Shown: positions 1 through 64,000 of the stretch, in pieces
How the letters are laid out: each line of letters starts with the position of its first letter
Position numbering within the stretch: the first letter of the stretch is position 1
Source of the DNA: an uncultured Candidatus Saccharibacteria bacterium
GTDB lineage: Bacteria; Patescibacteriota; Minisyncoccia; UBA6257; 1-14-0-10-44-23
Reading direction: 5' to 3'
Length of the DNA stretch: 64,000 nucleotides
NCBI GenBank assembly: GCA_964549935.1
Contig: CAZJVT010000002.1
Span: 191,066-255,065, forward strand
Notes under the pieces: generated by a model
Seen by the model: the letters and a program-made list of their open reading frames with translations, nothing else
Told to the model about the DNA's origin: nothing
Databases searched by the model: none
Position numbers and translations under genes: made by a program

Positions 1-1670
1 CAGAGATCCCCTATCAGGTAAACAAGAGCGAGCTGCTGATGCGCATGGCCGAGCTCGTTACCGACAAAAAAATCGAGGGCGTCCGCGACATCCGCGACGA
101 AAGCGACAAGCACGGTATGAGCATCATCATCGAGCTCAAAAACGACGCCAACCCGCAAAAGATTTTGAACCAGTTGTTTGAATACACTGATTTGCAAAAG
201 AACTTTGCGGTCAACATGGTCGCACTTGGCGACGGCGGACTGCAGCCGCAGACGATGTCGCTTAAAGACATGCTCGTAGCCTTTATCGAACACCGTAAAC
301 TCGTCGTAAAGCGCCGCGCTGAATTTGACCTACGTAAAGCCAAAGAGCGTGAGCATATCTTAGAAGGTTTGGAGAAGGCACTCTCGAACATCGACAAAAT
401 CATCGCCCTGATTCGTAAAGCCGAAAACCGCGAGGAGGCGCACACCAACTTGATGAAGACCTTCAAGTTTAGCGACTTGCAGGCCACCGCCATTTTGGAC
501 ACCAAACTTGCAACGCTCGCCAGCCTGGAGCGCTTTAAGATTGAAGACGAATTGAAACAAAAGCGCGCACTCATCGAAGAGCTCGAGAGCCTGCTTAAGA
601 GCACGGCCAAGATTTTGACGGTCATCAAAAACGAGCTCAAAGAGGTCAAAGAAAAGTTTGGCGACGAGCGTCGCACCCGCGTAATCAGCGGCGGCATCAA
701 AGACTTCGCCGAGGAGGACTTAATCGCCAACGAAGAAACGATCATTACCCTCTCGCAGAGCGGCTACATCAAGCGTGTTCCACCGGGTAGCTTTAAAACG
801 CAGAATCGCGGAGGCAAAGGCCTTATTGGCTCCGACGTGGCCGACGACGACTTTATTTCGCACATCAAGTTCTCGCACACCCACGACAATATCTTGTTCT
901 TCACGGACCGTGGCCGCGTCTTCCAAACCAAAGTCTGGGAACTTCCGGCTGCCAGCCGTCAGAGCAAAGGTAAGCCGGTACACAACTTCCTGGAGATGCC
1001 GCTCGAGGAGCGCGTTAACGCCATCGTTACCTATCCGAACGATGTCAAAGGCAAAGATTTGACGAAGGAGTTCCTGGTGATGACGACCGTTCAGGGCATG
1101 ATCAAGAAAACCGCGCTCGCCGAGTTCCAAAACGTCCGCCGCTCCGGCATCATCGCCATTGGACTCCATAAAGACGACACCTTGCAGTGGGTTACCCGCT
1201 CAAACGGTGGCGACGAGATAATCATCACTACCCACGACGGTCAATCAATCCGCTTCCCGGAGAAGCAGGTTCGCCCGATGGGTCGTACCGCCAGCGGTGT
1301 TACCGCTATCAAGCTCAAAGGTAAAGACTTTGTCAGCTCGATGAACGTCATTACCAAAGAGCAGGCCAAGGACTTTAAGTTACTTGTCGTGATGAGCAAC
1401 GGTTACGGTAAACAAACGCCGCTTTCGCAGTACCGCGTCCAGAGCCGCTCCGGATCAGGTATTAAGACCGCCGAGGTTACTGCTAAGACCGGCGCCGTTA
1501 TGGATGCTCGCGTTATCAGCGAAGAAAAGGAGCTTATCGCCCTCTCCGCCAAAGGTCAGGTCATCCGTACCGACATCGCCTCGATTCGCATCGCCAGTCG
1601 CGCGACGCAGGGCGTCAGAATAATGAACGTAGAGAGCGGAGATCATGTCATCGGGGTAATCTGCTTCTAG
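1..1670 (+). CDS. gyrA: DNA gyrase subunit A, C-terminal portion (5' end lies outside window)
   Basis: ORF 39..1670 stays open in frame back to the window start (..IPYQVNKSELLMRMAELVTDKKIEGVRDIRDESDKHGM..), typical of GyrA after the coiled-coil, followed by C-terminal beta-pinwheel repeats. Confidence 0.9.
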   Translation, partial: EIPYQVNKSELLMRMAELVTDKKIEGVRDIRDESDKHGMSIIIELKNDANPQKILNQLFEYTDLQKNFAVNMVALGDGGLQPQTMSLKDMLVAFIEHRKLVVKRRAEFDLRKAKEREHILEGLEKALSNIDKIIALIRKAENREEAHTNLMKTFKFSDLQATAILDTKLATLASLERFKIEDELKQKRALIEELESLLKSTAKILTVIKNELKEVKEKFGDERRTRVISGGIKDFAEEDLIANEETIITLSQSGYIKRVPPGSFKTQNRGGKGLIGSDVADDDFISHIKFSHTHDNILFFTDRGRVFQTKVWELPAASRQSKGKPVHNFLEMPLEERVNAIVTYPNDVKGKDLTKEFLVMTTVQGMIKKTALAEFQNVRRSGIIAIGLHKDDTLQWVTRSNGGDEIIITTHDGQSIRFPEKQVRPMGRTASGVTAIKLKGKDFVSSMNVITKEQAKDFKLLVVMSNGYGKQTPLSQYRVQSRSGSGIKTAEVTAKTGAVMDARVISEEKELIALSAKGQVIRTDIASIRIASRATQGVRIMNVESGDHVIGVICF

Positions 1671-1695
1671 GACTTAAACCTAAAAACATACTCAC

Positions 1696-1727
1696 AAAGC
1701 CGCCTCGTTAAAAGGCGGCTTTGTGTT
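1696..1727 (+). terminator. Rho-independent terminator-like hairpin after gyrA
   Basis: aaagccgcc-tcgttaaa-aggcggcttt stem-loop followed by a T-rich run. Confidence 0.5.
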
Positions 1728-1739
1728 ATCATTAACTCT

Positions 1740-3053
1740 ATGCCTCCGCGTTTTACTCGTACGCAAATTGTTATTGCCGGCATTGTTCTGGCAATCATAC
1801 TGCTCGTCATCCTCATCGCCACCGGCATTATCCCGGGCCTTCGGCAAAAACAAACCGGTGACAAGTTAACCGGCGATCTCACCGTTTGGGGAGTTTTTGA
1901 TGATGAGGTCGCCATCAACAGCACCCTCATAACCGAATTCCGCAACAAACACCCTCAGGTAAACATCACCTATAAAAAAATTGACGAGCGCAGCTATGAA
2001 AGCGATCTCGTTAATGCGCTTGCCGCCGGCACAGGTCCGGATGTATTCATGGTTCAAAACACCTGGCTGCCGAAGCATTACAACAAGCTCTCGCCTCGTG
2101 ATCCAAAGCAGTTCAATCTGGTTAACTTCGGTGAGCTATACCCGCAGGTCGTAGTCAAAGATTTTTCGAAGGACGGCAAAGTTTATGCCATGCCGCTGTA
2201 TGTCGACACGCTTGCGTTGCTTTACAACAAAAACTTGTTTGACGCCGCCGGTATTGCCCAGGTTCCAAAGAGCTGGGACGACCTGGTAAACGCGATCCCA
2301 CTACTGCGCCGATTAGATGACGGCGGTCGGATTTCACAAGCCGCAGCGGCTATCGGTGGCAGTACTCGTACGATTAACGGCGCCAACGACTTGCTCTTCC
2401 AGCTGATGATGCAGTTCGGTTCACAGATGACCAATGAACAACACACCTCGGCTAACTTCGGCTATTCCGGCAAGCAGGCGCTGGATTACTACTTAAGCTT
2501 CGGCAACCAGCGCAGCCCGGCATACACCTGGGATTACGGCGTCCACTATTCAATCGATGCCTTCGCCGAAGAATCAGTGGCAATGCTTTTTAATTATGGG
2601 TATCAACTCCAGCAACTAAAAGAAAAAAATCCCTTCCTGCAAATTGGCGTCGCGCCGATGCTACAAAAAACGGGTACGACGAAGCCTATCACCTACGCAA
2701 ACTACTTCGGCTTGGGCGTTTCGGCGACGAGCAAAAACAAAACACTTTCTTGGCTCTTCGTCGACGAGGCAACCGTTGATCCTGCAACGAATGCAAAATA
2801 TTTAAACGCCACCCACCGATCCCCCGCGCTACGATCACTGATTGCGACTTCGATGAACGACCCGGAGGTTGGCGTGTTTGCCAGGCAGGCTCTCCAGGCC
2901 AACTCCTGGTACCAGGGCGACAGCACCGAAGTTAACAGTACGTTTACCTCTATGCTAGACTTAATCGTAAGCGGCCAATTGAGCACGAGCCGCGCCCTTG
3001 ACCAGGCGGAACAGCTCGTAACCGAGTCTTTGCGCAAAACCTCGGGCCAATAA
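1740..3053 (+). CDS. Extracellular solute-binding protein (ABC sugar-uptake type, SBP family 1)
   Basis: N-terminal transmembrane anchor followed by a solute-binding-protein-like domain (TVWGVFDDE.., GTGPDVFMVQNTWLPK, YAMPLYVDTLALLYNKNLF); 437 aa. Confidence 0.65.
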   Translation: MPPRFTRTQIVIAGIVLAIILLVILIATGIIPGLRQKQTGDKLTGDLTVWGVFDDEVAINSTLITEFRNKHPQVNITYKKIDERSYESDLVNALAAGTGPDVFMVQNTWLPKHYNKLSPRDPKQFNLVNFGELYPQVVVKDFSKDGKVYAMPLYVDTLALLYNKNLFDAAGIAQVPKSWDDLVNAIPLLRRLDDGGRISQAAAAIGGSTRTINGANDLLFQLMMQFGSQMTNEQHTSANFGYSGKQALDYYLSFGNQRSPAYTWDYGVHYSIDAFAEESVAMLFNYGYQLQQLKEKNPFLQIGVAPMLQKTGTTKPITYANYFGLGVSATSKNKTLSWLFVDEATVDPATNAKYLNATHRSPALRSLIATSMNDPEVGVFARQALQANSWYQGDSTEVNSTFTSMLDLIVSGQLSTSRALDQAEQLVTESLRKTSGQ

Positions 3054-3054
3054 T

Positions 3055-3537
3055 ATGAAACTTCGACCAGCCAAACTCTCGCTCGCGATTTTACTGCTAA
3101 GTAGTATTTTAGTGACGGCAACTCCAGCCATTGTCGCGGCGGCAGATTTAGATGTTAACCCGGCAACGACCAGCTTGGCTAACGGCATTATGCCTGCTTG
3201 CGACCCGGGTTACAGCGATTTAAAGGGTGGGACGATAGGGCCAAAGGGCCTCCCTGCCTGCGGCGTGACGCAAGCCCTTCAGCTTATCTATAACATCATA
3301 AAATACGTTACTTACATCATCATCCCTATCGCCGTATTGCTCATTGGTTACGCCGGGTTTACGATTATGACCTCCGCCGGAGAGGCTGAAAAGATAAGTC
3401 AGGCGAAACACATGATCCAGCTCCTGGCTATTGGCATCGCTATTATTCTTCTCTCGACACTTATCGTTCAGTACGTATTTAAAGCAGTTGGCGTGCAGTC
3501 GACTAATATAACTAATATCACGCCGGGTGCGAAATAA
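3055..3537 (+). CDS. TrbC/VirB2-like T4SS-type pilin, paralog 1
   Basis: signal peptide, two hydrophobic helices, conserved core YAGFTIMTSAGEAEKISQAKHMI; the mature N-terminal region carries a Cys pair. Confidence 0.6.
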   Translation: MKLRPAKLSLAILLLSSILVTATPAIVAAADLDVNPATTSLANGIMPACDPGYSDLKGGTIGPKGLPACGVTQALQLIYNIIKYVTYIIIPIAVLLIGYAGFTIMTSAGEAEKISQAKHMIQLLAIGIAIILLSTLIVQYVFKAVGVQSTNITNITPGAK

Positions 3538-3538
3538 T

Positions 3539-3886
3539 ATGAAATGGCTCACCTCGATTTTCTTGCTTCTTGGAACTAAGCTCGCTTTTGCCGCAGACAA
3601 AGTCACTCTTCCCAATCCCCTCTGCCCTGAAAATGATCCGACCTGTAAAACCTCTCTCCCGGATATCATTCACAGCGTTTTTCATTTTTTGGCAATCGAC
3701 ATTGGCCCGCTTGTGGTCATCATTTTCGTACTTGTTGGCGCCTACCAGATGATTTTTAGCGGCGGCGAAGCGGAAAAATTCACAAAAGGTAAAACTACTA
3801 TCGTTTACACCGTCGTCGGTTACGCCGTCCTCTTAATGGCCAATGGTATTGCCGCGATTATCCAAACAATCTTAACCGGTAAGTAA
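3539..3886 (+). CDS. TrbC/VirB2-like T4SS-type pilin, paralog 2
   Basis: start taken as the ATG at 3539 (the ORF-track start at 3527 is GTG); motif AYQMIFSGGEAEKFTKGKTTIVYTVVGYAVL. Confidence 0.6.
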   Translation: MKWLTSIFLLLGTKLAFAADKVTLPNPLCPENDPTCKTSLPDIIHSVFHFLAIDIGPLVVIIFVLVGAYQMIFSGGEAEKFTKGKTTIVYTVVGYAVLLMANGIAAIIQTILTGK

Positions 3887-3889
3887 TAC

Positions 3890-4234
3890 ATGCAAACTAT
3901 GAAAAGACTTGCAGCAAGACTGACTGTGCTCGCCTTGACCTCAGCCCCACTTCTTGCCTTCGCCCAAGACGTCGGCGATGACGGGTTGCCGAAAACGACG
4001 AAGGATGTTATGACCATACTCGGCCGAATCGGCGACTGGCTTTTTACCGGACTGCTCATTATAAGTGTTATAATGTTGATAGTAGCCGGATACAAGTATT
4101 TGTTCTCACAAGGAAGCGAAGAGCAGACGACCTCGGCAAAAAATACTATTGTTTATGCGGTTATTGCCCTAGCGGTGGCAATGCTAGCCGGTGGAATCCC
4201 GTATCTCGTCAAGTCAATCCTTCAAGTTAAATAA
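3890..4234 (+). CDS. TrbC/VirB2-like T4SS-type pilin, paralog 3
   Basis: signal peptide; motif GYKYLFSQGSEEQTTSAKNTIVYAVIALAVAML. Confidence 0.6.
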   Translation: MQTMKRLAARLTVLALTSAPLLAFAQDVGDDGLPKTTKDVMTILGRIGDWLFTGLLIISVIMLIVAGYKYLFSQGSEEQTTSAKNTIVYAVIALAVAMLAGGIPYLVKSILQVK

Positions 4235-4256
4235 AAATAAATAACATTAATATCGT

Positions 4257-4679
4257 ATGAAGAAATTATTGACAGCTCTCGCGCTCGCTGGAATTACGCT
4301 AAGTTTCGCCGCACCTCTCGTCCTTGCTCAACCGGCGGGATCAATTACCTGCCCTACGGGCATCTCTGTTTCGGCTGGCACGCCCTGCCCATTACCAGAC
4401 AAAATCCTTGGCGGCGACGTAACAAATCTTGGCGGTGGCAGCTTTGTTGCTTTACTTCAGACGATTACTAACTGGATGTTTACTTTCCTGCTAGTGTTCG
4501 CTGTAATCATCTTCATCTACGCAGCTTATAAGTATCTTTTCTCTGGAGGCAACGAAGAAGGCACAACTGCCGCAAAGAACTACCTCATTTATGGCGTTAT
4601 CGCTATCGCAGTTGCGATGATGGCAAAAGGTATAACCTTTATCGTCGCCGAACTCTTAGGAGCAACGACTACGAAATAG
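4257..4679 (+). CDS. TrbC/VirB2-like T4SS-type pilin, paralog 4
   Basis: signal peptide; CPTGISVSAGTPCP Cys pair; motif AYKYLFSGGNEEGTTAAKNYLIYGVIAIAVAMM. Confidence 0.6.
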   Translation: MKKLLTALALAGITLSFAAPLVLAQPAGSITCPTGISVSAGTPCPLPDKILGGDVTNLGGGSFVALLQTITNWMFTFLLVFAVIIFIYAAYKYLFSGGNEEGTTAAKNYLIYGVIAIAVAMMAKGITFIVAELLGATTTK

Positions 4680-4704
4680 TTTTTTTTCTGTAACTGTATC
4701 CACT

Positions 4705-4728
4705 AAAAACCGCCTTCGGGCGGTTTTT
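4705..4728 (+). terminator. Rho-independent terminator after pilin paralog 4
   Basis: aaaaaccgcc-ttcg-ggcggttttt perfect hairpin followed by a T-run; the high-GC block starts immediately downstream. Confidence 0.7.
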
Positions 4729-4838
4729 AGCTTGATATAAAAACGACAGAAGCCCGGCCGGTGACATCCTCCCTTTTGGGGAGGAGCACCGAACCGGGCT
4801 TCAACTGCGCGTCGCCTTACGTCGACGCGCGAACGACT

Positions 4839-5387
4839 CTACCAGGCTTCTACGCTGAAGCGCTGGTTCACGGCCCTGACCTGAACGTAGAACGTCCCGG
4901 TCGAAGTCGTATCCCAAGCTATCCCGGCCCGAGCTTCGAATGGGTTGCCGTCCCCATTCTCAAGCAGGACCTGATAGCCCAGGTTGTCCGGCGCTCGAAT
5001 CTTGAAGCGCATGCCGCCGGAGACATGCACTCTGACCCACTGCCCGGGAAGCAGTGCGTCGGGAAACGACTTTTCTCCCGGAGAGTCCAGCGTCACGCTC
5101 GCGACCGGAACTTCCGGCGGAGTGTGCGCTTTCGGTGTGTGACTCGCCGCCACACCGACTGCGGCTTCCTTCTTGACTGCCTGCTCGACCGTGAAGTCGT
5201 GCGGCAGTTCAGGTGCAGTGGGTTTCCGGCTCTGGTAGAGCAGGTAGACCGCCGCGCCAATCAGCGCCCCCCAGAGGAGAAAGTACCTCAAGAGAACGAC
5301 CGCCCCCGGAAACGGGGGTTCCATCCCCTTCGGCAGCCGCCCTGCGGACTCCGCCTCGGGCGTAGCAGCATGTGCGTCGCCGCTCAT
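4839..5387 (-). CDS. Hypothetical membrane-anchored protein (high-GC cassette A, gene 2)
   Basis: 182 aa with one transmembrane helix (VVLLRYFLLWGALIGAAVYLLY); about 65% GC; its start overlaps the stop of the upstream gene by 4 bp, suggesting translational coupling. Confidence 0.55.
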   Translation of the reverse strand: MSGDAHAATPEAESAGRLPKGMEPPFPGAVVLLRYFLLWGALIGAAVYLLYQSRKPTAPELPHDFTVEQAVKKEAAVGVAASHTPKAHTPPEVPVASVTLDSPGEKSFPDALLPGQWVRVHVSGGMRFKIRAPDNLGYQVLLENGDGNPFEARAGIAWDTTSTGTFYVQVRAVNQRFSVEAW

Positions 5388-7216
5388 CGCGTACCTCCTC
5401 TTCTGCCAGCGAGTTCGCGCAGCGTCACGATGACGTCAGCGCCGATGCCGTTCGCGGTCACGATCTCCTCGTGAACATCCCGCTTCACGACACCGTCTTC
5501 GGCCAGGACAGCCTCTCTCGCCTTCTGCTTGATCTCGTCGCTCACTCCTGCGAAGGCAGTGAGCGCCTCCAGGTCCGTCACCTTGTCCGGTGACGCCCAG
5601 CGAGCCATGCGCAGCACCCGATTATTGGTCGTAACCAGGTCGGCGCCGGCCTTGTTCTCGGCTTCCAGTCGCTTGAGATCTTTCTGGATGAGAGCGACCG
5701 AACGAGCAACAAGAATCTCAAGCCACTTCCCGGTGGGCATGAGCTTGGTCAGGTTCAACCGCGTGATGATCACGCCGAAGACCTTGACCTTGATGTGCGC
5801 CCGCCCCTGCTCGAGGGCGTCCGCCATCTGATCCCGCGCCCAGAGGTAAGCCTCGAGGCGCTGGCCAACAAACTGCTTGGCCGCGGCCAGGTCACGGTAT
5901 CCCATCCCGGCCACGACCGCGAGGATCTTGGCCTTGACGGCGTCGATCGTCTTGAAGTCGGATCCCTTGAGATCCTCCTCCTTGACGTCTTCGCGGTGCC
6001 AGAGGCGCACCAGGAACGTCGGTACGCCCGGGACGACCTCCTTGGGCTTCGCCAGGAACTTGCGCTTCGCCTTCGCGACGCGCTTCTCCTCGGCGCGAAC
6101 CTCCACGGGAGTCGTGGGTGCGACAGGCGGGACAGGCGAGACGAACACGAGGTCCGCGCCCAACTCATTCGCACCGAGATGGTGCTCGTGAGCCCAGTGC
6201 GCGATGTGCCCCGTGATGACCGGCCAGAATTGATCCGGATACAGCTCCTTGACGATCGCCAAGGCGCCGCGACGGATTGCTCCGGGGACCTCCTCGCCGT
6301 ACTGCGGCCCGCTTGTGGGCGAGCGCAGCCACCGACGATACGACTCATTGAGCTGGTCGATCAGCTTCGGCAAAACGCCGGCAATGAACCCCTCATGCTT
6401 GAACGGCAAGAGACGGTTCGAGTCAGCCATGATGCCGATGCCCAAGTTGCCCGTGAAGGTGCTGTCCTCCGGGCCGAGAATCGGTTCCTCCTTGGAACCG
6501 ATGCAGGGATTGAAGTCCCCACCACTTACGTCCACCGGCTCCGGCTTGAACAGCCACCAGAGCAGCGGAATGCGAGCGCGACCTTCGAGAGGCTTGATCG
6601 CCGAAAGCATGATCCCGTTGAAGTCCAGGAATGCCTTCGTTTCCGGGTGTGATACCGAAAACCGCGCATACCCCTCGAACTTGTACGCGTCGTACAAGAC
6701 CCAGGAGATGATCGGAGCCGCGACGAGCGCCAGAGGCAACCAAGCCCCCATCGCCAGACACAGCACGATCGCGATTACAGTCCCCACCACGAAGCAAACA
6801 GTCCGAGCCCGCGCGTCGAACTCGGCGAGAATCGGGCCGAACTCCAGATGCGGGATCACGTCGTGGTGACCTCCCCCGCCAGGATGTTCGTCGTCATCGC
6901 CGAGTTCGGCGTGAGCACAGTGCCCCCGCGAACAGTTGATCGCCTCCTGCAGATGCGTGAGTGGTGGCCAGAGCCACCCCATCGCGCGCCCGACGTTGAA
7001 GGACAGCGGTGCGCCGGGCGGCGCAGCCGTACCGCGCATCTGCCACCAGCGAACCAGAGTATAGACGTTCAGCCCGATCGCCACGAAGGCGCCGAGCAGG
7101 CACGCCAGCTTCACCCAGGGATTCATCGTTCCGCGATCGGAGATCGCAGCGTACAACGAGTACGCAGCGCCGACGAACGCAGCGACGAGACCAACGAGCT
7201 TCAGGATTCTACGCAT
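5384..7216 (-). CDS. Hypothetical multi-pass membrane protein with His/Asp-rich loop and C-terminal coiled/SPFH-like region (high-GC cassette A, gene 1)
   Basis: 610 aa; N-terminal transmembrane helices; HAELGDDDEHPGGGGHHD loop; C-terminal region with IKVKVFGVIITRLNLTKL and KDLKRLEAENKAGADL, reminiscent of band-7/SPFH; about 65% GC; spurious antisense ORFs appear across it. Confidence 0.55.
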   Translation of the reverse strand: MRRILKLVGLVAAFVGAAYSLYAAISDRGTMNPWVKLACLLGAFVAIGLNVYTLVRWWQMRGTAAPPGAPLSFNVGRAMGWLWPPLTHLQEAINCSRGHCAHAELGDDDEHPGGGGHHDVIPHLEFGPILAEFDARARTVCFVVGTVIAIVLCLAMGAWLPLALVAAPIISWVLYDAYKFEGYARFSVSHPETKAFLDFNGIMLSAIKPLEGRARIPLLWWLFKPEPVDVSGGDFNPCIGSKEEPILGPEDSTFTGNLGIGIMADSNRLLPFKHEGFIAGVLPKLIDQLNESYRRWLRSPTSGPQYGEEVPGAIRRGALAIVKELYPDQFWPVITGHIAHWAHEHHLGANELGADLVFVSPVPPVAPTTPVEVRAEEKRVAKAKRKFLAKPKEVVPGVPTFLVRLWHREDVKEEDLKGSDFKTIDAVKAKILAVVAGMGYRDLAAAKQFVGQRLEAYLWARDQMADALEQGRAHIKVKVFGVIITRLNLTKLMPTGKWLEILVARSVALIQKDLKRLEAENKAGADLVTTNNRVLRMARWASPDKVTDLEALTAFAGVSDEIKQKAREAVLAEDGVVKRDVHEEIVTANGIGADVIVTLRELAGRRGGTR

Positions 7217-7698
7217 CTCTGTCTCCTCGACCCGCCTATGGCGGGTCAGAATATCTGACCCGCACCGCGGGCCTCGGTTTGGGTCCCGAGACCCTTTACC
7301 CGCGTCACAACAAGTGACGTTAGGGTCCCTCGTCTCCTGCTACCCCGCAATGGGGCAGGCCACGAAACAGGGATTTTGGGATCGATCATCGATTTTCGAC
7401 CCCAAAACTCCTGCTTCGTGCTTCAGAACACGAGAGATCCCTCAAAACCTAAGTTTTAAGGGCTTTTTAGCCCTCCTCCAATGAGGTTAAGGCGCTGTCA
7501 AAGAGCGGTCTTTACTGAACATATAGTATAGCATACTAATACTAATTTGTCAAGTATTAGGCGCTTTTTGCACTTTTTGGTCAATCAGTAAAAATCACGA
7601 ACAAATAAGCTCAAGTTTATCCACTGCCCTGCTCAAAAATAACTTCACGTATGTTATACTGAATGTAACGAATTAATTTTTACTATTAAAAACATCGT

Positions 7699-8046
7699 AT
7701 GAAGAAAACGTTACTCGCTCTTAGCACTATCGCAATGGTCGGACTGACTCCGCTCGCCGCTTTTGCAGTTGATATTCCGGCTACCACACCTGGCCCGGGC
7801 ATCCGCAGCTTCGAAGGCATTCTTAATGTGCTCGACACCGTCATCAACTGGATGTTCACGCTCCTGCTCGTTATGGCAGTAGTTATGATCATTTACGCCG
7901 CGTTTAGCTACTTGACCGCCGGCGGTGACGAGGAGAAGGTTGGCAAGGCGCACAAGGCTATCATCTACGCCGTCGTCGCTATCGCCGTCGCCTTCCTCTC
8001 AAAGGGCATCTCGTTCGTCGTCGCACAGCTTTTGGGGCAAGGATAG
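7699..8046 (+). CDS. TrbC/VirB2-like T4SS-type pilin, paralog 5
   Basis: signal peptide; motif AFSYLTAGGDEEKVGKAHKAIIYAVVAIAVAFL; separated from paralogs 1-4 by the high-GC insert. Confidence 0.6.
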   Translation: MKKTLLALSTIAMVGLTPLAAFAVDIPATTPGPGIRSFEGILNVLDTVINWMFTLLLVMAVVMIIYAAFSYLTAGGDEEKVGKAHKAIIYAVVAIAVAFLSKGISFVVAQLLGQG

Positions 8047-8142
8047 TACGTGTAACGTTAGACGTGAAACTTGCAACTTTCAAAACCGCGACGCCAGTCG
8101 CGGTTTTGATTTTGGGGCGAAAATAAGCGATACTACAACAAT

Positions 8143-8223
8143 GCTGGGGTGGCGAAATGGCAGACGCATCAGCCTTAGGAGCTGAAGCCGCGAGGCATGT
8201 GGGTTCAAGTCCCACCCCCAGCA
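8143..8223 (+). tRNA. tRNA-Leu (anticodon TAG)
   Basis: manual fold: acceptor GCTGGGG/CCCCAGC; anticodon stem TCAGC/GCTGA with loop CTTAGGA; 13-nt variable arm; T-arm GTGGG-TTCAAGT-CCCAC; discriminator A; CCA not encoded. Confidence 0.8.
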
Positions 8224-8371
8224 CAAAAACCAAAACACGGCCTTTAGGTCGTTCTTTGGTTTTTGTGCTTAGATGGACTTGAATCGTCGGACCGGAAATT
8301 TTCAGTATAAAATTTCGGGGAGAGGGTGCCCAGACCAACTGGGCGCGACGGCGCACAGTTGAGTCGAGGGC

Positions 8372-8390
8372 AAGTCCCACCCCCAGCACC
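8372..8390 (+). repeat. 19-bp direct repeat of the tRNA-Leu 3' end (att-like)
   Basis: caagtcccacccccagcac at 8372..8390 matches tRNA positions 8205..8223 exactly; the copy is followed by cca. Confidence 0.6.
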
Positions 8391-8464
8391 AACGAAAAAG
8401 TCCGGTCTTTGCTGGTTCTTTTTTGTCTTTGAGCTGACTAACTGTCGACTGACTAACCGACAAC

Positions 8465-9385
8465 TCATCTCCTCTGCCCGTGAAATTTCTTATGCACATC
8501 TCCTAATTGTTTGTTGGTCAGGTGCGTGTAAATTTGCGTCGTCGAGATATTGCTGTGGCCCAGCAGCTCCTGCACACTGCGCAGGTCGGCGCCATTTACG
8601 AGTAGGTCGGTGGCAAACAAGTGGCGCAGCTTGTGTGGCGTAACGTGCTCCGCGATGCCGGCCTTACGAGTGTAGTAATTAACCAGACGCTGCACAGCGC
8701 GCGGCGTGATCTTACCGATAACTTTTGGCGGTTTTTGCGACTTCTTGGGAACCTTACTTAAACTCACAAACATCCACTCGAGCGCGTCCCCGCGCTTATC
8801 CAAATACTTTTTAATCGTGGCCTTGCAGCTATCTGAAAAAAACACGACGCGCAGCTTCTCTCCCTTGCCGCGCACAGTAATCTCGCCGCGACTTAAGTCG
8901 AGATAACGGCTAAGCCCGCAGAGCTCAGAGACACGCAGCCCGGTTGAAAAAAGCGTCTCTAATACCGCTCGGTCGCGCAGCGCACGCAATCCCTCCCCTT
9001 CGGGTGCGCTCATCAGGCGCTCAAAGTCGCGATACTCCGGGATAGCAATCTGCCTTTGGGCAATCTTTGGTAACTCGATCTTATCGGCAGCTAAGACTTT
9101 ATAATCATGCTTGGCCAGATACTTTAAAAAGCTACGCAGCGCAATGACGTAGTAATTTTGAGTCACCTTTTTCATCGTTCCACCCCGGCCACTATCCATT
9201 GTCGACATTTTTACACGAAATGATTTCACGGCACGCTCGGTAATGTCCGACTCTGACTTAATCCCTGCGTCCTTTAAAAACACCTTGAGATAGTGCTCGT
9301 AGTTGCGCCGTGTTTTAGGCGACCGGCCCTTTTCGACGGTCAGATAGTCTAAGTAGTCTTGCAGGAGCTCCTCAATTTTCGCCAT
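8465..9385 (-). CDS. Tyrosine recombinase, XerC/XerD-family integrase
   Basis: 306 aa; C-terminal catalytic motifs LRHLFATDLLVNGADLRSVQELLGHSNISTTQIYTHL; N-terminal SAM-like domain; lies next to the tRNA-Leu direct repeat. Confidence 0.8.
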   Translation of the reverse strand: MAKIEELLQDYLDYLTVEKGRSPKTRRNYEHYLKVFLKDAGIKSESDITERAVKSFRVKMSTMDSGRGGTMKKVTQNYYVIALRSFLKYLAKHDYKVLAADKIELPKIAQRQIAIPEYRDFERLMSAPEGEGLRALRDRAVLETLFSTGLRVSELCGLSRYLDLSRGEITVRGKGEKLRVVFFSDSCKATIKKYLDKRGDALEWMFVSLSKVPKKSQKPPKVIGKITPRAVQRLVNYYTRKAGIAEHVTPHKLRHLFATDLLVNGADLRSVQELLGHSNISTTQIYTHLTNKQLGDVHKKFHGQRR

Positions 9386-9504
9386 ACACTAAGTATACCG
9401 CAGATGTGTCGTAAAATATTCCCGGGCTTCGTGAGCGGCAAAAGACTATGTTACAGCGTACTAGTACACGGTAACATAGCAGAAAAATATTTCCGTCGCT
9501 TTAA

Positions 9505-10248
9505 TTAGTGAGTTATCTCTATCCGGACCGGATCAGGATGGAACTCCAGTTCGGTATCGGTATACACAATGAGTGGTGGCAGCACGAACTGCGCAGGCTG
9601 CTCGCCGGCGATTCGGATAACCCGCTCGGGATGCGCATGTCCACCTGTGGCGGGTAGCCCAGCCTGGATACGCTTAACCTGGTAGGCCTTAAGCTTTCGC
9701 TCGAGCGCCTCCCCTAGCCCGCCGGAAAGTAATGACTCCAAAAACTTTTTAAATGCCGAAGCGGTTTTGTGTCTGTGGCGCAGGTCGCCTTCGTAGAGAG
9801 GCTTACCGGCGAGCCAGCTTTTATTCGCCGCAAAGAACTCGGCCAGCTTAGCATCGCTGCCATACACGGGCGCAAGCCCGGCGTACATCCGCTGCCAGTA
9901 TTCATTCTTCTGCAAAGACAGCTTATACGTCGCAGGAGTGACAAAGTGGTTTAAACAAATCTTATCACTGGCCGCGACGGAGTGGTCGAGCTTGCTGCGC
10001 CGCCAGCCGAAGAGACCAAAAAGAATCGCGGCAAAGAACCTGGCTGTAAAAATCCGCCCGGCGCGCGCACCGATTAAAACGTCGAAGTCACTCTCCTCGT
10101 CCACGTTGCCTATTGCCATTGAACCGCTACCAAAAGCAAACTCAACAAACGGAATGTGTCGAAACAGCCCGGTCTTTTTTAAAAACCGCGCCCACTTTTT
10201 GTCGTACAGCAGCTGCTGGTCAACTTCATTCTTACTTTCTGCCTCCAT
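9505..10248 (-). CDS. Nucleotidyltransferase-fold (Pol-beta superfamily) protein
   Basis: GSGSMAIGNVDEESDFDVLIG matches the GS-x(9-13)-DxD nucleotidyltransferase signature; 247 aa. Confidence 0.55.
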   Translation of the reverse strand: MEAESKNEVDQQLLYDKKWARFLKKTGLFRHIPFVEFAFGSGSMAIGNVDEESDFDVLIGARAGRIFTARFFAAILFGLFGWRRSKLDHSVAASDKICLNHFVTPATYKLSLQKNEYWQRMYAGLAPVYGSDAKLAEFFAANKSWLAGKPLYEGDLRHRHKTASAFKKFLESLLSGGLGEALERKLKAYQVKRIQAGLPATGGHAHPERVIRIAGEQPAQFVLPPLIVYTDTELEFHPDPVRIEITH

Positions 10249-10660
10249 ACAAATTCAAAAATTCGTCCCTGAACATAATTGCCCAATGCACCTCACGAGC
10301 TTCATTGGGAAAAACGCGCGCCTTATCTTCTGGCGAAATTGGTCCTCGAATATGGAAACCAAACCGCTCAATCAGCTCTGGATGCTCGGCAACTATCCAT
10401 GACGTTGTTGTGACTGCTTTCGCCTCGGCGAAGGCCGGATCGTCTCTCATTTGCCCAGCTAAAATTCGCATTCCGTCGAGAACGTTAGCGATTTTTTCCT
10501 TGGTTGAGAAATCGAACATGGGAGCAAGATGGAGCGCGATACCTTTTCCTCCGTCTTTAAACTCCCGAATATGATAACCGAGCACCTCATTTAGCCGCAC
10601 AAAAGTCGGGTGTCTTTCAAAAAAGGCGTCTCTAGTTGATCCCGGCCGTGGCTCTGCCAT
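10232..10660 (-). CDS. Hypothetical protein, partner of the nucleotidyltransferase
   Basis: 142 aa; 17-bp overlap with the downstream nucleotidyltransferase gene; no recognisable motif. Confidence 0.45.
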   Translation of the reverse strand: MAEPRPGSTRDAFFERHPTFVRLNEVLGYHIREFKDGGKGIALHLAPMFDFSTKEKIANVLDGMRILAGQMRDDPAFAEAKAVTTTSWIVAEHPELIERFGFHIRGPISPEDKARVFPNEAREVHWAIMFRDEFLNLYGGRK

Positions 10661-10664
10661 ATTT

Positions 10665-11750
10665 TTATTCCTCTACTGCTGGCTTTTCTAATGCTTTAAC
10701 TTCAAAGCCGACGCCCTCGCCGGTAATGCGCATCACGTCCTTGTCTACCTTGCCGAGCTCTTTGTACGCCGCGTTGTAGTGATTGACCGTCGTACTCATC
10801 GCGTTGCCGAGCTTGAGCATATAGTCTTCGTGGGCCTTCCAGTGCTTCTGGAGCTCGCCGATACGCTTAACAATGTCCTGGGTCGCCTGTTCGATCTTAA
10901 AGGCTTTAAGGCCATACAAGACCGATTGCAGATAGGCAGCGAAGGTCGTCGGCGAGACGATAATCACCTTCTTTTCGTTATAGGCGTAATCGATAAGGTT
11001 GCGGGTGTTGACCTTAACGGCGCCAACCTCATTAACGAGCAGGTCGTAGTAAATCCCTTCGGCCGGGATAAACATAAAGGCAAACGGCAATGTCCCCTCC
11101 TCGGAGCGGATGTACTTTGCGGTCTCGTCGATGCGCTTTTTTAAATCATTTTTAAAATCTTTTTCGAGCTCCTCGCGCTGCTTGTCGTCAATTGCCTGCG
11201 TCACGCGGTTGTAGTTGTCGAGACTGAACTTTGCGTCGACAGGAATGATGCCGTCTTTCGTAATTATCGCGGCGTCGACAACCTCTCCGTTTTTAAACGG
11301 ATACTGCATTTTATACGAACCCGGCGGCAGAATGTTGCTCAAGATGAGTTCTAGAGAGGCCTCACCGAGGTTGCCGCGCTGCTTTTGGTGCTTCAAAACT
11401 TTTTCGAGGTTCGCGAGCTGCTCGGCAATCGTCATAAACTGCTTCGTCTGCTCGTTGGTCTTCGTCTGCTCACGAGTAACGTCTACCAGCGACTTGTTCA
11501 TCTGCTCGCTGATTTCACGCAGGAGTTGCTGACTCTGACTAAACTGGTGCCGCACGCTCTCGGTCATTTCTTTACGGCTCTCCCCGAGCTTGCTATCAAC
11601 CGCCTGGGTAAGTTGCATCAGCTGCTGCTGAAGCAGCAGCATGCCCTCACCCTCTTCTTTGGGCGCGGCAGAACGACGCATATATATAAGAAGGATAGCA
11701 AAGCCACCGATAAGAACGAGCAATAAAATGCCGAAATAAACAGGGGTCAT
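10665..11750 (-). CDS. rmuC: DNA recombination protein RmuC
   Basis: N-terminal transmembrane helix, long coiled coil, C-terminal RmuC nuclease-like region (VDAAIITKDGIIPVDAKF..FAFMFIPAEGIYYDLL); 361 aa. Confidence 0.7.
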   Translation of the reverse strand: MTPVYFGILLLVLIGGFAILLIYMRRSAAPKEEGEGMLLLQQQLMQLTQAVDSKLGESRKEMTESVRHQFSQSQQLLREISEQMNKSLVDVTREQTKTNEQTKQFMTIAEQLANLEKVLKHQKQRGNLGEASLELILSNILPPGSYKMQYPFKNGEVVDAAIITKDGIIPVDAKFSLDNYNRVTQAIDDKQREELEKDFKNDLKKRIDETAKYIRSEEGTLPFAFMFIPAEGIYYDLLVNEVGAVKVNTRNLIDYAYNEKKVIIVSPTTFAAYLQSVLYGLKAFKIEQATQDIVKRIGELQKHWKAHEDYMLKLGNAMSTTVNHYNAAYKELGKVDKDVMRITGEGVGFEVKALEKPAVEE

Positions 11751-12106
11751 ACTTTTAGTATAGCTCCATTTGAATAAATAAACGAAAACCCGCCTGAGCC
11801 ATGCATATCTTGACGACCTTTTTCCTTAACGACCCTGGCCGAAGTGATTTCCCCCACTTTGATATGCCTTGCCACTATTGCAGGAAATAGTGCCTGCGCA
11901 AAACATATCGCTGCGAGATGATCGAAACGGCTATTCCGAGTCGCCGGTCATGCTGATCTCCCCACCTCCTGACTACCCATAGGTCACTCGTCAAGCTTAG
12001 GAAAGGTGCGATGGCCCAAACGGGCTATCCCTATTATAAAGCTCACCGCGGAAAAGGCAAATGGCTTAAAATCGCAAACTGTTATTTAAGAGTGAATAAG
12101 TACCTC

Positions 12107-12679
12107 TTACCTTGCGAGGTAGATAATAAAGCCAACGGCGATCGTGTTGATAACGAAGGAAACGAGCATAATGTAGCGCATTCGCAGGTGCGTAAGTCCC
12201 ATCATGCTAAGGCCAAGTTCATCCGGCAGTGGTGAGGCTATAACAAGGGCGCCGAAAAAGATTGCGGCAACTCGGATGAGCCACGAGGAGGCAAATTTTT
12301 CGAATGTCCCATGTGTCCTTTTGACGAGATACTCGAAAAGCTCATCGAGCATGCTGACTTTAACGGCGGCGATTAATCCGGCGTCGCCCAGCATCGCTCC
12401 CACTCCCCCCAGGAGCGCGATACTGTAGAGTGGCAGCGCGCCATCACGGGCAAGAACGATAAAAATTGCCAACGAGAGTGGCGTCGTTGAAAACGAAGTG
12501 AAGCAAAGCCCCCCGATAAAGGCCATCAGCAGCAGCCACCCGCCGCCAAGAGCCGCCCACTTATCGAGTAATCCGGAAACGACAAGCAGGTATGATGCCG
12601 TAATTATAAACGCAACGAGCACAAAGTAGGTCATGTGCCGCAGCGTGAAAATCTTTTTAAAAATTTGCCCTGTTGTCAT
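12107..12679 (-). CDS. DedA/VTT-family-like integral membrane protein
   Basis: 190 aa with 4-5 transmembrane helices and Gly-rich membrane segments; family assignment is tentative. Confidence 0.4.
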   Translation of the reverse strand: MTTGQIFKKIFTLRHMTYFVLVAFIITASYLLVVSGLLDKWAALGGGWLLLMAFIGGLCFTSFSTTPLSLAIFIVLARDGALPLYSIALLGGVGAMLGDAGLIAAVKVSMLDELFEYLVKRTHGTFEKFASSWLIRVAAIFFGALVIASPLPDELGLSMMGLTHLRMRYIMLVSFVINTIAVGFIIYLAR

Positions 12680-12720
12680 ATCTGTTTCCTGTTAGTACAG
12701 CCGTTTGAATACCCGGTCGC

Positions 12721-14271
12721 TTACGCTTCAAGCAACGGCAACAGGCTCGTTCCGGTCATTTCGGCGGGCTTTGGGATTTTGAGCAAATCTAAAATCGTCG
12801 GCGCAACGTCAGAAAGAATACCAATGGCACCTTCGGCGGAGACCTGCGCCATCCGTGCCTCATGCTTAAACTCCGGACCGACAACGTAGATAGGCACCGG
12901 GCTCGGATCGTGGGTCGTCTCCGGGCTGCCCGTCATTGCGTCTAGCATCACCTCAACATTGCCGTGATCTGCAGTCACGACTAAGTAGCTCCCCGTCTCC
13001 TCGCAGGCTTTGACGATGCGCCCGAGCTGCTCGTCGACGGTCTGGGCGGCAATAATGGCGGCGTTAAAGTTTCCGGTATGTGCAACCATGTCGGCGTTGG
13101 CAAAGTTTAAAACGACAACGTCATACGTGTGATTAGCAATCGCATCGACAACCTGGTCGGCAATCGCCGCAGCCATCATCTGGGGTTCTAAGTCGTGCCG
13201 CTCGACGTTACGCGAAGGAATCAAAACTTTATTCTGCCCCGGGAACTGCTCGTCGCGATATCCGTTAAAAAAATACGTCACGTGGGCATACTTTTCCGTC
13301 TCGGCAATTGAAAGTTGCTTAAGTCCGGCGTCTGAAAGAACTTTGCCAAGCGGCTGACTGACGTCCTCCGGCGGAAAAGCGACCGGCACCTTAAACGTCT
13401 TTGTATATTCGGTCATCGTCGCGACAAACAGATTCTCAAACTTCTTAACTGGGAACTTGTCGAAATCCTTTTCTATAAAGGAAGCGGCGATTTGGCGGAT
13501 GCTGTCTTCACGAAAATCACAAAAAACTAACGCATCGCCGTCGACAATTGGATGCCCTATGGCAATCGGCAAAAAGTACTCATCACTTTGGTCTATCTCG
13601 TAAAACTTCCCAACCGCCTTATCAACGGGCACATCTGTCGGCGCGAGATTTCCGACCATTGCATCGTAGGCTTTCTGCGTACGATCCCAGTGACTATCGC
13701 GATCAAGCGCAAAGTGACGCCCGGTGAGACTCGCCAAGGTGCCAACGCCGGCATTAGCCGTCACCTCGCTCAACTTCGTCAAAAGCTGCAATACAGAATG
13801 CGGCCTACTGTCCTTGCCGTCAGCGAACAAATGCAAATTAACTTGTTTCACACCGTTTGCCGCCGCGACTTCAATCAGGGTCTGCAAATGCTCAAAAGCT
13901 GCATGAATAGTCCCCTCGGTCAAAAGGCTGGCGATATTTAAAGCCGAATTATTTTTCTTAACATGCTCGAAGGCCTGCAAAAAAACAGGATTCTTCTGAA
14001 ACTCCCCGCGCTGTATAGCCAGTGTGATACGCGGATAGTGTTGATACAAAACCTTCCCGGCGCCAATTGTCAGGTGGCCGACTTCAGAGTTGCCGACATC
14101 GGTCCATGGCAGCCCCACAGAGATACCGGAAGCCTGGAGTGATCCAGCTAAGTAGTGCTGGCTAAGATATGGGATAGTCGAAAGGCTCGCCTTGGCAAGC
14201 GGATTCGTAAAATCCTGTTTCCCTACTCCCCAGCCGTCTAAAATTGCTAAAACCAACATCGGTCGCTCCAT
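12721..14271 (-). CDS. gpmI: 2,3-bisphosphoglycerate-independent phosphoglycerate mutase
   Basis: 516 aa; LAILDGWGVG N-terminus and VTADHGNVEVMLD metal-binding motif. Confidence 0.85.
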   Translation of the reverse strand: MERPMLVLAILDGWGVGKQDFTNPLAKASLSTIPYLSQHYLAGSLQASGISVGLPWTDVGNSEVGHLTIGAGKVLYQHYPRITLAIQRGEFQKNPVFLQAFEHVKKNNSALNIASLLTEGTIHAAFEHLQTLIEVAAANGVKQVNLHLFADGKDSRPHSVLQLLTKLSEVTANAGVGTLASLTGRHFALDRDSHWDRTQKAYDAMVGNLAPTDVPVDKAVGKFYEIDQSDEYFLPIAIGHPIVDGDALVFCDFREDSIRQIAASFIEKDFDKFPVKKFENLFVATMTEYTKTFKVPVAFPPEDVSQPLGKVLSDAGLKQLSIAETEKYAHVTYFFNGYRDEQFPGQNKVLIPSRNVERHDLEPQMMAAAIADQVVDAIANHTYDVVVLNFANADMVAHTGNFNAAIIAAQTVDEQLGRIVKACEETGSYLVVTADHGNVEVMLDAMTGSPETTHDPSPVPIYVVGPEFKHEARMAQVSAEGAIGILSDVAPTILDLLKIPKPAEMTGTSLLPLLEA

Positions 14272-14497
14272 ATAGACTATAGTATACCCTGCCGCCCTCC
14301 CCTTTGGTAGATGTTTGTACGGAGATTCTTATACAAGACAACAAAAAATATTTTCCCGCAACGCATTTTACAAATATTCCGCTTTCGCCTATACTAACGA
14401 AGACAGTTTCTCATTAATTACTTAGTTAATTTTCTATTCCCTCAAGCTTTCATGGTCACTCTTTTGACTGCGAACATCGTGCGGGACCTTATCACTT

Positions 14498-16024
14498 ATG
14501 GAAATTCTATCCAACCCACTGGTTTGGGTCTTTTTAGTTGTCGGGGCAGCAGCAGGCTTCTTTGTCAGTAAGTCGCGTGGCTCAAAAACAGCCGCATCCG
14601 TAGATGCGGAAATTAAAGTTAAGCTCGCCGAGTCGGAAAAGAAGGCCGAGCACCTTGTCGCTGACGCCAAATTAAAGGCGGCGGAGGTCTTAAACGAAGG
14701 CCAGAAGGCGGAACGTGAGCGCAAAGAAAAGCTCGACAAAGTTGAAGAGCGTCTTTTAAAGCGCGAGGAGACCCTAGAGTCCCAGGCCGGTAGCTTAACG
14801 AGCCGTGAGAACAAGTTGCAGGAGGAGCTCAAGAAAATCGACACACTCAAAGCCGACGCTGAGGCTGCCAACGTTAAAGCCGTCGCCCACCTCGAAAAGA
14901 TTACCGGTATGAAAGCCGAGGAGGCGAAGTCGATGATCATGAAGGACATCACCGAGCGTTACAAGGCGGACATGGTCGCTACTATCCAAAAAGTTGAACA
15001 CGAGCGCCGCGATGAGATCGAGAAGAAGGCTTCAGAGATTATCACCACCTCGCTGATGCGCTACGCCCGCAGCCAGGTCGCCGACGTGACCACCTCGGTC
15101 TTCCACCTCCCGAGCGAGGACATCAAGGGCAAAATCATCGGCCGCGAAGGACGCAACATCAAAGCCCTTGAGCGAGCCACCGGCGTGGAAATCATCATTG
15201 ACGAGGCTCCGGAGTCTATCATCCTCTCTTCGTTTGACCCGCTCCGCCGCGAGATTGCCCGTATGACGCTCGATAAAATGATTAAGGACGGCCGCATCCA
15301 GCCGGCGCGTATCGAGGAGACCGTCGAGGCCTGCAAGACCGAACTCATCCGCCGCATGCAGGAAATTGGCGAACAGGCCACCCTTGAAGTCGGTATCACC
15401 GGCTTCCCGAAAGAGATTCTGCAGCTGCTTGGCCGCCTGCACTTCCGCACCAGCTACGGGCAGAACGTCTTAATGCACTCCGTGGAAATGGCACACATCG
15501 CCGGCATGGTCGCCCGCGAGCTCGGCTGTAACGTCGATATCGCCAAGAAGGGTGCGCTCGTCCACGACATCGGTAAGGCCATCAGTCACGAAGTCGAAGG
15601 CACACACGTCGAACTCGGCCGCAAGATCCTCGCCAAGTACGGTGTTGAACAGGCTGTCATTACCGCAATGGAGAGCCACCACGAGGACTACCCGTTCTCT
15701 TCTCCGGAGGCCTACATCGTTACTATGGCCGACATTCTCTCGGCAGCCCGTCCGGGAGCTCGCCGTGATACAGTTGAGCAGTACATCAAACGCCTTAAGG
15801 ACTTAGAAGAAATCACCAGCAAGTTTGATGGCGTAAAGCAGGCCTATGCCCTCTCCGCCGGCCGCGAGATCCGCGTCTTCGTTGTACCGGAGAAGATCGA
15901 CGACTTCGCAGCGCTCGAAATGGCACGCAACATCGCCAACAAGATCCAAACCGACATGAAGTACCCCGGCGAAATCAAAGTAAACGTAATCCGAGAAACC
16001 CGAGCAGTCGAATACGCAAGATAG
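14498..16024 (+). CDS. rny: Ribonuclease Y
   Basis: N-terminal transmembrane helix and coiled coil; KH domain (GREGRNIKALERATGVEIIID); HD domain (HSVEMAHIAGMVARELG..VHDIGKA); 508 aa. Confidence 0.9.
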   Translation: MEILSNPLVWVFLVVGAAAGFFVSKSRGSKTAASVDAEIKVKLAESEKKAEHLVADAKLKAAEVLNEGQKAERERKEKLDKVEERLLKREETLESQAGSLTSRENKLQEELKKIDTLKADAEAANVKAVAHLEKITGMKAEEAKSMIMKDITERYKADMVATIQKVEHERRDEIEKKASEIITTSLMRYARSQVADVTTSVFHLPSEDIKGKIIGREGRNIKALERATGVEIIIDEAPESIILSSFDPLRREIARMTLDKMIKDGRIQPARIEETVEACKTELIRRMQEIGEQATLEVGITGFPKEILQLLGRLHFRTSYGQNVLMHSVEMAHIAGMVARELGCNVDIAKKGALVHDIGKAISHEVEGTHVELGRKILAKYGVEQAVITAMESHHEDYPFSSPEAYIVTMADILSAARPGARRDTVEQYIKRLKDLEEITSKFDGVKQAYALSAGREIRVFVVPEKIDDFAALEMARNIANKIQTDMKYPGEIKVNVIRETRAVEYAR

Positions 16025-16173
16025 AATCTATACTCTCGGCCCGCACGATTTGTGCGGGCCGAGAACGTTTCCGGGTTGCATCTTATCCACATAAGCTAAA
16101 AACCTCGCTATTGCGTGTTTTCTCGACGCTCGTGTATAATTCCTGCATTAACAACTTAAAAAATAATTTCTCT

Positions 16174-16449
16174 ATGAAGAAAGACGACTTGGTTGAAGCG
16201 CTCTACAAAGGAGCTTCGCTCCCGACGAAGAAGCAGGCCGGCGAAATCGTTGACTGGTTCTTTGACACTATTACGAACGCTCTCAAGAAGGGTGACGAAG
16301 TCGGTATCACCGGCTTTGGAACTTTTAAGGCTGTGAAGCGTGCTGCTCGCCAGGGTCGCAACCCTAAGACCGGTGAGAAGATGCAGATCAAGGCCTCGGT
16401 TGTTCCTAAGTTCAAGGCTGGCAAGCTCCTCAAGGACGCCGTTAAGTAA
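16174..16449 (+). CDS. hup: DNA-binding protein HU
   Basis: MKKDDLVEALYK..GFGTFKAVKRAARQGRNPKTGEKMQIKASVVPKFKAGKLLKDAV; the ORF-track start at 16111 is an upstream in-frame extension. Confidence 0.85.
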   Translation: MKKDDLVEALYKGASLPTKKQAGEIVDWFFDTITNALKKGDEVGITGFGTFKAVKRAARQGRNPKTGEKMQIKASVVPKFKAGKLLKDAVK

Positions 16450-16500
16450 GAAGGACTTATTCACACTTTTGGCTTCAAAACCAAAACTGTGGTATACTAG

Positions 16501-16546
16501 AAATCAGTCAAGGACCTGCTCTGTGAGGGAGCAGGTTTTTGATTTC
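16501..16546 (+). terminator. Rho-independent terminator after hup
   Basis: cctgctc-tgtgagg-gagcagg followed by ttttt, nested inside an outer aaatcag..tgatttct inverted repeat. Confidence 0.65.
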
Positions 16547-16573
16547 TAGTCCCCTTTTACGTATACTTACCTT

Positions 16574-16795
16574 ATGACAATTACACATGGCACTAAAAAG
16601 TTTTTGAAAGGCACGCTTATCTTTATCATCGCTGCTAGCATGGTACTCCTCTACCTCGCCCCTATCTTTAGCGGACCGGTAGCGGCACCGCAGCAGCAGC
16701 TCCCCACCCAGCCAACGCAGGCTCCGACCGGCTTTATCGGACCAATGGGCTCACCAAGCGTCAAGGGGCCAACCGCTCCCCCGTCTTTGAAATAA
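16574..16795 (+). CDS. Small hypothetical membrane protein (Pro/Gln-rich C-terminus)
   Basis: 73 aa with one transmembrane helix; weak support. Confidence 0.3.
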   Translation: MTITHGTKKFLKGTLIFIIAASMVLLYLAPIFSGPVAAPQQQLPTQPTQAPTGFIGPMGSPSVKGPTAPPSLK

Positions 16796-16942
16796 GCTTG
16801 CAAGAGTCGCCAAATCTGATAGAATATCTCCTATGTCGCCCTTGTTAGTGAAGCGGGGTTGACCAAGCTGAAACAGTTGCCGACCCAGCCTCTGCTGTCT
16901 CCTGCGGGCCTCGCCCGCCGTAGCCAGCTACTGCTGGCGAAG

Positions 16943-17013
16943 GCGGGTATCATATAACGGTATTATGTGACCTTGCCAAGGTCAAAACACGGGTTCGACT
17001 CCCGTTACCCGCT
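16943..17013 (+). tRNA. tRNA-Gly (anticodon GCC)
   Basis: acceptor GCGGGTA/TACCCGC; anticodon stem TGACC/GGTCA with loop TTGCCAA; T-arm ACGGG-TTCGACT-CCCGT; discriminator T. Confidence 0.8.
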
Positions 17014-17032
17014 CAATTAAAAATAAACAAAT

Positions 17033-17872
17033 ATGACTCAAGAACTTCCGACTGCAACCGTGCGTCCGATGCTTGAAAATCCTACGACCCTTCTTAAGAA
17101 GGCTTGGCAGCTGATGCTTGCTAATGCCGGCGTTCTTTTTACATTAAGTCTTGCTCCGTTAGTTTTTGCTTTTTTCGTCGGTCTTTTAGCGGCCGGCTCA
17201 AAGCCTGCTACGGTTATCGGCGGGATCATTGCGGGCATCGTCCACGTTCTGACGGCAATTGCTGTCATAGCGGTACTCAATGCTCGATCAACCGGCGAGA
17301 CGAAAACTATTAGCCAAGCCTATAAAGTCGCTCTCGAACGGTTCCTCCCGCTTGTTTTGACGGGCCTACTCATTGGCCTAGCTAGCTTCGGCGGCATGCT
17401 CATCTTTCTTCTCCCGGGAATACTTATAGTTATTTGGGCTTCGTTTGCTACTTACATCGTCGTACTCGAGGAAATCTCCGGTCTCAAGGCATTCGTAAGA
17501 AGCGCTGCATACGTTAAAGACTACTGGGCTGCAATTTTTGGCCGCAATCTCTTCGTTGGTTTTCTGGCGATGCTGCCAATGATTGCTTTTTTCATCGTTA
17601 AGTTGATTGTGATCGGCGCGCAGACAAAAACCCCTGGGATGGATGCAGTCTTTAACTCGCTATACAGTTTTGCTATTACCCCGCTGCTCGCCTGCTACAG
17701 TTACCTCCTATATCGCAACATTATCCAAATCAAAGGTACTGAGCCGGTAGCACCGGCAAAGGCGCGTGGCGTAGTCATCACCTTCGCAATCATTGGCATT
17801 GTACTCGTAATCGCATTCGTCGGCCTAGCCGTCTCCGGACTAGGCACGCAACCGGCGATGCCGCTGCAATAG
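17033..17872 (+). CDS. Hypothetical integral membrane protein
   Basis: 279 aa with about 7 transmembrane helices. Confidence 0.5.
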   Translation: MTQELPTATVRPMLENPTTLLKKAWQLMLANAGVLFTLSLAPLVFAFFVGLLAAGSKPATVIGGIIAGIVHVLTAIAVIAVLNARSTGETKTISQAYKVALERFLPLVLTGLLIGLASFGGMLIFLLPGILIVIWASFATYIVVLEEISGLKAFVRSAAYVKDYWAAIFGRNLFVGFLAMLPMIAFFIVKLIVIGAQTKTPGMDAVFNSLYSFAITPLLACYSYLLYRNIIQIKGTEPVAPAKARGVVITFAIIGIVLVIAFVGLAVSGLGTQPAMPLQ

Positions 17873-17880
17873 CCCGATCT

Positions 17881-19128
17881 ATGCGTTTTTTGTTCGACGC
17901 AGTATCAACTGAAATCGCACATTACAAATCGTTTGCCTCTAAAAGTAAATCCCTGCTGATTTCAGTCTTGCTACGTGCACTTGCCCAGCCTTTTTTTGCC
18001 GTCTTCCTAAACGCCTTCCTCTGGAAAGAAAGCAAAACGTTTCTTGCTTTAGCGACCTACAATATTGCCTTCTTTATTGGCATCCCATTCGGCTTCCTAC
18101 TTAACGGACTGCTACTGCGTCGCATCGCTCCGGCAAAACTCTATGCCTTTAGCATGATTGCCGAAAGCCTGATTATCGGCACGCTGATTTTTTCCCACGA
18201 GACCAGCCTCCCATTCCTACTGCTCTTCGGCGTACTTTACGGAGTGATGGCCGGTCTTTACTGGGCCAACCGCAATACGATAGAACTCCAGTTTGTCGAT
18301 AACAATGACCGCCACTACTTTAACTCTTTCCAAAGCGCCGCGGCATCAATTATTGGCATCGTTTTGCCGTTTGCGATTGGCTGGCTCCTAGTACTCGGAG
18401 AAAAAACTGGCCTCTACACAACGCATCACGCCTATGAATTTCTAGTCTTAATCGCCGTCGTCATCCTGCTCTTTGCCGGCAAGGTCCTGCTGCGACGCGA
18501 TGGCGAGATAACTCGTTCCAGTAGGATATTCATGAGCGAACGCAGTCACCTTTGGAAGAAAATGGAGCTCACCTGCTTTTTAATCGGTTTTAGTGACGCA
18601 GTCACCTCGTTTATGCCGGCGCTGATGATTTTGTATCTTGTCGGCAACGAGAGTGCGCTCGGCACCATAACCTCAATCTCCGCGATTGTCGGAGCCATTG
18701 GCATTTATATTATTGGCAGGGTTACGCTGCCGTCACACCGGCCAATGCTGGCAAAAACTGCTATCGTCGTACTTATCGCAAGCTCAATTATGTTTGCCGT
18801 CTTCTACTCCCCGCTCGCGGCGATCCTCTTTAATATCGGCATCGCAATCTATGAACTTTTCTTCTCAAATAGTCACAATACAATCGTGTTCCGCACCATT
18901 GAATATGATCAAAAAGACGCAACACTACATTACGCGCACCTCGTTGATCGCGAGTTCTTTTTAAACGCCGGCCGGGTTGCAGGAGGTATTATTTTCGTCG
19001 CCCTTGTTCTTGCCTTTTCGCCAGACACCGCGTTGCGCTTTAGCCCAATTATTCTGGCTCTGACCCAGCTACCGCTCATCTACCTGTTCCCGTACATCTT
19101 TAACCACCACAAGCAGGGTTCAAAGTAG
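17881..19128 (+). CDS. Multi-pass membrane transporter (MFS-like)
   Basis: 415 aa with about 12 transmembrane helices; family assignment tentative. Confidence 0.45.
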   Translation: MRFLFDAVSTEIAHYKSFASKSKSLLISVLLRALAQPFFAVFLNAFLWKESKTFLALATYNIAFFIGIPFGFLLNGLLLRRIAPAKLYAFSMIAESLIIGTLIFSHETSLPFLLLFGVLYGVMAGLYWANRNTIELQFVDNNDRHYFNSFQSAAASIIGIVLPFAIGWLLVLGEKTGLYTTHHAYEFLVLIAVVILLFAGKVLLRRDGEITRSSRIFMSERSHLWKKMELTCFLIGFSDAVTSFMPALMILYLVGNESALGTITSISAIVGAIGIYIIGRVTLPSHRPMLAKTAIVVLIASSIMFAVFYSPLAAILFNIGIAIYELFFSNSHNTIVFRTIEYDQKDATLHYAHLVDREFFLNAGRVAGGIIFVALVLAFSPDTALRFSPIILALTQLPLIYLFPYIFNHHKQGSK

Positions 19129-19136
19129 CCCGGACG

Positions 19137-19180
19137 GTATACCCCCACACCAACCTATCGGTTGGTGTGGGGGTATACTT
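19137..19180. repeat. Perfect 19-bp-stem hairpin GTATACCCCCACACCAACC/GGTTGGTGTGGGGGTATAC (copy 1)
   Basis: inverted repeat with a 4-nt loop between the transporter stop and the pilin-like gene start; the arm sequence recurs at 27626..27712. Confidence 0.7.
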
Positions 19181-19186
19181 ATCTAT

Positions 19187-20914
19187 ATGCAGAAACTCTC
19201 TAGCCGGCGGGGCTTTACCCTGCTCGAGCTTCTTATAACCATCGGGATTATCGCCGGACTCGCAACTGTGACTATCGTGGCCATTAATCCGAAGCGCAAC
19301 TTCAGCCAAGCTCAAAATACCGCTCGCCAAGGAGATTTACAAAAGATTCTGGGCGCCTTAAATCAATATGCGATAGAAAAAAACGGCTCCTTCCCTGCAG
19401 GGGTTACAACTACACTGCAAATGTTGGGCACGGCGACCTCGAGCTGCAATGTTGTTTGCGGACCGGATGCGCTGGTTACAATTGTAAGTAACTTTATCGA
19501 CAATAGCCTGCAAACCTTTGCCTCCGGAACACTTGCTAACACGCAGTGGAATCCCGCAACGAATGCCCTCGAACTTACGAATGCCGGGCTAACCGCCAAA
19601 ACCGGAACTTATACCAGCTCAATAAAAGATGCGAACGCTAGCCAAAACTGGACTACCCTTACCTGGACGCCGTATGCGCCATATAACAAAGAGTTACCGA
19701 ATGCCGCCGCGACAGAGACCGGCTACGTCACCGGTAATGCGGCAATGCCCGGCAATAAATTGCTGATGCATATGAACGAATCAAGCGGTGCCATCGTAGA
19801 CTCGTCCGGAAACAATCTTAACGGAACCGTAAACGGGGGCATCACCTACAACGTGACGGGGAAATTAAAAACTGCTCTCTCCTGGTCAGGCAGCAACAAC
19901 AACTATGTCTCCATAGCCAATAACGCCAATCTCAACCTGCCAAACACCGGCGGCAGCGTTGTCTTGTGGATGCAGCCAACTATCAACCTGGCTGCCAACA
20001 CCGGTATGGGCGTCATCCGCAAGCCTGACTATGGCGGCAACCTCAATACTCCCGGCGGCTACGGCATCGAAATCTTCCGCGCAGTCAGCAACGGGCCCCA
20101 AAACATAAAAGCACACCTCGGCTGGAACAACGGAGGGGCGAACTCGCAGCAAACGCTGGTTGGTGCGACGAATCTTGTAAGCGGTAGCTGGTATCACGTT
20201 GCGCTCACCTGGAATGCAACTACTATGACAATCTACGTCAACGGTGCGCAAGACACTTCGGCAGCTAGGGTTAACGGCCAACTCAACTGGGCCAGCAACA
20301 CCGCCAACCTGGACATAGCCCGCAACTCCAACTCCATCAGCAGTAACCGCGCCTGGTACGCCGGTGCGCTCGACGAAATAGCGCTCTTTAACCGCATGCT
20401 TACGGCGACGGAGGTGAACGATTTCTATAAACGTGGCTCGCTAAAGCTTCGGCAGCAGGTGCGCTCTTGCGACGACGCGCTCTGCGCCGGTGAGATTTTC
20501 ATCGGTCCCGGCGGAACCGGCGCCACATATTATGATGACCTGAACAACACGACAAATGCCCCGCCGAGCATGACGCTTTCTAATCTTGCCACCAACCGCT
20601 ATTTCCAATACAAAACTTACTTTGACACAGACACCGCCTCCTACGGCCCCGGGCTTTCAAGCATCAGCGGGGCTAATAATGGCAGCGGCACTATGAATAC
20701 AACCTCGACAGCGACGACCGCCAACAGCTGCCTCAACCTCGCACCAACCTTTGTGCCGAGCTACCTCCCCTCAATGCCGTTTGACCCGCTCGTCGGCTCG
20801 CTAGCAAAAACATATTACGCTGTTCAGAGCATCGATAACGGAGCAAATGGCATAGGCCTGATCATTCGCGCCTGTTATCCTGAACTCGGTCAACCGATAG
20901 AGACTAGACAATAA
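19187..20914 (+). CDS. Type IV pilin-like protein with prepilin N-methylation motif and LamG/ConA-like domain
   Basis: N-terminus RRGFTLLELLITIGIIAGLA (class III signal peptide); central region ..SGSWYHVALTWNATTMTIYVNGAQ.. lectin/LamG-like; 575 aa. Confidence 0.7.
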   Translation: MQKLSSRRGFTLLELLITIGIIAGLATVTIVAINPKRNFSQAQNTARQGDLQKILGALNQYAIEKNGSFPAGVTTTLQMLGTATSSCNVVCGPDALVTIVSNFIDNSLQTFASGTLANTQWNPATNALELTNAGLTAKTGTYTSSIKDANASQNWTTLTWTPYAPYNKELPNAAATETGYVTGNAAMPGNKLLMHMNESSGAIVDSSGNNLNGTVNGGITYNVTGKLKTALSWSGSNNNYVSIANNANLNLPNTGGSVVLWMQPTINLAANTGMGVIRKPDYGGNLNTPGGYGIEIFRAVSNGPQNIKAHLGWNNGGANSQQTLVGATNLVSGSWYHVALTWNATTMTIYVNGAQDTSAARVNGQLNWASNTANLDIARNSNSISSNRAWYAGALDEIALFNRMLTATEVNDFYKRGSLKLRQQVRSCDDALCAGEIFIGPGGTGATYYDDLNNTTNAPPSMTLSNLATNRYFQYKTYFDTDTASYGPGLSSISGANNGSGTMNTTSTATTANSCLNLAPTFVPSYLPSMPFDPLVGSLAKTYYAVQSIDNGANGIGLIIRACYPELGQPIETRQ

Positions 20915-20943
20915 ATAACTTTGACAGCGCTCTCGAGCCAAGC

Positions 20944-21075
20944 CTAGGTCAGCAGATTAACAATGACGAGAATGAGCGCGATGACAATCAGCGCGTGTAT
21001 TAAGCCACCGCCGACATTAAAACTGAAGCCAAGGAGCCAGAGAATAAATAAGATAACAATAATCGTCCAAAGCAT
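20944..21075 (-). CDS. Small membrane protein of the GGGLIH-motif family (below ORF-track cutoff)
   Basis: hand-translated 43 aa MLWTIIVILFILWLLGFSFNVGGGLIHALIVIALILVIVNLLT; resembles lmo0937/DUF5670-type small hydrophobic proteins. Confidence 0.4.
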   Translation of the reverse strand: MLWTIIVILFILWLLGFSFNVGGGLIHALIVIALILVIVNLLT

Positions 21076-21086
21076 AGATTTATTTA

Positions 21087-21620
21087 CTAAGCTGCAACAA
21101 CCGGCGTGGTCCGATTGTAGAGTTGTTTTAATTTTTCTAATCCGCGATGCACCTGAACAGCCATCGCATTTCTTGTCTGCCCGGTAAGTAATGCCATCTC
21201 TGCGAGCGATAAGTCTTGGATATAACGCATTCGAATCACCTTGCCATACTTTTCCGGCAGCTGCTTAATCAGCTCCATGGCGTCTTTGCCGTCGATTTGG
21301 TCAAAAATATTTCCTGTATTTTTTGCGGCCGGCTCGAAACCTTTCTCGAGTAAACCATCCAGCGAAACTGTTTTACGCTTGCGATACTCGTCAACAATCA
21401 GATTGTTGAGCACGTGGTACAAGAACGCCTTCATAACTTCTATCTTCCCTCCCTTAACTAGGTAGGTCCAGGTTTTTACAAAAGTCTCCTGGACAAGGTC
21501 TCCGCCGAGCGCTTGATCGTGCAGCTTGAAGAATGAGTGCTGATTGAGCGCCTTCTGATGATCGGTGTGCGCCGTGGCCAGCAAAGCGCGCTGCTCTATC
21601 TCCTGTAGGTGATTCATCAT
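21087..21620 (-). CDS. ECF-type RNA polymerase sigma factor (sigma-70 family)
   Basis: region 2 (FVKTWTYLV..VLNNLIVDEYRKRK) and region 4 (IQDLSLAEMALLTGQTRNAMAVQVHRGLEKLK); 177 aa. Confidence 0.75.
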   Translation of the reverse strand: MMNHLQEIEQRALLATAHTDHQKALNQHSFFKLHDQALGGDLVQETFVKTWTYLVKGGKIEVMKAFLYHVLNNLIVDEYRKRKTVSLDGLLEKGFEPAAKNTGNIFDQIDGKDAMELIKQLPEKYGKVIRMRYIQDLSLAEMALLTGQTRNAMAVQVHRGLEKLKQLYNRTTPVVAA

Positions 21621-21872
21621 AGTGGTAACACTTAGGCCGTACTAGAAGAGGTTCTATTACAGCGTCATTACAGGTATATGGCGGACGAAGCCATATGTCG
21701 GAGGTTGATAGCGGCCAGAAAGCCTTCTATCGCTAGGCTGCAACCATAGCACGCATACTAGAAACCTCCTAATCCAGACGAAAAGAACTCATTACAAAAA
21801 CGTTGCAGAATTGCCGGGGCAGACCGGCTCTATTCCCTCGTAATAGTATGAATCTCTAAACGGCTTATAAGT

Positions 21873-22451
21873 ATGAACAAAAATATCAGAAAAGCAGCGG
21901 GCGAAAAAGATCTGCATGGCACGGAATTTGCCGAAAAAGTCTGGAAAGAGAGCTGGGCTTACATCCGGACGGTTGTAGACACAGTGCGCGAGCCATTTTT
22001 AATCTTAGATAAGGACCTACGCGTTATGGCCGCGAACGAGTCTTTCTATAGAACCTTTCAAGTCGATCTCAAGGATACCGAAGATAAACTCGTATATGAG
22101 CTTGGTAATGGGCAATGGGACATCCCGGCGCTGCGCAAACTACTCGAGGACATCCTTCCAAAGAACACCTTCTTTAAGGGGTTCGAGGTTTCGCATGAGT
22201 TTCCGCATATCGGCCGCAAAGTGATGATTCTCAATGCTCGTCGGACATATCGCGACGACTCAACTTCTACTTTCTTCCCTCCTATTATTCTTTTGGCGAT
22301 GGAAGACGTCACGGAGATGATGGCTGTCGCAGAAAAGCTAGCGGTACATGCAGCTCACTTCGAGACATTGATGCTTGATAGAACTCAAAATCTAGACATT
22401 CAAATGCGCGGACTAGAACGCCAGATTAACGAACTCAAACGTAAAGCGTAA
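21873..22451 (+). CDS. PAS domain protein
   Basis: REPFLILDKDLRVMAANESFYRTFQV..GQW.. PAS fold; C-terminal coiled coil; divergently transcribed from the sigma factor gene. Confidence 0.55.
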   Translation: MNKNIRKAAGEKDLHGTEFAEKVWKESWAYIRTVVDTVREPFLILDKDLRVMAANESFYRTFQVDLKDTEDKLVYELGNGQWDIPALRKLLEDILPKNTFFKGFEVSHEFPHIGRKVMILNARRTYRDDSTSTFFPPIILLAMEDVTEMMAVAEKLAVHAAHFETLMLDRTQNLDIQMRGLERQINELKRKA

Positions 22452-22704
22452 TATCAAACGCTGCTCATCGGCACTACTAGCGGTAGGGGTTGGTTGTTTA
22501 TATAGCAAACATTTTCTCAACACAAACTCTAAATAAACAGCCCCTACCAATTAGGTTCATGACGAAGAAGTTTTGTAATAAAAAAGAAGCGCCTTCGTCT
22601 TCGCTTGTAGAGGTTAAACCCGTTTGTAGTCTCCCCAGAAAAAAGTAATGAGATTAATAAAAGTCGAAGGTTTAACCGATATAAACAATTAAAGCAAACA
22701 TATT

Positions 22705-23388
22705 ATGATAAAAAAAATAAACTTTAAACGCATCGGTTTGCTTTCGTCTATCCCGGTCCTTGCCATCGTCACATCTCTCGCAAGCATCGGCATTGCGAAT
22801 GCAGCAATTACTTCTACCCTTGATTTGGGCGCGAGCGGCTCACAGGTTACCGAACTCCAGCAGTTCTTAGCGACAGACGTCAACATCTACCCGTCGGGAC
22901 TCGTAACCGGCTACTTCGGACCGCTTACGCAGGCTGGCGTGAAACGTTTCCAGGCGGCACAAGGCATCGTTTCCTCCGGATCTCCATCAACGACCGGCTA
23001 TGGTCGCGTTGGACCGAGCACGATGGCCCGCATTAACAGCCTGCTTGGCGTAGGCAACCAGTACTCATGGGACCCGGCGCCGTCTCTTTCGAACCCAGTG
23101 ATTCAGGTTACTAACAGCAGTGTGACCATTAGCTGGACGACTAATGAGGCAACAATCGGCGAAGTCTTCTACAGTGCAACCCCGCTTCAGTCTGATGAGG
23201 CAACCGGCCCGCACCAGAAGCCATATGTAAGTGGCACTCGTGTTACCGAAAACGGCGGCTACCAAATCACTCACATGGTCAACATCCAGGGCTTGCAGTC
23301 AGGCACAACCTACTACTTCTTAACTCGTGGAGTTGATAGTGGCGACAATCTGAGCATGACCTGGCCGAGCAGCTTCCGTACCAACTAA
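22705..23388 (+). CDS. Secreted protein with peptidoglycan-binding domain and FN3-like domain
   Basis: signal peptide; LQQFLA..GYFGPLTQAGVKRFQAAQGI PG_binding_1-like; C-terminal beta-rich region. Confidence 0.55.
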   Translation: MIKKINFKRIGLLSSIPVLAIVTSLASIGIANAAITSTLDLGASGSQVTELQQFLATDVNIYPSGLVTGYFGPLTQAGVKRFQAAQGIVSSGSPSTTGYGRVGPSTMARINSLLGVGNQYSWDPAPSLSNPVIQVTNSSVTISWTTNEATIGEVFYSATPLQSDEATGPHQKPYVSGTRVTENGGYQITHMVNIQGLQSGTTYYFLTRGVDSGDNLSMTWPSSFRTN

Positions 23389-23648
23389 ACGGAATCAGTA
23401 AAAGCCTGGGGAGGCAAACACCAAAAACTACCGATTAAATCGGTAGTTTTTGTTTGATAAAATCTGGGGAGGAACCCTTCGACGGACTCAGGGCAAGTCG
23501 CCCTCGACTCTTGGCCGCGTCGTCACGCGGCCAAGGTCTGGGCACCGTCTCCCTCTTTTTTCTTACTAGAAAAACGAGGTCCGACGATTCGATTCCTTCC
23601 GCGAAAATTACAAAACAAAAACACGGCTAAAGCCGGTTTTTTGTTTTG

Positions 23649-23720
23649 TGCTCTCGGAAGGAATCGAACCTTCATTTGCCACTTCGCAGGCGGCTGTCCT
23701 ATCCATTGAACGACAAGAGC
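23649..23720 (-). tRNA. tRNA-Arg (anticodon GCG)
   Basis: reverse complement GCTCTTGTCGTTCAATGGATAGGACAGCCGCCTGCGAAGTGGCAAATGAAGGTTCGATTCCTTCCGAGAGC(A); anticodon loop CTGCGAA. Confidence 0.75.
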
Positions 23721-23897
23721 ATGTATTACTATCACTAACTATGTAAAAACGCCGCACTCCTGCCCGCCACTACTCGCACCCGACAACAAGACATACAAAC
23801 AAGAGGGTGTCCATTGAACGACAAGAGCTTTCCTAACTGAGCCGATAAAGGCGCAGTAATGGTTTTTAATTTTATACGAAAAGCGTCAAAAAGGCAA

Positions 23898-24407
23898 CTA
23901 TAACCCGAACAAACGCATAAAGAACTCGACGGGGCCTATCTGGTACTCAAATTCAGGAGTTTGCCACTGGTCCGCCAAAAAATCCCGTACCTTCCTGCCC
24001 TGTTCGTGTGGCATCAGGATGCGGCGAAACCGTGGGCGAGTTTTACGAAATACCAGCACGAGCTCACACCACGGAACAACGTCCTGTGATTCGCCGTGAT
24101 CGGTGATGTCAAATTTAGCCAACTCCTGCGGCCGACAAATGAGCTCATCACTGACCCAGAGGCCGGAGATATCGACGCGGTACTTTGCCGTGAGAGAACG
24201 ACTACGTTTTGTACCAACCAAAATAAAGAACTCAACCAAAAGGACGAAAATAAAAAACGGGATGTCGCGCCTTACAAATGCAACGATCCCGAGTATAAAA
24301 GCAGCAAAAAGAGTGAAACTGTGCCAAGCGGCTCTGCGGCCGGCTTTCCTAAAGTCCGGCGCCAGCCAGTGGATTTCCTGAACTTGCATGATGCTTAAGC
24401 ATAGCAA
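23898..24407 (-). CDS. Hypothetical membrane protein, tandem paralog 1 (two transmembrane helices plus PH-like soluble domain)
   Basis: 169 aa; shares architecture and ELVLVFRK..ILMP segment with the adjacent 179-aa protein. Confidence 0.5.
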   Translation of the reverse strand: MLCLSIMQVQEIHWLAPDFRKAGRRAAWHSFTLFAAFILGIVAFVRRDIPFFIFVLLVEFFILVGTKRSRSLTAKYRVDISGLWVSDELICRPQELAKFDITDHGESQDVVPWCELVLVFRKTRPRFRRILMPHEQGRKVRDFLADQWQTPEFEYQIGPVEFFMRLFGL

Positions 24408-24445
24408 GAGAAGCCCGGCAAGGCAATATCTACGGGCTTAAAACG

Positions 24446-24985
24446 CTACAGTCCAATTCGCCTGAGCAAGATTTCCGAAAGCCGCTCTTCGTACGCAAAC
24501 TCCGGGAGCTTAGATCCGATTGCGCGATCTACTTCAACAGCAATTGAACGCGGCATTAATATTTTTATATACTGCGCTGCTTTCTTTTTAGGCCTCAAAA
24601 CAAGCTCAACAAATCCCGTAGTTCGGTCATCAAGAACAGCAAAGGCAGCCAGATCAGAAAATCGATATACCAAACGATCATCAACGCTCACACCCTCATT
24701 CGTGATTTCATAACCGTAGAGCCTGGGCTTCTGCCTAGCAATAAAAAGTACCGTCACCTCCCCAATCGCAACAAATAAGAGAAACAAAAAATTCCGAACG
24801 TACAGCGCAAATAGCGCTACGACAATTGCAACGCCCAAGCTGACGAGGTACCACTTTGCGCTGCGCTCAACATAGTGGAACTCGGGCGAGGACCAGACGA
24901 GTTCTTGTTCGTTCGTAGTAGGCTCCATACCAAAAGTATACTCTATCTCCACTGCAAGAGGTACCTTTTGAGATGCGCCCTGCAA
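24446..24985 (-). CDS. Hypothetical membrane protein, tandem paralog 2
   Basis: 179 aa; ..ELVLRPKKKAAQYIKILMP..; paralog of 23898..24407. Confidence 0.5.
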   Translation of the reverse strand: MQGASQKVPLAVEIEYTFGMEPTTNEQELVWSSPEFHYVERSAKWYLVSLGVAIVVALFALYVRNFLFLLFVAIGEVTVLFIARQKPRLYGYEITNEGVSVDDRLVYRFSDLAAFAVLDDRTTGFVELVLRPKKKAAQYIKILMPRSIAVEVDRAIGSKLPEFAYEERLSEILLRRIGL

Positions 24986-25002
24986 TGGTGTATCATACCC
25001 CT

Positions 25003-26172
25003 ATGAGTAAGTGTTACTACTGCGGCAACAATCCGATTCCGCACCAATTTGCCAAAGCCAATGATGCAATGGCCAGCATCGTTGAGCCGTTCGACCGTTT
25101 CGCTCACCTGATCGGTCTTCACCGCTTAGTTGATTCACAATTCGTTCGAGTGATCGGGCCGATTATGTCCGGACTGACAAAAATTGGCATCGTAAAATTC
25201 AATGATGACGTCAGCAAGGCGAAGTCCTCGCGTTCAAAAGTAATTTGGGAGGAGGCGCAGCGGCGTGGAATCCCGATGCAACAACTGGTGATTTTTGGCA
25301 GCCACAGCGACTTCTACCGGGCGACCATAAACGGGACTCTCTACTACTTCGAAAGCCTACCCATCCCTCCGTCAGCCGACACGAGTGCGAACCAGTGGCT
25401 GGACGACAAAATGAAACTCAAAGAACGCCTTTTGGCGGCCGGTTTGCCGGCGGCGCGAGGCGGCGGCTTCCGCACATGGGCGGATATGAAACGCGTGTTC
25501 AAGATGCTGAAAAAGCCCGTTATTATCAAGCCGGCGCTGGGTTCTCGCGGTAGACACACAACTACATACATTTATGACGAAAAGCAGCTTAAAAAGGCGT
25601 TTAGGGTCGGCAAACAGATAACCGAGAAGCTGGTCATGGAGGAGCACCTGATTGGCAGCGTCTACCGGGCAACTATCGTGGATGGCCAGCTCGTTGGCGT
25701 GCTGCGAGGCGACCCACCGCGAATTACCGGCGACGGCAAACACACCATCGAGGAACTTGTTGAGCTCAAAAATCAAGCTAAACATGAGCTGGTTAAACCG
25801 GTAGAAATCACTCCGTATATCGAAGAATTTTTGAGCCGCAATAACTACGCCTTGGAGACAGTTTTGCCGAAGGGCAAGGCGATAGACCTGATGGAAAAAA
25901 TCGGCATTGGCTACGGCGGATACAAGGCCGAAGAAATTACTATCACACACCCCGAGACCAAGCGGATTCTTGAGGAAGCCGGCAAAGTTGTCAACTTCCC
26001 CGTGATGGGCTTTGACTTCATCATTCCGGACATCACCCGCCACCCGGACGAACAAGACTGGGGCATTATCGAATGCAACTCTCTCCCCTTTATCGACCTC
26101 CACCACTTCCCTCTCGAGGGCGCGCCGGTTAATGTCGCTGGCTACGTCTGGGATCTTTGGGCCAAATACTAA
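25003..26172 (+). CDS. ATP-grasp domain protein with N-terminal Cys motif
   Basis: VIIKPALGSRGRHTTTYIYDEKQLKKAF and EEHLIGSVYRATIVDGQLVGV are typical ATP-grasp segments; N-terminus MSKCYYCG; start chosen at 25003 to avoid overlapping the divergent neighbour (ORF track gives 24973). Confidence 0.55.
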   Translation: MSKCYYCGNNPIPHQFAKANDAMASIVEPFDRFAHLIGLHRLVDSQFVRVIGPIMSGLTKIGIVKFNDDVSKAKSSRSKVIWEEAQRRGIPMQQLVIFGSHSDFYRATINGTLYYFESLPIPPSADTSANQWLDDKMKLKERLLAAGLPAARGGGFRTWADMKRVFKMLKKPVIIKPALGSRGRHTTTYIYDEKQLKKAFRVGKQITEKLVMEEHLIGSVYRATIVDGQLVGVLRGDPPRITGDGKHTIEELVELKNQAKHELVKPVEITPYIEEFLSRNNYALETVLPKGKAIDLMEKIGIGYGGYKAEEITITHPETKRILEEAGKVVNFPVMGFDFIIPDITRHPDEQDWGIIECNSLPFIDLHHFPLEGAPVNVAGYVWDLWAKY

Positions 26173-26259
26173 GTAAGTATTGAACGGGAAGGAAAAGTGG
26201 TACCATTGTGTAGTAATGTACACACGGTAGATTATTAACATTTTTATACTTATTACTTT

Positions 26260-27534
26260 ATGAAACGAGGCCTCATCGTCTTAGTATCAGCCACTGCGGC
26301 TCTTCTGTGCGCAGCATCCACTGCCCTTGCAGCGCCAGCGCTTAGTCAATCATCCGTCACTGTTGGCATAGGTCAGTCAACGGTTATAACCGCCCAGAAC
26401 CCAGTTACCCAAATTTACCGACTTAGCAACTCCAATCCGGATATTGCCGACCTACTCATAAACGAGTCTCAAATCACAATAACCGGCCGACAGTCCGGTT
26501 CAACTGCAATGAGCATCTGCTACGTTACGAGCAGCTCTGATTGCGCGGCACTTTCGGTCACTGTTACCACCGGACAGACAACTAATACTACGAACAATAG
26601 CGGAGGTCTTTCGTTCAATCCCCAAAATCCGACCATTATGCCCGGGCAGACGCTCCCGGTTACTATCTCCGGAGGCTCCGGCTACTTTGTGAGCAGTAAT
26701 TCAAACCCGGATATGGTCCCGGCATCAATCAACGGCAACCAAGTAAGTGTTTCCGGAAACCAAGTCGGCGCCTCAACAATTACGATTTGTTCGTCGACGA
26801 ATGTCTGCAGTGCGCTCAAAGTAACCGTAAGTACAAGTGCCGGCAGCACAACCGGAGTGACATTTAGTCCAACAAATCCCACCCTTGCTGTCGGCCAAAC
26901 GCTGAGCGTAAGCATCGGCGGACAAAGCTCGACCTACTTCATCTCGCTTAATTCAGCCCCGAGCCTCGTGCAAGCAACCATTAATGCAAACAACGTAAAC
27001 ACCTTAGTCCTCTACGGACTTGGCACAGGCTCGGCCTCAATCACCGTCTGCGGAAATTCAGGAGGATGCACCACGCTGCCGATTACAATAACCGGGACAG
27101 CCGCGACAACCCCAATCGCCCCAACCCCTACTCCTGTAACCACGCCGCCGGTAAACACAGGCGTCTCTTTACTCTCGGTGATTCAGGCGATGCAGGTTCA
27201 ACTCGCCCAGCTTCTGGCCCAGGTCCAGACAATGGCAACTGCTCTTAACCAGCTCGCAGCAAGCACAGGCGCAACTGTCTCTCCTAGTACAAATGCCGGC
27301 AGCGCTACAATAACTAAATTTACCTTCACTCAACTTCTCGATATCAATTCAGAAGGTGCCGAAGTCACCGCTCTACAGAAGAGATTGACCGAGCTTGGTC
27401 TTTACTCGGGTCCAATCACCGGCCGCTTCGGTGCGCTCACTCAGGCTGCGGTTAAGAAATTCCAGACACTTCACGGTATCGACGCCAAAGGCTTCGTAGG
27501 ACCGGAAACGCGCGCGACACTGAACGCACAGTAA
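26260..27534 (+). CDS. Secreted protein with four tandem Ig-like repeats and C-terminal peptidoglycan-binding domain
   Basis: signal peptide; about 90-aa repeats (SNSNPD..I.G.Q.G..TI..C.......C.AL.VTV) x4; Pro/Thr linker; C-terminal LQKRLTELGLYSGPITGRFGALTQAAVKKFQ. Confidence 0.6.
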   Translation: MKRGLIVLVSATAALLCAASTALAAPALSQSSVTVGIGQSTVITAQNPVTQIYRLSNSNPDIADLLINESQITITGRQSGSTAMSICYVTSSSDCAALSVTVTTGQTTNTTNNSGGLSFNPQNPTIMPGQTLPVTISGGSGYFVSSNSNPDMVPASINGNQVSVSGNQVGASTITICSSTNVCSALKVTVSTSAGSTTGVTFSPTNPTLAVGQTLSVSIGGQSSTYFISLNSAPSLVQATINANNVNTLVLYGLGTGSASITVCGNSGGCTTLPITITGTAATTPIAPTPTPVTTPPVNTGVSLLSVIQAMQVQLAQLLAQVQTMATALNQLAASTGATVSPSTNAGSATITKFTFTQLLDINSEGAEVTALQKRLTELGLYSGPITGRFGALTQAAVKKFQTLHGIDAKGFVGPETRATLNAQ

Positions 27535-27557
27535 CCTGTAGATTTTTGCTGATTAAA

Positions 27558-27585
27558 TAAAAACAGCCCGCAAGGGCTGTTTTTA
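27558..27585 (+). terminator. Rho-independent terminator
   Basis: aaaaacagccc-gcaa-gggctgttttt. Confidence 0.65.
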
Positions 27586-27625
27586 GTGGGCCTAGTGGCC
27601 TTTTAAGTGTCCAGTCATAGATTTA

Positions 27626-27712
27626 GTATACCCCCACACCAACAAACGCGCGAATGGTTTATCCACAGCACAATATAACCCAACAAAACCGCCTTGTTGG
27701 TGTGGAGGTATA
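27626..27712. repeat. GTATACCCCCACACCAACA ... TGTTGGTGTGGAGGTATAC inverted repeat (copy 2, 48-nt spacer)
   Basis: same arm sequence as the 19137..19180 hairpin; lies between convergent genes. Confidence 0.65.
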
Positions 27713-27736
27713 CCACTTCTTTCAGGGGCCTGTGGA

Positions 27737-28669
27737 TTACTTCAGCCGACAGAGCGTCTTAACGGCGGCGATATCAGTCGCAGTCAGCTTCTCATTGGTC
27801 CCGGCGTTTAAACGATACATAATAGCTTTCGGGTCCTCCACGTGCTCAAGGCCAAGCGCGTGCCCCAGCTCATGCGCCAAAACACGAACGAGTTTTGTCT
27901 GATTATCATACTGATAAATATCAATCTCTGTTCCCGTAGCATCACGCTTATATATCCCCTCGTTGAAAACCTCACCCCGGGTTGCGCCTATCTCATTGTA
28001 CTGCTCAACATGTAAATTCAGATTAGCCGCCACCTGATTGAGCGAAACCACTAAAGCATTAATGTCTGCAACCTCCGCATTAAGAGCCACCTGCTTAGCC
28101 TTAAGTTGCGCAGACTCTGCCTGCAGGGCCTGTTGTTGGGCTTGTAGTTGCTCGTACGCCCCCTTCGGTGCTCCACCTTTTTTGTTCCACTGCTCAACCT
28201 GCTGATTAAAGGCCTCCTGCTTTTGGTTGAAAGCATCGAGCATAGCCGTGAAAGCCGCTTTATCAATTTGATACTGCGCATTAAGCTTTGTATATTCTGC
28301 CTTCATAGCCTCATAAGACACCTTCGTGTCTTTGACCGTTCCACCAATCGTCTGCAGCTGCTGCGTTACCTGCTGGCGATTGTCGTAGACCAAATTGATT
28401 TTTAAGGCACCGCCATCTTTGTACTCGAATAAAGGCTTGCCGACCGGCTTCTCCCAGATAGCCTCCGCCTGACTAACGGCAGACAAAAATGCTTCTCTCG
28501 AAATCCCAAATTTTGTGTCGAACTGCCCGAGACTGTACTCAATCGGCGCCGAACACGGCGCAAACTCATTTTGCAGCTGACGTAAAAATACGCCGAGCGG
28601 CGTACGGAAGTAGTATCCGACCCCCCCAACAACAATGACCATTGCAAGTACATTAAAAAACTTTTTCAT
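27737..28669 (-). CDS. Matrixin-like zinc metalloprotease, membrane-anchored or secreted
   Basis: HExxHxxGxxH motif AHELGHALGLEH; start taken at MKKFFNVLAMVIVVGG (ATG at 28669); the ORF-track N-terminal extension to 28882 is rejected; central Gln-rich coiled coil. Confidence 0.7.
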   Translation of the reverse strand: MKKFFNVLAMVIVVGGVGYYFRTPLGVFLRQLQNEFAPCSAPIEYSLGQFDTKFGISREAFLSAVSQAEAIWEKPVGKPLFEYKDGGALKINLVYDNRQQVTQQLQTIGGTVKDTKVSYEAMKAEYTKLNAQYQIDKAAFTAMLDAFNQKQEAFNQQVEQWNKKGGAPKGAYEQLQAQQQALQAESAQLKAKQVALNAEVADINALVVSLNQVAANLNLHVEQYNEIGATRGEVFNEGIYKRDATGTEIDIYQYDNQTKLVRVLAHELGHALGLEHVEDPKAIMYRLNAGTNEKLTATDIAAVKTLCRLK

Positions 28670-28673
28670 AGCC

Positions 28674-29534
28674 TTATTCTTCGCTCTCCCTAATACGAAC
28701 CGAAAACTTAGGGTCATCGGCGTACTTCTCCGCCCGAGCATTGATTCGATACTTATCGCGCATCTCAGCAAGCGGTAGCGAGGAATCGATAAGGCCGATC
28801 TTTTGTGCAAGCTCGTCCGAATAAGCAGGCATGAGGACTTTAAAACTAAATGGAATGCGACCCGGCACGATCTCGTTGGCATGCGTGACGATATTAGTCG
28901 TGCAGGTGTTTGTCAGCGTGTTATAAAACTCCGGCTCGGTCGCCAGCTTGTTCGCGCGGCTGAGCATCGAGACAAAGAGCTTGCGCATATTCTCTTTCGT
29001 CGTCTTAACAGGATACAAAAATACCTGGTCCTTTCGGTAATTTGAGCGCAGTTTAATAACGTCATTCTCATCGGCAATGACATAGACTAACTCATACTGA
29101 CGTAGTAGTCCTTTAACCGCATCAAACATCTCCCCTTTCTCCTTGCGAATCTCAACCGAAATCGCCACGTACTGGTCGCCGGCGAAACCGAACGAGAGCA
29201 GCGTGTGCGCTGCGCCGGCACCGTGACCGGAAAACGGCTCCACCATAAACCAGACCGACTCCAGTTTATTTAAATCAAATGTTTTGTCGTAATAGCGAAC
29301 ATCGTAGTCGCTCGTCGTGCGGTACTTAATGTTGCGAATATTGGTAATCGCTACCTTATCGCCGTCAAAAGTCGCCCGAGCAAGCACCTGCTCATCATTG
29401 GTCCAGTCACGGTTGAGTGAAGGTCGTACAATCAGCGAAAAAACAAAATACAAAAAAGCGATGCCGAGAACCGGCAACCCTACCCATTTCCCCACCCAAC
29501 ACAAGAATCGATATAGTCTTCTAACTGCGGCCAT
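28674..29534 (-). CDS. Hypothetical membrane-anchored protein (DUF4105/Lnb-like?)
   Basis: 286 aa; N-terminal transmembrane helix; FSGHGAGAAHTLLSF segment; family assignment tentative. Confidence 0.4.
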   Translation of the reverse strand: MAAVRRLYRFLCWVGKWVGLPVLGIAFLYFVFSLIVRPSLNRDWTNDEQVLARATFDGDKVAITNIRNIKYRTTSDYDVRYYDKTFDLNKLESVWFMVEPFSGHGAGAAHTLLSFGFAGDQYVAISVEIRKEKGEMFDAVKGLLRQYELVYVIADENDVIKLRSNYRKDQVFLYPVKTTKENMRKLFVSMLSRANKLATEPEFYNTLTNTCTTNIVTHANEIVPGRIPFSFKVLMPAYSDELAQKIGLIDSSLPLAEMRDKYRINARAEKYADDPKFSVRIRESEE

Positions 29535-29567
29535 TTAGTAACGATACCACAAGGTTTCCCGCTTGAC

Positions 29568-29585
29568 ATACCCCCAGGGGGGTAT
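29568..29585. promoter_or_regulatory. CsoR-type operator palindrome ATACCCCCAGGGGGGTAT within the csoR promoter
   Basis: GC-rich palindrome flanked by TTGACA (29564..29569) and TATACT (29585..29590), 12 bp upstream of the csoR start codon. Confidence 0.6.
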
Positions 29586-29596
29586 ATACTCCGGAT

Positions 29597-29860
29597 ATGA
29601 CTATTCAAAAACAAAAATTGATTCGCCGACTAAAAATCGTCGAGGGCCAGATCCGTGGGTTACAGAAAATGATTTCTGAAGACAAGTACTGCATAGACGT
29701 TATTACCCAAACCTCTGCCGTGAAACAGGCGCTTTCCAACATCGAAGACGCCCTCATGGAAAGCCACCTCGGCCACTGCGCTATCAACCAAATTAAAAGC
29801 GGACAAACAGACAAAGCTGTCCGTGAAATTCTGAAAGTTTATACTTTAAAACGTAAATAA
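29597..29860 (+). CDS. csoR: CsoR/RcnR-family copper-sensing transcriptional repressor
   Basis: 87 aa; the metal-ligand pattern ..YC..H..HC.. (YCIDVITQ, HLGHC) is typical of the DUF156/CsoR family. Confidence 0.8.
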   Translation: MTIQKQKLIRRLKIVEGQIRGLQKMISEDKYCIDVITQTSAVKQALSNIEDALMESHLGHCAINQIKSGQTDKAVREILKVYTLKRK

Positions 29861-29915
29861 TTAATTTGATGACGGTCAAATTATCCTGAGTCACCAGACG
29901 AAGGATCTACCTACT

Positions 29916-32228
29916 ATGAATCACGACCAAACTTTTGATATCAAAGGAATGCATTGTGCGTCGTGCTCTGCCATTATCGAAAAAACGCTCAAGAAACAAC
30001 CCGGCGTTATTTCTGCGCAGGCAAATTACGGCACCGAAAAGGCAAAGGTTTCGTTTGACGACGGCAAGATAAGCGCAGAGCAGCTATCAAAGAGCGTTGA
30101 GCCACTCGGATACTCGCTCGTCATGCCGAAGATGCCAACGCCGGGCTCGGCGTCCTCAATGGGCATGTCGGAAGACGAGCACGCGGCACACCTCGGGCTC
30201 AACCAATCCAAAGATGAGAAGTTGCTCGAACTAAAGGCCGTAAAACGCAAAGTTCAGTCAGTTATCCCGCTGGCGGCCTTTAGTATTTTTATCATGGCCT
30301 GGGATGCGCTGGCGCAGTTCAAGGTGGTCCTCCCTCCCCCGGAGATATGGGAAACCTTTTTCCACCATCTGCTACCAATCTTCGCAACCTATACCCTCTT
30401 TGTCGTAGGCACCCCCTACCTGATGGGTGTTTACCGCTTCCTCCGTTACCGTAAAGCAAATATGGATACCTTGATTGGTATCGGCACGCTGGCCGCCTTT
30501 CTGTACAGCTTTGTTCTTACTGCCTTCGAGAATGCCCTACGCCCCTTCTTGGACGTGGGCCAGACTTATTACGACGTCGCCATCGTGGTCATCGCGTTTA
30601 TTACGCTCGGTAAATACCTGGAGATGCGATCGAAAATTAAAACCGGAGATGCTATAGAAAAACTCTTAAACCTTCAGGCCAAAACGGCTCTCGTTATCCG
30701 CGACGGGCACGAAATCGAATTACCTATCGGCGCAGTCAAGCACGGCGACCTGCTGATAGTTAAATCCGGCACAAAAATCCCGGTTGATGGCGTCATCACA
30801 GAAGGCTCCTCGTTTGTCGACGAATCAATGATGACCGGCGAGCCAATGCCGGTTGAGAAGAAATCCGGCGATTCAGTCGTGGCTGGCACACTCAACACCT
30901 CCGGAAGCTTTACGTTTAAGGCAACGAAGGTCGGCTCCGAGACTCTCCTCTCGCACATCATCAAAATGGTGGAGGAGGCCCAAAGCAGCAAAGCACCGAT
31001 TCAGGCGCTTGCCGACAAAATCTCGGCTATCTTCGTACCCATCGTTATCGCTATCGCCTTTTTAACCCTCATACTCTGGATTATTATCGGCAGCCAGTCG
31101 TTCGGCTTTGCTCAAGCACTCTCCTACGGGCTGACCTCATTCGTTGGAATTCTCGTCATTGCCTGTCCCTGCGCTCTTGGCTTAGCAACACCAACAGCGA
31201 TTATCGTCGGCGTCGGTAAAGGCGCGCGAGAAGGTATCCTTATTAAGGATGCGGCGACGCTGCAGGAACTCCACAAAGTAACTGTACTCGTCGTCGACAA
31301 AACCGGCACGATTACCAAGGGCAAACCGGAACTCACCGCGCTTGAACCACTTGGTGATCTTTCTGAAGAAAAAATACTCGCTCTCCTTGCGGCGCTGGAA
31401 AGTCGCTCTGAACACCCGATTGCCCACGCCATCCTCTCTGCTGCTAAAGCACGCGGTATTGCATCAGCAAGTGTAGAAAACTTTGAAATGCTCAAAGGCA
31501 AAGGCGTGAAGGCAACGATTGGAGGTGTCGAGTACTTCGCTGGCAATGCACTCCTCATAAAAGAACTTGGGCTTACCTTTACTACCACCTCGCTCGATCG
31601 CGGCGCTAAAGAGGGCAAAACGCCTATCATCCTCGCAACTGCAAAGCAGGTTATTGGAGTAGCTCTCGTGAGCGATGCAATTAAGCCGGAGGCCAAAGAG
31701 GCGGTCGCCAAACTCCACAAGCTTGGCGTTAAGGTTATTATGGCCACTGGTGATAACGACGATACCGCCCGCTTTATTGCCAAGCAGGTTGGGATTGATG
31801 AGGTTATCGCGCATGCTCTGCCACAAGATAAGTTGGCTAAGATTAAAGAGCTCCAAAGTCAGGGTTTTGTCGTGGCTATGGCCGGTGACGGCGTCAACGA
31901 CGCTCCGGCGCTTGCGCAGGCCAATGTGGGCATTGCAATGGCAACCGGCACAGACGCGGCCATTGAGTCTGCGGGCATCACTCTGCTTAACGGCGATCTT
32001 TCTCGCCTCGCGAAAGCCATTCGGCTTTCGAAGCTGACGATGCGCGGTATAAAACAAAATCTTTTTTGGGCGTTTATTTATAACGTCGTCGGGATTCCTC
32101 TCGCCAGCGGCTTGTTTTTCCCCTTCTTCGGCTGGCTGCTCTCCCCTGTCTTTGCCGGCGCGGCGATGGCCTTCTCGAGCGTCTCAGTTGTCGCCAACTC
32201 ATTACGATTAAAAACTAAGAAATTATAG
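29916..32228 (+). CDS. copA: Copper-translocating P1B-type ATPase
   Basis: N-terminal HMA domain ([11 protein letters not shown]), CPC motif ([11 protein letters not shown]), DKTGTIT phosphorylation site, [10 protein letters not shown]; 770 aa. Confidence 0.9.
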
Positions 32229-32230
32229 TT

Positions 32231-33241
32231 ATGCAAACCTATACCTTCCATGTTCACGGTATGCATTGTAACGCGTGTGTACTGCTTACTGAAGAAAATT
32301 TAAAGGAGGCTCTCGGCGTCTCGGCAGTCAAAGCCAATCTTGCAAATCACACCGTCATCGTAACCGGAGAATTTACAGAACCAGCCGTAGAAATAGCTAA
32401 GCGGCTTTCGAAGTTGATGCCCGAGGGCTACTCTATCTCACTTGAAAAGCAAATCATCAAACCGAAGTGGCAGGAGTTTACCTATGCCCTGCCGATAGCA
32501 GTGGTGCTTATCGCCGGATTTTATTTCCTCCAAAAAGCTAATCTGGTCAACCTTATAGGTAGCGGCACCGTAAGTTACGGCACGGCGCTCCTGGTCGGCC
32601 TCATCGCCTCGGTATCGAGCTGCCTGGCAATTGTGGGTGGGCTCGTCCTCTCACTTTCCGCGAATTACGCCAAAGATGGTTCGCGCGTAAAACCGCAACT
32701 CCTTTTCCACATTGGGAGACTTGGCGGCTTCTTCGTCCTTGGTGGTCTGATCGGCCTCCTCGGTAAGTCTTTCGCGCTTGGAGCAACCGGTTCGGTCATT
32801 CTCGGCATCATCGTCGCCGTCGTGATGCTCATTCTCGGCATTAACCTACTCGATGTCTGGCACGGGGCCAAACGTCTTCAGCTTGCGATGCCTAAGGCCT
32901 TCACGCGCCGAGCCTTTGGCAGCAAGGCAACACAGGTATACGCCCCGCTCCTGCTCGGTCTTGCCACTTTCTTCCTCCCCTGTGGGTTCACCCAGTCAAT
33001 GCAGGTGTATACGCTTTCGACAGGAGGCTTCCTCGCCGGCGGACTGACAATGCTCGTCTTCGCACTTGGCACACTACCGATGCTCGCCCTGCTTTCATTC
33101 AGCTCGATGAATATTATGCAAAAGTCCTGGAATGGCGTCTTCTTTAAAACTGCCGGCCTTATCGTCATCGCCCTCGCAGTGTTTAATCTGATTAACTCAT
33201 TAGTGGTTGCCGGCATTATCGATCCCGTGTTTAACTTTTAA
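32231..33241 (+). CDS. HMA-domain fusion to a multi-pass permease (TauE/SafE- or CcdA-like)
   Basis: N-terminal HVHGMHCNACV HMA domain followed by about 6-7 transmembrane helices; 336 aa. Confidence 0.55.
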   Translation: MQTYTFHVHGMHCNACVLLTEENLKEALGVSAVKANLANHTVIVTGEFTEPAVEIAKRLSKLMPEGYSISLEKQIIKPKWQEFTYALPIAVVLIAGFYFLQKANLVNLIGSGTVSYGTALLVGLIASVSSCLAIVGGLVLSLSANYAKDGSRVKPQLLFHIGRLGGFFVLGGLIGLLGKSFALGATGSVILGIIVAVVMLILGINLLDVWHGAKRLQLAMPKAFTRRAFGSKATQVYAPLLLGLATFFLPCGFTQSMQVYTLSTGGFLAGGLTMLVFALGTLPMLALLSFSSMNIMQKSWNGVFFKTAGLIVIALAVFNLINSLVVAGIIDPVFNF

Positions 33242-33263
33242 CAGAGAACCTATTAATAATCTA

Positions 33264-33662
33264 AATATGGTTGATAAAAAAATTGGAGCCTCAATAATCA
33301 TCAGTGTCGCTATCATAGCTGGAGCGCTATTTCTCGCCGGTGGCAGCTCGCGCCAAGACGCCGGGGTTCAGGCGCAGCAAGCGACGATAGTAGACGGCAA
33401 ACAAATTGTCGACATCACCGCCCGCGGCGGCTACTCCCCTCGTCTTGTGAAAGCGAAGGCCGGCGTGCCGACCACGATTCGAGTAACAACTAAAGATACC
33501 TACGACTGTTCCGTCAGCCTCGTCATCCCGAAGTTAAGCTACAAGAAATTCCTCGGCCCAACCGGCACAGAAGAAATCGCAATTTCACCGGACCAAGCAA
33601 AAGGGACCTACAACGGCTTGTGCAGCATGGGAATGTATTCGTTTAAGGTAGTTTTTGAGTAA
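33264..33662 (+). CDS. Membrane-anchored cupredoxin-like protein
   Basis: signal/anchor then beta-rich domain ending GTYNGLCSMGMYSFKVVFE; last gene of the copper operon; start at MVDKK (ORF track starts at 33207). Confidence 0.45.
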   Translation, partial: NMVDKKIGASIIISVAIIAGALFLAGGSSRQDAGVQAQQATIVDGKQIVDITARGGYSPRLVKAKAGVPTTIRVTTKDTYDCSVSLVIPKLSYKKFLGPTGTEEIAISPDQAKGTYNGLCSMGMYSFKVVFE

Positions 33663-33672
33663 CCACACGGGA

Positions 33673-33915
33673 CTACTCTCCTTCCATCGCTTTAAGTTTG
33701 GTGTAATAATCCGGGATTTCTTTGAGATGAGCCCAGGCGATTTTGCCGGTCATCATCAAGTTGTCATTCGTGACATTGGTAACCGGATCTTTAAGCCCGT
33801 GTTCCAGCTCGACGGCAAGCCCCATTCGAAACTGCTCGATGTTAACGTCTGTCCACTTGATACCAAGTTGCTCGCCTATTTGCCGCGCTTCATCTAGCGT
33901 AAATTCTCTTTTCAT
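33673..33915 (-). CDS. Hypothetical small protein
   Basis: 80 aa, no recognisable motif. Confidence 0.4.
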   Translation of the reverse strand: MKREFTLDEARQIGEQLGIKWTDVNIEQFRMGLAVELEHGLKDPVTNVTNDNLMMTGKIAWAHLKEIPDYYTKLKAMEGE

Positions 33916-33972
33916 AGAGAGGACTTCGCCGCGCCCGACAGAGTGCCGGGCGCGGATTAACGACCTTTAAAA

Positions 33973-34251
33973 CTACTGCCCGTGCGACATCTTGTGCACC
34001 TTGTTCCAGAGCCAGCCAAACGCGCAACCCATTATGTAACCAATGATGCCGGTAATGATGAGTAACATCAGCGCTGAGCCGAAGTTAAACGGCATTACCT
34101 GGTACACCGGCGTAATCATATGCAGGTTGAAGATCCAGTCCATAAACGGCTGGGCAAGCCCGATGAGAATCATCACCGCCCAGGTCGCATGAAACAGAAT
34201 CATAAAACCAGAAAACACCAATCCCACCTTGTGTGGACGAATCGGAGTCAT
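33973..34251 (-). CDS. Hypothetical small membrane protein
   Basis: 92 aa with 2-3 transmembrane helices. Confidence 0.45.
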   Translation of the reverse strand: MTPIRPHKVGLVFSGFMILFHATWAVMILIGLAQPFMDWIFNLHMITPVYQVMPFNFGSALMLLIITGIIGYIMGCAFGWLWNKVHKMSHGQ

Positions 34252-34336
34252 GTAATTATATGAGAGAAATTAGTTCGACCTTTAGATCGAGGCCTCAACC
34301 AATCTAAGCACTTTCAGTATACTCCCGCTTTTACTG

Positions 34337-34654
34337 CTAGACAATTTGCAGCGAAACAGTGATTGTATCCCCGTTCATCACGCCCTCCTTTTTGCGTACG
34401 CTGGCTTTAATTGGCAGGATGTACGTTTCTGATTGTTTGTGCGGGAACATCGAGGTATCCCAACTGGTGCCGACTTGTCCTGAGCCCGGCCGAAGGATCG
34501 TCGCCCTCACCCGCACAGCGCCCCACCCCCTGCGTTCCTTACCCTGTTGCGCCTTTGCGACGAGCGCCGCCTCTTTTTTAGGCAACGAAACAAAATGCCA
34601 GGCGGCATCACCAGGATAGAGCCAAACTTTTGCTTTGAAACTTAGTTTTCGCAT
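34337..34654 (-). CDS. DUF1905-family protein
   Basis: KVWLYPGDAAWHFVSLPK is the characteristic N-terminus of DUF1905; 105 aa. Confidence 0.55.
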   Translation of the reverse strand: MRKLSFKAKVWLYPGDAAWHFVSLPKKEAALVAKAQQGKERRGWGAVRVRATILRPGSGQVGTSWDTSMFPHKQSETYILPIKASVRKKEGVMNGDTITVSLQIV

Positions 34655-35061
34655 TACGCCTTCATCTCCGCACGGTGCAGTCCAAAGAGGTTGCCGTCCA
34701 AGTCTTTGCAGTAGGCCATCTCGCCAACACCCGGAATTGCAAACTTTGGCAACGCAATCGTCGCGCCGGCGGCTACCGCCTTTTTTAAAGTCTCATCAAC
34801 GTCTGCAACTACCATCGTGCAAACAAAGCCGTTAACCGGCGCATCAGCCGCCGGCGCCGGACCGCGGCGCTTTACGAGCCCGCCGTTAATCCCGTCCGTT
34901 CCCTTTTCGCCGGTAATAATGCCCCAGTAAATCTCGGCCGGCTTGTCGCCCATTGCCGGAATCGGCCACTCGCTAAAGGTCCAGCCAAAGACTGCTTTAT
35001 AAAAGGCCATCGCGCGCTGCTCATCGGCAACGTGAATCTCGAAATGTGCAGGTCGGTTCAT
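34654..35061 (-). CDS. VOC/glyoxalase-family protein
   Basis: HFEIHVADEQRAMAFYKAVFGW..CKDLDGNLFGLH; 135 aa. Confidence 0.7.
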   Translation of the reverse strand: MNRPAHFEIHVADEQRAMAFYKAVFGWTFSEWPIPAMGDKPAEIYWGIITGEKGTDGINGGLVKRRGPAPAADAPVNGFVCTMVVADVDETLKKAVAAGATIALPKFAIPGVGEMAYCKDLDGNLFGLHRAEMKA

Positions 35062-35140
35062 AGTGTTTATAGGGTTAATTTCTTTTAGTATACACTAAAT
35101 GCCTTTGAGCGAGATCGGCTCCTTCCGCGCGGCCTCTTTC

Positions 35141-35968
35141 CTACGAAAAACCGAGCAGCTTCCCAAGACTATTCTTACCTTTTGCTTCGAGGAGCTCCTT
35201 GAGACGAGGGATTTCTTCCTGCATCAACGCTTCGCCGGTCAAAATTTTGTCTTGCCCATTCACGAAGTCATACCACTTGTTAGACCTTGAATCCAAATTG
35301 ACGACAATGTCAGCCTCTTTCGACTGATACAGAGCTAAGTAGTGACGCATGATATTCATAGAGTCATTCGCGATACCCACCAAGCCCGAACTCGAATCAT
35401 CATGAGCATTGTGATTATCAAGATTTACGGCAATAACAATATCTGCCCCCATCTTTCTCGCACTTCCCACTGGAACTGGCGCCCCAACTCCTCCGTCAAC
35501 TAAAAGTTTGCCGTCTATTTCGACCGGCTGAAAAACTAAGGGTAAAGAGATACTCGCTCGAATAGCACTTGCCATGTCCCCTTTATCCAAAACAACGACC
35601 TCGCCTGTTTTAATATCAATAGCAGTTGCAGAAAATGGGATTCGACAATCCTTAAAATCTGCTACTGCTAAGTTACTTTCAACAAAAGATTTTATCTTGT
35701 CTCCTTTCATAAACCCTTGCCCAACGCGAGGGTCGAGCAAAGCAAGCATATCTCTGCTGGTCATTTTCAAAACAATTTCTTCGATTTTTCCTATGGCGAG
35801 TCCGGATGCGTAAAGACCGCCGATTATCGCGCCGATACTCGAACCGGCGATATAGTCGATAGGAATGTTATTCTTTTCGAGCGCTTTAATAACGCCAATA
35901 TGAGCTAGCCCCCTAGCTGCTCCGCTGCCAAGAGCCAATCCAATTTTTGGCCGATCTCCTTTTCGCAT
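35141..35968 (-). CDS. Patatin-like phospholipase
   Basis: GSGAARG oxyanion motif, GSSIG nucleophile elbow, DGG catalytic Asp; 275 aa. Confidence 0.8.
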   Translation of the reverse strand: MRKGDRPKIGLALGSGAARGLAHIGVIKALEKNNIPIDYIAGSSIGAIIGGLYASGLAIGKIEEIVLKMTSRDMLALLDPRVGQGFMKGDKIKSFVESNLAVADFKDCRIPFSATAIDIKTGEVVVLDKGDMASAIRASISLPLVFQPVEIDGKLLVDGGVGAPVPVGSARKMGADIVIAVNLDNHNAHDDSSSGLVGIANDSMNIMRHYLALYQSKEADIVVNLDSRSNKWYDFVNGQDKILTGEALMQEEIPRLKELLEAKGKNSLGKLLGFS

Positions 35969-36009
35969 AAAGTGCTTTCAATCCGCTATGTCCCGAATCA
36001 AGTTAAAAT

Positions 36010-36099
36010 TGGCGGAGGCGGGAGGATTCGAACCTCCGGAACGGTTTCCCGTTCAACTTCTTAGCAGGAAGCTGCATTCGACCGCTCTGCCACGCCTCC
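36010..36099 (-). tRNA. tRNA-Ser (anticodon GCT), CCA encoded
   Basis: reverse complement GGAGGCGTGGCAGAGCGGTCGAATGCAGCTTCCTGCTAAGAAGTTGAACGGGAAACCGTTCCGGAGGTTCGAATCCTCCCGCCTCCGCCA; long variable arm; anticodon loop CTGCTAA. Confidence 0.8.
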
Positions 36100-36149
36100 G
36101 TGTAGAGCAAAGTAAGAATACTTGATTGTTCGCTTATGGTCAATCAATC

Positions 36150-36177
36150 AAAAATATATCATATATGATATATTTTT
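36150..36177. repeat. Perfect 28-bp AT-rich palindrome AAAAATATATCATATATGATATATTTTT (copy 1)
   Basis: about 50 bp upstream of tRNA-Ser and 165 bp upstream of the ABC exporter; near-identical copy at 53390..53418. Confidence 0.7.
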
Positions 36178-36341
36178 AGGCATTCAAAAAACCCGACTCC
36201 GCGAAAATCTGTAACTCTTCCCCTCTTCTGCCGGCTCTTGATTGATACCTACCGGACCCCTCTGGCACGAGAAGCAATAAACATTTATACTTGTTGAGCT
36301 TAAATTTTCTGCCCCTCTTCTAATAAATACTACTTCTAGCT

Positions 36342-37319
36342 ATGTCCAAACCAATCATCGAAATCAAAAATCTGAAGCAGTCCTTTGGCGAGGTCGCGGT
36401 TTTAGGCGGCATAAGCCTGTCGGTAGAAAAAGGCACAATGCTGGCCCTTCTCGGCCCAAACGGCGCCGGCAAAACGACGACTGTCCGCATCTTGAGTACG
36501 CTCTTGAAACCGGACTCCGGCGAGGTGCTAGTAAACGGTTTTGATGTCGTCAAACAAGCCAATGAGGTGCGCCACACTATTGGACTAACCGGTCAGTACG
36601 CTGCGCTCGACGAGCTGCTCTCCGGTCGCGAAAACTTAGAAATGATGGGACGACTCTACCACCTCGGGAAACAAAAAAGTGCCGAGCGCGCCGTCGAGCT
36701 CCTCACTCGTTTCGAACTTACTGACGCCGCGGACCGTTCTGTCAAAACCTACTCTGGTGGTATGCGCCGTCGACTCGACCTGGCGGTCAGTTTAATCGCT
36801 GCTCCCCCGGTTCTTTTCTTGGATGAGCCGACGACGGGGTTAGATCCGCGCAGCCGCCTGACGATGTGGGCAATTATTGATGAGCTGAAGAAAAAAGGCA
36901 CGACAATTCTTTTAACCACGCAGTACTTAGAAGAGGCCGACAAACTGGCGGACAAAATTGCCGTGCTCGACAAGGGCGCGATTATCGCCCTCGGCACCGC
37001 CAACGAATTAAAAGCGAAAGTAGGTAACGAGCGTACGGAGATTGTCATCAAAACTCTGGCGGACTTCCCTCGTGCGAAAAAGCTCTTTACTACCGAAGGC
37101 GTTATCCACGACGAGGCGCGCCGCAGTATCAGCATCCCTTCAGACGGCAGCGTCAGCTCCATCAAAAACATTTTAGATGTACTTAGCCGCGAAACTATCG
37201 AAATCGATACGATGTCTGTACACAAACCGACGCTCGACGACGTCTTCTTAGAACTCACGGGTCACGGCGCACAAGCACCCGAAGGCAGTGACGCGACTGA
37301 AAGTACTAAAACTCTCTAG
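36342..37319 (+). CDS. ABC transporter ATP-binding protein (ABC-2 / DrrA-like)
   Basis: Walker A GPNGAGKTT, signature YSGGMRRRL, Walker B LLFLDEPTTGLD; 325 aa. Confidence 0.85.
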   Translation: MSKPIIEIKNLKQSFGEVAVLGGISLSVEKGTMLALLGPNGAGKTTTVRILSTLLKPDSGEVLVNGFDVVKQANEVRHTIGLTGQYAALDELLSGRENLEMMGRLYHLGKQKSAERAVELLTRFELTDAADRSVKTYSGGMRRRLDLAVSLIAAPPVLFLDEPTTGLDPRSRLTMWAIIDELKKKGTTILLTTQYLEEADKLADKIAVLDKGAIIALGTANELKAKVGNERTEIVIKTLADFPRAKKLFTTEGVIHDEARRSISIPSDGSVSSIKNILDVLSRETIEIDTMSVHKPTLDDVFLELTGHGAQAPEGSDATESTKTL

Positions 37320-37322
37320 CTT

Positions 37323-38114
37323 ATGAATACTCCTACCACGCACTCAAACGTCTACTGGTTGCTCTCCGACACCTGGGTACTTATCCGCCGCAGCTTGAAG
37401 CACATTACCAAAAATCCGGACCAGCTTTTCGGCCTGACGATTCAGCCGATTATGTTTATGCTCCTCTTCCGTTACGTCTTTGGCGGTGCGATTCAAACCA
37501 GCGGCACCTCATACGTCAACTTCCTCGTCGCGGGTATTCTTATCCAAATGGCGGCCTTCGGCGCGCTGACCACCTCCCTCTCCGTCGCGACAGACATCCG
37601 CCGCGGCATCGTCGACCGTTTTAAGTCACTGCCAATCGCCAGCTTCGCCGTCGTCTTCGGCCACGTCGTCGGTGACCTGTTCCGCAACATACTCTCCGCG
37701 ATAGTGATGATCACCGTCGCCTTCTTTGTCGGCTTCCGCCCGGAGGCCTCGTTTACGGACTGGCTGCTTATCGTCGGCATCCTTATGCTCTTTACCTTCG
37801 CCTTTAGCTGGATAGCCGCTATTATGGGTCTTCTGGCTAAAAGCGTAGAGGCGGTGCAGTGGCTTGGCTTCCTCGTCGTCTTCCCGCTGACCTTTGCTAG
37901 TGCCGCCTTCGTACCAACCAGCACGATGCCGACGGTCTTACGCGTCTTCGCCGAAAACCAACCGGTTACTCAAGTTATCGAAGCCATCCGCGCGCTAATG
38001 GTCGGCACGCCAATTGGTAATTACGGACTCCTCGCCGCTCTCTGGTGTATTGGCATCATTATCGTGGCGATGCCGCTTGCCGCCTATATCTTCAAGAACC
38101 GCGTCGTGAAGTAG
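37323..38114 (+). CDS. ABC-2 family transporter permease
   Basis: 263 aa, 6 transmembrane helices, directly downstream of the ATPase. Confidence 0.75.
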   Translation: MNTPTTHSNVYWLLSDTWVLIRRSLKHITKNPDQLFGLTIQPIMFMLLFRYVFGGAIQTSGTSYVNFLVAGILIQMAAFGALTTSLSVATDIRRGIVDRFKSLPIASFAVVFGHVVGDLFRNILSAIVMITVAFFVGFRPEASFTDWLLIVGILMLFTFAFSWIAAIMGLLAKSVEAVQWLGFLVVFPLTFASAAFVPTSTMPTVLRVFAENQPVTQVIEAIRALMVGTPIGNYGLLAALWCIGIIIVAMPLAAYIFKNRVVK

Positions 38115-38187
38115 CAGCAAGTAAAAAAATATTATCTTAAAACCACCTCGCCCTCGGATCCGAAGACCCGAGGGCGAGAGTGCGGCG

Positions 38188-38451
38188 TCAGTTGCCGTTC
38201 CAGTTACGCGGAAATCGCTTCTTGACCCTTACGACCGAGACGCGCGTTCGTCCTCCTGGCAGCGTGCCCTTGGCGTCGAACTGCCGGATTCCCGCGGAAA
38301 CGGCCAGCGTAATGCCGGAGCGCTCGCCCACGAGGTCCACGATCAGACCGCCAGGCTTCACTCCTGCTTCGAGAGCGCCCCACCCTTCGCCGTAGCGACG
38401 AAGTTGCTCTGCTCCCTCTCTGGAGATGTACACCTTAGGCAGGTCTGTCAT
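38188..38451 (-). CDS. Hypothetical small protein (high-GC cassette B)
   Basis: 87 aa; about 62% GC; AGGAGG ribosome-binding site 5 nt upstream of the ATG; flanked by a GC-rich hairpin ctcgccctcgg..ccgagggcgag. Confidence 0.45.
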   Translation of the reverse strand: MTDLPKVYISREGAEQLRRYGEGWGALEAGVKPGGLIVDLVGERSGITLAVSAGIRQFDAKGTLPGGRTRVSVVRVKKRFPRNWNGN

Positions 38452-38558
38452 CGGCTCCTCCTGGTTTTGTGACGCATTGGCAGAATACTAAAATAAGCAG
38501 ACTGCGTCAATAAATTTGATATTTTATCGATTTTCTGGTATTTTTAGTACATTCTGAT

Positions 38559-40007
38559 ATGTCGGCAACTACTCCAAAACTTGAAAAGCGCTCTCCTGTC
38601 GTCGTTGTGATGGGTCACGTAGACCACGGCAAAACCACGCTCTTAGACACCATCCGCAAGAGCAACGTCGCAGCTAAGGAGGCCGGGGGTATTACCCAGG
38701 CCGTTGGTGCCTACGAAATCATCCACTCCGGCAACCGCATCACCTTTATCGACACCCCGGGACACGAGGCGTTTACAAAGATGCGTAGCCGCGGTGCCTC
38801 AATCGCCGATATCGCCATTCTCGTCGTCGCCGCTGACGATGGCGTGAGCGAACAGACCAAAGACGCTATCCGCATCATCAAGGAGACCAAGCTCCCCTAC
38901 GTCGTTGCGATTAACAAGATTGATAAGGAGGGAGCGGATGTTTTGAAAGTTAAAAACGGACTCGCGCAAGAAGAAATCTTCGTCGAAGGCTTTGGCGGCG
39001 ACGTCTCCTGTCAGGAGATCTCGGCCAAAACCGGCCAGGGTATCACCGACCTGCTCGACATCATTACGCTCACCGCCGAAGTCGAGGGTTTGACCTACGA
39101 CCCGGCTGCGCCGGCCACCGGATTTGTCCTCGAGGCCTTTATGAACGCCCAGACCGGTATCACCGCCAGCGTCGTGCTTAAAAACGGCACCCTCAAGGCG
39201 GGTGAGGAAATCGGTACCGCCACCACGCGCGGCAAGGTCCGCGGTTTGCGCACCTTCGCCGGTAAGGCTGAAAAAGAAATGACTCCGAGCGCACCGGCCG
39301 TCATCTTAGGCTTTGAAACTATCCCCCGCGCCGGCGAGGCTTTTGGTACCGGAGCCGCAATGCCGAAACTTGTTGCCCAGGCCGGCAAAGAAATGCCGAC
39401 GCAGGCCGAATACGAACAGAAGCGCTTGTCCTTCGTCGTCAAAGCAGACGTCGCCGGTTCACTCGAGGCCTTAATGGACCAGATTAAAAAGATTAAGACG
39501 CCGGATCACACCACGCGCGTAACTATTCTTGGCGAAGGCGTTGGCGACATTACCGATGGCGATGCGAAGCTCGCCGGCTCAACCGGTTCCTTCATCGTCG
39601 GCTTTAACGTCAAGCAAACCCCGGCGGCTAAAACCTTAATCAGCTCACAAAAAATCAAAGTCTTCTCGTCCAAAATTATTTACGAGCTCTTAAAAGAAAT
39701 CGAAGAGGAGTTTAGCGGACGCAAGAAGCAAATAGTCGTCGGTGACCTGGACATCCTCAAGGTCTTTGATCAGAAAAACAACGGTGCTCAAATTATCGGT
39801 GGCAAAGTCGTCGCCGGCCTCATCAAGAATCAAAGCACCGTCGAGGTACACCGCGGCGACAAAGAGCTCGGCACCGGCCGTATTGCCAACCTCCAGCAGA
39901 GTAAAAAAGACGTCGAATCAGTCGCTATGGGCCTGGAGTGCGGTATGCTCTTTAGCTCACAGGTTATGATCGAAAAGGGAGACCATCTCATTTCTCGTCC
40001 GGACTAG
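38559..40007 (+). CDS. infB: Translation initiation factor IF-2 (short form lacking N-terminal domains)
   Basis: GTPase motifs [28 protein letters not shown]; 482 aa. Confidence 0.9.
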
Positions 40008-40101
40008 GACGAGAAATGAATTTCCAATTATCAATTTCCAATTTCTAATTAATTTTGGAATTGACCAATTGAACACTTAATTGAAAATTGTAAATTAAGA
40101 A

Positions 40102-40494
40102 TTGAAAATTAATGAACCTATGCAGTATCCTCCAAAGCCCTACAAGCGTAATGTCCGCGTCAACGAACTCATCCAGCAGGAGCTGGGTAAACTTATTTTG
40201 CGCGATATCGAGCTTACCGGCGGCATCATGACGATTACCGGCGTGGATGTCACCGAAAAGCTGGATTACGCTCGCGTCAAAGTCAGCGTCCTCCCCGCTT
40301 CACTCGAACGAAAGGCTCTTGGCTTGCTCCAAGACAACGTCGGCCGCCTGCAACACACCTTACTGCGCGTCATCAACATCAAGCCGATGCCGCACTTACA
40401 GTTTGAGATTGATAAAGGCGCCGAGGTAGCAGCAAAGATGGAAAAAGTATTCATGGAGGGAGAGGCCAGTGGTGAGATTGAAAAAGAAGCGTAA
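40102..40494 (+). CDS. rbfA: Ribosome-binding factor A
   Basis: RVNELIQQELGKLIL..VTEKLDYARVKVSVL..KPMPHLQFEID; start may be the internal Met at 40120. Confidence 0.8.
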   Translation: MKINEPMQYPPKPYKRNVRVNELIQQELGKLILRDIELTGGIMTITGVDVTEKLDYARVKVSVLPASLERKALGLLQDNVGRLQHTLLRVINIKPMPHLQFEIDKGAEVAAKMEKVFMEGEASGEIEKEA

Positions 40495-40516
40495 AACCGC
40501 TACTCTATACTCTATT

Positions 40517-40590
40517 GGCGCAGTGGTGAAGTAGTCTAACACCGCGGTCTGCAAAACCGCTATTCGTGGGTGCAAATCCCACCTGCGCCT
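40517..40590 (+). tRNA. tRNA-Cys (anticodon GCA)
   Basis: GGCGCAG acceptor; anticodon stem GCGGT/ACCGC with loop CTGCAAA; T-arm GTGGG-TGCAAAT-CCCAC; discriminator T. Confidence 0.8.
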
Positions 40591-40630
40591 CCCTTGCCTC
40601 GCTGCAGTATTTCGCGTTGGCAGGACACCC

Positions 40631-40714
40631 GCCCGGGTGGCGGAACTGGCAGACGCAGAGGACTTAAGATCCTCCGGTATTTATACCTTGTGGGTTCGAT
40701 TCCCACCCCGGGCA
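40631..40714 (+). tRNA. tRNA-Leu (anticodon TAA)
   Basis: GCCCGGG acceptor; anticodon stem GAGGA/TCCTC with loop CTTAAGA; long variable arm; T-arm GTGGG-TTCGATT-CCCAC; discriminator A. Confidence 0.8.
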
Positions 40715-40717
40715 CAT

Positions 40718-41098
40718 ATGAACCAAGGAAGCGCAGTCGGAATTTTATATAAAGATGGCAAGGTGCTTGTTGAGCGTCGCCAGGCACACGAAAAGTTCTA
40801 CCCGGGTGCTGTCATGTTCCCGGGCGGGAGCATTGAAGACGACGAAACCCCGGAGCAGGGTCTTTTGCGCGAGATGCATGAGGAGCTTGGCATCACTATC
40901 AAAGCCTATCGCCCAGTTGGCATTTTTTATCACGCCGATGGACACAAGATAAATACCTTTCTCGTAACTGACTGGGAAGGCTCCCCTACAGCGCTCGAAG
41001 CCGCAGAAGTTTTTTGGATCTCCGACCCGGCAGAGATAACCGACGAAAAAAATCAAGAAATGTACCAGGCTGCCATTGAAAAAGCAGATATGCTATAG
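40718..41098 (+). CDS. NUDIX hydrolase
   Basis: Nudix box GGSIEDDETPEQGLLREMHEELGI; start at MNQGSAVG (ATG 40718) just after tRNA-Leu; the ORF-track extension to 40637 overlaps the tRNA and is rejected. Confidence 0.75.
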   Translation: MNQGSAVGILYKDGKVLVERRQAHEKFYPGAVMFPGGSIEDDETPEQGLLREMHEELGITIKAYRPVGIFYHADGHKINTFLVTDWEGSPTALEAAEVFWISDPAEITDEKNQEMYQAAIEKADML

Positions 41099-41213
41099 TT
41101 CCCCTACTATGTGGTTAGCACTTGGTCAGCTCAAAGGCGATTTTCCTAAGTAGGCAGTTTCCGCTGTCTCCGGCCGTTACCAAACGGCTTATTAAGCCTA
41201 CTTACTAATCACT

Positions 41214-41936
41214 ATGACTAAACTACTCTATTTAGAAAACTGGAACACGCTCACCTCACAAGCACTCATTACTGAAATCACGACCTATCAAGACAAACCG
41301 GCGCTCGTCCTCGACCAAACCGTCTTCTATCCACAAGGCGGCGGTCAGCCCTGGGACACGGGCACCATTGCCGGGCCACAGGGCACCTTTGACGTTCAAG
41401 CAGTGCGATTTGATAATGGCATCGTCTACCACCTTGGCGCCTTTACCTCCGGCACAATGCAAGCCGGCGAAACCGTTACCTGCAGTGTCGACCCGGACCG
41501 ACGCAACCTTAATAACAGACTGCACTCCGGCGGTCACGTCTTGGATATGGGCGTGCTCCTGCTCAAACTCAACTGGATTCCGGGTAAGGGCTACCACTTC
41601 CCCGACGGTCCGTACGTTGAGTACGCCGGGAGCCTGAATGGGCTGGATAAAGAAAAATTAAAAGTTGATCTCGAGACGGCAGCCAACAAATTCGTAACTG
41701 AAAACCGGCCTACGAGCATCCGCTTTATGCCGAAAGAAAAAATGCACGAGGTCTGCCACCACGTGCCTGATTATCTGCCGGAGGGCAAGCCGGCCCGCGT
41801 CGTGATGTACGGCGATTTCGGCGTACCGTGCGGCGGCACACACGTGAATGCGCTTGGCGAAATTGGCCACCTGACTATTCGTAAAATTAAACAGGAAGGC
41901 GATAAAATCAGGGTCGGCTACGACGTGAGTCGGTAG
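41214..41936 (+). CDS. alaX: AlaX-type alanyl-tRNA editing protein (Ser-tRNA(Ala) deacylase-like)
   Basis: FYPQGGGQPWDTG plus HxxxH (HSGGH) and CGGTH zinc motifs of the AlaRS editing/second-additional domain; 240 aa. Confidence 0.75.
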   Translation: MTKLLYLENWNTLTSQALITEITTYQDKPALVLDQTVFYPQGGGQPWDTGTIAGPQGTFDVQAVRFDNGIVYHLGAFTSGTMQAGETVTCSVDPDRRNLNNRLHSGGHVLDMGVLLLKLNWIPGKGYHFPDGPYVEYAGSLNGLDKEKLKVDLETAANKFVTENRPTSIRFMPKEKMHEVCHHVPDYLPEGKPARVVMYGDFGVPCGGTHVNALGEIGHLTIRKIKQEGDKIRVGYDVSR

Positions 41937-42001
41937 CGTTGCGCTCCGGCCAGGCTTTTGGTAGGGTCAGGGAGTCCCTGGGCACCGACAAGGAGGTCAC
42001 G

Positions 42002-42754
42002 TTGCGCGTTATCAAGAAAGGCCCGCTGCTTCGAGTCGCCGCAGTGGCGACCGGCGGCGGATCAACCGTGAAGGCGGTCCTCGAGCAGTGTCTCCCCGGC
42101 GGTAGACTGCACGGCCTCGTGGAGGTCGCAGTCATCGTCGGGACCAGGCCTGGCATCGAGGCGCTGGAACGCCCGAAGCAGGTCGTCGGAATGGAACACG
42201 TCCCGACTCGCGTTGTCGAGCGCAAGCTCGGCACGAAGACGGAGGTCCGGTTCGGCAAAGAGCTGATGAAGGTCTTCAATCAGTTCGACGTCGACATGTT
42301 CGCGCTCCTGGGATGCATCCCGACGATCCCAGGAAACGTCCTGGAAAAGTTCGTCGGAACCAACCAGCACCCTGCCCCACCGCAGCGCTTCGGCGGGAAG
42401 GGCTGGCACGGCATCCTGCCCTACGCTGCACAGCTCTACTACGTCCAGGACCTGGGTGCCAAGCACCCTGCGATCGTGGTGTCGCAGTGGGTCGCACCCG
42501 AAGTGGACGGTGGCAGCGTGATCCACTACGGGGAGGTCCCCATCCTCGACGGGGACACCCCGGAAGCGCTCCGCGACCGAGGACTGCCTGTCGAATGGGC
42601 GGTTCAGGTCGAGACGCTTCGGCGTCTCGCGACGGACACGGCCGAAGAAACGCCGTGCCCCTACAGTTGCACCCCGATGTCAGGAACCCGGGCGGGGGTC
42701 GCACTCGAGAATGCCAAGGCGCGTGCCTTGGCCGAGTACGGCCACCACAAGTAA
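42002..42754 (+). CDS. Formyltransferase-family protein (PurN/Fmt-like), high-GC cassette C
   Basis: VAAVATGGGSTVKAVLEQ plus NQHPAPPQRFGGKGWHGI resemble the PurN GS-N-LQAL and N-HPSLLP-F-G motifs; about 65% GC; AAGGAGG ribosome-binding site then TTG at 42002 (the ORF track opens at 41939, 2 bp after the alaX stop). Confidence 0.5.
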   Translation: MRVIKKGPLLRVAAVATGGGSTVKAVLEQCLPGGRLHGLVEVAVIVGTRPGIEALERPKQVVGMEHVPTRVVERKLGTKTEVRFGKELMKVFNQFDVDMFALLGCIPTIPGNVLEKFVGTNQHPAPPQRFGGKGWHGILPYAAQLYYVQDLGAKHPAIVVSQWVAPEVDGGSVIHYGEVPILDGDTPEALRDRGLPVEWAVQVETLRRLATDTAEETPCPYSCTPMSGTRAGVALENAKARALAEYGHHK

Positions 42755-42823
42755 CGGAGGAGAGCCTCGAGCTCCGGGGCGCCGACAGGCGCCCCGGAGA
42801 CTCACTTCAAAAAGATTTAAACA

Positions 42824-42856
42824 CAAAACCCGCCTTTCGGCGGGTTTTGTGTTTTC
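42824..42856. terminator. Bidirectional Rho-independent terminator
   Basis: aaacccgcc-tttc-ggcgggttttgtgtttt. Confidence 0.65.
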
Positions 42857-42860
42857 TTAC

Positions 42861-43337
42861 CTAATCAACGTTGTACTTAACGGTTACCTCCACTACCCGC
42901 TTACCCCAGGCAAGCGCAGCAGAGTGACTAGTCATCCAGATATCGAAGTGCGGCTTATCCATCGTGAGGTTAGTAGCATGGTCAAACTTACGAGCCATAC
43001 GGTCACCACACGTGTAATCACGGCCGTTAATCGTCACCTTCGTACCGAACGCATACTCACGACTGCAAGCAACCATACCATCGTACACCTCATGACCGTT
43101 AGCGGCGATAAACGGATCACGGTCGGTCTGACCAATCTCCGAGTTATAAGCAGTAACAGTAGCGGTGAAATGCTCAACGACGGTCTTCGGCATCACCTTC
43201 TCAACGATAGCGGAAACCGCCTTGTTGATGGAGTCCGGTCCATACATACCGATTGAGGGCTGCGCAACCGCGGCCGGAATCGGGAGCATGGCAACGAGAG
43301 CCACTGCGACGAGAACCTTTGCGATTGTGTTTTTCAT
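42861..43337 (-). CDS. Secreted 3D-domain protein (MltA/YuiC-like cell-wall-binding)
   Basis: signal peptide; VTAYNSEIGQTDRDPFIAANG..DYTCGDRMARKFD..FDIWM conserved Asp triad; 158 aa. Confidence 0.65.
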   Translation of the reverse strand: MKNTIAKVLVAVALVAMLPIPAAVAQPSIGMYGPDSINKAVSAIVEKVMPKTVVEHFTATVTAYNSEIGQTDRDPFIAANGHEVYDGMVACSREYAFGTKVTINGRDYTCGDRMARKFDHATNLTMDKPHFDIWMTSHSAALAWGKRVVEVTVKYNVD

Positions 43338-43569
43338 AGTGTTTATAAGGGTTCCCGGGCCGAAAGGGCCCTTTCCCCCTCAAAATAAAAACCCCCACTT
43401 CTAGAGGCTTTATAGGTTCATTATAGCACCCTTTCCTGGTTTTGTCAATACCCCACAATATCTAGCAGAATCTGTCAACCTGATAGCCTAAAAAGCCTTA
43501 TAAAATAAGGGTTTTTGACACTCCCGGTAAAACCGGCCACTTAAGGACCCGAAAAACGCGCCTCGTCAG

Positions 43570-43983
43570 CTACTCCTCGTCTCTCAAAGAAACCCGTACT
43601 GGCCGGGAGGCCAGGATGGGCATTTTTATGCGTAAAACACCGTTTTTTATGGTTGCCTCGGCCTTATCGGCATCAATCTCAATCGGTAGACTAATCTCCC
43701 GCGCAAATGAGCCCCAGTGGCACTCGTCAATGACATAGTCATGCTTCTTAGTCCGGTGTTCGCGGTGTCGCTTCCCTTCAATCGTCACTATCGTCGGAGT
43801 AATTTCGATGTTGATGTCCTCGCTCCGCACACCACCAATCGGCGCCTCTAAAACGAGGGTTTTGTCGGTCTGGAATAGATCAATAGCCAGCTGCCCAACG
43901 GCATCGGCATCCTCCTCCACGTGCGCATAGATATGCGGTTCACGGGCAAGCTCATGTAAGAATTGTTTTACGTCGTCGGCCAT
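43570..43983 (-). CDS. Hsp20/alpha-crystallin-family small heat-shock protein
   Basis: alpha-crystallin domain ..FAREISLP..A.IKNGVLRIKMP; 137 aa. Confidence 0.8.
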   Translation of the reverse strand: MADDVKQFLHELAREPHIYAHVEEDADAVGQLAIDLFQTDKTLVLEAPIGGVRSEDINIEITPTIVTIEGKRHREHRTKKHDYVIDECHWGSFAREISLPIEIDADKAEATIKNGVLRIKMPILASRPVRVSLRDEE

Positions 43984-44001
43984 ACGTTTAGTATACCACT
44001 G

Positions 44002-44727
44002 CTATCCAGTTTTTGTTTTCACAATCCCATCCCGCTCTTCTTCTGTCCGCAACTCCTCAAAGTCTACTAGCAGGAAGAAAGCGATGATGGCCACAAAGAC
44101 CAGCGCCCAGCCGGCGGGCCCGTAAGCGAGCACGAGATAGTTAAATGCCGAGTGTAGGACGGTCGAGATGATAATACCGGCGATGATGTGCACGCCGAGC
44201 AGCTTGTTACGGATCCAGCCAACCGCCCAGTGGAATCCGATGATACCAGAAGCGACCGAGTGGAGCAGCGTTGCCCCCAAAAAGCGCAGCGCGACGACTT
44301 CGAAGGCTTTCAGACTTACAAACGCCGCCTGAACTCCCCCGCTATTAATCAGCGAGGCGATATTTTCAACTGCGGCAAACCCAAGCGCAGCGGTGATCAT
44401 AAAAATCATCGCATCGAGTGGCTGATTAAACGACTTCAGGCGACGAACGAGCAGAAACACGCCCAGAAACTTCAGCGTCTCCTCTACCCCCGCAAAAGCA
44501 ATGATCGCTCCGGTGGTGCGCGTCGAAAGACCGATGGAACCGAAGTACTTCGCTAAAAGCACCTGCACAAAAAGCGCAGCGAAGGTACAAATCGCACCAA
44601 CTAAAAACGCAAAAATAATATCAGAAAGGCGCTCCGCCTTTTCTTTTTCTTCCTGTTCAAAAAACGTCAGCCAAATAAGGCTCGGGGCAAGCCCAAGAGC
44701 AAACGCCAGTACGTAGCGTAAATCCAT
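44002..44727 (-). CDS. prsW: PrsW-family intramembrane metalloprotease
   Basis: motifs AGVEETLKF (EExxK), AAVENIAS (FxxxE) and HSAFNY (HxxxN) across about 8 transmembrane helices; 241 aa. Confidence 0.7.
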   Translation of the reverse strand: MDLRYVLAFALGLAPSLIWLTFFEQEEKEKAERLSDIIFAFLVGAICTFAALFVQVLLAKYFGSIGLSTRTTGAIIAFAGVEETLKFLGVFLLVRRLKSFNQPLDAMIFMITAALGFAAVENIASLINSGGVQAAFVSLKAFEVVALRFLGATLLHSVASGIIGFHWAVGWIRNKLLGVHIIAGIIISTVLHSAFNYLVLAYGPAGWALVFVAIIAFFLLVDFEELRTEEERDGIVKTKTG

Positions 44728-44832
44728 ACTTTTATTGTACCATTCGCGCCCTATTCTCCTTCAAATCAAAAAGGAGCGGTTTTGGTTTATTCTTCCTCGG
44801 GGTCTACGGAAGGATAAGCCAAAGCCACGACG

Positions 44833-47073
44833 CTAGCTCCACTCTTCAACCATCAAAAGCTCGCTCTTGCCGGGCCAAGTGGGCAGCTTGCTCCAAATCT
44901 CTTCGGTGACGTAAGGCATAAACGGGTGCAGCATCTTTAAGCACTCCTCAAAGACCTTCGTGAGCGTGGTGGCGGCCATATCCCTGTCTCCTTCGTCGGC
45001 ACCGGCCAGACGGGTTTTGTACTCCTCGATAAGCTTGTCAGCCACGGTGTGCCAGGTGTAGTGGTAGGCCGCCTCGGAGGCCAGGTGGAGCTTATACTCG
45101 TCTAAATCGCGAGCGACCTCGGCCTTCACTTTTTCGAGCTCGTGCAGTACCTCCTGGTCGCGGGCGGTTACGCCGGCGTTTGGATCAACCGAGTCGGTGT
45201 ACTGCAGAATGAACTTACCCATATTCCAGAGCTTAGTCGTAAAGTTGCGGTAGCCGCGGATTTTGTCTTCAGAAATAACCGGGTCGGTGCCGGCGGCGTT
45301 ACCGGAGACAAGCGCCATACGCACCGCGTCGGTACCGTACTCAGCAGAAACGCCGAGCGGGTCGATGACGTTGCCTTTGGACTTACTCATCTTTTGGCGT
45401 TCTTTGTCGCGCACGAGTCCGTGCAAATAGACCGTCTTAAACGGCACGCGACCAGTGCGGTAAATGCCCAGCATCGTCATGCGTGCCACCCAGAAGAACA
45501 AAATGTCCCAGCCGGTCTCCATGACGTCGGTCGGGTAAAACGAATCAAAATCACGCGAGACGGTTCCCATGCTCGTACCCTGCACGTGCTTTTTGCCTTC
45601 GGCATTGGCCGAAGCCATCAGCGTCGCAAACGGCCACTGGCCAGAACTAAACCAGGTATCAAACACGTCGGTCTCCGGCTCCCAGCCAATACCGTCTGGC
45701 TTCTGCTCGCCGACGTGAATCTGCTCACCCTTGTACCAGACCGGAATGCGGATACCCCACACTATCTGACGGCTGACGTTCCAGTCGCGCAGGTTTTCCA
45801 TCCAGCGAAGAAACTCAGTTTTAAAGCGATCGCTCACAAAACTAACCTCCCCTTTCTCGACTGCTGCGACAGCTAAATCACGCAGCGACTTACCAAGACG
45901 ATTGCTCGGCTTCGTCATAGCCACAAACCACTGCGGACGAATCTGCGGTTCAATCGCGGTATTACATTTGTAACAAACCGGCACGGCGTGCTTGCGCTGC
46001 TCGACGTTAACAAGTAGCCCTTTTTTGTTAAGCTTTTCGACGATAAGCGCGCGTGCCTTGCTGATGTGCTGCCCGGTAAACTCGCCAGCGATTGGCAGTA
46101 ACTTGCCCTGCCAGTCGATAATCTGCTCCTTCGGCAGATTGTGCCGCTGCGCGATTTCAAAGTCGGCGGCACTGTGCCAGGGCGTAATCGTCATCGCGCC
46201 GGTACCGAGCTCCATATCCATTGCCGCGTCCTTAATGAGGGTTGCTCGAATCGGGCCATTAATCCATTCCAGTTCAAATTCCTGGCCGTCTTTGTACTGC
46301 GCGTAGCGCTCATCGTCCGGATGCACCACGACGTACTTATCGCCAAACTTAGTCTCTGGGCGCGCAGTCGCAATAGTAAAAGGACCGTACTTGAGATAAT
46401 AAAACGGATCGGTCACCTCCGGCTGGGCGATTTCGAGTTCAGAGAGCGAGGTTTGGTGGCGAGCGCACCAGTTGATGATGCGGCTGCCACGGTAAATAAG
46501 GCCGTCGTCATAGAGCATCTTAAACGTCTCGTATACCACGCCGCGGATATCGTCATCTAAAGTAAACTTTTCGCGTGACCAGTCACACGAGGCACCGAGT
46601 GCGCGAATTTGACCTTCCATGTGAGCCTTGTTGGCGATAGTAAAATCTTTGATCTCCCCGTAGAGCTGATCGCGCGGAATCTCCCAAAACTTCCTCCCCT
46701 CCTTCTCCAACTTCTTTGTATACACCACCTGCGTTTCGAACCCGGCGTGATCGGCACCCGGAAGCCAAAGCGTCTTAAAGCCGCGCATACGCTTGTAGCG
46801 GATCATAATGTCCTGCGTGGTCACAAACAGCGCGTGCCCGATGTGTAGTGAGCCGTTCGCATTTGGCGGCGGCATGATAATCGTGAAACGTGGAGCGTCT
46901 GACGTGTAACGTTCAGAGGGCAGATTGTCCGGATTAAAGTAACCCGAATCCTCCCACTTTTGGTAGATTTCCGGCTCACGGTCCTTATATTCAAAATGCT
47001 TCGGGAGTTCCATGGCAGTAGATAGTGATGAGGCAATTTTAGCGGAAAATCGTTGGTTTTTATATATTGACAA
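44833..47073 (-). CDS. valS: Valine--tRNA ligase (short form)
   Basis: class I HIGH region PPPNANGSLHIGHAL, KMSKS region KMSKSKGNVIDP, ValRS-type TWFSSGQWPF; 746 aa; the true start may be the internal Met at 47013. Confidence 0.8.
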   Translation of the reverse strand: MSIYKNQRFSAKIASSLSTAMELPKHFEYKDREPEIYQKWEDSGYFNPDNLPSERYTSDAPRFTIIMPPPNANGSLHIGHALFVTTQDIMIRYKRMRGFKTLWLPGADHAGFETQVVYTKKLEKEGRKFWEIPRDQLYGEIKDFTIANKAHMEGQIRALGASCDWSREKFTLDDDIRGVVYETFKMLYDDGLIYRGSRIINWCARHQTSLSELEIAQPEVTDPFYYLKYGPFTIATARPETKFGDKYVVVHPDDERYAQYKDGQEFELEWINGPIRATLIKDAAMDMELGTGAMTITPWHSAADFEIAQRHNLPKEQIIDWQGKLLPIAGEFTGQHISKARALIVEKLNKKGLLVNVEQRKHAVPVCYKCNTAIEPQIRPQWFVAMTKPSNRLGKSLRDLAVAAVEKGEVSFVSDRFKTEFLRWMENLRDWNVSRQIVWGIRIPVWYKGEQIHVGEQKPDGIGWEPETDVFDTWFSSGQWPFATLMASANAEGKKHVQGTSMGTVSRDFDSFYPTDVMETGWDILFFWVARMTMLGIYRTGRVPFKTVYLHGLVRDKERQKMSKSKGNVIDPLGVSAEYGTDAVRMALVSGNAAGTDPVISEDKIRGYRNFTTKLWNMGKFILQYTDSVDPNAGVTARDQEVLHELEKVKAEVARDLDEYKLHLASEAAYHYTWHTVADKLIEEYKTRLAGADEGDRDMAATTLTKVFEECLKMLHPFMPYVTEEIWSKLPTWPGKSELLMVEEWS

Positions 47074-47167
47074 AGATAGTTTTTTTAATTAAAATACTTT
47101 CACGCGTTTTCGACGCGCCACCAAACTTCTCGCGACAACGCGATCGAAGCAACGAAGGGAGCCCTGA

Positions 47168-47527
47168 ATGCGTAACGGAAAGAAAGTCGTCCTGCACGTC
47201 GAGGACAAACTCCTGTATCAGGATCTGCTCGCGGCAGATCTTCGACGGTTCGCCGAGGTGATCAGGGCGTCATCAATCATCGAGGCGGAGGCCAAGTTCG
47301 CGGCCAACCAGGGCGTGATCGACGTCATCGTGATGGACGCCTGCGTCCCAGGCGAGACGCCAAACACGCTGCCCCTCGTGGCGCTCATCCGGCAGACCTT
47401 CAAGGGGCCGATGATCGCCTCCTCCGGTTTCCCCGGGTTCAGGAAGGACCTGATGGCTGTCGGATGTGACTCTGAATCTCCCAAGGAGGAGGTCGGAGCG
47501 GCAGTCCTCAGCGCTCTCGGCCTGTGA
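47168..47527 (+). CDS. Stand-alone receiver (REC/CheY-like) domain protein, high-GC cassette D
   Basis: KKVVLHVEDKLLYQDLL ... VIDVIVMDACVPGETP ... LPLVALIRQTF; about 62% GC; AAGGGAG ribosome-binding site; GC-rich terminator hairpins abut the tsaD stop. Confidence 0.55.
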   Translation: MRNGKKVVLHVEDKLLYQDLLAADLRRFAEVIRASSIIEAEAKFAANQGVIDVIVMDACVPGETPNTLPLVALIRQTFKGPMIASSGFPGFRKDLMAVGCDSESPKEEVGAAVLSALGL

Positions 47528-47597
47528 TAGGCCGGAGCCACCCAGCAACATAACGACTGGAGCAAGCGACTGGAGTCGCAGCTCCGGTCGTTCGCTT

Positions 47598-48626
47598 TTA
47601 CAACGTCATCGTTGAATCTGCTACAAACTTATACTTCTTTTTGCGGAGCTTGCCCATATAGGCTGCGGCGGCGATCATCGCGGCGTTGTCGGTGTTGTAC
47701 TCATTTTCCGGCGCGGCAAAGTTAATCCCCCACTTCGTGCAGTCGGCGGCGAGCTGTTTGCGCAACTCTTTGTTTGCGGCGACGCCACCACAAACAAACA
47801 CGGTGCGGGCGCCAAACTCACGAGCGGCACGCATCGTTTTTTTCACGAGCACATCTAACACGGCCTGCTGGAAACTGGCGGCGATGTTTTCTTTCTTCGT
47901 ATTCTTATGATCGCGGAGGTAATACAAAACCGAGGTTTTGATACCAGAAAAACTGAACTCGTAGTTCTTGTCTTTGAGCATCGGACGCGGAAACTCAATC
48001 GCCTTTGCGTCACCCTTAACGGCTAATTTTGAAATCTCCGGCCCACCCGGGTATGGCAACTTGAGCAGTCTCGCAACCTTGTCAAAAGCCTCACCTGCGG
48101 CGTCATCGCGCGTCTCCCCCAAATTAGTCCACTTCGTATATGAATCCATTTTTACTAAAATTGTGTGCCCCCCGCTCACTACTAATCCAATTGCGGGGAA
48201 GTCCAACTGTCTACTGTCTACTGACTGCTGTCTACTGTCTTTAGCGTTTAGTAAAACGCTAAAGACATGCCCCTCCATGTGATTAGCGCCAAGCAGCGGC
48301 TTCTTAAGGGTCTTGCTAAGCTCCTGCGCGAAGGTAATGCCCGCCCAGAGTGCCGGCTCAAGACCTGGACCGACGGTGACGGCGATAGCGTCAATCTCTT
48401 TAGCGGTTTTTGAAAGCCTGAGCTCGCTCAAAAGCTTTGGCAGGTTGGCAATGTGTTCGCGCTTGGCGATATTGGGCACTACCCCGCCCCACTCACGGTG
48501 CAACTCGATTTGCGAGTTAACCAGATTTTTTAAAACTTTAAACTGCGGATTTTTTATCCCGCCGGAGCACTCGACTATCGAGAGCGCTGTTTCATCGCAA
48601 CTTGTTTCAATTGATAGGATTTTCAT
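47598..48626 (-). CDS. tsaD: tRNA N6-adenosine threonylcarbamoyltransferase TsaD (Kae1/Gcp)
   Basis: MKILSIETSCDETALSIVE.., HMEGH.., VVSGGHT..; contains an 11-aa in-frame insertion DSRQQSVDSRQ encoded by a TAG-rich repeat. Confidence 0.85.
   Translation of the reverse strand: MKILSIETSCDETALSIVECSGGIKNPQFKVLKNLVNSQIELHREWGGVVPNIAKREHIANLPKLLSELRLSKTAKEIDAIAVTVGPGLEPALWAGITFAQELSKTLKKPLLGANHMEGHVFSVLLNAKDSRQQSVDSRQLDFPAIGLVVSGGHTILVKMDSYTKWTNLGETRDDAAGEAFDKVARLLKLPYPGGPEISKLAVKGDAKAIEFPRPMLKDKNYEFSFSGIKTSVLYYLRDHKNTKKENIAASFQQAVLDVLVKKTMRAAREFGARTVFVCGGVAANKELRKQLAADCTKWGINFAAPENEYNTDNAAMIAAAAYMGKLRKKKYKFVADSTMTL
48207..48264. repeat. TAG-rich repeat (gacagtagacagcagtcagtagacagtagacag on the coding strand) plus adjacent perfect 11-bp-stem hairpin, both inside the tsaD coding region
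   Basis: ctgtctactgtctactgactgctgtctactgtc followed by ctttagcgttt-agta-aaacgctaaag; same motif family as 51366..51402 and 52251..52355. Confidence 0.65.
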
Positions 48627-48634
48627 ACTGAACC

Positions 48635-48662
48635 AAAAACCCGGCACAGGGCCGGGTTTTTG
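48635..48662 (-). terminator. Rho-independent terminator after rpsI
   Basis: minus strand aacccggccc-tgtg-ccgggtttttggtt. Confidence 0.6.
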
Positions 48663-48674
48663 TTAAGACATTCT

Positions 48675-49133
48675 TTAACGCTTGGCCCACTGCGGAGCAC
48701 GTCGTGCCTTCTTGAGTCCGTACTTCTTACGCTCAACGTGGCGCGGATCGCGGGTCATGTGACCATCACGGCGGAGCGCTTTGCGGAGAGTTTCATCGTG
48801 AGAAACGAGCGCGCGAGCGATACCGTTGCGGATAGCGTCGGCCTGGGCCATAACGCCACCACCGCGAACGTGAGCCGAGACACCAAAAGCGTCAGTCATC
48901 TCAACAGTCTTAAGCGGGCCCATGATGACAGCCTGCAAGCGCGGCATCGGGAAGTACTTAGCGATATCCTTGCCGTTGACGGTAACTCCCGAGCTCTTCG
49001 GGAAGATACGAACGCTGGCGGTAGCGGTCTTGCGACCACCAACACCCTGTTTGTAGCGACCCTCAAAAGCACCGTTCTTTGTTACGTGGGTCTTCTCTGC
49101 TTTCTCTACTGTTTTTGTTTGTTTTGTAACCAT
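48675..49133 (-). CDS. rpsI: 30S ribosomal protein S9
   Basis: ..GGGVMAQADAIRNGIARAL.. and C-terminal KKYGLKKARRAPQWAKR. Confidence 0.9.
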   Translation of the reverse strand: MVTKQTKTVEKAEKTHVTKNGAFEGRYKQGVGGRKTATASVRIFPKSSGVTVNGKDIAKYFPMPRLQAVIMGPLKTVEMTDAFGVSAHVRGGGVMAQADAIRNGIARALVSHDETLRKALRRDGHMTRDPRHVERKKYGLKKARRAPQWAKR

Positions 49134-49183
49134 ATTTTTTCGATCGTAAATCGTGTAACGTTAAACGTTTTAAGTTTCACGTT

Positions 49184-49549
49184 CTACGCCTCTATCTTAA
49201 GACGGTTCATACGAAGCTGACGGAGCTTGTTTTTCGGAAGCATGTTAAAGACTGCGTACTCAACAATGCGCTCCGGAGTGCTCTTACGCATATCGGCAAC
49301 GTTCTTGGCGCGGAGGTGACCCTGGTAGCTCGTGTGGTGGTAGTACTCTTTCTGGAGCTCCTTGTTACCCGAGAACTTAACCTTGGCGGCGTTTTTGACG
49401 ACGACACGGTTCGTGCCAGAAAGGCGCGGCTCGTAGGCAGCTGAGGTCTTGCCCTGCAAGATAGCGGCAATCTTCGTCGCGAGACGACCAACGATCTGGC
49501 CCTCTCCGTCGATAACGTATTCAGTTTGCTTCACTTTAGCTTCGGTCAT
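49184..49549 (-). CDS. rplM: 50S ribosomal protein L13
   Basis: YVIDGEGQIVGRLATKIA..LQGK.. L13 signature. Confidence 0.9.
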   Translation of the reverse strand: MTEAKVKQTEYVIDGEGQIVGRLATKIAAILQGKTSAAYEPRLSGTNRVVVKNAAKVKFSGNKELQKEYYHHTSYQGHLRAKNVADMRKSTPERIVEYAVFNMLPKNKLRQLRMNRLKIEA

Positions 49550-49550
49550 A

Positions 49551-49895
49551 TTACTTTACAAATTTAATGGTCGCCATCTTGGTTCCATCGCGCATACGCT
49601 GGACAGCGTGCTTGCTGATAGACAAGTAACCACCGGTACGGTCCTTATACTTCGGAGCAATTTCGTAAAAAAGCTTTTCTGCAGCCTGCTTCGGAAGCAC
49701 CGCAAGCAAAGCACGCAGCTTGGCAACCTGGCCGGTTTTAGCGTAGGTGATGTAGCGCTCAACGAGCGGACGGATGTCCTTGGCGCGAGCCTCGGTTGTA
49801 ACCATCTCGCCGTACATAATCAAGCTCTGAGCGAGCTGCTTACGGAAAGCGCGGCGGCGGCCGGTTGTACGGGCAAATTTACGTTTGGAAATCAT
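49551..49895 (-). CDS. rplQ: 50S ribosomal protein L17
   Basis: KRKFARTTGRRRAFRKQLAQSLIMYGEM..T..AKDIRPLVE. Confidence 0.9.
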   Translation of the reverse strand: MISKRKFARTTGRRRAFRKQLAQSLIMYGEMVTTEARAKDIRPLVERYITYAKTGQVAKLRALLAVLPKQAAEKLFYEIAPKYKDRTGGYLSISKHAVQRMRDGTKMATIKFVK

Positions 49896-49927
49896 ACAGA
49901 GTGAAATGAGAAATAACGGATAAGGGA

Positions 49928-50725
49928 TTAGGCTTTCTTTTTAGCAGCTTTCTTTTTCGGCTTCTTGTCCTCCTCCCCTTCAGCCTCCGGAGCGGCAACT
50001 TCAGCAGTTGAAGCACCACCGAGCTGCTCGAGAGCCTTTGAGAAGTGCTCAGAAAGAATCGCCAAACCGTTGCGCAAAGCAGTCGCCGGAGCAACGCCAC
50101 CGTCGGTTTCGATCATCAAACGAACACGGTTGAAGTCGGTCTTGTCGCCGACACGCATGTTCTCGTTGGTCATGGTTACCTTCGTAACCGGTGAGAACAA
50201 AGCATCGAGCTGGATAACACCAACCGGCACAGTACCACCCGCCTTCAAAGTCTCAACCGGAACGTAACCGAGACCCTTCTCGATAGTCAGCTCCATTTCG
50301 AGCTCAACACCCTTCTTGGTGATAGTGGCGATCTTCTGGTCCTTGTTGACGACGGTCACGCGACCGGTCTCCTCGATATCAGCGGCGGTAACCTCGCCCT
50401 CCCCTTTGGCCTTCAAGACCAAAGTCTCCGGCTCGGTGAAACCTGACTCACCCGGGAATTCAAAGCGGACCTTCTTGAGGTTCAAGCAGATTTCAACAAC
50501 GTCTTGCATCACGCCCTCGATAGTCGAGAACTCGTGACCAACGCCTTTGATCTTCACAGAGGTGATAGCGGCACCAGGAAGTGAAGAAAGCAAAACGCGG
50601 CGGAGTGCGTTACCAATCGTCAAACCATAGCCACGGTAAAGACCCTCGATGTCAAAGACACCAACCTTCTCGTCTTCTGAGATCGTAACAACCTTCAAAT
50701 TCTCCGCCAAAGAAATTTTTTCCAT
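49928..50725 (-). CDS. rpoA: DNA-directed RNA polymerase subunit alpha (N-terminal domain only, Lys-rich tail)
   Basis: alpha-NTD motifs GYGLTIGNALRRVLLSSLPGAAITSVKIKGV.HEFSTIEGV; 265 aa ending in EEDKKPKKKAAKKKA with no alpha-CTD. Confidence 0.85.
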   Translation of the reverse strand: MEKISLAENLKVVTISEDEKVGVFDIEGLYRGYGLTIGNALRRVLLSSLPGAAITSVKIKGVGHEFSTIEGVMQDVVEICLNLKKVRFEFPGESGFTEPETLVLKAKGEGEVTAADIEETGRVTVVNKDQKIATITKKGVELEMELTIEKGLGYVPVETLKAGGTVPVGVIQLDALFSPVTKVTMTNENMRVGDKTDFNRVRLMIETDGGVAPATALRNGLAILSEHFSKALEQLGGASTAEVAAPEAEGEEDKKPKKKAAKKKA

Positions 50726-50741
50726 GTGTTTGGTTTAAGGT

Positions 50742-51365
50742 TTACTTGACAATCTTAGAATAATAATCTACAACCAGCGAAATGTCAAAGCCGGCGTCGA
50801 CATCCTTCGGAAGCATCTTGATAGTCCCCTCTAAGGTCTGCGGGTTGATAGTAAGCCAAACTGGGGTCTGAGCTTTCGTAGCACGCTCGGCAACGTCTTT
50901 GAAAATAGCCATATCCTTTGACTGCGGGCGAATCGTGATGACGTCACCGGCGCGCAGACGGGCTGACGGAGCACTGACGCGCTTGCCGTTAACGAAAATG
51001 TGACCGTGACCAACTGCCTGACGAGCAACGGAACGGCTCGGAGCGATACCAAGGCGGTAGACAACGTTGTCCAAGCGGCGCTCGAGCAGGTTGATGAGCG
51101 TCATACCGATACCGGTCTGGCTCTTCTTAGCGTCTTTAAAAGCGTTGCGGAGCTGGGTTTCGCGAAGACCGTAGGTGTAACGAACCTTTTGCTTCTCGGC
51201 GAGCTGCTTGCTGAATTCGCTACCGGCACGGCGGCGTGAAGCACCATGCTGACCCGGCTTGCTCGGACGGCGAGTGATGGCGGACTTCCCTGTTACCGAA
51301 CGGTTCGGCTTTAAGAACAGTGGCATCCCGAGGCGGCGTTCTTTTCGTGCGCGTGTATCAAACAT
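50742..51365 (-). CDS. rpsD: 30S ribosomal protein S4
   Basis: ..RLDNVVYRLGIAPSRSVARQAVGHGHIFVNGKRV.. Confidence 0.9.
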   Translation of the reverse strand: MFDTRARKERRLGMPLFLKPNRSVTGKSAITRRPSKPGQHGASRRRAGSEFSKQLAEKQKVRYTYGLRETQLRNAFKDAKKSQTGIGMTLINLLERRLDNVVYRLGIAPSRSVARQAVGHGHIFVNGKRVSAPSARLRAGDVITIRPQSKDMAIFKDVAERATKAQTPVWLTINPQTLEGTIKMLPKDVDAGFDISLVVDYYSKIVK

Positions 51366-51402
51366 ACTGGTAGTAGATAGTAGTTAGTAGACAGTAGTCA
51401 GG
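51366..51402. repeat. TAG-rich repeat copy in the rpsK-rpsD spacer
   Basis: tagtagatagtagttagtagacagtagtcagg. Confidence 0.6.
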
Positions 51403-51855
51403 TTAGATACGGCGAACTTTCTTTGGTTTCGGACCGTTGTGCGGGATCGGCGTAACGTCGTGGATAGAAAGAACATCGAAACCTTGGTTGACGAATGAGC
51501 GGACGGACGAGTCGCGGCCACCACCGATGCCATTGAGGAAGATGCTGACCTTCTGCAAGCCGGCCTTGCGGAGCTTTTCAGTGAGTGCGGCAACAACTTT
51601 ACTGGCGGCAAACGGAGTCGCCTTCTTCGGACCGCGGAAACCGAGTGAACCGGCGGTGCTCCAAGCAACGAGGTTACCCTTTTCGTCGGTGACGGAGATG
51701 ATCGTGTTGTTGTAGCTGGCCTTAACGTAGACGTTTCCCTTTTCGAACTTCTTCTTAACGTCTTTTGCGGAGGCCGCAACGACAGCACCCTCGATGGCGC
51801 TCGCCTGGTTAATTGCCTCTGCTTCAGTTTGTGTACCGACTTTCTTTTTACCCAT
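51403..51855 (-). CDS. rpsK: 30S ribosomal protein S11
   Basis: ..NNTIISVTDEKGNLVAWSTAGSLGFRG.KK.TPFAA.. Confidence 0.9.
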   Translation of the reverse strand: MGKKKVGTQTEAEAINQASAIEGAVVAASAKDVKKKFEKGNVYVKASYNNTIISVTDEKGNLVAWSTAGSLGFRGPKKATPFAASKVVAALTEKLRKAGLQKVSIFLNGIGGGRDSSVRSFVNQGFDVLSIHDVTPIPHNGPKPKKVRRI

Positions 51856-51866
51856 AGTACTAATTT

Positions 51867-52250
51867 TTACTTGAGTTCAACCTTACGCTTACCAGAACCG
51901 GCGGTCTTACGAGTGTTACCACGGACGGTACGCGAGTTGGTCTTGGTGCGCTGACCACGAACCGGAAGGTGGCGGGCGTGACGACTACCGCGGTAGGCGC
52001 CCATGTCTTTAAGCAATGAAATGTTCTGCTTGATAACGGAACGGAGCTCTCCTTCGATCTTCCAGTTCTTTTCGATGTACTCCTTAACCTTGTTAACCTC
52101 GGTCTGGTCAAGATCCTTGGCCTTCTTCCCCATCGGGATACCGACGGCTTCGATGATTTCAATGGCGCGAGCCGGGCCTACGCCGTAAATGTAGCGAAGT
52201 GCGACTTCGATTTTCTTGTTGTCAGGAATTGTAATACCGGCGATACGCAT
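51867..52250 (-). CDS. rpsM: 30S ribosomal protein S13
   Basis: MRIAGITIPDNKKIEVALRYIYGVGPARAIEI.. Confidence 0.9.
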   Translation of the reverse strand: MRIAGITIPDNKKIEVALRYIYGVGPARAIEIIEAVGIPMGKKAKDLDQTEVNKVKEYIEKNWKIEGELRSVIKQNISLLKDMGAYRGSRHARHLPVRGQRTKTNSRTVRGNTRKTAGSGKRKVELK

Positions 52251-52355
52251 GTTGGGTAGTAGTTAGTAGAAAGTAGACAGTAGTTAGGGTTGGTTATGCT
52301 AGTTTTTAGTAGTCTTTCCTGCTATCTACTGACTACTATCTACTAGCTCCTGCTT
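52251..52355. repeat. Two inverted TAG-rich repeat copies forming a long imperfect hairpin in the rpmJ-rpsM spacer
   Basis: tagtagttagtagaaagtagacagtagttag ... ctatctactgactactatctactag. Confidence 0.6.
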
Positions 52356-52469
52356 CTAGCCTTGGCGCTGTTTGTGCTTAGGAATCGAGCAAATAACGAA
52401 AATTCGACCGCGACGGCGGACGGTTTTACACTTCTGACACACTTTTTTGACCGATGAACGGACCTTCAT
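52356..52469 (-). CDS. rpmJ: 50S ribosomal protein L36
   Basis: [37 protein letters not shown] (37 aa); the ORF-track N-terminal extension is rejected. Confidence 0.9.
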
Positions 52470-52473
52470 ATAA

Positions 52474-52692
52474 TTAGAGTCTTCGAGATATTCTGCCACG
52501 CGTTTTATCGTATGGCGTAAATTCAATGACAACCCGGTCCCCAAGGGTGATTTTGATGTGGTACATCTTCATCTTCCCCGAGAGATGGCCTAAGGCCAAT
52601 GTGTTATCCGGTAGTTTGACGCGAAACATGGCACCAGGGAGAGCTTCTTCTACAATTCCCTCCACTGCGCGTACTGCTTTAGTGTCTGCCAT
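52474..52692 (-). CDS. infA: Translation initiation factor IF-1
   Basis: ..[54 protein letters not shown]. Confidence 0.9.
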
Positions 52693-52835
52693 TGATTGAG
52701 AGAGTATACACGAGAGCTAAAAAAGTGTCAACAGGAATCGAATAAGGAATAATGAATTAGGAATTAGGTTACAAACAACAGAGGCGGCACGGGACGTGCC
52801 GTCCTGTTGCCGCCCCAAGATGCTGAGCCGAAGTC

Positions 52836-53336
52836 CTACAACTGGCGGATCCGAATCGCGACGCCGAAGCAGATCGCAAGTCCGAACATGAGCGATGCCA
52901 GCGACAGCACAGGCTTACGGCTTACGCGGTCGTGCACCCAGTCGTGCCAGACATAGTCGACCAGCCTGTACCCGATTCCTGCCTGCACGATGAGCGCCGA
53001 CACGAGCACGATGGCTTCTTCGAGGTTCGGCATACGCTTCTCGTGCCAGGCGGCCCAGAGGGCCACGATGAACATGATGTAGCCTACGGGCATCATGAGC
53101 ACCCGGAACGTAGCGAAGAACTGCTCTCTGTGCTCCGCGACCTGGTGCTGGGTGAGCAGCAAGATCTCGAATCCCAGCAGCACGAACAGCATCGAGACGT
53201 TCTGCGCAACGAGCGCGCAGGCGGCGGCCAGAGCCACCATCCCGATGAAGTGCATCCAGTTACGCAGAAACACGTGCAGCGCCGAGACGTGCTTCACGTC
53301 AACGATGATCGGCCTACCGTCAATTTCAACCTGCAT
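52836..53336 (-). CDS. Hypothetical 4-transmembrane-helix membrane protein (high-GC cassette E)
   Basis: 166 aa; about 61% GC; AAGGGAG ribosome-binding site; GC-rich hairpin downstream (52780..52820); host-type AT palindrome upstream. Confidence 0.5.
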   Translation of the reverse strand: MQVEIDGRPIIVDVKHVSALHVFLRNWMHFIGMVALAAACALVAQNVSMLFVLLGFEILLLTQHQVAEHREQFFATFRVLMMPVGYIMFIVALWAAWHEKRMPNLEEAIVLVSALIVQAGIGYRLVDYVWHDWVHDRVSRKPVLSLASLMFGLAICFGVAIRIRQL

Positions 53337-53389
53337 CTCCCTTGCCCTCCCCTTGAAAGCCAGACGCCGCCGGACCTCCCGACGAACGG

Positions 53390-53418
53390 AAAATAATATA
53401 TCACATATGATATATTTT
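53390..53418. repeat. AT-rich palindrome AAAATAATATATCACATATGATATATTTT (copy 2)
   Basis: near-identical to the 36150..36177 palindrome; about 55 bp upstream of the cassette E start. Confidence 0.7.
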
Positions 53419-53494
53419 GTCCAATCGTAAAAAGACCCTTTAGCAGTCGGGCCTCTCCCTACGTTACACGCTACACGTTTTACATTAAACGAAT

Positions 53495-55186
53495 CTACTG
53501 TACTACCACCGTAATCTTTTCGGGTGCACTTGGGACGGTGTGAACGTAAAATGGCCAGAGCTCAACCTTCCCGCCGGTAATACCCGGGATTGCAAATATA
53601 AGCGTATTGAGTTGATCGTCCGGCTTACCGGCGAGTTGCTGACTAACTGCTTCCGGCGTGACAATACGCGAGAGCGAAACATTGTATTTTGCAACTACGA
53701 GCATTTTACCGGAAGCCAAAGCAACTGCTTTTGGATTTAAGGCGCCGTAGGTAAGCGTCTCTGTGTCAACTTTAAAATCGGGACCAACCGCGGTCGTCAC
53801 CCTATCCTGTAACAAACTTTTTACATCCGCATCGCGGAAGGCAAGAATCGAGAGCTGTGCCTCCGTCACGACACCGACGGTCCCCGCCGCATCAGCAACC
53901 GACTCAATAGTTTGCTTTGTGACGGAAACTCGGCTGGCACCGGCAAGCACAGTAAAACCGGCTGGGACGCTCGATGAAACTTTAGTATTTAAAGAAGCTG
54001 TAATTGTGTCGGCGCTTTCTTTCTTGGCAGCTGCGACATCCTTATCGGTCGGCACAGAGGTCTCGCCACTGAACCCGCCACTCGCCCCCTCCTTAAGTTC
54101 ACCGTAAAAACCATCATATTTGGGAGTTTTGGCAAAACCGGGAATCGATAAGCGCGGCGTCGGCCCAACGTTACCGGCGACTCCCGGTTTATCGGCGGCG
54201 ACTGCCACCTCTATGCTCGAGGGGGTAATTTTGCCGTTCGTGATTTGCGCACCCGGGATTGTCAGTCCGGAAGTGATGCGAAAAATAACGCCACCCGGAG
54301 TCACGAAACGGGTGTTGGCAACGATTGTCTGCGGCTGTGAGCTGTAAGCATTATAGACAGTCATTGTCCCGGTTGCCTTTCGATTGACAAACTGCTTACC
54401 GCTAACCGGTACGCGCTTTGTTACAGAATCTTTAATGACAAAAACTTGCCCCGGCACCCGCGCGCCAATCGGATCAACTTTCGCGAGCGCCTTGTCGACG
54501 CTCACGTTCCCATCAAAATTCCATGTCTTCTTTTCGGTCACGACCGTAATAGTCGCCTTCGGTAAAACAGCGGCAGCGACATACCAGACAACGCCGATGC
54601 CAATGACCGCGGCAATGCTAACCCACAATAAAAGCCCGCGGTGTTTCTTCTTGGCAGGGCGCTGCGGCTCGCCACGACGAACACGTTCCGGTACCTCTCC
54701 CGGAAACACCGGCTCTGCTCCATCGCCATCCGGTACTTCTTCGGCCTCGCTCTCCTCATCCGGCTCAGGACGGGCAGCCTTCTTGGCGCGAGACGGACGG
54801 CGGGCTGCGGTCTCTTCATCGTCAACAACGGAAACTTTTACCGAACGCTTCCCTGCCGGTCGGCGCGTTTTAGCGACAGGCACGGCACCGTCATCCTGTG
54901 AAACAGCTGCCTCTAAAATACCGAGTCCTGCTTTAGCGGCTCGCTCCCGAATAGCTAGATCTGCAGTTTCTACGACAACTTCACGACGCAACAAACTGGC
55001 CTCTCGTTTAACAAGTTTGAAATTTGTAACCGTCTGCCCAAAAAGTGCTCCTGGTGCAATCGCAAAAACAACGCTGTCCCCTTCAGCATCAATAAGCTGC
55101 TCTACGACGGAGGCAACGTCATCACCGCGCTTTACGATAATTCGTTTTGGTTCTGCCATGGCTATGAAAGTGTCCCGCTGATCCAA
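53495..55186 (-). CDS. Hypothetical bitopic membrane protein with large extracytoplasmic domain
   Basis: 563 aa; N-terminal cytoplasmic region about 190 aa (acidic, Lys/Arg-rich), one transmembrane helix (LLLWVSIAAVIGIGVVWYVAAAV), beta-rich C-terminal region. Confidence 0.5.
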   Translation of the reverse strand: MDQRDTFIAMAEPKRIIVKRGDDVASVVEQLIDAEGDSVVFAIAPGALFGQTVTNFKLVKREASLLRREVVVETADLAIRERAAKAGLGILEAAVSQDDGAVPVAKTRRPAGKRSVKVSVVDDEETAARRPSRAKKAARPEPDEESEAEEVPDGDGAEPVFPGEVPERVRRGEPQRPAKKKHRGLLLWVSIAAVIGIGVVWYVAAAVLPKATITVVTEKKTWNFDGNVSVDKALAKVDPIGARVPGQVFVIKDSVTKRVPVSGKQFVNRKATGTMTVYNAYSSQPQTIVANTRFVTPGGVIFRITSGLTIPGAQITNGKITPSSIEVAVAADKPGVAGNVGPTPRLSIPGFAKTPKYDGFYGELKEGASGGFSGETSVPTDKDVAAAKKESADTITASLNTKVSSSVPAGFTVLAGASRVSVTKQTIESVADAAGTVGVVTEAQLSILAFRDADVKSLLQDRVTTAVGPDFKVDTETLTYGALNPKAVALASGKMLVVAKYNVSLSRIVTPEAVSQQLAGKPDDQLNTLIFAIPGITGGKVELWPFYVHTVPSAPEKITVVVQ

Positions 55187-56409
55187 CGAGCTCGCTGCTT
55201 TGCTGTTTTAGTAACCAACGCAACATGCAGTCCGGCGACCACCTGCACGGCAGTCGTAATCGCTGTATCGTATGAAGCGGCAAGACCGCCCCGCGGTACG
55301 TTCTTGTTATAGTGTACCACAGGAATTGCATCAGTGAGTACGATATACGGAGAAGTAATGCCGAGCGTTCGCATCAATTTATCTTGGCTTAATAGTGGCG
55401 GAAGCGGAACGACGCTGTGCAAATACACAGGCATATTTTTCTTTGTTCGCCGCGCTTCTATTGTATGCATCAGCACGGCAAACTCCGCGTGCAGTGCCTC
55501 TTCAATGGCATGCGCGACGACAGCCGAAACCTGCCGCATCGCATATCGATTTATGATTTCCGGAGCCGTCTCAATAGGAACTCCGAATTGCTTGGCGACA
55601 CTACCAAAAACTCCAGCCGTTCCCCAAAGCACAGTATCAATGAACGTGACAACGCCCTCGGCGACTGAATAAATTCCGGTTTGTACTGGCCCGACGTCGA
55701 GAAATAGCGCCGGCTCTTTTGCAATGAGAGCAGCCTGCCCAGCCCAAAATCCGGAACGCTCGACGACGGAGATAATCCGTTCCGGAGTCAGTACCCCGAC
55801 AACTTGCTGCCATGGCTCACTTCGTACAAAAGTTTCCCGCAGCAAGCAACTAATAACATGCGAACGAAAGCCAATAGGACTTATAACCTTGTGGTTATCG
55901 AGCTTGAGCTGCATCACATCGACGTCGGCAAGCTTCAATTGCGAATCCTGGACCTTCAAAAATCTGGCCGCGATGAGCCGGTCTTGCTGAAAAAGCTGCC
56001 ATACGCCATGGCGTACGGCGTTCTCGAGTTCCGGCATGGTAATCTCCGCATTCCAGTCAGCACGCTGCAGCGAAACAATCCCCTGCATCAGCACGGCTTC
56101 GTGAGTATCAAAAATAACAATCGCTTGGGATTCTTCCGGAATATCAAGTGCTTCAATGAGTGCTTCTACGACTTGCGCATATGCCCCTGCGCTGAAACGA
56201 GCCGGAGCGGACATTATTTTTGTCCGTTCGACCGAGCAGGTGCTGTCGCTGGCAACACCCACTAACGTAACGCGGGCAAACTCTGCGTAAAGCTCAAAAA
56301 CTGCGTAACGCGAATGAGAAGAACCTTGATCTTCTTTTTCCTTTGATTCTTTTTTCTCTTCCTTTGTAGACATAAGCGTTCGCCTTTGCGGTATAACACC
56401 AACGAGCAT
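55162..56409 (-). CDS. Actin-fold ATPase-like protein (FtsA/PilM-like?)
   Basis: FLDVGPVQTGIYSV resembles the phosphate-2 DxGxxxT motif; 25-bp overlap with the downstream membrane protein; family assignment weak. Confidence 0.35.
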   Translation of the reverse strand: MLVGVIPQRRTLMSTKEEKKESKEKEDQGSSHSRYAVFELYAEFARVTLVGVASDSTCSVERTKIMSAPARFSAGAYAQVVEALIEALDIPEESQAIVIFDTHEAVLMQGIVSLQRADWNAEITMPELENAVRHGVWQLFQQDRLIAARFLKVQDSQLKLADVDVMQLKLDNHKVISPIGFRSHVISCLLRETFVRSEPWQQVVGVLTPERIISVVERSGFWAGQAALIAKEPALFLDVGPVQTGIYSVAEGVVTFIDTVLWGTAGVFGSVAKQFGVPIETAPEIINRYAMRQVSAVVAHAIEEALHAEFAVLMHTIEARRTKKNMPVYLHSVVPLPPLLSQDKLMRTLGITSPYIVLTDAIPVVHYNKNVPRGGLAASYDTAITTAVQVVAGLHVALVTKTAKQRARWISGTLS

Positions 56410-56441
56410 ATACTATCTCTATCAACAATACACCTTTACCT

Positions 56442-58406
56442 ATGCTTCTTAAAATATCACGCTTCTGCCTCATCGCCTCGCTTGCAGCCGTCCTGCTCGT
56501 AAACAAATCATTCTTTTTCCCGTTCATTACCGGCAAACAGGTTTTCTTCCGCTTCTGGGTTGAGCTTGCACTCGCCTTTTTTATTTTCCATCTCATTCGA
56601 GCTCTCCTCGCGAAACACCAATCTCATGCCCGTGAAACCTTAAAGGCAATAAGTAGACACCTCAAACACCCAATTGTGATTTGTTTGGCGATTCTTGGTA
56701 TCGCGCTCATTATCAGCGCGGTATTTAGCCCGACACCGAGCATGGCCTTCTGGTCAAACTATGAACGTGGCGATGGAACATTCCAGATTTTGCACTACAT
56801 ACTATTTGCAATCTTGCTCAAGCTACTCTTCGTTGACGACAAAAAATGGCACCAGCTCCTTGCCGCAAACATCATCATCAGCATCCCGGTGTGTTTTTAC
56901 GCCTTTGGCCAAATGTTCTCTAGCCCAAACTCGACAACGTTTGTCGCCGCCGGCAGCCGCGTGTCCGGCACGCTCGGCAACCCCTCCTACCTGGCCGCTT
57001 ACCTGATTTTCAATCTCGCTTTTATAACCTACTTCCTCCTGAAATCAAAAGACTCCTTCGTACGCCTGGGGTTGATTATGCTTGGCGCGGTACAAATTTT
57101 CCTAATGATCAAAGCTCAAACGCTTGGTGCCGCACTTGGAGTTTTCGTGGGTCTCGTCGTCTTCGCCGTACACCTCACATTCACGACTGATAATAAAAAA
57201 ATCTACAAAGCAGGACTTGCGGTCGGTGGTTTTGTTTTAGGACTTTCGCTACTGTTTATCGGGACCAGACAGTTTTCTTTCTGGCAACACATCCCCCTCT
57301 TCAACCGCATCACGGATATTAGCAAGGCATATGAAAACATCCAGCCACGCCTTTGGACGTGGAGCTCAGCGGTAAGCGGCGTTGCCGACCGGCCGCTGAC
57401 CGGCTGGGGTCCGGAAAATTTTGCAATCCCTTTTGACAGGCACTATGACCCGCTGCACTACGGGCAAGAGTCATTCTTCGATCGTACACACAACGTCTTT
57501 CTGCAATACCTCATCGACGGAGGCGTCCTTGCCTTCATCCCTTGGCTACTACTTTTCTATTTTTACTACCGTGGACTTCGTAAACGCGAGGCTTCAATAT
57601 GGAAAAGCGTGCTTATTGCTTTACCGGTTATGTACTTAGTCCAGGGCTTCTTCCTCTTTGACGTGCTGGCTATCTATCTTCCATTTTTTGTTCTGTTACT
57701 ATTCGCCATAAACACTAATCCCCCGCCAGATGACCGCCCGGCGCTTCCGGAGACACTACACGATATAACTCCTTTCTCCTACGTACTCATTGCGGCAACC
57801 GGCGTTGTCTTTTGCGTGCTCATCTACAAAACGGCCTATGCTCCCCTGCACCGCAACCGAATGATTATTGGCGCGCTCAACGATGGAGGCCAGCTCATTG
57901 CTGAACTGACAACCAAACACGAGGGCGGATTAAGCAAATCGCCTTCTGATGTATTTAACGAGCTGCATGCCGCTATTGAATATCCGTCACCAATCGGTCG
58001 CGGCGAGGCTGTCGAAATGTATCAAAAGTTCGCAGTTGATTTTCTCGGCTTGATGGCACAGGTTCCTGACGCTGCAAAAAATAAAAATATCCGAAACGAT
58101 GTTGCGACCATCATGACTGACCTCAATGCGACGATGGACAATAACGCGGGGCTAGTACCCGGCGTTAAAGATCGTTACGTTAATGCAACAGTTAATATTC
58201 GCGCTGGCGCTATTTTCAACATACCGGAATATATTCAGCGCGGCAGGAAAATGATCGAAGACGATCTTGCGGCGGCACCGAAGCGAATCGAACTAGTGAA
58301 AGTCCTGCTTGATCTTGGCGCGGCGACCAACGACAAGGCTCTTCTGGCAACATGGCAACCGGTTGCGGCGCAGCTTCGCCCGGACCTGTTCCGCGCAACG
58401 AAGTAG
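56442..58406 (+). CDS. O-antigen-ligase/Wzy-like polytopic membrane protein with C-terminal soluble domain
   Basis: about 12 transmembrane helices in the first 430 aa, then a 220-aa soluble tail; 654 aa. Confidence 0.4.
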   Translation: MLLKISRFCLIASLAAVLLVNKSFFFPFITGKQVFFRFWVELALAFFIFHLIRALLAKHQSHARETLKAISRHLKHPIVICLAILGIALIISAVFSPTPSMAFWSNYERGDGTFQILHYILFAILLKLLFVDDKKWHQLLAANIIISIPVCFYAFGQMFSSPNSTTFVAAGSRVSGTLGNPSYLAAYLIFNLAFITYFLLKSKDSFVRLGLIMLGAVQIFLMIKAQTLGAALGVFVGLVVFAVHLTFTTDNKKIYKAGLAVGGFVLGLSLLFIGTRQFSFWQHIPLFNRITDISKAYENIQPRLWTWSSAVSGVADRPLTGWGPENFAIPFDRHYDPLHYGQESFFDRTHNVFLQYLIDGGVLAFIPWLLLFYFYYRGLRKREASIWKSVLIALPVMYLVQGFFLFDVLAIYLPFFVLLLFAINTNPPPDDRPALPETLHDITPFSYVLIAATGVVFCVLIYKTAYAPLHRNRMIIGALNDGGQLIAELTTKHEGGLSKSPSDVFNELHAAIEYPSPIGRGEAVEMYQKFAVDFLGLMAQVPDAAKNKNIRNDVATIMTDLNATMDNNAGLVPGVKDRYVNATVNIRAGAIFNIPEYIQRGRKMIEDDLAAAPKRIELVKVLLDLGAATNDKALLATWQPVAAQLRPDLFRATK

Positions 58407-58417
58407 CCACTCGAGAA

Positions 58418-59218
58418 CTAAATAATCCAGCGGGAAAACATTGCTATAACCACCGCGGTCGCAAGAACAACAATAACGCTGTACCGCAAAAACGGACCTC
58501 GAAGCGTCCCGTGCAGATACTGCTCACTGGCCGAAGTTCCAATGACAGCGATCAAAGCAAGGATAGCTGCTACGTAGCCTACTGAAATCGGTAAAAGCCT
58601 TAAGGCCCAGGCCACTTCCACGAATTGCGTCGCAATAAGTGCGCTTGCAAATCGGACCAGCTTTTTATCGGCTTCGCCGTGCATCTTAAAGTATTCGGTT
58701 GAAAGCAAATACAAAAGTACGGCACCGATTATTGTCGCGCGAATTGGATGCGCACCGGATTGCCCGGCGACGAATAAGAGGCTAATCCCCCACACTAAGC
58801 CGGCGTGCAGCCCTTGGTACCAGCGGGAAACTTTTGCGACCAAGTTTTGCGCGACACATAAAAAGATGTAGCAAAGCACGGCAAAGATAAGCGCAAACAA
58901 GTGCTCCGGCAGGACGTGGTGTGGCGCCCAATGAGGTGTGACCAGGGTGAATCGAGACGGCATCAGTAAACCCAGCGATACAAGTGTTGTCCAGGCAATC
59001 GGCCCAACGAATGGCCGGGAAACCGGCGTGAAGAAAACGTAGATTGACCAAGATACAAAGAGTAGCAGCGAAAAAACAGAAAACGCCTGCGCCTGCACAT
59101 TAAGCAGTAGCAATCCGAAGGCCAGCGTCTTAATGCCGGCTCGCACCGGCGGACGACGCAAAAAAGTACGCAGCGGCAACGTCGCAGTAATAAATCTCTG
59201 TATCCGGGCCTGCCACAT
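58418..59218 (-). CDS. Hypothetical polytopic membrane protein
   Basis: 266 aa with 7-8 transmembrane helices. Confidence 0.5.
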   Translation of the reverse strand: MWQARIQRFITATLPLRTFLRRPPVRAGIKTLAFGLLLLNVQAQAFSVFSLLLFVSWSIYVFFTPVSRPFVGPIAWTTLVSLGLLMPSRFTLVTPHWAPHHVLPEHLFALIFAVLCYIFLCVAQNLVAKVSRWYQGLHAGLVWGISLLFVAGQSGAHPIRATIIGAVLLYLLSTEYFKMHGEADKKLVRFASALIATQFVEVAWALRLLPISVGYVAAILALIAVIGTSASEQYLHGTLRGPFLRYSVIVVLATAVVIAMFSRWII

Positions 59219-59224
59219 ACTCGC

Positions 59225-61921
59225 CTAAGCGACGCTGATCACCGGCTTGGCGTTACTAAATGCGATCTTCACCTTGTCTCCGTCTTTAATCTGACCGCGA
59301 ATCATTTTATCGGCCATGGCGTCTAAGATTGTTTTTTGAATCAACCGAGCAATCGGGCGTGCACCAAAGTCCGGATCAAATCCGTGTTCGACGATGTAAT
59401 CGCGGGCCGAGGCGTCGATAGCGACGTTGATACTGCGCTTCGCAAGCTTTTCTTTAATCAAAGCGAGCTGGATGTCGACGATTTTTTCGATATCCGTGCG
59501 GCGCAGACCGTTAAAGACGATGATTTCGTCAATGCGGTTTAAGAACTCCGGTTTAAAGCTGCTCTTGAGAGAGTCCTTCACGCGGTCCTTGAAACTCTCC
59601 TCTTGGCGGTCTATTTCTTTTTTCGCGCTCGTGCTAAAACCAAGCGTCGCCATATCCTTGAAGTAGTGGCTGCCGACGTTGCTCGTCAGAATAATGATCG
59701 TGTTCTTGAAGTTAACCGTTTTGCCGTGCGCATCAGTGAGACGACCATTGTCTAAGATTTGCAGCAATACATTGAACACCTCCGGGTGCGCCTTTTCAAT
59801 CTCATCAAACAGGATGAGGCTATACGGACGATGACGGATTGTTTCAGTGAGCTGTCCTCCCTCTTCGAAGCCGACGTAGCCCGGCGGGCTGCCAATAAGA
59901 CGGGAGACCGCGTGCTTTTCCATATACTCGCTCATATCCACGCGCACAATTGCCTTCTCGTCGTTAAACATCAAGCCGGCGAGACTACGGGCAAGCTCGG
60001 TTTTACCAACACCGGTCGGACCAAGGAACATAAAGCTGCCCAGCGGTCTGTCTTCGTGCGCAAGTCCAGCACGGGCGCGACGCAAAGCACCGGCAACGGC
60101 GGTAACCGCTTCGTCCTGGCCGACAACACGCTGATGCAACACCTCTTCAAGCTTAAGCATCTTCTCGGTATCACTTTCAAGCATCTTGGTAATCGGAATA
60201 CCGGTCCAGCGCGCAACGACGGCGGCGATGTCCTCTTCGTCGACGACCTCTTTAACAAAGGTCTCACCACTCACGCGCTTTTTCTTTTTTACATCAGCAT
60301 CCTCGCTGAAGTGCTTGTTTTCAAACGCCTTATACTCCTTTTCAGACTGCGGAAGCTCGCCATACAAAATCTGAGCAACGCGCTCCAGGTCTCCTCCGCG
60401 CTCCGCCTTCTCGGCTTCTTTCTTGAGCTGATCAATCCGCTTACGAAGATTGTGAAAGTTTTCAAGCGTCATCGTCTCGGCGCGCCACGAACCGGAGAGG
60501 TCGTCGTTACGCAACTTGAGCTTAGTAAGCTCGGTCTCAATCTCGGCTAAGCGCTTTTCCGGGCCGGTTGCCTTAACCGCCTTACTCTTGCGCTTCGTCG
60601 GTGTCACCTCGTTTGTTAATGCCTTTTTCTCGATTTCCAGACGCGTAATTTCGCGGCGAATCTTTTCTATTTCCGCCGGTGTACTCTCGGTCTCCATCTT
60701 TAAAGCCGCAGCCGCCTCGTCGATTAAATCAACGGCCTTGTCGGGTAGAAAGCGGTCGGTAATGTAGCGAGTCGACAAATTAACTGCAGCCACAATCGCC
60801 CGGTCGCTGATACGCAGCCCGTGGTGAATCTCATACTTTTCTTTGAGGCCGCGCAAAATCGAGATTGAATCCTCGATAGACGGCTCCTCTACCATAATCG
60901 GTGCAAAGCGGCGCTCAAGCGCTGAATCTTTTTCGATGTGCCGCTGATACTCACGAATCGTGGTCGCACCAATCGCGTGCAACTCACCGCGCGCCAAAGC
61001 CGGCTTTAAAAGATTCGAAGCATCGATAGCACCTTCGGCGGCACCGGCGCCGACAATCATATGAATCTCGTCGATAAACAAAATAATGCGGCCGGCGGAG
61101 TTTTGAACCTCCTTAATAAACGCTTTCAAGCGGTCTTCGAACTCGCCGCGGAACTTTGTGCCGGCGATCAGGCTACCCAAGTCGAGCGAAAGCACCTCCT
61201 TGCCTTTCAAAGTCTCCGGAACCTCTCCGGCGATAATCTTTTGCGCGAGGCCTTCAACGATGGCTGTTTTACCAACACCCGGTTCACCGATTAAGACCGG
61301 ATTATTCTTTGTGCGACGCGAAAGCACCTGAATCACGCGGCGCAGCTCCTCTTCGCGGCCGATAACCGGGTCGAGCTTCCCCTCCTTCGCCTTGGTTGTT
61401 AAATTCACGGCGTACTTTTCTAAAACCTGGAACTTACTCTCTGGTGTTTCATCCGTAACCCGCGTGCTGCCGCGTAGCTGTGCGAGGATTTTGATAAGCG
61501 CATCACGACGAACCCCGGCGCGCTCCAAAATAGCGCGGGCAGTCGTATCAACCTCCAACATCGCGAGTAACAAATGTTCACAAGAGACGAACTCGTCCTT
61601 CTGCGTGGCGGCAATTTTAGCGGCCTTCTCCAAAAGTCCCATCAGCTCCTGACTTAAGTAAAGCTGTCCGACGCCGCTGCCAAAAATCTTCGGCATCTCC
61701 TGCAACATCCGACGAACCTCGGCATCCAGCGCCTGGACATCGATGCCGGTTTTTTCAAGCATCGGGACAACCAGCGACTGCTGATCGTTTATCAGCGAAA
61801 CAAGTAAATGGATAGCCTTAAACTCACCGTGGTTATAGCTCCCGGCGAGTTCCTGGGCATTCTGAAGCGCCTCCTGCGCCTTTACAGTAAATCGATTGAA
61901 ATTCTTGTTATTCATTGCCAT
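59225..61921 (-). CDS. clpB: ATP-dependent chaperone ClpB
   Basis: N-domain, two AAA+ modules ([15 protein letters not shown]; [15 protein letters not shown]) separated by a long coiled-coil M-domain; 898 aa. Confidence 0.9.
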
Positions 61922-62013
61922 ATAGTGAGATTATACCATCCGTGTCAATAGTTTCTGCCGCGGGCACGCCACCGAATGATGGCGCGCCCGCAACAGTTGC
62001 GGCGGAGGTCGGA

Positions 62014-62337
62014 CTACAGTTCCTCGATGGCCAAGATGATCCGGGCGATCACCTCTTCTTTCGTGACCTCTCGAGTCCGCCCGTGCTGCCTGTGTGACTT
62101 CAGGGCAACGTGACCGTTGAATCCCGGGAAGTCGAGAACGCCTGCCGCACCCTCGAACATCCGAAGCTTCGGGCTTTCAGCAATCCTGAGTGCGGTCTGT
62201 CCGTCCTTGCAGACCAGGCCGATATCCAGGATGTTGCCGGCGATGATCTGGGCGGAAAGCACGACATCGTACCCTTGCTCACTGATCAGTCGCAGATACT
62301 GCTGCCAGCTAGGCTGGCTTCTTTTCACGACCTTCAT
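62014..62337 (-). CDS. Hypothetical small protein, possibly degenerate receiver-like (high-GC cassette F)
   Basis: 107 aa; about 58% GC; AAGGAGGTG ribosome-binding site directly upstream of the ATG. Confidence 0.4.
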   Translation of the reverse strand: MKVVKRSQPSWQQYLRLISEQGYDVVLSAQIIAGNILDIGLVCKDGQTALRIAESPKLRMFEGAAGVLDFPGFNGHVALKSHRQHGRTREVTKEEVIARIILAIEEL

Positions 62338-62394
62338 TGCGCACCTCCTTGTGCCGCGTTATATTAACACAGGAAACTGTTTTTGTCCAGAGCG

Positions 62395-63606
62395 TTACTT
62401 CCTCTCTTCTAACACAACGTTCAGGCTCAAGACTCTATCTCCTCGCTGCACAGTCAACGCTACCTTATCTCCGACGTTGTAGCGCTGGATTAGTGACACG
62501 AGCGAGTGACTACTATCAATTTTGACACCGTTTACATGTGTTATGACGTCTTCAGCGAGCACCCCCGCTTTGTCCGCCGGGGAACCCTTGATAACCGCCG
62601 GTCCACTCTCGTCACCGCGGATCAAGGCACCTTCCGTGACTTTGATATTGTCGCGCTTAGCGATTTCCTCGGTGAGCAGTATGTAGTGAACTCCAAGATA
62701 CGAAGCAGTTATCTTGCCACTCATCTTCACGGAGTTGATATCGCGCTTCACATTATTAATCGGCAGCGCAAACCCGATACTGTTAGCCCCGGAAACGACG
62801 GCGCTGTTAATACCGATGACCTCTCCGCGCAGATTGACGAGCGGACCGCCCGAATTGCCCGGATTGATAGCGGCATCAGTTTGAATAACGCCTTCTAAGT
62901 CCTCGCTGACGGCGTTGCCACCGGATGCGGTGATGTTACGCGCAAGACCGGAGACTATGCCAACCGAAACCGTATTACGGAACTCACCAAGCGCGTTACC
63001 GATTGCGATAACGGTCTGTCCGAGCCGAATTCCGTCAGAATCAGCGAGCGGGAGTGTCGGGAAGCTGCTCCCTTCTATCTTAATGATGGCTAAATCCTGA
63101 AGCGGGTCACGCGCTAAAACTTTTGCTTTGTATTTTTTCCCATCATTCGTAAAGACGGTGTAGCTCGCATCCTTGTCTGAAACGACATGCTTATTAGTTA
63201 CAATCATACCGTCGGCTGAAACGATAAAGCCGGAGCCACCCCCAATATCCTGCATCTTAGTCCCCTTTTGGCAGGGCTGATTGAACTGGAAGTTATCACC
63301 GCCAAAAAACTGCTGAAACTCCGGCGGTAAATTTGCGAACGGGTTAACCGGACAGTTTTCGATAACCGGAACATTTTTGCTGATCGTAATAGAAACAATC
63401 GCCGGCGAGACCTTATCAACGGTATCGATAATCGCCTGCTCGTATCCGACTTGAGACTGATACTTGGCAACCGCCTGGGTACTTGTAGCGGTCTGGCTAC
63501 CGCTCAAAAACTGCGCCCCGCGATTACCCTGCTGCGTTAGAATAACTCCACCAAAAACAATGAGTGCAATCGCCGCGAAAATATACGAAAAATGTATTTT
63601 TTTCAT
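62395..63606 (-). CDS. htrA: HtrA/DegP-family serine protease with PDZ domain
   Basis: signal/anchor; catalytic GSGFIV..TNKHVV.., D.A.IKI, GNSGGPLVNLRGEVIGINSAVVS; C-terminal PDZ; 403 aa. Confidence 0.85.
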   Translation of the reverse strand: MKKIHFSYIFAAIALIVFGGVILTQQGNRGAQFLSGSQTATSTQAVAKYQSQVGYEQAIIDTVDKVSPAIVSITISKNVPVIENCPVNPFANLPPEFQQFFGGDNFQFNQPCQKGTKMQDIGGGSGFIVSADGMIVTNKHVVSDKDASYTVFTNDGKKYKAKVLARDPLQDLAIIKIEGSSFPTLPLADSDGIRLGQTVIAIGNALGEFRNTVSVGIVSGLARNITASGGNAVSEDLEGVIQTDAAINPGNSGGPLVNLRGEVIGINSAVVSGANSIGFALPINNVKRDINSVKMSGKITASYLGVHYILLTEEIAKRDNIKVTEGALIRGDESGPAVIKGSPADKAGVLAEDVITHVNGVKIDSSHSLVSLIQRYNVGDKVALTVQRGDRVLSLNVVLEERK

Positions 63607-63747
63607 CCCAACAGAAATAAAAAATGTTTATAATGTTTTATTTACAAGCAAACCCTCGCGATAGACAAAACCCTGCAACATGAGAAAGGACCCATTTCTA
63701 ACGGGCAAGTAGTTTTTGTATCTATAGTATACAACCGAAGCCAAAAA

Positions 63748-64000
63748 TTATTTCAAGCCTTGTTTCTTGATTTCGCTAAGCACCTTCAGCGTCGCAGCAA
63801 TCTCGGCTTTGGTGGTCATTCTGCCTAAGCTAAACCGCAAACTGTTTTTTGCGCGCACGGTGTCGCAACCCATAGCCGAGAGCACGTGTGAAGGATCAAT
63901 GGAGCGAGCCGCGCAGGCCGAGCCTGAGGAAACCGCGATGCCTTGTAAATCAAGCGCGACGATAAGCTGCTCGCCGGAAACGCCCGGGAAGTAAACATTC
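63748..64000 (-). CDS. Cysteine desulfurase (IscS/NifS-like), C-terminal end only (gene continues beyond window)
   Basis: hand translation of minus strand ..DLQGIAVSSGSACAARSIDPSHVLSAMGCDTVRAKNSLRFSLGRMTTKAEIAATLKVLSEIKKQGLK*. Confidence 0.7.
   Translation of the reverse strand, partial: NVYFPGVSGEQLIVALDLQGIAVSSGSACAARSIDPSHVLSAMGCDTVRAKNSLRFSLGRMTTKAEIAATLKVLSEIKKQGLK

Follow-up and report, generated by a model that had tools for sequence, protein, structure and literature searches.

The 64-kb stretch of DNA analysed here (hereafter the window) contains a tRNA-Leu(TAG) gene whose 3' end is repeated a short distance downstream, on the side facing a tyrosine recombinase gene. The tRNA gene lies on the plus strand at 8143..8224 (ending at 8223 or 8224), lacks an encoded CCA, as do all six tRNA genes in the window, and was detected by ARAGORN and by Rfam (RF00005, 61.4 bits). 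The 19-mer CAAGTCCCACCCCCAGCAC is present as exactly two exact copies, both on the plus strand: repeat copy R1 (8206..8224), which runs from C56 of the T-loop to the discriminator plus one nucleotide, and a second copy at 8371-8389, which together with the following CA forms R2 (8371..8391), a tRNA 3' end with CCA that reads ...AGCACCA. An earlier note on this DNA had recognised a tRNA-Leu(TAG) with a 19-bp direct repeat of its 3' end, with which ARAGORN, Rfam and exact matching agree, but its coordinates for the copies (8205..8223 and 8372..8390) and its 148-bp spacer are corrected here to 8206-8224, 8371-8389 and only 146 bp. It had also described the second copy as followed by CCA; the DNA does read ...ACCA at this point, but only CA is added after the 19-mer.

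The repeat of the tRNA 3' end is exact and non-random. Chance expectation for CAAGTCCCACCCCCAGCAC is 0.01 matches per window even at 3 mismatches, and two copies were found in 0 of 100 shuffles. The 19-mer search suggested earlier, run across the 64-kb window, returned the two copies only, and a third repeat envisaged before rmuC did not materialise anywhere in the window with up to 3 mismatches. No other 11-mer of tRNA-Leu(TAG) recurs, except a D-arm word common to tRNA-Leu(TAA). We also considered whether the second copy belongs to a tmRNA or a tRNA pseudogene (ARAGORN returned nothing at normal thresholds, and poor pseudo-tRNAs only at ps70) or to a known RNA (no Rfam match).

The tyrosine recombinase (hereafter Xer; 306 aa, 8465..9385, minus strand) lies outside the repeats. 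Its assignment to the XerC/XerD family and its distance of 75 bp from the second copy were given correctly in the earlier note, in agreement with its Pfam domains (Phage_integrase PF00589, 1.3e-40; SAM-like N domain PF02899, 4.7e-11), but it is the stop codon of this minus-strand gene, not its start, that faces the tRNA. The protein is built of the two domains typical of Xer and contains the HxxR...Y motifs. Among NCBIfam models it scores just above the cutoff for XerA_Arch (220.6 vs 220) and below those for XerC (224.3 vs 335), XerD (214.2 vs 330) and the integron integrase models TIGR02249 (111.8 bits vs 265) and NF011946 (78.5 vs 435). Homologues with at least 64% identity number in the thousands across Patescibacteria, and no paralogue occurs within the 64-kb window. 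The idea that the Xer/tRNA junction marks a dif site or terminus was set aside, GC skew being uniformly negative across the window with no switch; no compositional break was seen over 8-12 kb.

Beyond Xer lie two genes, both on the minus strand, that had been described as a nucleotidyltransferase (NTase) pair but do not form one. NT247 (247 aa, 9505..10248) is a conserved syntenic gene with a weak NTase-like GS...DxD motif, and its Pfam matches (PF01909, E 0.09; PF18765, E 0.11) are sub-threshold and confined to the GS..DxD region; no PDB sequence matched it. p142 (10232..10660), between RmuC and NT247, is an ORFan absent from all relatives, with no family match and, among 5.8 billion proteins, no homologue but itself.

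A structured module between the repeats

The DNA between the repeats is gene-free and consists of a terminator hairpin, an inverted T-loop copy and a ~90-nt core with two hairpins. The first of these, T1 (8220..8269), is a bidirectional terminator-like hairpin straight after the tRNA, with arms at 8220-8243 and 8246-8269 that are 88% complementary. B (8275..8283, plus strand) repeats the T-loop/T-stem of this tRNA in inverted orientation, its sequence GGACTTGAA being the reverse complement of TTCAAGTCC at 8204-8212, and the tRNA 3' end, T1 and B make up one long imperfect palindrome (likewise at L040, one of the comparison loci, which we denote by L numbers). The core, K (8284..8371, plus strand), is supported by a covariance model (model R1, as distinct from repeat copy R1; 114.9 bits) and by covariation, and contains hairpin H1 (8292-8302 / 8309-8319) and an H2 arm (8328-8336 + 8336-8346 / 8351-8361 + 8361-8371), set apart by the conserved blocks TCGTCGGACC, GGGGAGAGGGTGCCCAGACC and GAGTCGAGGGC. 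After R2 comes T2 (8392..8426), another hairpin of the terminator type (8402-8415), accompanied by a T run; its similarity to T1 is weak (direct-repeat families D1 and D3). B, K and R2 together span ~120 nt. Rfam returned no family besides tRNA at E up to 1 across 7000-13000; with the limit raised to E 10, 8215-8470 gave no credible match.

A second module of the same family lies on the minus strand at 23464..23720, where it comprises tRNA-Arg(GCG) (23648-23720), a terminator hairpin (23611-23647), an inverted T-loop block (23588-23601), a K core (23500-23598) and a degenerate tRNA-3'-like piece (23464-23499), and is followed by a further terminator hairpin (23423-23451). Model R1 matched the window at 8273-8371 (114.9 bits) and at 23500-23598 (117.1 bits); these two copies are the only ones in the 64-kb window, and both fold into a closed three-way junction. 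Beyond the window, the model matched the relative L003 (62.1 bits), behind tRNA-Leu, and the distant Patescibacterium L015 (43.8 bits, E 5e-10), behind tRNA-Arg(CCG). All four matches are 3' of a tRNA, on the tRNA's strand, and together with two tRNA-Leu loci that have the same layout and a more divergent core (L040 and L051) they constitute the family so far. A search of the literature found no description of such a tRNA-linked hairpin module.

Covariation indicates that the structure of K is conserved. In the model-fitted alignment, 92.5% of cells were paired (42-51% in slid registers) and both sides had changed in 19 of 29 pairs, a result equalled in 0 of 500 shuffles; this alignment was fitted to the model, which should be borne in mind, and a MAFFT alignment not fitted to it gave 94.2% paired cells and 12 double changes (0/500 shuffles). 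Between the Leu and Arg copies in the window the stems have wholly diverged and the blocks are identical. The hairpins are almost perfectly Watson-Crick and nearly without G-U, a feature that would fit DNA and RNA alike, and the strand asymmetries would also fit an RNA product: on the tRNA-sense strand, K has 3 G-U cells, 7 purine-purine cells among 8 non-standard ones and no A-C.

The left boundary of the module and its fit to the local tRNA also recur. An exact direct copy is kept at 4 of the 5 loci with the full layout and has the same T-loop start: counted from the discriminator, this is 17 nt (A57) in L051, L040 and L015 and 18 nt (C56) here; these four loci cover three tRNA species. The Arg copy in the window has only a degenerate direct repeat. 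The similarity between R1 and R2 runs on, more weakly, into the flank, as it does at L015. At each locus B matches its own local tRNA over 9-14 nt, and at L003 it matches a CCCTCC variant that gives the T stem of that tRNA a T-T mismatch, as should be seen if B and the 3' part had come in together and the 5' half is native. Further downstream, L051 and L015 have additional partial 3' ends of non-cognate tRNAs, resembling tandem accretion at tRNA sites; such accretion, with degenerate remnants, occurs in the tycheposon islands of Prochlorococcus (bioRxiv 10.1101/2020.12.28.424599).

The module is patchy, being absent in most relatives, close ones included, and the case that the earlier note had named as counting against its reading, a repeat present in all relatives, does not apply. 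In four relative loci, the peptidoglycan-binding gene that neighbours the tRNA-Arg module had no adjoining tRNA or K. Among IMG/VR viral contigs, neither the 19-mer nor two layout patterns had a match, and the K blocks occurred at only two loci, both rejected by the covariance model and without a tRNA.

Conserved gene order and empty sites

The genes around the tRNA follow a conserved order: RNase Y, iPGM, (p190), RmuC, NT247, Xer, tRNA-Leu and pilin. This order, or the part of it covered by each contig, is kept in L001-L006 and L024-L027; in L001-L004 and L024-L027, tblastn placed NT247 (48-70% identity) with RmuC on one side and Xer on the other. Xer and tRNA-Leu are likewise neighbours in L028, L039, L040, L045, L047, L049 and L058-L070, giving more than 20 loci overall, and synteny spans Xer identities from 92% down to about 60%. 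Judged by this synteny, Xer and NT247 are ordinary conserved chromosomal genes and not island cargo. The earlier note had allowed that the recombinase could prove to be the lineage's chromosomal Xer in conserved synteny, and as regards synteny this is what we found, for NT247 as well; its alternative, an element reaching rightward through the recombinase and the NTase genes, is contradicted by the status of Xer and NT247 as syntenic core genes in relatives.

A comparison of empty sites, likewise proposed before, revealed them in relatives too distant for a strict before/after comparison: the end of the tRNA and the Xer stop share 1 nt in L058-L062, L064 and L067, L068-L070 have a tRNA-Xer spacer of 3 nt, and L045 has one of 44 bp. 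Elsewhere among relatives the gene content of this spacer varies (AbiEii toxin, PaaX-like regulator, Exo III, CobW and PMT among others). Exact look-ups of pilin and p142 yielded only short contigs ending before the junction. The window's tRNA-Gly is identical to those of L001 and L003 (72/72) and its tRNA-Leu matches that of L001 at only 63 of 84 positions; further Xer-linked relatives (L025, L003, L028, L039, L040 and L045) have the same type of tRNA-Leu, which weakens the case for the tRNA-Leu as a foreign replacement.

Proposed insertion and its rivals

The explanation towards which these data incline us, if only slightly, is that an insertion module of ~165 bp without genes (8206-8370) occupies the T-loop of tRNA-Leu(TAG), the two 19-mers marking its junctions. 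The module would carry its own tRNA 3' portion, R1, and the tRNA would stay intact because this portion is supplied by the module. Behind R1 would follow T1, B and the ~90-nt core K with its two hairpins, and the native tRNA 3' end R2 (with CCA), along with T2, would have been pushed 165 bp towards Xer. The module may have entered the T-loop through site-specific recombination, its site perhaps being presented as an intra-strand hairpin in which B pairs with the T-loop copy, and the recombinase could have been supplied in trans, with the conserved Xer a candidate by proximity only. The earlier reading of the repeat as a signature of site-specific integration at a tRNA 3' end gains support from the common T-loop boundary at four loci and the empty sites in relatives, and the inter-copy segment, once judged too short for an element, would itself be the element, part of a conserved structured family. 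On the sequence comparisons above, what the repeated tRNA end brackets is this tiny module, which recurs behind other tRNA genes in the group, and no genomic island.

Several points stand against insertion. Our searches found no free or circular form, parent element or dedicated integrase, and the T-arm offers arms of only 5 bp, much shorter than known binding sites of Xer proteins and integrases. At 165 bp the module is very small for a recombining unit. The CCA of R2 is slightly odd for a 'native' end, given that all six tRNA genes in the window lack an encoded one. The small number of copies, the merely degenerate repeat of the Arg copy and hairpins that would suit RNA as well as DNA also count against it.

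Possible, if on balance doubtful, is that K is chiefly the gene of a small structured RNA, or a tRNA 3'-trailer RNA, read in the direction of the tRNA. A helix between B and the repeated T-loop segment would close this RNA, which would carry a tRNA-like tail (with CCA here) and stop at T2; the 19-mer would then be a functional part of it rather than an insertion scar, and mobility would be compatible with this. Strong covariation together with conserved loop and junction sequences suits such a product, as do the closed three-way junction in both window copies, the terminator-like hairpin with a T run after R2, and the placement of all 3 G-U and 7 of 8 non-standard (purine-purine) cells, with no A-C, on the tRNA-sense strand; the identical blocks amid fully diverged Leu and Arg stems imply long-term selection. 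The same reading is opposed by the near-perfect Watson-Crick hairpins, by the lack of any Rfam match even at E up to 10, by the ~10 nt from T1 to B, which leave no space for a promoter, and by an Arg copy without an exact tRNA 3' mimic; the absence of the module from most relatives, close ones too, is moreover unusual for a housekeeping RNA.

Strongly disfavoured is an origin without any element, through replication errors at a palindromic terminator, with fold-back or template switching producing B and slippage producing R2. The long imperfect palindrome of tRNA 3' end, T1 and B would be in keeping with it, and the pairs R1/T1 and R2/T2 give the impression of a partial tandem duplication of 165 bp, but it fails to explain the conserved K, whose blocks are identical and whose stems covary, behind different tRNA genes and in distant genomes, and the common C56/A57 boundary. 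Finally, a decayed or tandem genomic island, with Xer as its integrase, the NTase genes as cargo and a third repeat before rmuC, would suit a tyrosine recombinase adjoining a tRNA with a repeated 3' end and a tRNA-Xer spacer whose gene content differs among relatives, but is refuted by the synteny of Xer and NT247 in every relative examined, and sits badly with the missing third repeat (64-kb window, up to 3 mismatches), the thousands of homologues that Xer has across Patescibacteria (64% identity or more), the position of Xer outside the repeats with its 3' end facing them, and the even composition over 8-12 kb.

If the insertion of a module into the T-loop is correct, ~165-bp gene-less units would suffice for tRNA-targeted integration, as minimal att-only hitch-hikers that mimic the T arm, and would provide a concrete mechanism for mosaic tRNA genes in the ultra-small genomes of Patescibacteria; the module would also be a naturally retargetable insertion scaffold, because its Leu and Arg versions have one core. 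We put forward only as speculation, and think it rather improbable in full, that such modules form a previously undescribed class of miniature gene-free Patescibacteria elements targeting the universally conserved tRNA T-loop, with a self-paired hairpin site (B against the T-loop copy), K as a recognition scaffold and a host housekeeping recombinase (possibly Xer) as mover, and that repeated swaps of tRNA 3' halves could drive the unusual divergence of tRNA-Leu(TAG) in the clade. Should K instead be an RNA, it would belong to a new family of structured RNAs associated with tRNA genes. Either way, the locus carries a warning for annotation: a tRNA, a repeat and a nearby tyrosine recombinase need not mean an island.

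Comparison with known systems

Xer resembles chromosomal recombinases of its type (XerC/XerD, or the single XerA, XerH and XerS) in its two domains, its HxxR...Y motifs and its synteny. It only just reaches the XerA equivalog cutoff and falls below those for XerC and XerD, and no dif site was identified. We know of no functional meaning for the conserved end-to-end adjacency of Xer and tRNA-Leu(TAG).

Like MITEs and palindromic repeats (Correia, RPE, REP/BIME and IS200/IS605-derived PATEs), the module is small, non-coding and hairpin-rich, has inverted complementarity between its ends (B vs R2) and occurs in more than one copy per genome. Unlike them, its copies were found only 3' of tRNA genes and in one orientation to the tRNA, with ends tailored to the local tRNA and stems wholly different between copies; neither a transposase-bearing parent nor the many dispersed near-identical copies with fixed-length target duplication that mark MITEs were found.

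Integron cassettes and CTX-type IMEX follow the order site, cargo, inverted site, structured spacer of ~60-140 nt and direct site; ORF-less integron cassettes are known, and the size range of attC takes in ~120 nt. The integrated module is arranged in the same way (a site, a short cargo, the site inverted, a structured spacer of ~90 nt and the site again), and its inverted copy could pair with the site into a single-strand duplex, as in attC and the CTX-type hairpin attP. It departs from integrons in that Xer is not an integron integrase (TIGR02249, 111.8 bits vs cutoff 265) and that B (CTTGAAC) and the T-loop (GTTCAAG) are each two positions off the RYYYAAC / GTTRRRY core, and from both systems in that it targets the T-loop of a tRNA in place of attI or dif, with no GC-skew switch and a hairpin site that is predicted only.

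With integrative elements of tRNA genes, the module shares the direct repeat of the tRNA 3' end, a tRNA kept intact through an element-borne end, older or foreign partial tRNA ends further out (L051 and L015) and empty sites in relatives. In contrast to these elements, it has no integrase or any other gene between its repeats, is only 165 bp long here (up to about 370 bp in L015), and possesses an inverted site copy and a conserved two-hairpin core. An origin as deletion remnants of such elements is unlikely, because independent remnants would not share a covarying core.

The repeated tRNA-Leu 3′ end and its gene neighborhood

The tRNA-Leu(TAG) gene spans 8143-8223/4 (ARAGORN; Rfam tRNA, 61.4 bits). 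Its 3′ end, the 19-mer CAAGTCCCACCCCCAGCAC, occurs exactly twice in the window, as the earlier note had recognized; the copies lie at 8206-8224 and 8371-8389, one nucleotide off the coordinates given there, and the spacer is 146 rather than 148 bp. Chance expectation was 0.01, none of 100 shuffles contained two matches, and no third match was found in the window with up to three mismatches allowed. The second copy is followed by CA and so reads ...AGCACCA, and none of the window's six tRNA genes encodes CCA. Two sharply distinct kinds of tRNA-Leu(TAG) exist (acceptor stems GCTGGGG... versus GCTC(T/C)CG..., 63/84 identity), and they do not correspond with relatedness of the adjacent Xer-type recombinase (window versus relatives L001, L002, L004 and L027). 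tRNA-Gly(GCC) is identical at 72/72 positions across the window, L001 and L003.

The repeat had been read as possibly marking an island carrying a recombinase and a nucleotidyltransferase cassette. Because the Xer ORF (8465-9385, 306 aa) runs along the minus strand, it is its stop codon, not its start, that faces the repeat from 75 bp away. It contains Phage_integrase and SAM-like domains and scored best against XerC, XerA and XerD models, reaching (marginally) the XerA equivalog alone. Scanning a genome collection with this protein gave 23 loci, against which the window proteins were then run by tblastn. As far as the contigs reach, L001-L006 share the order RNase Y, iPGM, p190, RmuC, NT247 (a 247-aa nucleotidyltransferase-like ORF, 9505-10248, minus strand), Xer, tRNA-Leu(TAG), pilin, with Xer identities from 88% to 68%, and further contigs (L024-L027 and L058-L073) have the same gene order. 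In six metagenome contigs bearing the window's tRNA-Leu type (L028, L039, L040, L045, L047 and L049), an Xer orthologue of 60-67% identity again lies convergent with the tRNA, and Xer homologues of at least 64% identity number in the thousands across Patescibacteria. NT247 occupies the same place in relatives (48-70% identity), its NTase motif being present at sub-threshold level only. We found no Xer paralogue in the window and no compositional change over 8-12 kb. Conserved synteny in relatives, part of what the earlier note had named as refuting an island, rules that interpretation out: recombinase and NTase-like gene alike are ordinary core genes.

The tRNA-Leu/Xer junction itself varies. 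The tRNA 3′ end convergently overlaps the Xer stop by 1 nt in L058-L062, L064 and L067 (around 3918 in L058), while the spacer is 3 nt in L068-L070 and 44 bp in L045, and end-to-end adjacency is kept down to ~60% Xer identity. Other lineages have spacers of 0.2-4.2 kb with unrelated genes (Exo III-like, CobW, AbiEii toxin, PaaX-like regulator, PMT and unknowns), and tRNA-Leu is inverted relative to its neighbors in L001; the junction is therefore variable. In close relatives with the other tRNA-Leu type (L001, L002, L004-L006 and L008), the tRNA 3′ end is not repeated. The RmuC/NT247 junction varies too, because an AAA-kinase-like gene in L027 fills the slot of a 142-aa ORF (10232-10660, minus strand) that overlaps NT247 by 17 nt; this ORF matched only itself among 5.8 billion proteins and is absent in all relatives.

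Many independent assemblies (L024, L063, L065, L066 and L071-L073) end no more than ~50 nt past the Xer stop, which suggests that the tRNA-Leu junction is heterogeneous at population level or contains repeats. At 8434-8463 in the window, CTGACTAAC(TGTCGA) + CTGACTAAC(CGACAA) form a tandem direct repeat, with the second terminator-like hairpin (T2) on one side and the Xer stop on the other; the corresponding position in L024 is occupied by a TGTCA-rich repeat. On the other side of the tRNA, GC content rises to 0.58-0.64 at 4500-7500 (about 0.50 elsewhere), coinciding with a 610-aa ORF (5384-7216, minus strand; no match in Pfam or NCBIfam) just upstream of the T4SS-pilin gene.

A hairpin module tailored to its tRNA

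Sensitive BLAST of 8225-8464 matched L003 over 62 nt at 87%, and it also picked up second tRNA 3′-end copies in L040 and L051 and three colinear matches near 23535-23627 of the window. The common layout runs from the tRNA through a terminator-like hairpin (T1), a block that is the inverse of that tRNA's own T-loop/T-stem (B) and a core (K) to part of the tRNA 3′ end repeated in direct orientation (R2); T2 closes it in both window copies and in L015, from a distant Patescibacterium. The second window module (23464-23720, minus strand) lies behind tRNA-Arg(GCG). Its direct tRNA 3′ copy is degenerate, and the T-loop and T-stem of tRNA-Arg recur as their reverse complement in its B block, CGGAAGGAATCGAA. 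Between the Leu and Arg cores, the blocks TCGTCGGACC, GGGAGA(G/C)GGTGCCCAGACC and GAGTCGAGGGC are identical; the stems of the two hairpins are wholly different in sequence yet complementary. An Rfam search of the inter-repeat DNA returned no match.

In an ordinary MAFFT alignment of three K copies, 94.2% of cells pair, with two-sided changes in 12 pairs and one-sided changes in none; no shuffle out of 500 reached these values, and slid registers gave 36-52%. From these copies we built a covariance model, which also matched L015 (43.8 bits, E 5e-10), where K is on the same strand as tRNA-Arg(CCG) and 150 nt to its 3′ side. With four copies, in an alignment fitted to that model, 92.5% of cells pair and 19 of 29 pairs show double changes, again unmatched in 500 shuffles. 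Since the non-Watson-Crick cells on the tRNA-sense strand comprise three G-U, seven purine-purine and one C-C but no A-C, folding of the sense strand is mildly favored. L040, L051 and the truncated L055 contain a more divergent core, beyond the reach of the model, with GGAGAG and CAGACC-hairpin-GTCGAG motifs in common and compensatory changes of its own. The repeat led to a small, conserved family of tRNA-tailored hairpin modules in Patescibacteria, of which we found no comparable description in searches of the literature.

Directly after tRNA-Leu, large three-way palindromes replace the simple terminator in L040 (6440-6553, minus strand), L055 (1018-1128) and L003 (~11080-11185, minus strand). 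All three are alike in architecture, with a 25-28-bp outer stem and two inner hairpins, and differ in sequence.

Module boundaries and flanking 3′ ends

Exact direct copies begin at A57 in L051 and L040 (Leu(TAG), 17 nt each) and in L015 (Arg(CCG), 16 nt), and at C56 at the window's Leu(TAG) (18 nt + 1). The window's Arg(GCG) has no exact direct copy of at least 8 nt, and in L003 (Leu(TAG)) the copy is missing and the core truncated. The inverted B block is exact over 11 nt in L051, 14 nt in L040, 9 and 14 nt at the window's Leu and Arg loci and 13 nt in L003, and is degenerate in L015. The B block of L003 matches the tRNA T-stem 3′ strand in a CCCTCC variant, and this variant makes a T-T mismatch with the GTGGG strand of the same tRNA. 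Joint arrival of the 3′ part and B as one unit, next to a resident 5′ half, would be expected to give this pattern.

In the window, the two copies stay similar, more weakly, into flank and terminator (78% across 40 nt, with the 19 exact positions counted in), and the flank matches at 11/14 positions in L015. Further 3′ ends lie nearby: L051 has a partial one of the other tRNA-Leu type, CAAATCCTCTCGGGAGCACCA, at 8815-8835, ~45 nt past R2, and L015 a non-cognate one, CGAGAGCAC, right after K (~19304-19312, minus strand). Both resemble stacked remnants at tRNA integration hot spots (bioRxiv 10.1101/2020.12.28.424599). Separately, an unrelated contig, L038, contains two near-identical tRNA-/tmRNA-like 3′ ends, ...GGGTTCAAGTCCCACCC(C/G)CAGCACCA, 1.1 kb apart (734-1857); with roughly 1 kb between them, the pair could be a small attL/attR-flanked insertion.

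Proposed insertion at tRNA genes and its alternatives

Our confidence is high for the module anatomy and moderate to low for the mechanism that follows. The best-supported reading is that 8206-8370 (165 bp) is an inserted unit, which would bring the tRNA a replacement 3′ end and terminator and displace the old 3′ end; we place it, as a variant, with the known site-specific insertions at tRNA genes. The main rival, that K is an RNA with a functional tRNA-like 3′ tail, is compatible with insertion. Replication errors cannot explain the arrangement, as they give no account of a covarying core common to different tRNA loci and genomes.

That a tyrosine recombinase acted on a hairpin site is a step beyond insertion, and an inferred one. 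The adjacent Xer would be a candidate enzyme only by its position, and it scored far under the cutoff of integron-integrase models. Once integrated, the unit runs from a site through a short cargo (T1), the inverted site (B) and a structured spacer of ~90 nt (K) to the site again. Recombination between a duplex target and a single-strand site folded into a hairpin, as for integron attC and CTX phage attP, would produce the same order.

Follow-up and report, generated by a model that had tools for sequence, protein, structure and literature searches.

The window analysed here is a stretch of 64,000 nucleotides, and within it a GC-rich island lies between alaX, which encodes an AlaX-M-like alanyl-tRNA trans-editing protein, and a convergent gene for a 158-aa protein with a hydrophobic, signal-peptide-like N-terminus. 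The island comprises a promoter-like element, a leader, a coding sequence and a GC-rich hairpin, and its single ORF, at 42002-42754, starts with TTG and is preceded by AAGGAGG. The gene is intact and encodes a formyltransferase of PurN type, but a divergent one; the 250-aa product is identical in sequence to an NCBI protein encoded on a 266,666-bp contig. Coordinates of all features are collected in Table 1.

Table 1. Genes and signals at the formyltransferase locus (window positions).
Feature	Position	Strand	Detail or basis
alaX, AlaX-M-like alanyl-tRNA trans-editing protein, upstream neighbour	41214-41936	+	TAG 41934-41936
GC-rich island: promoter-like element, leader, CDS, GC-rich hairpin	41911-42800	.	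change-point scan, composition profiles
Promoter-like element	41939-41967	+	-35 TTGCGC 41939-41944, 17-nt spacer, extended -10 TGG-TAGGGT 41959-41967
Shine-Dalgarno AAGGAGG	41990-41996	+	5 nt 5' of the TTG start; direct sequence reading
CDS, long-PurN-clade formyltransferase, putative GAR transformylase, 250 aa	42002-42754	+	TTG start; TAA 42752-42754
GC-rich perfect hairpin, 12-bp arms, 4-nt loop	42772-42799	+	17 nt after the stop; inverted repeat
Low-GC bidirectional intrinsic terminator, 16-bp stem, A/T-run flanks	42819-42854	.	terminator scan, fold
Convergent 158-aa gene, hydrophobic signal-peptide-like N-terminus, downstream neighbour	42861-43337	-	ORF list

A two-change-point scan of positions 40700-44000 placed the island at 41911-42797, with 66.0% GC inside versus 51.0% outside and a log-likelihood ratio of 29.6; the mean of the 64-kb window is 51.8%. 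The likelihood hardly changes for a left edge anywhere between about 41906 and 41941, and this edge is thus compatible with the alaX stop codon, where the original prediction had located the switch in GC content. The right edge lies where the GC-rich hairpin ends. Against 64 non-overlapping ORFs of the window, the formyltransferase ORF stands out both in overall GC (0.653 versus a mean of 0.526, sd 0.040) and in GC3 (0.81 versus a mean of 0.60, sd 0.086). Further high-GC blocks are present in the window, one of which adjoins a tRNA gene and an integrase.

Three proteins recovered from other assemblies proved to be orthologs of the window protein and are used throughout for comparison: P0003, encoded at locus L005; P0157, encoded at locus L004; and P0159, known from a 995-bp contig only. 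The orthologs settle the start codon at 42002, because they begin at the homologous codon (ATG in L005, GTG in L004), and in an alignment of the upstream regions AGGAGG is kept at the equivalent position in both. The internal AAGGAGG plus TTG had been proposed from the outset as the probable start. A longer ORF of 271 aa opens with a TTG at 41939, the position at which the conserved -35-like hexamer begins; its 21 additional codons show no conservation.

The Pfam domain Formyl_trans_N (PF00551; cutoff 26.1 bits) matches the protein with 47.6 bits, and the alignment runs from position 2 to position 179 of a model of 181 positions. No match to Formyl_trans_C (PF02911) was found in the 250 residues, even at E<=1, nor did Pfam and NCBIfam models detect an ACT domain in them. 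The NCBIfam equivalog model for PurN, TIGR00639, scores the protein at 46.2 bits, below its cutoff of 150.1. The best sequence matches in the PDB are GAR transformylases (E of about 1e-9, 20-25% identity), and in these alignments G18-G-G-S-T22, N121/H123 and D169 pair with the phosphate loop and catalytic triad of solved PurNs. The PurN-like motifs named beforehand are real; they read ATGGGST (the GAR phosphate loop), N121-Q-H123-P and D169-G-G. Across the family, G18, G20, T22, N121, H123, P124, D169, G171, R193 and E198 are conserved. Those of the triad and the phosphate loop are invariant in the family or close to it. The phosphate loop, the Asn/His/Asp residues and E198 (the equivalent of Glu173 in the E. 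coli/human numbering) correspond to residues that bind GAR in solved PurNs.

An AlphaFold2 model built from a 131-sequence alignment reached a pLDDT of 95.5 and a pTM of 0.92. In a Foldseek comparison of this model with the PDB, the top 24 matches were all GAR transformylases (human, E. coli, M. tuberculosis and others), with E-values down to 1.2e-14, target-normalised TM scores of 0.75-0.86 and rmsd values mostly of 2.4-3.6 A, at most 5.3 A. They were followed by PurU, and then by sugar N-formyltransferases and Fmt. Together with the Pfam match and the 66% GC of the island, this GAR-transformylase fold bears out the proposal of a high-GC, PurN-like, folate-type formyltransferase. An affinity to Fmt or to sugar formyltransferases, which had also been considered, finds no such backing, given the missing Formyl_trans_C domain and the GAR transformylases among the best structural matches.

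To place the protein in a family, homologs were collected by sequence search and trees were built, by neighbour-joining only. A word-indexed search with the single protein returned itself and one relative. An exhaustive search of 1.84 billion cluster representatives (clusters at 50% identity) returned 930 proteins at E<=1e-3 and 228 clusters at E<=1e-10, and nearly all of the matches listed are 230-255 aa long. Common to these proteins are the signatures SGGGTT, NQHP, FGGxGMYG, D-x-G and LPxEHxVQI, as well as a C-terminal extension that ends in AKxxAxxxYPxG and corresponds to the helix at about residues 230-249 of the AlphaFold2 model. This long-PurN clade is split from the canonical PurN proteins of 190-215 aa with 100% bootstrap support, and among its source-labelled members none is actinobacterial, so the actinobacterial affinity raised in the original prediction was not recovered. 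At least one clade member is titled 'hypothetical protein' in NCBI.

Within this clade, the window protein is 47-50% identical to P0003 and 44-45% identical to P0157, with P0159 falling within 44-50%, and the four proteins form a branch with 98% bootstrap support. Inside it, the window protein pairs with P0003 (75%) and P0157 with P0159 (81%); P0006 appears as the sister of the branch with a bootstrap of only 44%. All nine of the clade members tested against TIGR00639 fall below its cutoff, with 31-86 bits; the ortholog branch scores 35-67 bits versus 47-86 bits in members adjacent to pur genes. Since members that reside within pur operons also fail this model, the failure reflects the reach of the model and is not evidence against function. 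At all residues conserved in at least 75% of the family, the four orthologs show either the family residue or a conservative substitution. Neofunctionalisation of the ortholog branch was considered and set aside, as its family-conserved columns show conservative changes only, plus an Ala-to-Pro change at residue 58.

We examined the genomic context of other clade members, and most of these loci involve purine biosynthesis. At L006 the formyltransferase gene (FT) lies in the order purF-FT-purH-purD-purM-purL-purQ-purC, and at L009/L010, from a Levybacteria MAG, in the order purM-FT-purQ-purL-lepA. The homolog is directly upstream of purD at L013 and L012, follows a large purL at L011, lies beside purL at L008 and follows purM at L001. 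At L007 and L015 it has no pur neighbours, and the L015 homolog adjoins a gene of the OTCase family. No second formyltransferase was called in the examined parts of the pur clusters, which suggests that the PurN step is the default role of the clade. Given that clade members sit inside purine operons, GAR transformylase is the best functional call for the family, and this operon context points to GAR as the likely substrate of the window protein as well.

The neighbourhood in the window is of another kind. Pfam assignments identify gyrA, type IV secretion system pilins, RNase Y, infB, rbfA and alaX, and further HSP20, PrsW, an aminoacyl-tRNA synthetase, tsaD, clpB and htrA, a typical CPR set. 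As the original prediction had noted for the window, no other pur genes are present: tblastn searches with PurF, PurH, PurD, PurM, PurL, PurQ, PurC and the large PurL found none in the 64-kb window or at L002, L004, L005 and L014. Nor did the window, or about 40 kb of syntenic sequence in relatives, yield any further gene for purine, folate or C1 metabolism. In a search with the PurD of L013, none of the best 120 of about 8000 hits lay on a contig of 266,666 bp or 601,890 bp, the lengths of the contigs that encode the window protein and P0003.

Comparison with characterized enzymes places the window protein closest to PurN (PF00551, TIGR00639; 1CDE from E. coli and 4ZYV, the human GART domain). 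The two share the single-domain Formyl_trans_N fold, the Asn-His-Asp triad, the glycine-rich phosphate loop and the conserved Glu of the GAR ribose site, and relatives of the window protein fill the purN slot in pur operons. The window protein is, however, about 40 aa longer than PurN, with the family-specific C-terminal helix at about 230-249 and its YP.G-like end; it has an insert after the NQHP motif; its signatures are SGGGTT/NQHP/FGGxGMYG where those of PurN are GSGSN/N(I)HPSLLP; its identity to solved PurNs is only 18-25%; and no pur gene adjoins it in the 64-kb window.

The other enzymes that share this fold differ in domain content. PurU, the formyltetrahydrofolate deformylase, has the same catalytic domain and triad and is the next-best structural match (3NRB and others), but it is about 280 aa long and carries an N-terminal ACT domain that the window protein lacks; the PurU model does not match the window protein or its orthologs and weakly matches a few pur-operon members. 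Fmt and the sugar N-formyltransferases (WbkC, the N-terminal domain of ArnA, 6V33) share the N-terminal formyltransferase domain. They carry a C-terminal substrate-binding domain (PF02911 or equivalents) in place of which the window protein has an extension of about 40 aa with one helix, and they rank well below the GAR transformylases in both Foldseek E-value and rmsd. The auxiliary purN of cyanophages (phrog_9240) is of PurN type and moves horizontally as a single gene; its match to the window protein is weak (23.8 bits).

The gene appears to be equipped with expression signals of its own. The promoter-like element begins 2 nt past the alaX stop codon, and in the alignment of upstream regions TTGC, the 17-nt spacing and TTTG-N-TAGGGT are invariant among the window, L005 and L004. 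The -35-like hexamer varies between TTGCGC and TTGCAT (consensus TTGCRY), and the extended -10 is of the TGN-TANNNT type. A single match to the element occurs in the 64-kb window, versus 0.09 expected by chance. The junction between the alaX stop and the -35-like hexamer is common to the window and L004. The recurrence of the element in three lineages, so close behind the stop codon of alaX, argues for an autonomous promoter, from which transcription would start near 41974. The predicted leader, of about 28 nt, is too short for a riboswitch, and an Rfam search at gathering thresholds reported tRNAs only, with no ZTP, THF or purine riboswitch in the leader. A generic scan for sigma-70 promoters missed the element, because TAGGGT agrees with TATAAT at only three of six positions.

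The original prediction had described the gene as fused onto the end of the alaX transcription unit. This description stands in part: a terminator scan found no terminator between the two genes, so that read-through from alaX is possible and may add to expression, whereas the conserved -35 and extended -10 argue for a putative promoter of the gene's own.

Downstream of the coding sequence, the GC-rich hairpin has a folding energy of -40 kcal/mol (z = -7.2). Hairpins 3' of all three orthologous genes (window, L005 and L004) are perfect, with stems of 12-15 bp and energies of -34 to -40 kcal/mol; those at L005 and L004 are 14-15 bp long, GC-rich and different in sequence, with z of about -6.8. 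The hairpin of the window is likely to be a terminator or an mRNA-stabilising stem. It is followed by the low-GC bidirectional terminator (-28.5 kcal/mol, z = -8), which also serves the convergent downstream gene and whose core, AAAACCCGCCTTTCGGCGGGTTTTG, is identical in L005.

The neighbouring genes provide a means of following the locus across relatives. The alaX product matches the C-terminal region of Pfam tRNA-synt_2c as well as tRNA_SAD, and it scores 112 bits against the NCBIfam AlaXM model, under the cutoff of that model; it is 57% identical to the product of the gene that precedes the formyltransferase ortholog at L004. The convergent 158-aa protein has no significant Pfam match and matches phrog_6631 weakly, and is 48-55% identical to its counterparts at L005, L004 and L014. 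P0003 is encoded on contig JAHFLF010000001 (601,890 bp) of a MAG labelled Candidatus Harrisonbacteria and is also found in ENA and Logan assemblies. At this locus, infB, rbfA and other genes lead to an ABC transporter gene and the formyltransferase gene, and these are followed by an opposite-strand series (a 162-aa gene, HSP20, PrsW, a class-I aminoacyl-tRNA synthetase, tsaD) that is the same as that downstream in the window. P0157 follows alaX, as in the window, and two extra opposite-strand genes separate it from the 158-aa homolog, HSP20 and PrsW. A scan of genome contigs with an alignment of the four sequences matched only the Harrisonbacteria-labelled MAG, and one with the single 250-aa protein gave no match; no relatives of the protein were found in viral contigs (IMG/VR).

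Flanking proteins of the window are 52-81% identical to those of L005 and 50-60% identical to those of L004. The identities of the formyltransferase itself, 47% and 44%, are at the low end of these comparisons, in line with the least-conserved neighbours. At L014, the 158-aa gene is directly convergent with the ABC transporter gene and no formyltransferase gene lies between them, so that the site is empty. L014 most resembles L004, with 63-70% identity between their 158-aa and between their HSP20 proteins, and the empty site is most simply explained by loss.

Taken together, the conservation of the locus, the junction, the promoter-like element and the hairpin in diverged relatives indicates that the gene is not a recent insertion. 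At four-fold degenerate sites of conserved residues, the orthologs are identical at a frequency of 0.32-0.42, versus 0.33-0.35 expected from composition, so that these sites are at or near saturation. The flanking genes are likewise near saturation, with 0.33-0.42 versus 0.27-0.32 expected. At the flanks of the island, target-site duplications, terminal inverted repeats and attC-like sites gave chance-level matches only, and the roughly 30 kb to the left and to the right of the gene contained no recombinase. The gene is thus a long resident of a CPR lineage.

It is also compositionally foreign. Across all three genomes the gene has 62-65% GC versus 50-53% in the flanks (62.7% versus 50.7% at L005; 62.1% versus 52.1% at L004), and the GC content of four-fold sites is 0.67-0.83 in the orthologs versus 0.60-0.73 in most flanking genes, with one flanking gene at 0.42. 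Elsewhere in the clade, the L007 homolog exceeds its surroundings by 19 points of GC; at L012, L011 and L008 the homolog and the adjoining pur genes are together GC-richer than their surroundings; and at L006, L009 and L013 the homolog is not above its surroundings. This clade-wide pattern is consistent with purN, or small clusters of pur genes, having spread horizontally from sources richer in GC. The high GC3 has outlasted the saturation of synonymous sites, contrary to the prediction of simple amelioration after an old transfer.

The explanation that we favor, with a probability of about 0.62, is that the locus holds a self-contained long-PurN unit, likely to have PurN activity, that was acquired long ago from a GC-richer lineage by an ancestor within the CPR. 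A GC-richer lineage would probably have passed the gene, not recently, to the common ancestor of a group of CPR (Patescibacteria); we infer both the direction and the age of this transfer. It would then have been inherited vertically at this locus under purifying selection, and been absent from or lost in at least one relative. The predicted unit consists of the promoter-like element, the Shine-Dalgarno sequence, the 250-aa coding sequence and the GC-rich terminator hairpin. The most likely activity of its product would be the transfer of the formyl group of 10-formyl-tetrahydrofolate to glycinamide ribonucleotide (GAR), with predicted catalysis by the conserved Asn121/His123/Asp169 triad. Counting against this explanation, no other pur gene was found in the window or at the syntenic loci of relatives, and PurN without PurD and PurL would have no substrate. 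Long-term purifying selection on PurN is most simply explained by a pathway encoded elsewhere in the genome, which is where the remaining purine genes of this organism would be expected.

A second explanation, which we regard as improbable but the most credible of the alternatives, is that the gene is an orphan formyltransferase that acts outside purine synthesis, in a host without the rest of the de novo pathway. Such an enzyme may formylate another amine-bearing metabolite or a cell-envelope precursor, or may hydrolyse and recycle 10-formyl-THF in the manner of PurU. The lack of pur genes in the window and in the syntenic DNA of relatives agrees with this explanation, as do the biosynthesis-poor surroundings, which are oriented toward the cell surface and translation and are typical of CPR; the intact gene in at least four lineages; the similar lack of pur neighbours at L007 and L015; and the fold shared with PurU and sugar N-formyltransferases. 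However, the GAR-binding residues of solved PurNs are all conserved, the ortholog branch is no farther from PurN models than are the pur-adjacent members of the clade, and the protein has neither the ACT domain of PurU nor the C-terminal domain of Fmt and the sugar formyltransferases. Moreover, the search for pur genes covered less than 10-25% of the genome, and in one survey complete de novo purine synthesis was present in ~32% of CPR MAGs, about a third (PMC11608272). Somewhat less plausible still is the proposal that a clade of small-genome CPR bacteria has long kept a lone, acquired enzyme of the PurN fold for another use, for instance to formylate an intermediate that is scavenged, or some other amine, or to manage the pool of 10-formyl-THF, with its high GC maintained by gene-specific selection or by repeated replacement from GC-rich donors.

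The original prediction had treated the locus as a cassette, and a third explanation is accordingly that high-GC DNA from an actinobacterium-like donor recently became attached to the 3' end of the alaX operon, from which it is expressed by read-through. The sharp step in GC at the alaX stop, the lack of a terminator between the two genes, the GC-rich hairpin without a U-tract (which resembles the terminators of high-GC bacteria), and the other high-GC blocks of the window, including the one beside a tRNA gene and an integrase, would be in keeping with such an event. Nevertheless, we consider it very unlikely. The gene occupies the same locus in relatives whose housekeeping proteins are 50-81% identical, the junction with alaX and the promoter-like element are conserved, synonymous sites are saturated among the orthologs, and the orthologs form a well-supported branch (98% bootstrap) whose nearest relatives are metagenomic or CPR proteins, none of them labelled actinobacterial. 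Flanking direct or inverted repeats and an attC-like site are also lacking at the island, and relatives are lacking among viral contigs. The unit differs from integron-type cassettes in having no attC-like site, a 3' hairpin that is a perfect 12-bp GC stem, and a promoter-like element of its own. Finally, a decaying remnant of a pur cluster that has otherwise been lost, or a chimera created during assembly or binning, might account for a composition unlike that of the flanks in a source that is probably a MAG, but is highly improbable given an ORF that four lineages have kept intact together with all of its catalytic residues, the same junctions in independent NCBI, ENA and Logan assemblies, a model that folds with very high confidence, and conserved regulatory elements.

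The long-PurN unit favored here illustrates that a razor-sharp GC island can nonetheless be old, so that sharp GC steps alone are not proof of recent insertion. More broadly, the long-PurN clade (~240 aa) fills the purN slot in the pur operons of poorly known lineages. Because the tested members all fall below the NCBIfam cutoff, metabolic reconstructions of CPR bacteria and other MAGs may wrongly report the GAR transformylase step as missing. If the host should prove to have no other pur genes, the enzyme would become a candidate case of symbiotic bacteria putting the PurN fold to a new use.

An empty site is present in L014, a locus from a relative that carries the 158-aa gene without the formyltransferase (JGI Ga0066639_10024328, positions 1762-3302). 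There, the 158-aa homolog and a convergent ABC-transporter ATPase gene are only 35 bp apart, and this gap holds one terminator hairpin. This ATPase shares 77% identity with the gene located immediately 5' of the formyltransferase in L005, from the Harrisonbacteria-labelled relative that has the formyltransferase ortholog at the same site. In the window, a sigma-70 promoter that matches the consensus perfectly is positioned 5' of the 158-aa secreted-protein gene. The order 3' of rbfA in the window is tRNA-Cys, tRNA-Leu, a NUDIX gene and alaX. With its listed start, the NUDIX ORF overlaps tRNA-Leu; judging from this overlap, its true start must lie 3' of that tRNA.

Elevated GC content was also observed among other members of the long-PurN clade. 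In three loci (L008, L011 and L012), the pur genes adjoining the long-PurN homolog exceed other genes of the same contig in GC. In L012, for instance, the homolog (61.5%) and a purD fragment (61.8%) stand against an upstream gene at 43.7%. L011 has purL at 52% and the homolog at 50%, compared with 35% downstream of them. The pur genes look like compositional islands in these genomes too.

The Harrisonbacteria-labelled relative has a further GC-rich island at L002 17613-20765 (L005 from about 15607), within a genome of 50% GC. It includes a kynureninase-like Aminotran_5 gene of 65% GC, adjoined by two phage-integrase genes. In addition, L002 carries a bAvd/23S_rRNA_IVP-family gene between infB and rbfA (5372-5734) that is absent from the window and that may be a diversity-generating retroelement accessory gene.

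Other GC-rich ORFs were found in the window. Two small outliers had no match in Pfam; at the first of these, the true gene may instead lie on the other strand, given that L002 encodes a minus-strand 135-aa gene between an aaRS gene and tsaD. A larger pair of ORFs gave zero matches in Pfam, PHROG and NCBIfam. This pair is flanked by T4SS-pilin genes and followed by a tRNA-Leu and then a tyrosine recombinase. The region, 4257-9385 with its flanks, resembles an integrative island located next to a tRNA gene.

Features of the window discussed here
Feature	Position	Strand	Details
T4SS-pilin genes	4257-4679 and 7699-8046
ORF pair, 237 aa and 610 aa	4761-7216	+ and -	both ~63% GC
tRNA-Leu	8143-8224
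Tyrosine recombinase	8465-9385	-
tRNA-Leu	40631-40715
NUDIX ORF	40631-41098 region		listed start GTG 40637
Sigma-70 consensus promoter	43420-43448	-	TTGACA-17-TATAAT, extended TG; 12/12
Small ORF	47168-47527		62% GC, GC3 0.80
Small ORF	52836-53336		60% GC, GC3 0.84

All long-PurN clade members tested scored 31-86 bits with NCBIfam TIGR00639, below its cutoff of 150. The clade is represented by P0002-P0167 and by loci L006, L009 and L013, and the members tested included some from complete pur operons. One clade member, Levybacteria HY427_01735, was deposited under the name 'hypothetical protein'. This long form of PurN will escape automated pathway calls.

Follow-up and report, generated by a model that had tools for sequence, protein, structure and literature searches.

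The closest described counterparts of the repeats considered here are the directly repeated TAACTGA heptamers of marine Beggiatoaceae, Bacteroidetes and certain cyanobacteria (MacGregor 2015, PMC4679880). Like those repeats, the arrays described below consist of tandem 7-nt units in short runs of 2-6 copies, lie mostly between genes, a few nucleotides from start codons that have no Shine-Dalgarno motif, are found in ribosomal-protein operons (the S4 gene being one of those preceded by them), carry stop codons in all frames of one strand, and occur in a minority of cases within ORFs, in a readable orientation. They differ in the sequence of the unit, which here combines a conserved core with variable positions, and in the number of families, with several per genome here whereas the Beggiatoa genome contains essentially TAACTGA alone. 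The intragenic copies also differ, in that ours occupy recurrent hotspots in the internal loops of a conserved enzyme, while TAACTGA is found mainly at protein termini; moreover, tsaD reads the stop-bearing strand, opened by a TAG-to-CAG change. The host here belongs to the Patescibacteria.

A second group comprises the STRR sequences and the general excess of heptameric repeats in bacteria, including GGGAATC in Xanthomonas and GGGGAYT in Nostoc, all cited in PMC4692102. Cyanobacterial STRR resemble our arrays in that period 7 specifically is in excess among simple repeats, in being intergenic, in including some inverted pairs capable of forming stem-loops, and in differing in length and sequence between close relatives. 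These heptamer repeats are G-rich or differ otherwise in their unit, they frequently form long, perfect arrays, and they are not reported to lie in frame in conserved enzymes or to accompany a covarying coding-region hairpin. Judged from the unit sequences, the likeness of our arrays to STRR and TAACTGA repeats is one of behaviour and not of sequence family.

Ogata et al. reportedly described in 2000 the Rickettsia palindromic elements, repeats that lie in frame within protein-coding genes. These elements are palindromes of 100-150 bp with a defined length and sequence. They share with our arrays a dispersed family found both between genes and in frame inside genes, housekeeping genes included, and tolerance through landing in surface-exposed segments; they differ in that here 7-nt units are repeated in tandem to variable length and the palindrome is made of the host's own upstream codons. 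Such elements are mentioned in PMC10969869 and PMC1779305. For the palindrome itself the relevant precedent is quasi-palindrome template switching, a mutational process at hotspots in E. coli and yeast (PMC7202029) with effects on coding sequences (PMC8604942). As we propose for the hairpin reported here, it homogenises the arms of an imperfect inverted repeat and produces multi-nucleotide, apparently compensatory coding changes. We infer quasi-palindrome mutagenesis in tsaD; selection could account just as well for arms that have stayed complementary in many lineages.

A degenerate heptamer array lies in frame in tsaD

We analysed a 64-kb window, by which we mean the whole stretch of DNA under study. 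Within it, tsaD occupies 47598-48626 on the minus strand, with rpsI upstream and valS downstream, and encodes a tRNA N6-adenosine threonylcarbamoyltransferase of 342 amino acids counted from the ATG. With the family defined by TIGR03723 and PF00814, the protein scored 375.8 bits against TIGR03723 over residues 3-324, above the equivalog cutoff of 296.1, and matched the Thermotoga maritima TsaD structures in the PDB with an E-value of 2e-85. The same protein is on record from two contigs of two sources.

The array is located at 48207-48239 on the minus strand and encodes DSRQQSVDSRQ, residues D130-Q140. Its plus strand reads CTGTCTACTGTCTACTGACTGCTGTCTACTGTC; on the coding strand the successive units are GACAGTA, GACAGCA, GTCAGTA, GACAGTA and GACAG, amounting to 33 nt or 4.7 copies of GACAGTA, with AGTAG as the conserved core. 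Tandem Repeats Finder returned a period of 7 with 5.0 copies at 48206-48240, and a higher-order period of 21 nt (seven codons) is also present, with two perfect 13-nt copies spaced 21 nt apart. The units are degenerate, three of the five being different. The array contains no in-frame stop, and TAG stops sit in its other two frames; in unit 2 the would-be in-frame TAG reads CAG. The frame of tsaD is preserved by the total length of 33 nt together with this TAG-to-CAG change at the sole unit that places TAG in frame.

The initial annotation had counted 11 extra residues relative to canonical TsaD. The array does encode 11 residues, but the alignment gap is 10 residues against T. maritima TsaD and about 8 against P0002, the nearest orthologue without an array. 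The TsaD motifs are intact despite the insert: H116, H120, S151-T155 and N311-D313 fall in invariant alignment columns, and the metal-binding HxxxH, the SGGHT strand and the C-terminal NTDNA motif are all retained. An AlphaFold2 model (mean pLDDT 85.6) has a helix at residues 116-125 followed by coil at 126-144, with pLDDT below 50 at residues 129-137. On this model, the DSRQQSVDSRQ insert is predicted to form a disordered surface loop just past the metal-binding HxxxH helix.

Heptamer arrays are in excess in the window and in related loci

Searching the window with GTAGACAGTAGACAG at up to 3 mismatches gave 13 matches against 0.71 expected, and searching with CTACTNNCTACTNNCTACT, representing (CTACTNN)n, at up to 2 mismatches gave 10 against 0.02 expected. 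Matches of both patterns were confined to the tsaD array and to arrays at 51371-51401, 52257-52287 and 52319-52351, the only exception being a match of GTAGACAGTAGACAG with 3 mismatches at 8442-8456. These results bear out the original view of the tsaD insert as an in-frame member of the TAG-rich family of the ribosomal spacers. The 27-nt consensus first proposed for the family is replaced by a unit of 7 nt, CTACT followed by two variable bases.

The array at 51371-51401 (minus strand) fills the rpsK-rpsD spacer, where the mRNA strand reads CTGACTA, CTGTCTA, CTAACTA, CTATCTA and CTAC and ends 5 nt 5' of the rpsD ATG, without a Shine-Dalgarno motif. This spacer measures 37 nt in the window and just 5 nt in L008 and L011 (orthologous loci are cited by L-number throughout). 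The array at 52257-52287 (minus strand), (CTACTNN)n on the mRNA strand, lies directly 5' of the rpsM ATG at 52250, and orthologous arrays are present in L008 and L011. Further upstream, in the rpmJ-rpsM spacer, an inverted partner at 52319-52351 (plus strand) places AGTAG units on the mRNA strand that can pair with the rpsM-proximal array (-29.8 kcal/mol, z = -2.6). The inverted pair is likewise found in L008 and L011, and so in three genomes.

Arrays of other families accompany these. The infB-rbfA spacer carries, on the plus strand, four copies of AATTTCC at 40019-40050 and four of the inverted AATTGAA at 40079-40110 (40019-40110 overall), and spans 95 nt in the window against 2 nt in L008 and L020. 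A 13-bp hairpin at 39988-40019 (plus strand), with a 5' arm formed by the final codons of infB and a 3' arm past the stop codon, abuts the AATTTCC array, a layout that is the same as that of the tsaD hairpin and array. Period-7 units of the AACGTTT type form a leader between rplM and rpsI (49143-49183, minus strand), and an array upstream of infA (52740-52768, minus strand) reads GAATAAG, GAATAAT, GAATTAG and GAATTAG on the plus strand.

In total, 14 period-7 arrays were observed in the window against 1.2 expected, with other periods near chance. The related loci, 233 kb in all, gave 48 against an expectation of 1.0. They lie mainly in spacers, shortly before start codons without a Shine-Dalgarno motif, and a Shine-Dalgarno-like motif was found in only 12 of 65 genes. 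The families comprise CTACTNN, AATTNNN, GAATNAG, AACGTTT and others, each with a conserved core of 4-5 nt and 2-3 variable positions; none is TAACTGA, STRR1-3 or GGGAATC. Unit families (at least 6/7 identity) are shared by 19% of array pairs within a genome and 9% between genomes (p = 0.011). Copies of one family also recur inside other genomes, at tsaD sites 1 and 2 and an intergenic site in L023, and at three coding sites in L024. A strongly folding flank accompanies 6 of 49 arrays, 4 of these 6 being tsaD site 2; hairpins are therefore not obligatory to the arrays, and we rejected the idea of a hairpin plus array as a general inserted module.

Loops of TsaD orthologues are filled by different heptamer families

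Searched with the TsaD protein, genome and metagenome collections returned only 7 and 5 loci, respectively, and the tsaD DNA of orthologues was assembled protein by protein. In these orthologues, in-frame heptamer arrays of varied unit families occupy three recurrent loop sites. At site 2, the position of the insert in the window, the families are those of L010 (ACAGTAG), L008 (ACAGCAA), L002 and L003 (five copies of AATTTTC), L001 (four copies of ACTAAAA with four of the inverted GTTTAGA), L023 (AAGGAAT), L025 (CGAGTAG) and L026 (GCATAAC). Further arrays are present at sites 1 and 4, L014 has a perfect 4-copy array, and no array is found at site 2 in L018-L022 or L005, giving a patchy distribution across the TsaD tree. 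The AATTTTC family of L002 and L003 is also that of the infB-rbfA spacer of the window, and a GGAATTA family related to the infA array fills site 1 in both L002 and L023 and, in L023, site 2 as well. The picture of a singular entry into an essential gene thus gives way to one of many families at three tsaD hotspots across the clade, and the tsaD array is one case of a repeat habit common to these Patescibacteria, rather than a one-off insertion. In gene-called loci, 5 of the 7 arrays that lie wholly inside genes are in tsaD, which makes up about 7% of coding DNA, a count biased by the selection of two of those loci for carrying the insert.

The 33-nt array is homologous in the window, L010 and L008, lineages between which TsaD identity is 82-85%. 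The corresponding residues are NSRQQLVDSRQ in L010 and DSKQQAVNSKQ in L008, and the heptamer repeat is still visible in the DNA of both, so orthologues that keep the residues without repeat similarity, the outcome that would have undone the initial reading, are not what we find. The frame-saving CAG or CAA at unit 2 is common to all three. By sequence comparison, the insert is older than the split of at least three lineages, and is no recent arrival. The array is identical in L010, L011 and L012, from three metagenomes, and is thus not hypermutable; it is also identical in L008 and L009, from two sequencing runs. The presence of homologous in-frame arrays in these independent assemblies argues against misassembly.

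A covarying hairpin adjoins the tsaD array

An 11-bp perfect inverted repeat had been noted beside the array. It is perfect and does adjoin the array, but extends to 14 bp with a 4-nt loop at 48236-48267, its arms lying at 48236-48249 and 48254-48267 (TGTCTTTAGCGTTT and AAACGCTAAAGACA). On the coding strand the 5' arm corresponds to the conserved helix residues (H)VFSV(L), and the 3' arm codes for NAKD, with which the loop begins, and overlaps the first GACA of the array. The RNA is predicted to fold with -27.6 kcal/mol (z = -4.7). Across the 64 kb, no other perfect hairpin of at least 10 bp falls within a bona fide coding sequence, and the arm sequence of this one is unique in the window. A weak similarity of the right arm to tsaD site 1 (48395-48408) was judged to be due to chance.

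The hairpin recurs at site 2 in orthologues, with different arms and compensatory changes. Folding was stronger than in right-arm shuffles in 9 of the first 18 orthologues (p ≤ 0.0175) and in L024-L026, added later (p ≤ 0.03). It is absent in orthologues with short loops, and six close orthologues are without it (L018-L021, L005 and L015). In a covariation test, 70% of cells were paired against 35-46% with slid partners, 23 cells were changed on both sides against 12.6 in shuffles (0/500 as high), and the covariation score was 0.276 against 0.209 (1/500), all of these statistics being inflated because the tested structure came from one of the aligned sequences and because the sequences are related. 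Covariation extends to 6-8 of the 14 pairs. At columns 16 and 21, two synonymous Leu positions, there are three T-A and six C-G pairs; the Val codon covaries at its third base with the N/D codon, and the Phe codon, likewise at its third base, with the K/E codon. Mismatches on the sense strand comprise seven G-U and four A-C, a difference that does not discriminate between maintenance at the RNA and at the DNA level. A second hairpin register is seen in L001-L003 and L016, and site 1 has hairpins in only about 4 of 23 orthologues.

The suggestion of a programmed structural RNA signal may accordingly apply to the hairpin alone, given its covarying arms, and several specific forms of it were set aside. 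A scan of the whole window with Rfam 15 at gathering score returned only six tRNAs and no match to the hairpin. A terminator and promoter scan around tsaD did not report the hairpin as an intrinsic terminator on either strand, and no T run follows it. A programmed -1 frameshift signal, in which a slippery heptamer precedes a stem-loop or pseudoknot by 5-9 nt, was rejected: the mRNA has the reverse order, with the hairpin first and the repeats after it, and the zero frame is open throughout. We also considered a REP/RAYT system, on account of the GTAG in the unit. REP elements occur as many copies of a palindrome with a 5' GTAG tag, alongside a RAYT gene (PMC3733652); here GTAG trails the 3' arm instead of preceding the stem, and the palindrome is unique in the window. 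A Y1 transposase was not found among the ten neighbouring ORFs scanned.

Discussion

We propose that the tsaD insert is a slippage-prone heptamer array in a permissive, disordered loop of TsaD, drawn from a genome-wide and clade-wide population of such arrays and adjoined by a quasi-palindrome, a reading to which we assign a probability of about 55%. Heptamer arrays would arise and turn over through replication slippage and template switching, with partial homogenisation between loci of one genome. In coding DNA they would be filtered by selection for frame, for absence of stops and for a hydrophilic peptide. Most sit in leaders without a Shine-Dalgarno motif, and they can also last in those few loops of proteins where added residues are tolerated; the DSRQQSVDSRQ peptide would be a passenger linker. 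The free 3' arm of the hairpin, which codes for the start of the variable loop, would be held complementary to the protein-constrained 5' arm, most simply by intrastrand template-switch correction at a non-B-DNA hotspot that would also favour slippage alongside. Homogenisation of inverted-repeat arms by this route is established (PMC7202029, PMC8604942).

Several observations sit uneasily with the simplest form of this proposal. Pure local slippage does not explain the conserved 4-5-nt core with 2-3 variable positions, nor the within-genome excess of unit-family sharing, and loop tolerance alone may be insufficient to account for tsaD's large share of the intragenic arrays. Covariation of the hairpin is equally what a selected structure classically produces, and a genome-wide mutational bias towards palindromes is not evident, given that no other hairpin in the coding sequences of the window is this strong. 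On a more novel reading, an undescribed process or trans-acting factor in these Patescibacteria would seed and homogenise heptamer arrays, placing them across non-Shine-Dalgarno leaders and protein loops, and the tsaD hairpin would be a functional mRNA element which, with its AGUAG array, ties tsaD expression to the complementary CUACU leaders of the upstream ribosomal-protein genes, a combination that we hold to be unlikely.

Taken by itself, selection of the hairpin as a cis-acting element of tsaD mRNA or DNA, perhaps with the array included, strikes us as possible but doubtful. Such an element might act as a stabilising or processing stem, as a protein-binding site or as a partner of the (CUACUNN)n leaders of rpsD and rpsM, genes that share the orientation of tsaD and possibly one long transcript with it. 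The covarying arms (paired cells, double changes and a score above controls), the second hairpin register, the lack of another strong coding-sequence hairpin in the window and the core-plus-spacer layout of the array, reminiscent of a row of binding motifs, would all fit. So would the inverted TAG-array pair 5' of rpsM, conserved in three genomes, and the complementarity, by sequence comparison, of the tsaD array to the antisense of the rpsD leader over 19 of 22 nt. Yet six close orthologues do without the hairpin, which is thus dispensable; it has no Rfam match, does not resemble a terminator and stands in the wrong order for a -1 frameshift signal; the covariation statistics are inflated by sequence kinship and by the source of the structure; and template switching yields the same pattern without function. 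We consider it quite unlikely that the array is a mobile mini-element, as first proposed, or a copied one, comparable to MITEs, REPs or Rickettsia palindromic elements, which a trans-acting enzyme or ectopic templated repair moved into tsaD from an intergenic copy. One unit family does appear at non-homologous loci of a genome (four arrays in the window, and L023 and L024), with greater sharing within than between genomes; spacers are filled or empty depending on the genome (37 against 5 nt at rpsK-rpsD, 95 against 2 nt at infB-rbfA); and the insert resides in frame in a surface-exposed segment (33 nt, no stop, coil with pLDDT below 50). The copies, however, have neither fixed length (26-35 nt) nor fixed ends; terminal inverted repeats and target-site duplications are lacking at 48207-48239 and at the spacer copies; and a comparison of tsaD alleles with and without the array (AKDSRQQSVDSRQLD against ESPDIIQ) does not show a clean insertion. 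Moreover, the hairpin arm is host coding sequence, unique in the window, the insert is old and common to three lineages, and a Pfam scan of the ten ORFs flanking the ribosomal cluster revealed no transposase, RAYT or reverse transcriptase. The further suggestion of a recombination scar found no support.

A contingency locus, in which each single unit gained or lost would change the frame and so toggle TsaD on and off, is suggested by a 7-nt unit not divisible by three, by TAG stops in the other two frames and by the perfect 4-copy array of L014. We regard it as highly improbable, given that 3 of the 5 units depart from the rest, the arrays are identical across the three metagenomes of L010-L012 and the two runs of L008 and L009, the homologous length of 33 nt is kept across lineages at 82-85% identity, and tsaD is a housekeeping gene rather than a surface-structure gene. 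Multiple-displacement amplification is known to yield inverted duplications, and a fold-back chimera or collapsed repeat might on that ground be suspected. An assembly or amplification artefact of this kind is nonetheless improbable in the extreme, as the tsaD frame is intact, the protein occurs on two contigs from two sources, and homologous arrays and hairpins with substitutions are found in many independent assemblies.

Heptamer arrays near start codons are on record from a few phyla, and the present case extends them to the Patescibacteria, in which translation signals appear to be largely without Shine-Dalgarno motifs. Heptamer inserts inflate length variation among orthologues, and annotators may take them for misassemblies or frameshifts. 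TsaD is also an uncommonly clean natural experiment, where three loops of one conserved enzyme have been refilled repeatedly by differing unit families and a covarying coding-sequence hairpin adjoins the loops so filled. Sequence data alone could test whether arrays are copied or arise in place and whether they are bound by a factor, and could likewise distinguish template switching from selection as the means by which palindromes are kept in coding sequences.

A heptamer array in frame within tsaD

The part of tsaD flagged in the initial annotation as a TAG-rich, in-frame repeat is a heptamer simple-repeat array whose family also fills nearby leaders. The gene (47598..48626, minus strand) encodes a protein of 342 aa that scores 375.8 bits against TIGR03723 (cutoff 296.1) and matches the Thermotoga maritima TsaD structures with an E-value of 2e-85. 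In coding-strand order the array (48239..48207, minus strand) reads GACAGTA GACAGCA GTCAGTA GACAGTA GACAG, and Tandem Repeats Finder reports period 7 with 5.0 copies at 48206-48240. It contains two perfect 13-nt copies spaced 21 nt apart, so that three units equal seven codons. As 7 and 3 have no common factor, TAG would fall in frame once every three units; unit 2 has CAG there, and where the next in-frame TAG would come, the array gives way to TTG. The 11 extra residues originally counted are indeed encoded by the array (D130-SRQQSVDSR-Q140), but the insertion amounts to 10 residues against T. maritima TsaD, exactly at this position, and the loop exceeds that of P0002, the closest array-free orthologue (85% identity), by about 8 residues.

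An AlphaFold2 model built on a 37-sequence alignment (mean pLDDT 85.6) places helix H116-L125 ahead of a coil spanning residues 126-144. Given this coil and pLDDT values below 50 at residues 129-137, we read the insert as a predicted disordered, hydrophilic loop right after the metal-binding helix.

Within the window, GTAGACAGTAGACAG has 13 matches with up to 3 mismatches (0.71 expected) and CTACTNNCTACTNNCTACT has 10 with up to 2 mismatches (0.02 expected). Apart from one 3-mismatch GTAGACAGTAGACAG match at 8442-8456, all are confined to four arrays: that of tsaD, one between rpsK and rpsD that stops 5 nt short of the rpsD ATG (51371-51401), one in the rpmJ-rpsM spacer directly 5' of the rpsM ATG (52257-52287), and an inverted partner of the latter within that spacer (52319-52351). 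Each unit of the family consists of CTACT and two variable bases, and the mRNA carries CUACU in the spacer arrays versus the complementary AGUAG in tsaD. The inverted pair between rpmJ and rpsM (52251-52355) can fold as a long imperfect hairpin, which would sequester the region immediately 5' of the rpsM start codon. This pair is kept in three genomes (the window and the related loci L008, 4751-4835, and L011, 2757-2856), and its hairpin is a candidate leader structure for the S13-S11-S4 operon.

Period-7 arrays across the genome and clade

A periodicity scan of the window found 14 period-7 arrays against 1.2 expected at the lower threshold and 10 against 0.3 at the next, with periods 4-6 and 8-12 near chance. 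Across 233 kb from 20 related loci, 48 were found (1.0 expected), and there were none in one Xenorhabdus locus or in one low-GC Wolfebacteria locus. The window's arrays lie mostly in spacers, just 5' of start codons, and comprise AATTTCC with inverted AATTGAA between infB and rbfA, AACGTTT-type units ahead of rpsI, GAATNAG units ahead of infA, and further unit types. At 8055-8109, just 5' of a tRNA gene (8143-8223), a period-7 array (ACGTTAG ACGTGAA ACTTGCA ...) adjoins a 13-bp perfect hairpin. Heptamer arrays within genes are not confined to tsaD, since valS of two relatives also carries them in frame (L022, 2832-2865; L024, 3379-3408).

Recurrent array sites in TsaD

TsaD length in the clade varies from 331 to 386 aa, with the variation focused on a few sites. 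Comparison of DNA from 23 orthologues shows that the disordered loop occupied in the window, site 2, just past HMEGHxxSxLL, is a recurrent hotspot for heptamer arrays across the clade. The arrays of the window, L010 (AACAGTA GACAGCA GTTAGTA GATAGTA GACAG) and L008 (GACAGCA AACAGCA AGCAGTA AACAGTA AACAG) are homologous, each being 33 nt long with CAG or CAA in unit 2. Other orthologues carry different units at the same place: five AATTTTC copies in L002 and L003, four ACTAAAA copies and then four of inverted GTTTAGA in L001, AAGGAAT-type units in L023, CGAGTAG in L025, and GCATAAC with an inverted partner in L026. L024 has a long in-frame hairpin there, and L018-L022 and L005 lack an array. Many orthologues also have arrays at site 1 (residues 67-80; AGTAGAC in L008) and site 4 (residues 240-255), and one family sometimes occupies two sites of a gene, as in L023, which encodes KELGIKNKELGI at sites 1 and 2. 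Long in-frame palindromic insertions (-48 to -51 kcal/mol) occur at site 1 of L010 (about 3680-3760; DPHTITKGGGKKLPKATPSFGVG) and at site 2 of L024 and L026, the last being an inverted pair of heptamer arrays.

The orthologue alignment confirms the insertion, which is not a recent entry of the repeat into an essential gene. The site-2 array is patchily distributed on the TsaD distance tree: the two sequences nearest the window, L018 and L020, are without it, and L010 and L008 have the homologous 33-nt array. The insert in the window is therefore an old one, with repeated loss or replacement. The site-2 array shows no difference between three metagenomes (L010-L012), nor between two sequencing runs (L008, L009), which argues against both misassembly and hypermutability.

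A conserved hairpin adjoins the array

The inverted repeat originally described as 11 bp is a perfect hairpin of 14 pairs with a 4-nt loop (48236-48249 and 48254-48267; TGTCTTTAGCGTTT and AAACGCTAAAGACA), folding at -27.6 kcal/mol (z = -4.7). On the coding strand its 5' arm covers conserved codons of the helix, (H)VFSV(L), and its 3' arm supplies the codons for NAKD, with which the loop begins, and continues into the array's first GACA. It is the only perfect stem of at least 10 bp in bona fide coding sequence of the window, where the remaining strong hairpins are intergenic and mostly terminator-like; the tsaD hairpin itself is not terminator-like, and it matches no Rfam family. Its right arm, AACGCTAAAGACA (48254-48267), resembles conserved site-1 coding sequence ACCGCTAAAGAGA (48395-48408), 159 nt away, probably by chance (2 extra matches, 0.59 expected).

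The hairpin is structurally conserved. The corresponding place folds significantly better than right-arm shuffles in 9 of the first 18 orthologues, and three added later (L024-L026) also fold well. Arm sequences vary among lineages, and the hairpin occurs in two registers, one centred between two Leu codons (window, L008, L010, L013, L023-L026) and one shifted 3 nt onward (L001-L003, L016). Covariation was assessed on 14 sequences aligned by codon without gaps; they are related, and the structure came from one of them, the window, both of which qualify the figures. Of the hairpin cells 70% were paired against 35-46% with partners slid, 23 had changes on both sides where shuffles gave 12.6 (0/500 as high), and the covariation score was 0.276 against 0.209 (1/500). 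Columns 16 and 21, two synonymous Leu positions, are T-A in three sequences and C-G in six; the third position of the Val/Ile codon varies together with the choice of N or D, and that of the Phe codon with the choice of K or E. Mismatches comprise seven sense-strand G-U and four A-C, a split that does not distinguish a cause at the RNA level from one at the DNA level.

Orthologues that lack the hairpin (L018-L021, L005, L015) also lack the site-2 array. As a general companion of arrays the hairpin fails, with strongly folding flanks at only 6 of 49 arrays, four of the six being tsaD site 2. The 95-nt infB-rbfA spacer of the window (39988-40110; 2 nt in the relatives L008 and L020) has the same architecture as tsaD in an intergenic setting: the last infB codons pair with an inverted copy past the stop codon, and next come the AATTTCC array and the inverted AATTGAA array.

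Origin of the arrays and hairpin

We propose slippage and template switching as the source of the arrays and of their turnover. Within coding sequence, an array would last only if its length and frame are tolerated, it brings no stop and the peptide does no harm; the TsaD peptide is probably a passenger. Simple slippage does not account for three features, which would be compatible with a trans-acting factor or some copying process. Unit-to-unit differences cluster in 2-3 adjacent positions beside an invariant 4-5-nt core, a core-plus-spacer design; the mismatch share of the two most variable positions is 0.87 (null 0.80, null maximum 0.87). Unit families are shared by 19% of within-genome pairs against 9% between genomes (p = 0.011), and intragenic arrays are concentrated in tsaD, with two of the loci having been picked for carrying the insert.

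For the hairpin arms, quasi-palindrome correction by template switching, a known mechanism (PMC7202029, PMC8604942), has a modest edge over selection on an mRNA stem. Such selection fits the covariation equally well; the edge for template switching comes from close relatives that do without the hairpin, from the lack of any function-like context found, and from similar flank-built arms at tsaD site 1 and the infB end. The initial annotation's observation stands confirmed and is extended here; its interpretation is right in part.

Initiation context and known systems

A Shine-Dalgarno-like motif precedes only 12 of 65 window genes. In many, a TATACT or TATAAT box lies 6-9 nt 5' of the ATG, as expected for leaderless mRNAs (for example, ATGs at 14271(-), 19187(+), 43983(-), 44727(-), 52692(-) and 61921(-)). 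This sequence pattern suggests that leaderless or Shine-Dalgarno-independent initiation is widespread in the organism. The 3' arm of a 19-bp perfect hairpin at 19137-19178 ends in GGTATAC, overlapping the -10-like box that belongs to the gene with its start at 19187. The tsaD ATG lies 7 nt past the terminator-like hairpin of rpsI (48634-48662; region 48627-48662), and since neither a promoter nor a Shine-Dalgarno motif belonging to tsaD is visible upstream, the gene may rely on read-through out of the ribosomal-protein operon. Directly 3' of tsaD in the relative L021 (11051-12469) lie genes for a reverse transcriptase (RVT_1) and bAvd, the hallmark pair of a diversity-generating retroelement.

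Rickettsia palindromic elements are dispersed repeats that reside in frame within housekeeping genes; the tsaD array shares that residence but is a different type of element. Among described systems, the nearest counterpart is a set of heptamer direct repeats, TAACTGA, known from Beggiatoaceae, cyanobacteria and Bacteroidetes. These likewise form short arrays, sit just 5' of start codons without a Shine-Dalgarno motif, occur inside ribosomal-protein operons, including ahead of S4, have one strand with stop codons in all frames, and have a few intragenic copies (PMC4679880). An excess of heptameric repeats in bacteria is likewise on record, as are cyanobacterial STRR repeats (PMC4692102). Our literature search, of limited coverage and so not proof of absence, found no description of such arrays in Patescibacteria. 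The interest of the tsaD feature, which we consider moderate, lies mainly in the recurrent hotspots of TsaD and in a covarying hairpin within coding sequence.
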